Counted from the first letter of the stretch, positions 1 to 15,646 are shown. The stretch is 15,646 bases of DNA from Bacteroidota bacterium (GCA_031411335.1 JANOAX010000001.1:1-15646); one strand, 5' to 3'. Translations and numbers: made by a program. Notes: generated by a model not told the origin, from the sequence alone.

Positions 1-35
1 AGAAGCTAGAAGCTAGAAGCCTGAAGCCAGAAGCT
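1..35. repeat. Tandem heptanucleotide repeat with five units (AGAAGCT AGAAGCT AGAAGCC TGAAGCC AGAAGCT), truncated by the window edge
   Basis: Read directly. Units at 1-7, 8-14, 15-21, 22-28 and 29-35 differ by at most 2 nt. The array is separated by 4 nt (36-39) from the minus-strand stop codon at 40-42. Confidence 0.8.
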
Positions 36-39
36 AACC

Positions 40-831
40 TTACCAGCTACCCCCTGCTCCGCCGCCGCCGAAACTACCACCGCCGAATCCACCAAAACTT
101 CCACCGCCACCACTGCTGCCACCACCAAATCCACCGCTACCGGAATTAAAATTTCCCCAGCTTCCACTTTGTCGACCACGTGCAGCATTCAACAAAAGCC
201 AAGCTGCTAAAAATGTGATGCTATTCATCTTGGCATAACGTTGCACACTAAATATTTTAAACAAGAAAATAAATAACAATACAAGCAACACAAATAAAAT
301 AGAAGGAACTTTGCCCGCTCCTTTCTTTTTTCGGCTCGAAGTATCGTGATATTCTCCTTTTACAACATCAATAATTTTAGAGACGCCGGCATTAATTCCT
401 TCGTAATATCGTCCTTCTTTGAAAAAAGGTTTTATATCATTTTCAATAATTCTTCTGGATAATGCATCGGTAAGGGCTCCTTCCAATCCGTAACCTGTAG
501 CAATATAAATTTTTCGATCTTGCAAAACCACAAGCATCAACGCTCCGTTATTTTTTCCTTTATTTCCAATGCCCCACTTTTCGCCGAGTTCAAATGCGTA
601 ACTTTCTACAGGGTATCCATCAACGGTATTGATAATAACAACTGCAATTTGTGTAGAAGTAGTGTCGTTAAAACCTAATAACTTTTGCTCGAGCGCTTCA
701 GTTTCTTTCGGTGTTAATGTATTGGTAAAATCATTGACCAATCTCGGAGGATTAGGCGTAGGCGGAAATTCTACAGCGGCTTGTACAGCGCTAAATAAAA
801 AGAAACAAACTATCAATAAATAATTTTTCAC
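40..831 (-). CDS. TPM-domain membrane protein (YgcG-like) with signal peptide, TPM domain, one TM helix and a Gly-rich C-terminal tail
   Basis: 263-aa ORF. Signal peptide MKNYLLIVCFFLFSAVQA. TPM-like core (LVNDFTNTL..TSTQIAVVIINTV..ALMLVVLQDRKIYIATGYGLEG). TM helix VPSILFVLLVLLFIFLF. Tail GSGGFGGGSSGGGGSFGGFGGGSFGGGG. The GTG start overlaps the upstream stop (GTGA, 828-831). Confidence 0.8.
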   Translation of the reverse strand: MKNYLLIVCFFLFSAVQAAVEFPPTPNPPRLVNDFTNTLTPKETEALEQKLLGFNDTTSTQIAVVIINTVDGYPVESYAFELGEKWGIGNKGKNNGALMLVVLQDRKIYIATGYGLEGALTDALSRRIIENDIKPFFKEGRYYEGINAGVSKIIDVVKGEYHDTSSRKKKGAGKVPSILFVLLVLLFIFLFKIFSVQRYAKMNSITFLAAWLLLNAARGRQSGSWGNFNSGSGGFGGGSSGGGGSFGGFGGGSFGGGGAGGSW

Positions 832-1274
832 GACTCCCCTCCTCCAAAAACAATATCGTTTGGCAACTCGTTTACATCATCTTTATGAAATGGAAAGTGA
901 GAACTCAACTGCTCACCAACTTTCCTTACTGCATATTCAATTCCATCCACAAAAAGATTGCTTTTAAAAAAAACACCCATCTCCGTAGTTATTTCTTCCC
1001 AGAAATTATTTCCAACTTTTTGATGTATTCCAGCATCACCAATGATGCAAAACTTGCGATCATCCACAGCCAAATATATCAACACACCGCTTCTCAATTC
1101 TGTTGCATTCATTTCAAGTTGCGCAAAAATAAATGCGGCTCTATCGAGTACATTATCCTTACATTCATCCTCCATAAAAACACGTATCTCGCCTGAAGTT
1201 TCTAACTCTGCGTTAGTAACGGCTAGGCGGATACGTGCTCTATCCTCTTCTTGGAATAATGCTTGCGCTTTCAT
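828..1274 (-). CDS. TPM-domain protein (TLP18.3/Psb32/MOLO-1 family) with no signal peptide
   Basis: 148-aa ORF with the TPM pattern (IRLAVTNAELETSGEIRVFM...GVLIYLAVDDRKFCIIGDAGI). The ATG overlaps the LemA stop (ATGA, 1271-1274). It sits in the conserved LemA-TPM-TPM context. Confidence 0.7.
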   Translation of the reverse strand: MKAQALFQEEDRARIRLAVTNAELETSGEIRVFMEDECKDNVLDRAAFIFAQLEMNATELRSGVLIYLAVDDRKFCIIGDAGIHQKVGNNFWEEITTEMGVFFKSNLFVDGIEYAVRKVGEQLSSHFPFHKDDVNELPNDIVFGGGES

Positions 1275-1873
1275 TTGTCGAATGCAGCTCCTACATCAGG
1301 TGCTTTGTTGGCTCCTTTGTCGGCTTCAAAAAATGGCTTCGGTGAGAATCCATACATGCCTGCAATGGTTACCTGAGGAAACTTACGCACATAGCTATTA
1401 AATAACTGTACCGCTTCGTTAAATTTTTGACGCTCCACGGCGATACGATTTTCTGTTCCTTCCAATTGCGATTGCAACTCTAAGAAATTTTGATTCGCCT
1501 TCAACTGTGGATATTGTTCAACCACCACCATCAATCGACCTAAAGCAGATCCCAACTGACCTTGCGCTTCTTGGAACTTTGTCATTTGTTCGGCAGTTAA
1601 ATTTTTAGGATCAATCTTCACTTGAGTTGCATTAGCTCTTGCTTCGATGACAGCAGTTAAAGTCGACTTCTCAAAATCGGCAGCTTCTTTTACGGTGCTC
1701 ACCAAATTCGGAATGAGATCAAGTCGGCGCTGATATACATTTTCAACTTGAGACCAAGCCGTTTGAACTTGAACATCACGTTCTACTAAATTATTATAAG
1801 TGCCTACGAAAAATCGGTAGAGGATAAATACGATGACGAGAATGACTCCTACTACAATTAGTGTTTTTTTCAT
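1271..1873 (-). CDS. lemA: LemA family protein (N-terminal TM anchor)
   Basis: 200-aa ORF. TM helix TLIVVGVILVIVFILY is followed by the typical LemA core (YNNLV..DVQVQTAWSQVENVYQRRLDLIPNLV..V...FEK.TL..V..AR). Confidence 0.88.
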   Translation of the reverse strand: MKKTLIVVGVILVIVFILYRFFVGTYNNLVERDVQVQTAWSQVENVYQRRLDLIPNLVSTVKEAADFEKSTLTAVIEARANATQVKIDPKNLTAEQMTKFQEAQGQLGSALGRLMVVVEQYPQLKANQNFLELQSQLEGTENRIAVERQKFNEAVQLFNSYVRKFPQVTIAGMYGFSPKPFFEADKGANKAPDVGAAFDK

Positions 1874-1960
1874 GGTTTTAAGATTTAGGGCAAAATTACT
1901 CAGTTAGACGAACATGTTGTAAATATATTTAATTGTGTTGAATTAAACATAATTTTAATA

Positions 1961-2626
1961 TTATGACCACTTGAATCTCAAGTAATTGATCTTGAAGCCT
2001 TGTTTAAGGAATATTTGTTCATAGGTAGTTTGGATGCTGGTATCAAAATTTTCGGGGGTGTCAACATACAAATCCTTGGTACAAATCTCCAGTTTACCAT
2101 GCTCTTGCTCTAACATTTCTAAGGTGTATTCAAAGAGTCCGATATTGTCAGTTTTTAGGTGCAAAATCCCATCTTTCCCCACCAATTCACGGTACATCTT
2201 TAAAAACTTCGGATTTGTAATTCTTCTGTTTTCTCTCGATACTTGAGGCTGTGGATCAGGGAAAGTAACCCAAATCTCCCGAATTTCACCTGGAGCGAAA
2301 AATTGGGGCAACCATTCTATATGAGTACGCAAAAAGGCAGCATGCAGTATGTTTTCTTCGTTAATGGTTTTGGCTCCTCTCCATAAACGTGCGCCCTTAA
2401 TATCGATGCCAATGAAATTGCGATCGTTAAAATGTTGAGCCAGACTCACTGTATACTCGCCTCTACCACAACCCAATTCAACTACAATGGGCTGCTCATT
2501 ATGAAATACTTTTTCATTCCAATTGCCGCAAAGCCCATGATCTGTACCCAACAACGGAAACGGATATTGAAAAGTCCGCTCAAATGTTTCTAACTCACTA
2601 AATCGCCGAAGTTTATGCTTTGCCAT
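1961..2626 (-). CDS. trmB: tRNA (guanine-N7)-methyltransferase
   Basis: 221-aa ORF with the SAM-binding motif VVELGCGRGEYTVSLA, then FIGIDIKGARLW and IWVTFPDPQPQ, all typical of TrmB. Confidence 0.88.
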   Translation of the reverse strand: MAKHKLRRFSELETFERTFQYPFPLLGTDHGLCGNWNEKVFHNEQPIVVELGCGRGEYTVSLAQHFNDRNFIGIDIKGARLWRGAKTINEENILHAAFLRTHIEWLPQFFAPGEIREIWVTFPDPQPQVSRENRRITNPKFLKMYRELVGKDGILHLKTDNIGLFEYTLEMLEQEHGKLEICTKDLYVDTPENFDTSIQTTYEQIFLKQGFKINYLRFKWS

Positions 2627-2732
2627 TACCAGTTCACTTTTTTCAATCGACTGCGAAGTTACTGCTTTGGTTCGTACCTTCGCAGTACGCGTACTCCACT
2701 ATTTAGAAGTGGCAAAGAAGTACTTTTGAAGA

Positions 2733-3821
2733 TTGAAAAAAACGAATCCACATATTCTCTATTCCATTCTCGATTGGGGTCTTGGGCATGCAACTCGCAG
2801 CATACCGATTATTGAGGAACTTTTGTTGCAAGGGGCTCGAATTACATTATGCGGAGAAGGCTCTACTGGACATTTGATTCAATCGGTATTCCCAAAGATT
2901 CCATTTTACACGATACATGGTATTCAAGTGAAGTACCCTACCAGAATTCCAATGTCGTTGTCGATGTTTTTACAAGCACCTAAAATTTCTTGGGCCATTA
3001 AAAGGGAACATCAACAAATTAAAAAGTTGGTGAAAGATTTACAGGTAGATGCGATCATCAGCGACAATCGGTATGGGGCTTTTGCAGATGGAATTCCGAG
3101 TGTGATCATGACACATCAACTTAATTTGCAAACACCAAAAAACAAAGAATGGCTTCGACCGATCATCAATAAAATAAATCATCATTATCTCGCTCCATTT
3201 GATGAAATATGGGTGCCTGATTCTGCTGGAGAAAATAATTTAACAGGTTCTTTATCTCATGATTTATCGACCATCCAAAAATTAAATCCAAAATTCATTG
3301 GATCATTATCTCGCTTTGCATCAATTTCTATAGAGGGAAAATATAAAAATTATGATGCCATCGTTGTTTTATCTGGGCCCGAACCACAGCGTAGTCATTT
3401 CGAAAAAATCATCTACCAGCAATTACAAACATTACCCATCACTGTTATTATTGCAAAAGGCACGCCTCAACATCCGATACAAGAACAGCATGGAAATTGT
3501 TTTTTCTCATCACATATTTCTACCGATGAAATGTTGTTTCATTACACGAATTGCAAATACATCATCAGTCGCAGTGGACATTCTACTTTGATGGATTTAT
3601 GCGCTGTAAAAAAATCGGCGATCTGTATTCCCACACCCGGACAAACGGAACAAGAATTTTTAGCGGAGATGCATGCACAGAAAAAACACATCGTCACTTT
3701 TGACCAAGACCAGGTCGATTTAAAAAGAGGAATGGAAATACTGGAACAGTGCACTCCATTTCATCTACCTGTGAATCAGGAGTTCAAGCCTATCATCAAA
3801 AATTTCTTGGATCGAATCTAG
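2733..3821 (+). CDS. MurG-like glycosyltransferase (GT28 C-terminal type, MJ1255-like family); substrate unknown
   Basis: 362-aa ORF. N-terminal ILYSILDWGLGHATRS (G-x-G-H loop of this family). C-terminal SRSGHSTLMDLCAVKKSAICIPTPGQTEQEFLA (GT28/MurG-like nucleotide-sugar site). The only available start is TTG at 2733. Confidence 0.7.
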   Translation: MKKTNPHILYSILDWGLGHATRSIPIIEELLLQGARITLCGEGSTGHLIQSVFPKIPFYTIHGIQVKYPTRIPMSLSMFLQAPKISWAIKREHQQIKKLVKDLQVDAIISDNRYGAFADGIPSVIMTHQLNLQTPKNKEWLRPIINKINHHYLAPFDEIWVPDSAGENNLTGSLSHDLSTIQKLNPKFIGSLSRFASISIEGKYKNYDAIVVLSGPEPQRSHFEKIIYQQLQTLPITVIIAKGTPQHPIQEQHGNCFFSSHISTDEMLFHYTNCKYIISRSGHSTLMDLCAVKKSAICIPTPGQTEQEFLAEMHAQKKHIVTFDQDQVDLKRGMEILEQCTPFHLPVNQEFKPIIKNFLDRI

Positions 3822-3837
3822 ACATCACTCTTTTCAC

Positions 3838-3845
3838 TACTTTTG
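3838..3845 (+). promoter_or_regulatory. Candidate Bacteroidota -7 promoter box TACTTTTG (consensus TAnnTTTG) for the riboswitch transcript
   Basis: Exact match to TAnnTTTG a few nt upstream of where the cobalamin aptamer begins. Position is coherent, but this is only a motif match. Confidence 0.35.
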
Positions 3846-3849
3846 CCCT

Positions 3850-4025
3850 TAGTGATGGTTTCCTGCTTAATAACAGGAATGAAAAGGGAATGCCGTGCAA
3901 TCCGGCAACAGTCCCCGCTGCTGTAAACAGTTTCGCATGCAAATGCACATCAAAACGCAACCACTGTTCATCAAGGAATGGGAAGGAGTTTTGATTAATC
4001 TGTGAGTCAGAAGACCTGCCAACAT
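3850..4025 (+). promoter_or_regulatory. Cobalamin (B12) riboswitch, Rfam RF00174 type
   Basis: Conserved blocks occur in the right order. AAGGGAA at 3884-3890. Hairpin GCCGTGCAATCCGGC at 3892-3906. GTCCCCGCTGCTGTAA at 3911-3926. CCACTG at 3961-3966. GGGAAGG at 3980-3986. B12 box AGTCAGAAGACCTGCC at 4005-4020. Boundaries are approximate to about 10 nt. Confidence 0.85.
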
Positions 4026-4143
4026 TATTGCCATGGTTGAACCTTCGGAGGAAAGGATGATGAGCGTTACAGTATGGAATTTATTTTCCTTTACTCTATG
4101 GAATATTCAATCGTGGTTTCTTGTATGCATTAATTTATAAACC

Positions 4144-5211
4144 ATGATAAAAAAAATCGCACTCTCCATTTGCTCACTGAGCATCCTTGTATTCACTTCT
4201 TGCGAGAAGGATAAACTAGAAGAAAACACTCCAGCTCCTAACAATTTAAACGGAGTATTTGTAGTAAATGAAGGCGCCTTTCTCGCAGGCAATGCGTCTA
4301 TCTCATTCTTCTCTTCTGACTCTGTTTACCACAACAGTGATCTCTATCAATCGGTAAATGGATTTCCGGTGGGTGATTTATTGCAATCGATGAGCATCTA
4401 TAATGGAAAAGCCTATCTCTGCGTAAACAATTCACAAAAAGTAGAAGTGGTATCGATGGTCGACTTTAAAAAGACGGCCTCAATCTATGGAATTAATAGT
4501 CCACGCTATTTCACAGCACAAAGTAACTATGGATACATTAGCGATTGGAATTCCAATCAAGTATTCAAAATCAATTTGAATTCAAACACCATTGTAGATA
4601 GTGTTTTGTGTGGATTGGGTCCCGAGGAAATGTTGATTGCCAATAACCAACTCTTCGTTTGCAACAGCGGAGGATTTGTAGATGATAGCAGTGTGACTGT
4701 AGTTAATCTAAGCACTTTTAATGTCTCCACCACATTAACAACAGGCGTAAATCCTTCTTCTATTCGCAAAGACAATATTGGAAACGTTTGGGTGCTTTGC
4801 CGAGGCAGTTTAGGCGCCGACTTTACACCAACGCCTGATGATCCAGGTGGGAAATTGATGCGAATTAATCCAGCTTCATTAGCTACCGATTGGTTTGCCG
4901 ATTTCAGCTTCGACGAACATCCGCTCAAACTCAACACTAACGCCGACGGCACTACGCTATATTTCCTATTCGGCAATAGTGCCTATACTGGAACGGTTTA
5001 TAAAATGGATGCAAGCAGTACAGTAATCCCTAGTACGCCGTATATTGATCGTGAGTTTTACGCGTTGGGCATTCATCCAACTGATGGAAGTATCTACGGA
5101 GGGAAATCGAGCTTTAGCAGTAATTCGCATATGCTGCATTATACCAATGCCGGGGTGTTGATTGATTCATCAACTGTAGGAATTGGTCCGAGTAGTTTTG
5201 TCTTCAATTAG
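4144..5211 (+). CDS. Surface lipoprotein, YncE/DUF5074-like beta-propeller; candidate BtuG-like B12-binding protein
   Basis: 355-aa ORF directly downstream of the B12 riboswitch. Lipobox LVFTSC followed by EKDKLEE. The N-terminal pattern GVFVVNEGAFLAGNASISFF...YLCVNNSQKVEVVSMVDFK, with repeated short beta-strand/Gly-Asn segments, resembles propeller lipoproteins of Bacteroidota B12 loci. The B12-binding role is inferred from context. Confidence 0.55.
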   Translation: MIKKIALSICSLSILVFTSCEKDKLEENTPAPNNLNGVFVVNEGAFLAGNASISFFSSDSVYHNSDLYQSVNGFPVGDLLQSMSIYNGKAYLCVNNSQKVEVVSMVDFKKTASIYGINSPRYFTAQSNYGYISDWNSNQVFKINLNSNTIVDSVLCGLGPEEMLIANNQLFVCNSGGFVDDSSVTVVNLSTFNVSTTLTTGVNPSSIRKDNIGNVWVLCRGSLGADFTPTPDDPGGKLMRINPASLATDWFADFSFDEHPLKLNTNADGTTLYFLFGNSAYTGTVYKMDASSTVIPSTPYIDREFYALGIHPTDGSIYGGKSSFSSNSHMLHYTNAGVLIDSSTVGIGPSSFVFN

Positions 5212-5222
5212 AGACGAAAAAA

Positions 5223-5452
5223 TTCAACACTAGAGGGCACTAGAGAACACAAGAGAATTACTGGTCGAATTTAAACTGATTAGAATCTAATAAAGTTTCT
5301 AATCAAATAAATACTTATTACTCGAAAGGAAAACAAATTATTGCCACATTAATATTGAAGCCTCTCCCCAACCCCTCTCCAAAGGCGAGGGGCTTTAAAA
5401 AATAAAATTTCTCAAGTGCACTCAAGTGTACTCTAGTGCCTTTAGTGTTGAA
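5223..5452. repeat. Long form of a palindromic intergenic element: imperfect inverted arms built from 10-bp repeats, flanking about 150 bp with two further hairpins
   Basis: Left arm 5223-5256 is TTCAACACTAGAGGGCACTAGAGAACACAAGAGA. The reverse complement of the right arm (5409-5452) is TTCAACACTAAAGGCACTAGAGTACACTTGAG. Inner hairpins are a 9-bp stem TGATTAGAA/TTCTAATCA (5277-5285/5297-5305) and a 6-bp stem CCCCTC/GAGGGG (5372-5377/5387-5392). Confidence 0.7.
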
Positions 5453-5457
5453 AAAAG

Positions 5458-6009
5458 CTATTTATTAAGAATAAGTTCATTCGATAAAACTACATTACTC
5501 TTATGATTCGCACGATCTCGGATATAAAATTCGAAGCGGCCGATGTTATCTAATAAAATTAAAGCACTCGTATAATCCATTCGATATGTAACTGTGGCTT
5601 CAATGCTCTTGCTATTTCCAGCCGGTTCGATGTATTGCATGCGCTGATTGAATTTTACTTGCACACTATCAAAATAAACAAGTGTATCACAAGTAGGAGT
5701 TACTTCGACTACTTGCAACCATAAATTTTTCTTTCTGAAATTCGCTCCGTCTTTTACTTCATAAGCCAAATACAAATTAGCATTATCAGCTCCGCAACTA
5801 TTATCAAATTCATTATCGGCTAAACCAATATCTCCATCACCATCTTTAATGGTAAAAATAAATTCAACAGCTGTATCTTTTCCCGTGGTGCCGATGTAAT
5901 TAACAAAGCGCTCAAATTTAATTTCGGGAATAGGACTAAACGACTCCTCTTTTCCACAAGAAGCTAAGAATGCCACTACGGCGAATAAAAGTAAAATTCT
6001 AGATTTCAT
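5458..6009 (-). CDS. Small lipoprotein with a DGDGD motif; paralog of the 9448-9936 ORF
   Basis: 183-aa ORF. Lipobox FLASC followed by GKEE. It shares blocks with the 9448-9936 product (F.I.Y/K.D.DGD.G, then F..Y..DRA.NKSN). It lies 39 nt downstream of the M16 peptidase gene on the same strand. Confidence 0.7.
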   Translation of the reverse strand: MKSRILLLFAVVAFLASCGKEESFSPIPEIKFERFVNYIGTTGKDTAVEFIFTIKDGDGDIGLADNEFDNSCGADNANLYLAYEVKDGANFRKKNLWLQVVEVTPTCDTLVYFDSVQVKFNQRMQYIEPAGNSKSIEATVTYRMDYTSALILLDNIGRFEFYIRDRANHKSNVVLSNELILNK

Positions 6010-6048
6010 GATACGAAGTTATGAAATTGGGTACAAATAAGCACAATT

Positions 6049-7284
6049 TTAAGGATTAGGCATGTATATTAACTCAGAACGTGATTTTGGGTCTAATATT
6101 TCATCGGCTAACTCTCGAATTTCGCTACTTGTTATTCTATTAATTCGGTCATTCACATCTTTAAGGGTAACAATTTTCCCAAGATTTAGCTGACTCTTCG
6201 CTAAGGACAACAACACACTCAATCTATTCTCCTGTCCTAATTGGATTTGACCAATCAACTGCTCTTTGTATTGCTTAAAAACTGTATCACTCAATTTCTT
6301 ATTAGTTAATACATCCAATTCCTTCTCTAGTAATTTTCGGGTTTTCTCAAAATGCTTTTCATCGGTAGCAAAATAAATATGAAACACCCCAGTATCAGTA
6401 TACGAATGAAATCCCGATTCGATAGTATAAGTGAATCCATGTTTTTCGCGAATGTTGAGATTCAAGCGGGAATTCATCCCAGGCCCGCCCAGTAAATTAT
6501 TGAAAAGGATTAAGGTAAATCTTCGTGGGTCTTTAACACCTAAGGCTGGCCGACCCATGATATAATGCACCTGACTAATACTCTTTTTTTCTGTGATGAG
6601 CTGAGGCTTATATTTCTTAAACGCAGTTCTTTTGGGAGGAGACTTTTTATTCTTCTGCACTCCAAAATATTTTTCCGCCAACCGATTCACTTCCTTCATT
6701 CCGATGCTTCCACTCACTGCAAAAATCATGTTTGAAGGATCATAAAGATCTCCAACGTAATTCAAAATATCCTTGCGTTTGAATTTGCGAATGCTTTCTT
6801 CCGTTCCTAAAATATTATGTCCGAGGGTATGGCCTTTAAACAACTGACTTTCGAAATCATCAAATATTTGCTCGTAGGGAGTATCTTGATAAGCTCGAAT
6901 TTCATCTGTTATTACTTCTTTTTCCTTTTCAATTTCCTTTTCTGGAAAGATGGACTGGAAAGCCACATCGGCAATCAAATCCACGGCTCTTTCAAAATAG
7001 CGATTCATCACCGAAGCATGCAAACAAGTTTCTTCCTTGGTGGTGTATGCATTCAATTCCCCGCCCACAACTTCCAATCGATTGAGGATATGAAAAGACT
7101 TCCTCTTCTTGGTTCCTTTAAATAAGGTATGCTCAATAAAATGAGCCAACCCATCTTTCCCTTTTTCCTCATCGCGTGTACCGGCCTTCATCAACAAACC
7201 ACAATGCGTCACCAAACTTTCTGGGTAATGCATATAGAGGACGGTTAACTTGTTGGGGAGTACGCTAATCTCAGGGATGATCAT
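6049..7284 (-). CDS. M16 family (insulinase/pitrilysin-like) zinc metallopeptidase
   Basis: 411-aa ORF with the inverted zinc motif HxxEH (GLAHFIEHTLFKGT) near the N-terminus. Length and layout are typical of M16. Confidence 0.85.
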   Translation of the reverse strand: MIIPEISVLPNKLTVLYMHYPESLVTHCGLLMKAGTRDEEKGKDGLAHFIEHTLFKGTKKRKSFHILNRLEVVGGELNAYTTKEETCLHASVMNRYFERAVDLIADVAFQSIFPEKEIEKEKEVITDEIRAYQDTPYEQIFDDFESQLFKGHTLGHNILGTEESIRKFKRKDILNYVGDLYDPSNMIFAVSGSIGMKEVNRLAEKYFGVQKNKKSPPKRTAFKKYKPQLITEKKSISQVHYIMGRPALGVKDPRRFTLILFNNLLGGPGMNSRLNLNIREKHGFTYTIESGFHSYTDTGVFHIYFATDEKHFEKTRKLLEKELDVLTNKKLSDTVFKQYKEQLIGQIQLGQENRLSVLLSLAKSQLNLGKIVTLKDVNDRINRITSSEIRELADEILDPKSRSELIYMPNP

Positions 7285-7400
7285 AGGGCAAACTTATTGA
7301 TTAATTGGATGAGGAACTTGCTCAGTTAAAAATATTGCCAATAAATCACATAATTTGAAATACTCCCATTTTAGGCTTATTTTCGTAATAGTCAAATTCT

Positions 7401-7408
7401 TAAATTTG
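7401..7408 (+). promoter_or_regulatory. Candidate -7 promoter box TAAATTTG (TAnnTTTG) upstream of the T9SS cargo gene
   Basis: Exact consensus match 85 nt upstream of the ATG at 7493, in a 199-nt intergenic region. Motif match only. Confidence 0.25.
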
Positions 7409-7492
7409 TTGGAGATGAGGATATAGAAATATCCCCAAATCTTATATTCATAAAATTAAATTCCTTTTAAAAACGAGTACTCTTTGCTTAAA

Positions 7493-8983
7493 ATGAAAAA
7501 AACAATCCTCTTCCTTTTATTTATATTGCATGGGGTGAATGCTTTTTCGCAAGGGTTTTATAATCACCAGTGGTTGTTGGGAAGTTATTTGTTTTTTCAA
7601 GATCCGAAAGGAAGATTGGTTTTTGACTCTAGTTCTTATACTCATATTCCTGAGAATAGGAAAATGGTATTTAATGGAACAGAAGCTACTATTTGTAATA
7701 CACAAGGGGATTTTTTAATGAGTAGCAACGGGACTTGGATTGCTAATGCTATTAACGATACGATGATGAACGGGAGCGGTTTAAATCCGAATGGAATCAC
7801 CTCTAATTGGGCATCTGGATTACCAATGATAGGTAACAATGTACTCTTACCTTTTCCTGGAGATACTACAAAATATATTTTATTTCACCATACTGCTACT
7901 ACAAATGGAATATCATACACAGCGAATGAACTGTATTATTCAATTATCGACATGTCCTTGGATAGTGGTTTGGGTGGAGTAAGTACAAAGAATGCACTTG
8001 CAATTACAGATACAATGTCATTTGGTATTGGTTGTTGCAAACATGCAAATGGAAGAGACTGGTGGATATTCATGGTAAAACACAACAGCAATGAAGTAAA
8101 TGTTTTATTATTAACAACTCAAGGAATAACAAGCTTTACGCAACAAAATCTAAATGCACCAATAGCATGGTACAGTTCTTCACAAATTGTTATGTCTAAT
8201 TCAGGAAATAAAATTTCTTATGCTGTTTACGAACAAAACACAAATAATAGTTCAATAGTTATTGCCGATTTCGACAGGTGCACAGGAATTCTATCAAATA
8301 GTTTTTCCTTGCAACTAACACAAAATGAATATTTGTGGGGAATGGTTTTTTCCCCGTCAGATGAATTTATATATTCGTGTAGCAGTAATCACATTTTTCA
8401 AATAAACGCAAGTAGTCTTTCTATAGACACAGTTGCTACTTATGACGGCTTTATCTCCCCTCCTAATCTTACATGTTGCGCTACATCTTTTTGGAATATG
8501 TATTTAGCAGCAAACGGAAAGATCTATATCACAAGTGGTAGCGGAGTACAACATTTACACGAAATGAATTTTCCGGATAGTGCTGGACTTGCTTGTGATG
8601 TTCAACAGCATGCTATCAATTTAGGATATGCTCAATTAAGAGCTGTCCCCAATCACCCCAATTATAATTTAGGTCCTGTTGTAGGAAGTGTGTGCGATAC
8701 ATTGAGTGTTGGGATAGCAGAGATAAAACATGATTTCAAATTCAGCATTTCGCCCAACCCAACAAGTGATGGATATATTAAACTCATGTATCTTTTACCG
8801 CAAAACAAGAATGGTGAGTTTGAAGTTTATGACATGAAAGGTCAATTAGTTTACAGGATGAATTTACCTGCATGGAGTACGCTGCAGATGGTGAAGTTGC
8901 CTGAGTTGAGTAATGGAGTTTATACTTGTGTTGTAAGGAGTGGGTATGAATGGGTGGGGAGGAAATTGGTGGTGGTGAAGTGA
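7493..8983 (+). CDS. Secreted protein with a T9SS type A C-terminal sorting domain; N-terminal region of unknown function
   Basis: ORF track starts at TTG 7484, and the ATG at 7493 (MKKTILFLLFILHGVNAFSQ) gives a clean signal peptide. The C-terminal ~80 aa (FSISPNPTSDGYIKL...FEVYDMKGQLVY...LSNGVYTCVV...RKLVVVK) fit the Por_Secre_tail pattern. Confidence 0.8.
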   Translation: MKKTILFLLFILHGVNAFSQGFYNHQWLLGSYLFFQDPKGRLVFDSSSYTHIPENRKMVFNGTEATICNTQGDFLMSSNGTWIANAINDTMMNGSGLNPNGITSNWASGLPMIGNNVLLPFPGDTTKYILFHHTATTNGISYTANELYYSIIDMSLDSGLGGVSTKNALAITDTMSFGIGCCKHANGRDWWIFMVKHNSNEVNVLLLTTQGITSFTQQNLNAPIAWYSSSQIVMSNSGNKISYAVYEQNTNNSSIVIADFDRCTGILSNSFSLQLTQNEYLWGMVFSPSDEFIYSCSSNHIFQINASSLSIDTVATYDGFISPPNLTCCATSFWNMYLAANGKIYITSGSGVQHLHEMNFPDSAGLACDVQQHAINLGYAQLRAVPNHPNYNLGPVVGSVCDTLSVGIAEIKHDFKFSISPNPTSDGYIKLMYLLPQNKNGEFEVYDMKGQLVYRMNLPAWSTLQMVKLPELSNGVYTCVVRSGYEWVGRKLVVVK

Positions 8984-9304
8984 GTAGGCTTTAACTATAC
9001 TCTTTATGGCACGCTGATTTATTAAGATGATTATGATTTATTATGATTGATTTCGTCTAATTTGAAATTCTAATTTTGAACACGGATGACGCGGATAAAT
9101 TGGATTTTCACGGATTTATTTTGTCCTTGAAAAATAATTTCATTCGAAAGCGGTGCGGTGGGCCGTCCACGCAACAGCGCGAACCGAGATTTTGCCAATT
9201 TCAATTTTGGTTCATCTTGAAATTAGATTATAGCAATCTATTTATAAGTATTGGTAAATAACTTGGGCAAAAATCGGTTGGTGTTGGGTGGCGTGCTTTC
9301 TTTG

Positions 9305-9335
9305 GTTACTTTCTTTTCACGTAAAAGAAAGTAAC
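9305..9335. repeat. Perfect 13-bp inverted repeat with a 5-nt loop (GTTACTTTCTTTT cacgt AAAAGAAAGTAAC)
   Basis: Read directly. It lies in the 464-nt convergent intergenic region and has no flanking T-tract on either strand. Confidence 0.75.
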
Positions 9336-9447
9336 AAGTTAAAAAATGACTGTAAATTTATTTTTGAAACAACAAATTCTATTTTACTTAAACTAAGAGA
9401 ATGCAGCCTATTAAAATTAATCAATAAAAATTAATAGCGATTTACAA

Positions 9448-9936
9448 TTAAGGTTCCTTAATTGTAATTGCCCCACTCGTCACTGTATTACTTTTATTCC
9501 CCGCTCGATCTTTTACATAAACAGAAAAGGTGGCGGACTGTTGAGCTAGGCTGGTGTCGGTGCGGGCAACGGAATTTAGTACGACTTGCAAAGTGCCTTC
9601 AATGGCAATGGCAGAACCTGTAGGAGCTAATTGTTGAATGCGATAATCGTAAATAATGCCGATGCGATTGTCGGTGATGAATAAATTTTTAACGTTCGGA
9701 TTATTTTCTCCTAAGTCGCCGTCGTTGTCGCGATACTTGATATTGAAAACGAGTGAATCTTGAAACTCAACAACCATCTGCGGCGTAAGTGAAAGCAATT
9801 CTATGGAAGGTACTTTATTTGCAAAAGGATCATCGTCTTTTTGGCAGCCGGAGCTCCCTAAAATTCCAATGCCTATGAGCAACAACAAAATTGAAGGTCG
9901 CTTGAATATACTATTAAGTGAATGGATATTCATCAT
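9448..9936 (-). CDS. Small lipoprotein with a DNDGD motif; last gene of the five-gene cassette and paralog of 5458-6009
   Basis: 162-aa ORF. Lipobox GSSGC followed by QKDDD. Shared blocks LVFNIKYRDNDGDLG and FSVYVKDRAGNKSNTV match the 183-aa paralog. Confidence 0.7.
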   Translation of the reverse strand: MMNIHSLNSIFKRPSILLLLIGIGILGSSGCQKDDDPFANKVPSIELLSLTPQMVVEFQDSLVFNIKYRDNDGDLGENNPNVKNLFITDNRIGIIYDYRIQQLAPTGSAIAIEGTLQVVLNSVARTDTSLAQQSATFSVYVKDRAGNKSNTVTSGAITIKEP

Positions 9937-9942
9937 GAATTT

Positions 9943-10917
9943 CTATTGGACAATAAATGCAAAATACGTTTTATAAAAATCGGGCGATTGATTTTTGGGC
10001 AATTCACTTGGCAAAGCTTGAAATCCATCGTTCATATATACTCTGAAATAAATGGTAGTTCCTACACTCCACTGACTCGTATTTATAATGGCTTGCCAAT
10101 ACGGAAATGGAATAGGTGTATTCCAAAATGCATTTATCGTTTGTGCACCCACAAAATTATTAGGATCTAATGACCATTTAATTTTATGCTCGGTAAAATC
10201 GATGGGATCAGTAGCCGTAGTTCCATCTGCGGTATCTAAAGCCACTAAAACAAGATACATGGATTTATTCGCAGGAGCATAGAAAGGCATATAACCAATT
10301 CCATTTTGTCGAACTGTATCTAATCGAGTGTATAAAGAATCGGTTGCAATAAATCCAACAATATTAGGAGGAAGATTTGGTTTTTGCGGTAATACTCCAT
10401 CAACATCGGGACACCCATCCTGAATCCACTTTCTGATATTACCCATATCCGCACTCCCTAATCGAACACCATTTGACGGCATGTAATCGGAAGTGCTCGT
10501 TGTTAATCGCTCAATCAAGAATGAGGTTGCTTCATTATTTGGAATGACACGGTAATTAAAAAAATTAATGGAGTCGAGTGTCTTTTTATTTACACCCATA
10601 TAAATCAAGGTTGAAAAACTACTTTGCACCGTTCTGAAATCGGGCTCAAACGTACCATCATGACAACCGGGATTTGCACATTTAGGAAAGAAAATATTTT
10701 TATGGAGACCTGTGATGGAAGCAGGATCCGGAACTGAATCTTGATTGCCACCGTTATTATAATTCACATTGTCGTAAGGATTATCTGGTGTCTCTTCTTT
10801 GGTACAAGATGAAATCATCATCACAAATAAAAAAACCATCCACCCAACCATCACAAAAACAAAATATTGTTTTTGGAATTTGAATGCTGATGTGATTAGG
10901 TCAAGTATTTTTTTCAT
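9943..10917 (-). CDS. Lipoprotein with an N-terminal PSCyt-like (planctomycete cytochrome-c-like) module carrying C-x4-CH; C-terminal half unknown
   Basis: The longest ORF reaches 10956 but overlaps the upstream gene by 28 nt. The ATG at 10917 (MKKILDL...MMISSC TKEE) is more likely. The module reads IFFPKCANPGCHDG...RVIPNNEATSFLIERL...YMPSNGVRLGSADMGNIRKWIQDGCP. This parallels the PSCyt1 pattern C..CH...vvpG.pe.S.L..r....MP....L...e...l..WI..GA. Confidence 0.6.
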   Translation of the reverse strand: MKKILDLITSAFKFQKQYFVFVMVGWMVFLFVMMISSCTKEETPDNPYDNVNYNNGGNQDSVPDPASITGLHKNIFFPKCANPGCHDGTFEPDFRTVQSSFSTLIYMGVNKKTLDSINFFNYRVIPNNEATSFLIERLTTSTSDYMPSNGVRLGSADMGNIRKWIQDGCPDVDGVLPQKPNLPPNIVGFIATDSLYTRLDTVRQNGIGYMPFYAPANKSMYLVLVALDTADGTTATDPIDFTEHKIKWSLDPNNFVGAQTINAFWNTPIPFPYWQAIINTSQWSVGTTIYFRVYMNDGFQALPSELPKNQSPDFYKTYFAFIVQ

Positions 10918-10928
10918 TCCTAGATGGT

Positions 10929-12266
10929 TTAGAAGAATGCTTGTGCTAAGTCGCACTGATTAAAATTCTTTATACCCGCACTCGCCGGGATACTATTATC
11001 GAAACCTAAAATATTAGCAATGGTGGGTACAATCTCCGTACTTTCTCCACTCACACTATTCACCACGAGTCCTTGCTTAACTACAGTTGGCGGACCCACC
11101 ACCAAACAAAATATTTCTCGTGCCATTTGATCACCACTCACCCCATCGGAAGGAGAAGTATGATCTAAAGCCAAACGACCGTATGCATCGATGGAAGTAT
11201 TCGGACTGAAATTTCTTCCATGCTCGGGTGCAATGACCATCACTGTATCGTTAGCCATACCAGGTGTACTTTGAATCACGTTCCACAAATGCGCAGCTGC
11301 CCAATCGGCTTTACGTAAATTGTTGGCGTACGAACTAAAATCAAAATGACCTATATCTACATCTTGCATATTCACCGTGAGCAATTCAGGTTTGAATCGC
11401 TGAATAATTTCTTCGGCAAACATCACATTGAACATATCGTTATTCATGGATGCGCCAACACCCCAAGGATTGACATATTGCCCCGATTGTGCCTTGGCAT
11501 ATAAATCGCTAATAAACTGTTGCACCTGTGCTGCTTCTGCTGGAGAATTCGTAATTCCTGCAGATGGATTCGTATAACTCTGATCAAAGTTTCCATTCGC
11601 AAAATTTCGGATACTTGCAAATGCAGCTTGCTCATTCGTGGTGAAAGACGCAGGATTTCCTAATGCATTAAACCCATCTTGAGAAATTAAAAAATTAGGA
11701 GAGATGAAATTCGCTCCATAACCAGCACCGTAGTTGGGATCGCTCGAATAATTCAATGCAGGATAAGGTCCGAGTGTATTCGCTACCCACCAACAATTCA
11801 ATGCCGTTTGTTGCGGACTATTATGCTTTCGATAATATTCAAAGATAGTAGGATTACGAGGAGACTCACGAATATTTAAATCGGTGCTTACGTATTGACC
11901 TGTCACGGCAACTGTGTGTCCGTTGTAATGTCCTGTAGGACCTTCCTTATAACTAAACTGACGAAACAAAGTACCATAATTTTGTAATGGTTGAGAAAGT
12001 GGTCCAGGAGGAAGAAAATCCATCGCAGGTAAAATATCATTTGAGATTGCACTTCCACCACTCAACATATTCGGCATTAAATTGCCGTCGTTAAACTGCA
12101 CCGATTCCAGATTACGCACACCACCTGCAAAAAGCAAGAATACCACATGATTCACTTTACGCAAACCACTCGCTGCAAACAGTCGACCACCCGGCAATAA
12201 ATACGGAGCTGCCATGGCTCCTGCAGCGGTAAGTCCTACATTCCTTATAAAACGTCGTCTATCCAT
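10929..12266 (-). CDS. Tat-exported DUF1501-like protein (alkaline phosphatase/sulfatase superfamily)
   Basis: 445-aa ORF. Twin-arginine signal MDRRRFIRNVGLTAAGAMAAP. Blocks NHVVFLLFAGGVRNLES, TVMVIAPEHGRNF and LDHTS parallel the DUF1501 blocks (vvv.l.GG.d.l / sEFGR / tDHg). Confidence 0.6.
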   Translation of the reverse strand: MDRRRFIRNVGLTAAGAMAAPYLLPGGRLFAASGLRKVNHVVFLLFAGGVRNLESVQFNDGNLMPNMLSGGSAISNDILPAMDFLPPGPLSQPLQNYGTLFRQFSYKEGPTGHYNGHTVAVTGQYVSTDLNIRESPRNPTIFEYYRKHNSPQQTALNCWWVANTLGPYPALNYSSDPNYGAGYGANFISPNFLISQDGFNALGNPASFTTNEQAAFASIRNFANGNFDQSYTNPSAGITNSPAEAAQVQQFISDLYAKAQSGQYVNPWGVGASMNNDMFNVMFAEEIIQRFKPELLTVNMQDVDIGHFDFSSYANNLRKADWAAAHLWNVIQSTPGMANDTVMVIAPEHGRNFSPNTSIDAYGRLALDHTSPSDGVSGDQMAREIFCLVVGPPTVVKQGLVVNSVSGESTEIVPTIANILGFDNSIPASAGIKNFNQCDLAQAFF

Positions 12267-12279
12267 TTCCTTTTATCAA

Positions 12280-12768
12280 TTAATAATAACGGTACTCATT
12301 GGAAGTCATCAATGCATACCAAATTACTTTGCTCGTCATGGATGCATTCAACCTGATTTGTTCTTTCAAATAATATTTCTCGAATGCATTGGCATCGCGA
12401 TTAAATAATTTTTTGTATGTATTATTAATATACAAAACGGTGTCGCCAGCAACATTTGTTTGCGCTGGAATTTGCACTCCTGATTTTGAAAGGAAATTTA
12501 ACAAGATGCGATCTTCAATCATTTTCTTATCTCCGAAAGCAACGTACACTGTATTCAACTTACTCAATTCTTGCTGTGGAATTTGTGTTCCGAAAAGATC
12601 GGCCCAAGCGATGGTTAAAAATTCGACGGTACTCTTGGCATTCGACTTTATAGTTCCCGGTGATTGCACCGCTACTGGATTTACCTCATACAAATAATCA
12701 ACTTCCTTCTCACAGGAAGTGAATACGAGAGAACAGATAACGAATACAAGGGTGTTTATTCTTTTCAT
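12280..12768 (-). CDS. Lipoprotein with two DUF4214-like helical repeats
   Basis: 162-aa ORF. Lipobox LVFTSC followed by EKE. Repeats are VEFLTIAWADLFGTQIPQQEL and LYINNTYKKLFNRDANAFEKYYL, and the protein ends in SNEYRYY. Confidence 0.55.
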   Translation of the reverse strand: MKRINTLVFVICSLVFTSCEKEVDYLYEVNPVAVQSPGTIKSNAKSTVEFLTIAWADLFGTQIPQQELSKLNTVYVAFGDKKMIEDRILLNFLSKSGVQIPAQTNVAGDTVLYINNTYKKLFNRDANAFEKYYLKEQIRLNASMTSKVIWYALMTSNEYRYY

Positions 12769-12777
12769 TTGTATCTC

Positions 12778-13650
12778 TTATTTAATTCCAACAAACTCAT
12801 CGGTCGCCAATACATCTTTTTGGACTGATTCAAAATTCAAGGTGTTTTTATATTTCAATGCGGCCTCACTCATCTCAATTGAATTAGGAGCACGCAATAA
12901 ATAATCATTAAATATACGAATGACAGATCCTTCAAAATAATCATTGGAATTAAAAAAGATGTTGAGGTAATCTTCTTTTGAGGCACCTGCTTGCAAAAAC
13001 AAAACGGCATTATTTCCGCCAATCATTCCAACTCCGCTTAACAGTTCGGAAAATGTGGGGTTCCTATACAGAAAATGTTGAAATGAAGAAAGAACAAAAT
13101 TATCGGCCCCCATATTAATTTGATCATAAAAATAATTATTTAACATATACGATTGCAATTGTCGAATTGAAATGGTACCAGCCACGTAATCATAGGAAGC
13201 ATTGTATAAAGAATCTAATCGATCTTTTTCCAACTGCAGCGCAGGCCATACCGTGATATAAGTAGAATCATTTAGGAAAAAATCGAAAATGGCCATTTGA
13301 GTAATCACATCCGATGAATCGGTGCTTCCCAACAATTGAATTCTCCACTTTTCTACTTGACGCCATTTATAATCGGATAAAGAAAAAACAGAATTCAAAA
13401 AATTATATCGACTCGGTACATCTAGCCCATGTGTTTTTAAACTGTCTACTGCTTTCTGGAATTCTAATACACTGGGCTCTCTACCTAACACGAGGATATA
13501 CGACTTGTTTACATAATCTTCATAAACATTCGATTCAATCGTAGTGTCAGGAGGCGCTATATTGCCAGTGATCGTTTCCAGCTCCGTCTTGGTGCAGGAA
13601 TTCAATAAGAAAACAGCAACAAGAAACACTCCTATTTTCATGCAATTCAT
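12778..13650 (-). CDS. Lipoprotein with three DUF4214-like helical repeats; first gene of the cassette
   Basis: 290-aa ORF. The start is ATG 13650 or, more canonically, ATG 13641 (MKIGVFLVAVFLLNSC TKTE). Repeats are YVNKSYILVLGREPSVLEF, FVLSSFQHFLYRNPTFSEL and VIRIFNDYLLRAPNSIEMSEAA...VLATDEF. Confidence 0.55.
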   Translation of the reverse strand: MNCMKIGVFLVAVFLLNSCTKTELETITGNIAPPDTTIESNVYEDYVNKSYILVLGREPSVLEFQKAVDSLKTHGLDVPSRYNFLNSVFSLSDYKWRQVEKWRIQLLGSTDSSDVITQMAIFDFFLNDSTYITVWPALQLEKDRLDSLYNASYDYVAGTISIRQLQSYMLNNYFYDQINMGADNFVLSSFQHFLYRNPTFSELLSGVGMIGGNNAVLFLQAGASKEDYLNIFFNSNDYFEGSVIRIFNDYLLRAPNSIEMSEAALKYKNTLNFESVQKDVLATDEFVGIK

Positions 13651-13747
13651 ATCCCAAATTTAACGATTGACTTTATTAAACGCAAAAGTCCCTTAAAAAC
13701 TTATGCACGATCAAAGATTAAGAGAATATTTATCCAGCAAAGTTTAA

Positions 13748-14107
13748 TTAAGACCTGAAACTAGCGGCCAGCAGCTTGCATTCAATTACCTGCGACTGAT
13801 TGAATTCCAAGGTCATCTTTTTGTAATTCAGTAGATCTATGATGGTTCCAACGAAGCAGAGACCAGCCGTAAAAAAATACAGAATACCCATTCCAATTTG
13901 TCCGAGAATAAATCTTTGAACACCTGCCACTCCCACAAATCCGATGATACAACAAATTAATATCGTTTGTGGATCCTTTCTTCGTCCTTGATAAAGCAAG
14001 AGAAAATTACGTTGAGCATCCTCGCTCAAATCCTTTATTGCTTCTTGAATAAAAAGCATTTCTTCCGATTCAATTCCGGGTAATGAGAGTAGTAAATTTT
14101 TATCCAT
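13748..14107 (-). CDS. TM2 domain-containing membrane protein
   Basis: 119-aa ORF. CCIIGFVGVAGVQRFILGQIGMGILYFFTAGLCFVGTIIDLL matches the TM2 pattern (G.hrFYlG....Gil..lT.G...iw..iD). Confidence 0.8.
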   Translation of the reverse strand: MDKNLLLSLPGIESEEMLFIQEAIKDLSEDAQRNFLLLYQGRRKDPQTILICCIIGFVGVAGVQRFILGQIGMGILYFFTAGLCFVGTIIDLLNYKKMTLEFNQSQVIECKLLAASFRS

Positions 14108-14124
14108 GATTATTTAGTTAACAA

Positions 14125-14454
14125 TTAATTTACATTGAATTTTAGTTGATATCTCGAATATTCCAATCGAAGCAATTGTAGGATGCGATGCAATAAAACC
14201 ATCAACCCAAAACCGCCGAGAACATGTGCATTCCAAGATTGTAAGAATTCCCCATGCAATAAGAATGAAATAGAATGACCTATGCCACATCCCGGACACC
14301 AGACAAAACCTAGCCAATTAAAAACACAAAGACTCATGTGCTCTGCATGCGGATCAATCCCTGCTAAATACAAAAGCGAACCGATCCATACAATCAGCTC
14401 TAGCGGGAGTTTTTTAAGGATTTGCATCCGATAAATATAGAATTTATCTAACAA
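14125..14454 (-). CDS. DUF2752 domain-containing membrane protein
   Basis: 109-aa ORF from TTG 14454, though the ATG at 14426 (MQILKKLPLEL) is a likely true start. CVFNWLGFVWCPGCGIGHSISFLLHGEF fits the DUF2752 core (C....tG..CPgCG.tR). It lies 17 nt upstream of the TM2 gene. Confidence 0.75.
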   Translation of the reverse strand: MLDKFYIYRMQILKKLPLELIVWIGSLLYLAGIDPHAEHMSLCVFNWLGFVWCPGCGIGHSISFLLHGEFLQSWNAHVLGGFGLMVLLHRILQLLRLEYSRYQLKFNVN

Positions 14455-14523
14455 ATACCAACATCTTAGTCGATTAAGTTTTCCGGAACGTATTAATTAT
14501 TCTCCGAATTGAAACTCAATTTT

Positions 14524-14600
14524 AACACTAGAGGGCACTAAAGGTCACTAAAGATCACAAAAGTCATTCTCAAGTGCATCTCGTGACCTCTAGTGCCCTC
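14524..14600. repeat. Short form of the palindromic 10-bp-repeat element, same family as 5223-5452
   Basis: Sequence is AACACTA GAGGGCACTA AAGGTCACTA AAGATCACAA AAGTCATTCT CAAGTGCATC TCGTGACCTC TAGTGCCCTC. Outer arms GAGGGCACTAAAGGTCAC and GTGACCTCTAGTGCCCTC are inverted. Both arms align with the arms of the long copy, without its ~150-bp interior. Confidence 0.75.
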
Positions 14601-14649
14601 GTATGTTTGTTTTCTTAAATAAAATCAAGAATTTTAATGTTCTTAAATA

Positions 14650-14760
14650 GGTGAGGAGTGGGAGACGATTAGTGCCTAAACAACCGCAAAGGTATGTTGA
14701 ACTAGAGTTATATCCCCACTCCTTTTACTCTTTAGAGCCTGAACAGAATCTAAAGCTATT
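14650..14760 (+). ncRNA. Candidate IS110 bridge (guide) RNA region in the left end
   Basis: A 9-bp perfect stem AGGAGTGGG/CCCACTCCT (14654-14662/14715-14723) encloses a 52-nt loop. A second 7-bp stem-loop is CTTTAGA/TCTAAAG (14730-14736/14749-14755). The loop contains TAGTGCC (14670-14676), GTATGTT (14692-14698) and ACTAGAG (14701-14707), which match the flanking junction. Extent and transcription are not established. Confidence 0.35.

Positions 14761-15646: not shown

Follow-up and report, generated by a model that had tools for sequence, protein, structure and literature searches.

Results

Organisation and conservation of the locus

Within the window (the 15,646-nucleotide stretch of Bacteroidota bacterium GCA_031411335.1, JANOAX010000001.1:1-15646, that was analysed; all coordinates are counted from its first letter), positions 9448-13650 hold five minus-strand open reading frames, A to E, encoding proteins of 290, 162, 445, 324 and 162 amino acids. 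From A to E the intergenic gaps are 9, 13, 11 and 6 nt; a recount of the ORFs returned exactly the spacing given in the original prediction, and orthologues uphold its use of the ATG at 10917 as the start of D, an upstream GTG at 10956 having no such support. The features of the locus are as follows:

9305..9335, no strand assigned: candidate terminator, a perfect 13-bp inverted repeat with a 5-nt loop, 113 nt past the stop codon of E
9448..9936, minus strand: gene E, 162-aa lipoprotein, predicted small beta-sandwich
9943..10917, minus strand: gene D, 324-aa lipoprotein (alignment, AF2 and hhalign)
10477-10482, minus strand: putative distal ligand of D, M146-P147
10660..10680, minus strand: putative haem-attachment motif (CX4CH) of D, C80-A-N-P-G-C85-H86
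10929..12266, minus strand: gene C, predicted 445-aa Tat-signal enzyme of the alkaline-phosphatase superfamily (AF2, Foldseek and hhalign)
11225-11214, within gene C: E348-H349-G-R351
12280..12768, minus strand: gene B, 162-aa lipoprotein with two DUF4214-type units (profile matches)
12778..13650, minus strand: gene A, 290-aa lipoprotein (DUF4214 profile matches)
13655..13662, minus strand: TAAATTTG, tentative Bacteroidota-type -7 promoter box, just upstream of gene A

Looking across 80 related Bacteroidota loci drawn from species-representative genomes, we see the order A-B-C-D-E in 80/80 wherever the contig extends far enough, which answers the check on synteny proposed with the prediction and places the module in at least 80 uncultivated species, all of them represented by MAGs. 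A was recovered in 74 of these loci, B in 76, C in 80, D in 75 and E in 74, with median gaps of 2.5, 14, 0 and -4 nt; the order persists where identity falls to 54% for C, the best conserved of the five genes (54-98% across distant lineages), and to 32% for D. Such conservation is far beyond chance. Each locus examined has one copy, amongst neighbours of a housekeeping type that vary from locus to locus (the most conserved flanking gene is found in only 22/68), marking the cassette as a self-contained module. The same survey of the flanks found no Pho-regulon, sulfur-regulon, phosphate-transport or TonB/SusCD uptake genes consistently linked, nor any linked lipid or LPS genes, and a regex search of the 80 fetched loci found no true DUF1501 genes.

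There are no terminator-like sites in any gap within the cassette. The inverted repeat at 9305..9335 sits between the cassette and a convergent gene. Occurrences of the -7 motif over the window are at chance level (20 observed, 19.4 expected), such that only the position of TAAATTTG is suggestive; a scan for sigma-70 promoters is uninformative for a Bacteroidota host.

In direct scans of the window proteins against Pfam and NCBIfam, C, D and E gave no significant match, and A and B only sub-threshold matches to DUF4214 (12.9 and 15.7 bits); the assignments described below emerge only at the level of the family or profile.

Gene C: predicted fold and key residues

The N-terminus of C reads MDRRRFIRNVGLTAAGAMAAP, a twin-arginine motif followed by a hydrophobic stretch. 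Its opening residues, MDRRRFIRN, include an RR-x-F motif at positions 3-6 that is conserved at R3 in 77/79, R4 in 72/79 and F6 in 77/79 orthologues, a pattern that fits that of Tat substrates, as had been proposed; the TIGR01409 and Pfam TAT_signal models both score below threshold. C has no lipid anchor, no T9SS domain and no N-terminal multi-pass membrane domain.

Our AF2 model of C (pLDDT 80, pTM 0.82) returned 438 PDB matches in Foldseek at E <= 0.001, with probability 1.0. These comprise sulfatases, NPP and PMH, at 10-14% identity (TM-scores of 0.4-0.5 for sulfatases and NPP), and LtaS-type and related proteins, 4uop and 3lxq amongst them; the model has the alpha/beta core fold of the alkaline-phosphatase superfamily (Pfam clan CL0088). 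At the sequence level, profiles of C and D found no significant match amongst PDB sequences, and a single relative of C found none at all. At 90% identity the family of C comprises over 1,200 clusters, the majority lacking any Pfam assignment; some of its members are entered in databases as 'alkaline phosphatase family protein' or 'Type I phosphodiesterase'.

Besides the twin-arginine motif, the key residues of C are A47-G48-G49, T111/H113/H117, D304/H307, E348-H349-G-R351 and D368-H369, invariant in 77-79 of the 79 orthologues. The position of the canonical metal-binding Asp of strand 1 is taken by the invariant A47-G48-G49, and the putative nucleophile could be either T111 or H113. In profile alignments E348-H349 pairs with the metal-binding DH of sulfatases and NPP; set directly against an NPP sequence, the profile of C recovers only the DHG segment.

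The relationship of C to DUF1501 is a distant one. No match to DUF1501 (PF07394; gathering threshold 27 bits) or Phosphodiest (PF01663; 23 bits) was found for the window protein at E <= 1. Amongst 50 relatives, 14 match DUF1501, the best at 19.7 bits (E 5e-4), never reaching the threshold; 11 match PF01663 at E <= 1 over part of the profile (positions 37-221 of 342), and in seven of ten selected relatives the score, at 24-29 bits, lies just above the cutoff. We also aligned C to a reference set of 33 real database proteins, all labelled PF07394. With hhalign the N-terminal half gave a probability of 71.6% (E 3.5e-5, 227 columns) and the C-terminal half 4.9% (E 0.008, 124 columns), both weak statistics, but the motifs pair as expected: AGG with GGG and T111..H117..TG with T..H..TG in the first half; D-x-x-H with WDTH, EHGR with EFGR and DH with DH in the second. 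We thus take C to be a distant, full-length and collinear relative of DUF1501, judged by its aligned motifs, rather than a member; of the original description of C as DUF1501-like and alkaline-phosphatase-superfamily-like, the fold stands, and the DUF1501 label holds only in this looser sense, beneath the Pfam cutoff.

Gene D: a cytochrome-like lipoprotein

Downstream of its anchor, D has a conserved P-x-N-P-Y-D tether leading to two domains, one resembling cytochrome c (about residues 65-172) and the other an Ig-like beta-sandwich (about 180-324). The AF2 model (pLDDT 82.5) has the topology helix, CX4CH, Met loop, C-terminal helix for the first of these domains; 72/72 orthologues keep C80, C85, H86, M146 and P147 unchanged, and an invariant 11-residue loop, H-D-G-T-F-E-P-D-F-R-T, follows the His of the CX4CH motif. 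Aligned by hhalign over 95 columns with the corresponding region of WD40 proteins encoded in DUF1501 clusters, the domain reaches a probability of 96.6% (E 6.7e-10); the reversed control gave E 0.5, and such controls ranged overall from 0.24 to 0.58. Against the combined profile the probability is 88% (E 3e-6). The same CX4CH spacing is present in the N-terminal domain of 7/8 genuine PSCyt2/PSD1 partner proteins. These alignments indicate homology between the N-terminal domain of D and the PSCyt1-type, cytochrome-c-like domain found in DUF1501 clusters, bearing out the proposal of a PSCyt-like module of about 100 residues.

Pfam misses this module: PSCyt1 (PF07635) matches 0/53 members of the D family, nor does it match the isolated domain, and the family gives faint matches to Cytochrome_CBB3 and cytochrome c6. 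Even the domain used as reference, which comes from a genuine DUF1501 cluster, scores below the PSCyt1 threshold (18.4 versus 22 bits), and the Pfam PSCyt models likewise miss the CX4CH domains in genuine partners. A search of representative sequences with the D profile yielded no bridge to known domains, the best 150 matches all being full-length orthologues. Rather than attaching haem, the two Cys residues could form a disulfide or a metal site.

Foldseek with the whole model gave only weak, generic Ig-like matches for the C-terminal half, which is a generic Ig-like sandwich; this half had been left unplaced by the original prediction.

Genes A, B and E

A and B are, by their profile matches, helical lipoproteins of the DUF4214 type, as first suggested. 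DUF4214 (PF13946) is matched by 40/41 members of the A family (best E 2e-9, several above the 23.2-bit cutoff) and 35/42 of the B family (best E 6e-6), and one unit is common to both proteins (hhalign probability 90%, E 1.8e-6). At least three DUF4214/PBS-linker-type helical units occur in A (approximately at residues 43-71, 177-213 and 241-270), and its anchor is followed by the conserved motif N-x-A-P-P-D-x-T-I. Matches to PSD1 in 13/41 members of the A family are limited to positions 215-244 of the 244 in the profile, a short unit resembling DUF4214; with only the last 30 positions spanned, we reject A as the carrier of a real DUF1553 domain. Against eight real partner proteins, A weakly matches the start of DUF1549 (E 6.6e-4) and the end of DUF1553 (E 1.3e-3; reversed control 0.046), and B does no better than the reversed control. 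PSCyt2 (DUF1549) matches none of the five cassette families, and Pfam scans of the window copies and families found no DUF1800 match for A or B at E <= 1.

In E, the DxDGD motif singled out by the prediction forms part of an invariant block, Y-x-D-x-D-G-D-x-G (nt 9709-9735), with a further block D-R-A-G-N-x-S-N. E and D resemble each other only in their signal peptide and lipobox. We also compared E with the PPC accessory protein of PVC four-gene clusters, and a correspondence between the two found no support (E 0.16).

Lipoprotein anchors and export signals

The Cys at the end of the signal peptide is aligned in 73/74 orthologues of A, 75/76 of B, 72/75 of D and 73/73 of E, consistent with the lipoboxes proposed for all four and with their assignment as putative bacterial lipoproteins. 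In Bacteroidota, surface lipoproteins are exported by way of a C-X-K-(D/E)2-X signal (PMC5080379), which is matched by the window copies of E (C-Q-K-D-D-D) and D (CTKEET); strict matches occur in 36/73 orthologues of E, 30/72 of D, 14/73 of A and 1/75 of B, and Lys at +3 in 58-70 of about 73 sequences. D and E could thus lie on the cell surface while C is periplasmic, an arrangement that would argue against a stable complex.

Comparison with known systems

Modules combining DUF1501 with PSCyt1/PSCyt2(DUF1549)/PSD1(DUF1553) are found in Planctomycetes, Verrucomicrobia and Lentisphaerae (Kamneva et al. 2012, PMC3542564; He et al. 2017, PMC5615132). DUF1501+PSCyt modules are conserved, Tat- and cytochrome-associated and of unknown function (PMC3542564), and DUF1501, PSCyt, DUF1549 and DUF1553 genes, numerous in planctomycete and verrucomicrobial genomes, have had no function assigned since their first description (PMC3542564, PMC5615132). 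As in these PVC modules, the cassette sets a Tat-signal protein of predicted alkaline-phosphatase fold beside one with a PSCyt-type domain, together with extra beta-sandwich or Ig-type accessory proteins and DUF4214-like 'hhGRxPxxxE' helical units. In contrast to them, C falls outside Pfam DUF1501, and DUF1549 and DUF1553 domains proper are absent; the PVC partner is one protein of 700-900 aa, whereas in the cassette its functions would be spread over four small lipoproteins. DUF1501-containing proteins are also numerous in PVC genomes (PMC3542564), whilst the cassette occurs once per locus examined, in Bacteroidota.

Other relatives share part of this arrangement. The NPP family (PF01663) and type I sulfatases have in common with C the fold and the D-x-x-H and (D/E)-H-G metal-ligand motifs, but C lacks the C/S-x-P-x-R motif of sulfatases, the T-F-P-N-H motif of NPP and the first metal Asp (here A-G-G), and differs again in its Tat signal and dedicated cytochrome-like partner. 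D resembles class I c-type cytochromes in its N-terminal helix, Cys...Cys-His, Met-Pro loop and C-terminal helix, and departs from them in its spacing (CX4CH, not CXXCH), lipid anchor, Ig-like fusion and 11-residue loop after the His. DUF1501 and DUF1800 are paired in Proteobacteria, Bacteroidota and Actinobacteria, the former a Tat-exported enzyme and the latter an all-helical partner; we know of no cytochrome-like partner in these pairs. A resemblance of DUF1800 proteins to phycobilisome linkers has been reported (PMC12981691). The cassette likewise has a putatively Tat-exported enzyme with a helical partner, the PBS-linker/DUF4214-type unit being that of A and B, which gave no DUF1800 match in the Pfam scans and are lipoproteins split over two genes.

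In keeping with the view that the cassette matches no described system, we found no characterised counterpart of it in the literature, nor any functional characterisation of DUF1501, DUF1549, DUF1553, DUF1800, DUF4214 or PSCyt.

Discussion

We propose, at a probability of roughly 55%, that the cassette encodes an enzyme–cytochrome complex tethered by lipoproteins, equivalent in Bacteroidota to the DUF1501–PSCyt module of PVC bacteria, whose functions would here be split across several lipoproteins. The five genes would form one operon, its product assembling at the envelope. C would be the catalytic subunit, a metalloenzyme folded and probably metal-loaded in the cytoplasm prior to export through Tat; it is predicted to keep the C-terminal metal ligands of the superfamily (D304, H307, E348-H349 and D368-H369) and a Thr/His-rich nucleophile loop (T111, H113 and H117) and, like DUF1501, to do without the first metal-binding Asp. 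D, as a lipid-anchored PSCyt1-type protein probably carrying one haem and fused to its Ig-like domain, may dock on C and supply or remove electrons, or put its haem site to some other use in catalysis. A and B may serve as helical scaffolds or adaptors, a role that the DUF4214-like edge units of DUF1549/DUF1553, and DUF1800, may share, with E a beta-sandwich lipoprotein of a putative Ca-binding type. C would most likely cleave or transfer a group of the phospho- or sulfo-ester type on a substrate in the envelope or outside the cell. As for the hydrolytic or scavenging role guessed at in the original prediction, the invariance of the cytochrome-like site hints at something beyond hydrolysis alone. 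Against this proposal stand the weak similarity of C to DUF1501 (hhalign probabilities of 72% and 5%), the marginal placement by Pfam of some C relatives in Phosphodiest instead, the surface-export signal in about half of the D and E orthologues and the lack of any significant relation between B and the PVC partner proteins.

A simpler account, and the economical guess of the original prediction, is a nutrient-scavenging operon in which C is an NPP/PafA-like phosphatase or phosphodiesterase, the four lipoproteins are substrate-binding or anchoring accessories and the Cys-Cys-His of D is structural. PhoD and PhoX are both Tat-exported, NPPs are found amongst the structural matches of C, 7/10 of its tested relatives edge past the Phosphodiest cutoff, and some database names are of the phosphatase or phosphodiesterase type. 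We nevertheless consider it unlikely, with the first metal-binding Asp replaced by an invariant A-G-G, no Pho-regulon, phosphate-transport or TonB/SusCD genes consistently alongside, a degree of conservation in C that is unusual for a scavenging enzyme, and a domain in D that is homologous along its whole length to a cytochrome-type domain, its putative haem ligands invariant.

Alternatively, by analogy with the LtaS/EptA/OpgB-type transferases, which share the alkaline-phosphatase fold, C might transfer or remove a phospho-substituent (phosphoethanolamine or phosphoglycerol, for example) on lipid, LPS or a surface glycan, the lipoproteins positioning it at the outer membrane. High conservation, a single cassette per locus, housekeeping-type neighbours, the structural matches to 4uop and 3lxq and the invariant Thr of the nucleophile loop are all consistent with this; but the known transferases have an N-terminal multi-pass membrane domain that C lacks, lipid or LPS genes are not linked, and the dedicated cytochrome-like partner is left unexplained, making such a role decidedly improbable. 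That the five ORFs are adjacent by chance, or not all real genes, as the want of significant Pfam or NCBIfam matches for any window protein alone might imply, is refuted by the synteny data and has a negligible probability: all five persist as full-length ORFs in an unchanged order wherever the contig is long enough, amid flanks that differ, and each protein has hundreds to more than 1000 database homologues.

The cassette extends the DUF1501/PSCyt-type pairing into Bacteroidota in a compact form made up of a Tat-signal alkaline-phosphatase-fold enzyme, a PSCyt-type domain and DUF4214-type units. It also exposes gaps in current domain libraries, namely the family of C, and the CX4CH cytochrome-like domain shared by D and the N-termini of genuine PSCyt2/PSD1 proteins. 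With the cytochrome-like, helical and beta-sandwich modules present as separate small lipoproteins, the parts should be easier to express, to assay for haem and metal, and to reconstitute. A bolder suggestion, offered tentatively and in our view doubtful, is that DUF1501-type alkaline-phosphatase-fold proteins, C included, are not plain hydrolases but redox-linked metalloenzymes with a dedicated PSCyt-type (CX4CH/CXXCH) c-type cytochrome, of which the cassette is the minimal separable form; redox-linked electron exchange with a cytochrome is, to our knowledge, a chemistry without precedent in the alkaline-phosphatase superfamily. If true, the cassette would be well suited to reconstitution of such a system, and the redox link could explain the large expansions of DUF1501/PSCyt genes in Planctomycetes and Verrucomicrobia.

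Organisation and conservation of the cassette

Working along the minus strand from 13650 to 9448, we find five closely spaced open reading frames, encoding four lipoproteins (A, B, D and E) and a Tat-signal protein (C):

12778–13650, minus strand: gene A, ORF, 290 aa
12280–12768, minus strand: gene B, ORF, 162 aa
10929–12266, minus strand: gene C, ORF, 445 aa
9943–10917, minus strand: gene D, ORF, 324 aa
9448–9936, minus strand: gene E, ORF, 162 aa

The spacings originally read for A/B, B/C, C/D and D/E (9, 13, 11 and 6 nt) are reproduced, and the ATG at 10917 chosen as the start of D is backed by orthologues. A scan of the window places no terminator-like site in any gap inside the cassette; the E stop codon is followed, 113 nt further on, by a perfect 13-bp hairpin, and a Bacteroidota-type −7 box sits just 5′ of A, such motifs occurring at chance count within the window. 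Upstream, TM2 and DUF2752 genes flank the cassette; the product of the downstream neighbour, encoded on the other strand, has a T9SS C-terminal sorting domain.

A search of one genome per species yielded 207 relatives of C, and the analysis used the best 80 loci; all 80 are from uncultivated Bacteroidota MAGs, with wastewater, soil, groundwater and lakes as sources. Using the window proteins as tblastn queries, the order and orientation A-B-C-D-E are identical in all 80 (A present in 74, B in 76, C in 80, D in 75 and E in 74, with absences only at contig ends), so that the synteny on which the original prediction hung is indeed conserved in Bacteroidota. Colinearity persists where C is as little as 54% identical and A, B and D as little as 32–35%; C is by far the most constrained member. 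The TM2 and DUF2752 flanks are retained in only 12–14 close relatives, and the commonest flanking gene, from clustering of all flanking ORFs, occurs at 22 of 68 loci; median gaps between the cassette genes are 2.5, 14, 0 and −4 nt. Invariant order, varying flanks and tiny gaps therefore define A–E as a discrete, conserved, operon-like module, and we are confident that it works as one functional unit. Several cassette-bearing MAGs (L002, L013 and L015) have database records titled ‘Bifidobacterium’; their sequences are clearly Bacteroidota-like and the titles probably wrong.

Elsewhere in the window, a LemA gene followed by two TPM-domain genes (40–1873, minus strand), a common membrane-associated trio, is unrelated to the cassette. 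A cobalamin riboswitch (3839–4037, plus strand; Rfam RF00174, 109 bits, E 5e-27) immediately precedes a DUF5074 gene (4144–5211, plus strand), which probably encodes a B12-regulated surface or uptake protein. At the far end, an IS110/IS621-family recombinase gene (~14848–15646, plus strand; matching PDB 8wt6, the IS621 transposase, at E 6e-23 and 9t56 at E 2e-23) runs past the window edge; the ~390-nt non-coding stretch 5′ of it (14455–14847) carries an imperfect inverted repeat, GGGCACTAGAGGTCAC...GTGACCTTTAGTGCCCTCTAGTG, and could hold an element end or a bridge-RNA-like transcript.

C, a predicted alkaline-phosphatase-fold protein

C itself has no Pfam match at E ≤ 1, and in NCBIfam only a sub-threshold Tat-signal match. 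Its homologues form more than 1,200 clusters, mostly without a Pfam label, a few being named ‘alkaline phosphatase family protein’. Scanned singly against Pfam, 50 relatives touch DUF1501 (PF07394; 14), Phosphodiest (11), Sulfatase (3) and Metalloenzyme (2), all families of the alkaline-phosphatase (AP) clan; the best DUF1501 score is 19.7 bits against a cutoff of 27, and the Phosphodiest cutoff is narrowly exceeded by seven of ten selected relatives. The AlphaFold model (pLDDT 80, pTM 0.82) matches sulfatases, NPPs, phosphonate monoester hydrolases and LtaS-type proteins with a Foldseek probability of 1.0, at 10–14% identity and TM-scores of 0.4–0.5.

For profile–profile comparison, 120 PF07394-labelled database proteins were fetched with a composed bait sequence, and 33 of these aligned with the bait left out. 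The match between the C-terminal halves is weak (E 0.008), pairing D304-x-x-H307 of C with W-D-T-H, E348-H-G-R with E-F-G-R and D368-H with D-H. Once the C-terminal region is taken out, the alignment covers 227 columns of the N-terminal halves (probability 71.6%, E 3.5e-5): RR pairs with RR, A-G-G-V-R with G-G-G-P-S, and the nucleophile loop G-P-T111-G-H-Y-N-G-H117...T-G with S-V-T-S-P-D-G-x-H...T-G. Candidates for the nucleophile are T111 and H113. The paired residues are invariant in 77–79 of 79 orthologues (72–77 for R3, R4 and F6 of the Tat motif), upholding the twin-arginine signal first proposed. The C-terminal metal-ligand set is intact; the superfamily's first metal-binding Asp is missing, as it is in DUF1501.

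We conclude that C is an AP-fold protein with a Tat-targeting motif that belongs to none of the current Pfam families, and probably a remote relative of DUF1501, collinear with it from end to end. The original label ‘DUF1501-like’ thus survives as to fold and probably as to distant homology, and fails as to the family proper, whose Pfam cutoff is not reached.

The region of signal-peptide cleavage is normally variable. In C, residues 21–36 (window 12166–12204), running from the Tat hydrophobic stretch to strand 1, are near-invariant (P-Y-x-L-P-x-G-R-L-F-A-A-x-G-x-R), which could mean either that the Tat signal stays on as an anchor or that the segment itself has a separate role.

D and the DUF1501 neighbourhoods

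Homologues of D fall into more than 450 clusters in a 90%-identity collection, and an exhaustive search returns 1,231 representative clusters (50% identity) at E < 0.001; the matches listed are all about 300–330 aa, without annotation. Invariant features are the lipobox Cys, a tether (P-x-N-P-Y-D), the motif C80-A-x-P-G-C85-H86-D-G-T-F-E-P-D-F-R-T, Y-M146-P147, a helix end (W...G-x-P) and, in the C-terminal half, D-T-A-D-G and N-D-G. The model (pLDDT 82.5) predicts a helical N-terminal domain followed by a beta-sandwich, the former with the element order of class I cytochrome c (helix, Cys...Cys-His, Met loop, C-terminal helix); the latter, the half that the first reading could not place, is by Foldseek generically Ig-like only.

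As reference, ten real DUF1501 neighbourhoods were fetched. Eight have a full-length PSCyt2/PSD1 (DUF1549/DUF1553) protein near the DUF1501 gene, and in seven this protein is encoded directly upstream of it; in a ninth (L084) the upstream gene is contig-truncated, with no Pfam record. Three of these also contain WD40 and PPC genes, members of the four-gene type (Kamneva et al., PMC3542564), the WD40 partner carrying a cytochrome-like domain weakly seen by Pfam as PSCyt1. Seven of the eight PSCyt2/PSD1 proteins (L081, 1430–4150; L083, 2375–4990; L086–L090) begin with a domain of ~110 aa (C-N-x-G-x-C-H-G...L-L-L-K-P...V-P-H-G-G-G...W-x-x-G-A-P) with the CX4CH spacing of D. None of the Pfam models picks it up in the segments from L081 and L083; it seems to be a CX4CH relative of PSCyt1 that Pfam does not yet model.

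Pfam finds PSCyt domains in none of 53 D family members. By profile comparison, the N-terminal domain of D matches the WD40-partner domain over 95 columns (probability 96.6%, E 6.7e-10), the CX4CH domains with the motif in register (E 0.0014) and a combined profile of both (probability 88%, E 3e-6); reversed-sequence controls give E 0.24–0.58. Judged by these matches, the N-terminal module of D is a PSCyt1-type, cytochrome-c-like domain, so that the PSCyt-like module of the original prediction holds at a level Pfam misses. Haem binding by D seems marginally the better bet.

Lipoproteins A, B and E

DUF4214-like repeats had been proposed for A and B, and 40 of 41 A orthologues (best E 2e-9) and 35 of 42 B orthologues match DUF4214; ten A orthologues also match the phycobilisome-linker family, and one unit is common to A and B (probability 90%). 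A real DUF1553 domain in A can be ruled out, because the 13 ‘PSD1’ matches of its orthologues cover only the last 30 profile positions, an h-h-G-R-x-P-x-x-x-E unit of DUF4214 type. Compared with eight real partner proteins, A aligns to the first DUF1549 unit (E 6.6e-4) and last DUF1553 unit (E 1.3e-3; reversed control 0.046), suggestive only of kinship with these edge units; B gives nothing significant against the PVC partners.

E belongs to no Pfam family, with faint beta-sandwich DUF matches only; the predicted DxDGD motif is present as an invariant Y-x-D-x-D-G-D-x-G block, alongside D-R-A-G-N-x-S-N. A paralogue, a 183-aa lipoprotein (5458–6009, minus strand; BLASTP E 3e-9) sharing DGDGD and R-D-R-A-x-x-K-S-N, recurs ~3.7 kb downstream of the cassette in 13 related loci, and an M16 peptidase gene lies on that side in 14.

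The predicted lipoboxes stand, the anchor Cys being kept in A, B, D and E, with Lys at +3 strongly conserved. Strict matches to the Bacteroidota surface-export signal defined by experiment, C-X-K-(D/E)2-X (PMC5080379), occur in 36 of 73 E, 30 of 72 D, 14 of 73 A and 1 of 75 B orthologues, so D and E may be surface-exposed.

A possible counterpart of the PVC module

A literature search found no characterised locus matching the cassette, as the original prediction held, and no later functional work on the closest described system, the DUF1501 plus PSCyt/PSD module of PVC bacteria. The overall logic is common to both; the cassette stands apart by an enzyme that Pfam DUF1501 does not include, by the absence of DUF1549 and DUF1553 domains, by partner functions split over four small lipoproteins, and by its occurrence in Bacteroidota. 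We put at roughly 60% the probability that the cassette corresponds, in evolution and in function, to the PVC module. The main rival, a plain phosphate-scavenging phosphoesterase operon, appears improbable: C lacks the first metal-binding Asp and is highly conserved, no Pho or uptake genes are linked to the cassette, and D has an invariant site of cytochrome type.

In the mechanism that we propose, the five products would assemble at a membrane face of the envelope, with C as catalyst, acting on a phospho- or sulfo-ester-type group or running whatever reaction DUF1501 proteins run; any particular substrate class is doubtful. D would supply the putative haem site, either to pass electrons or to handle a ligand, and E would be a Ca-binding adaptor. 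A and B would be scaffolds, a role that we would also give to units of DUF4214 type in DUF1549, DUF1553 and DUF1800, the last of which is reported to resemble phycobilisome linkers (PMC12981691).

The cassette would represent a small form, with separable parts, of a system that has long gone unexplained; it is known from uncultivated genomes alone, and work on it has brought to light two unmodelled domain families.
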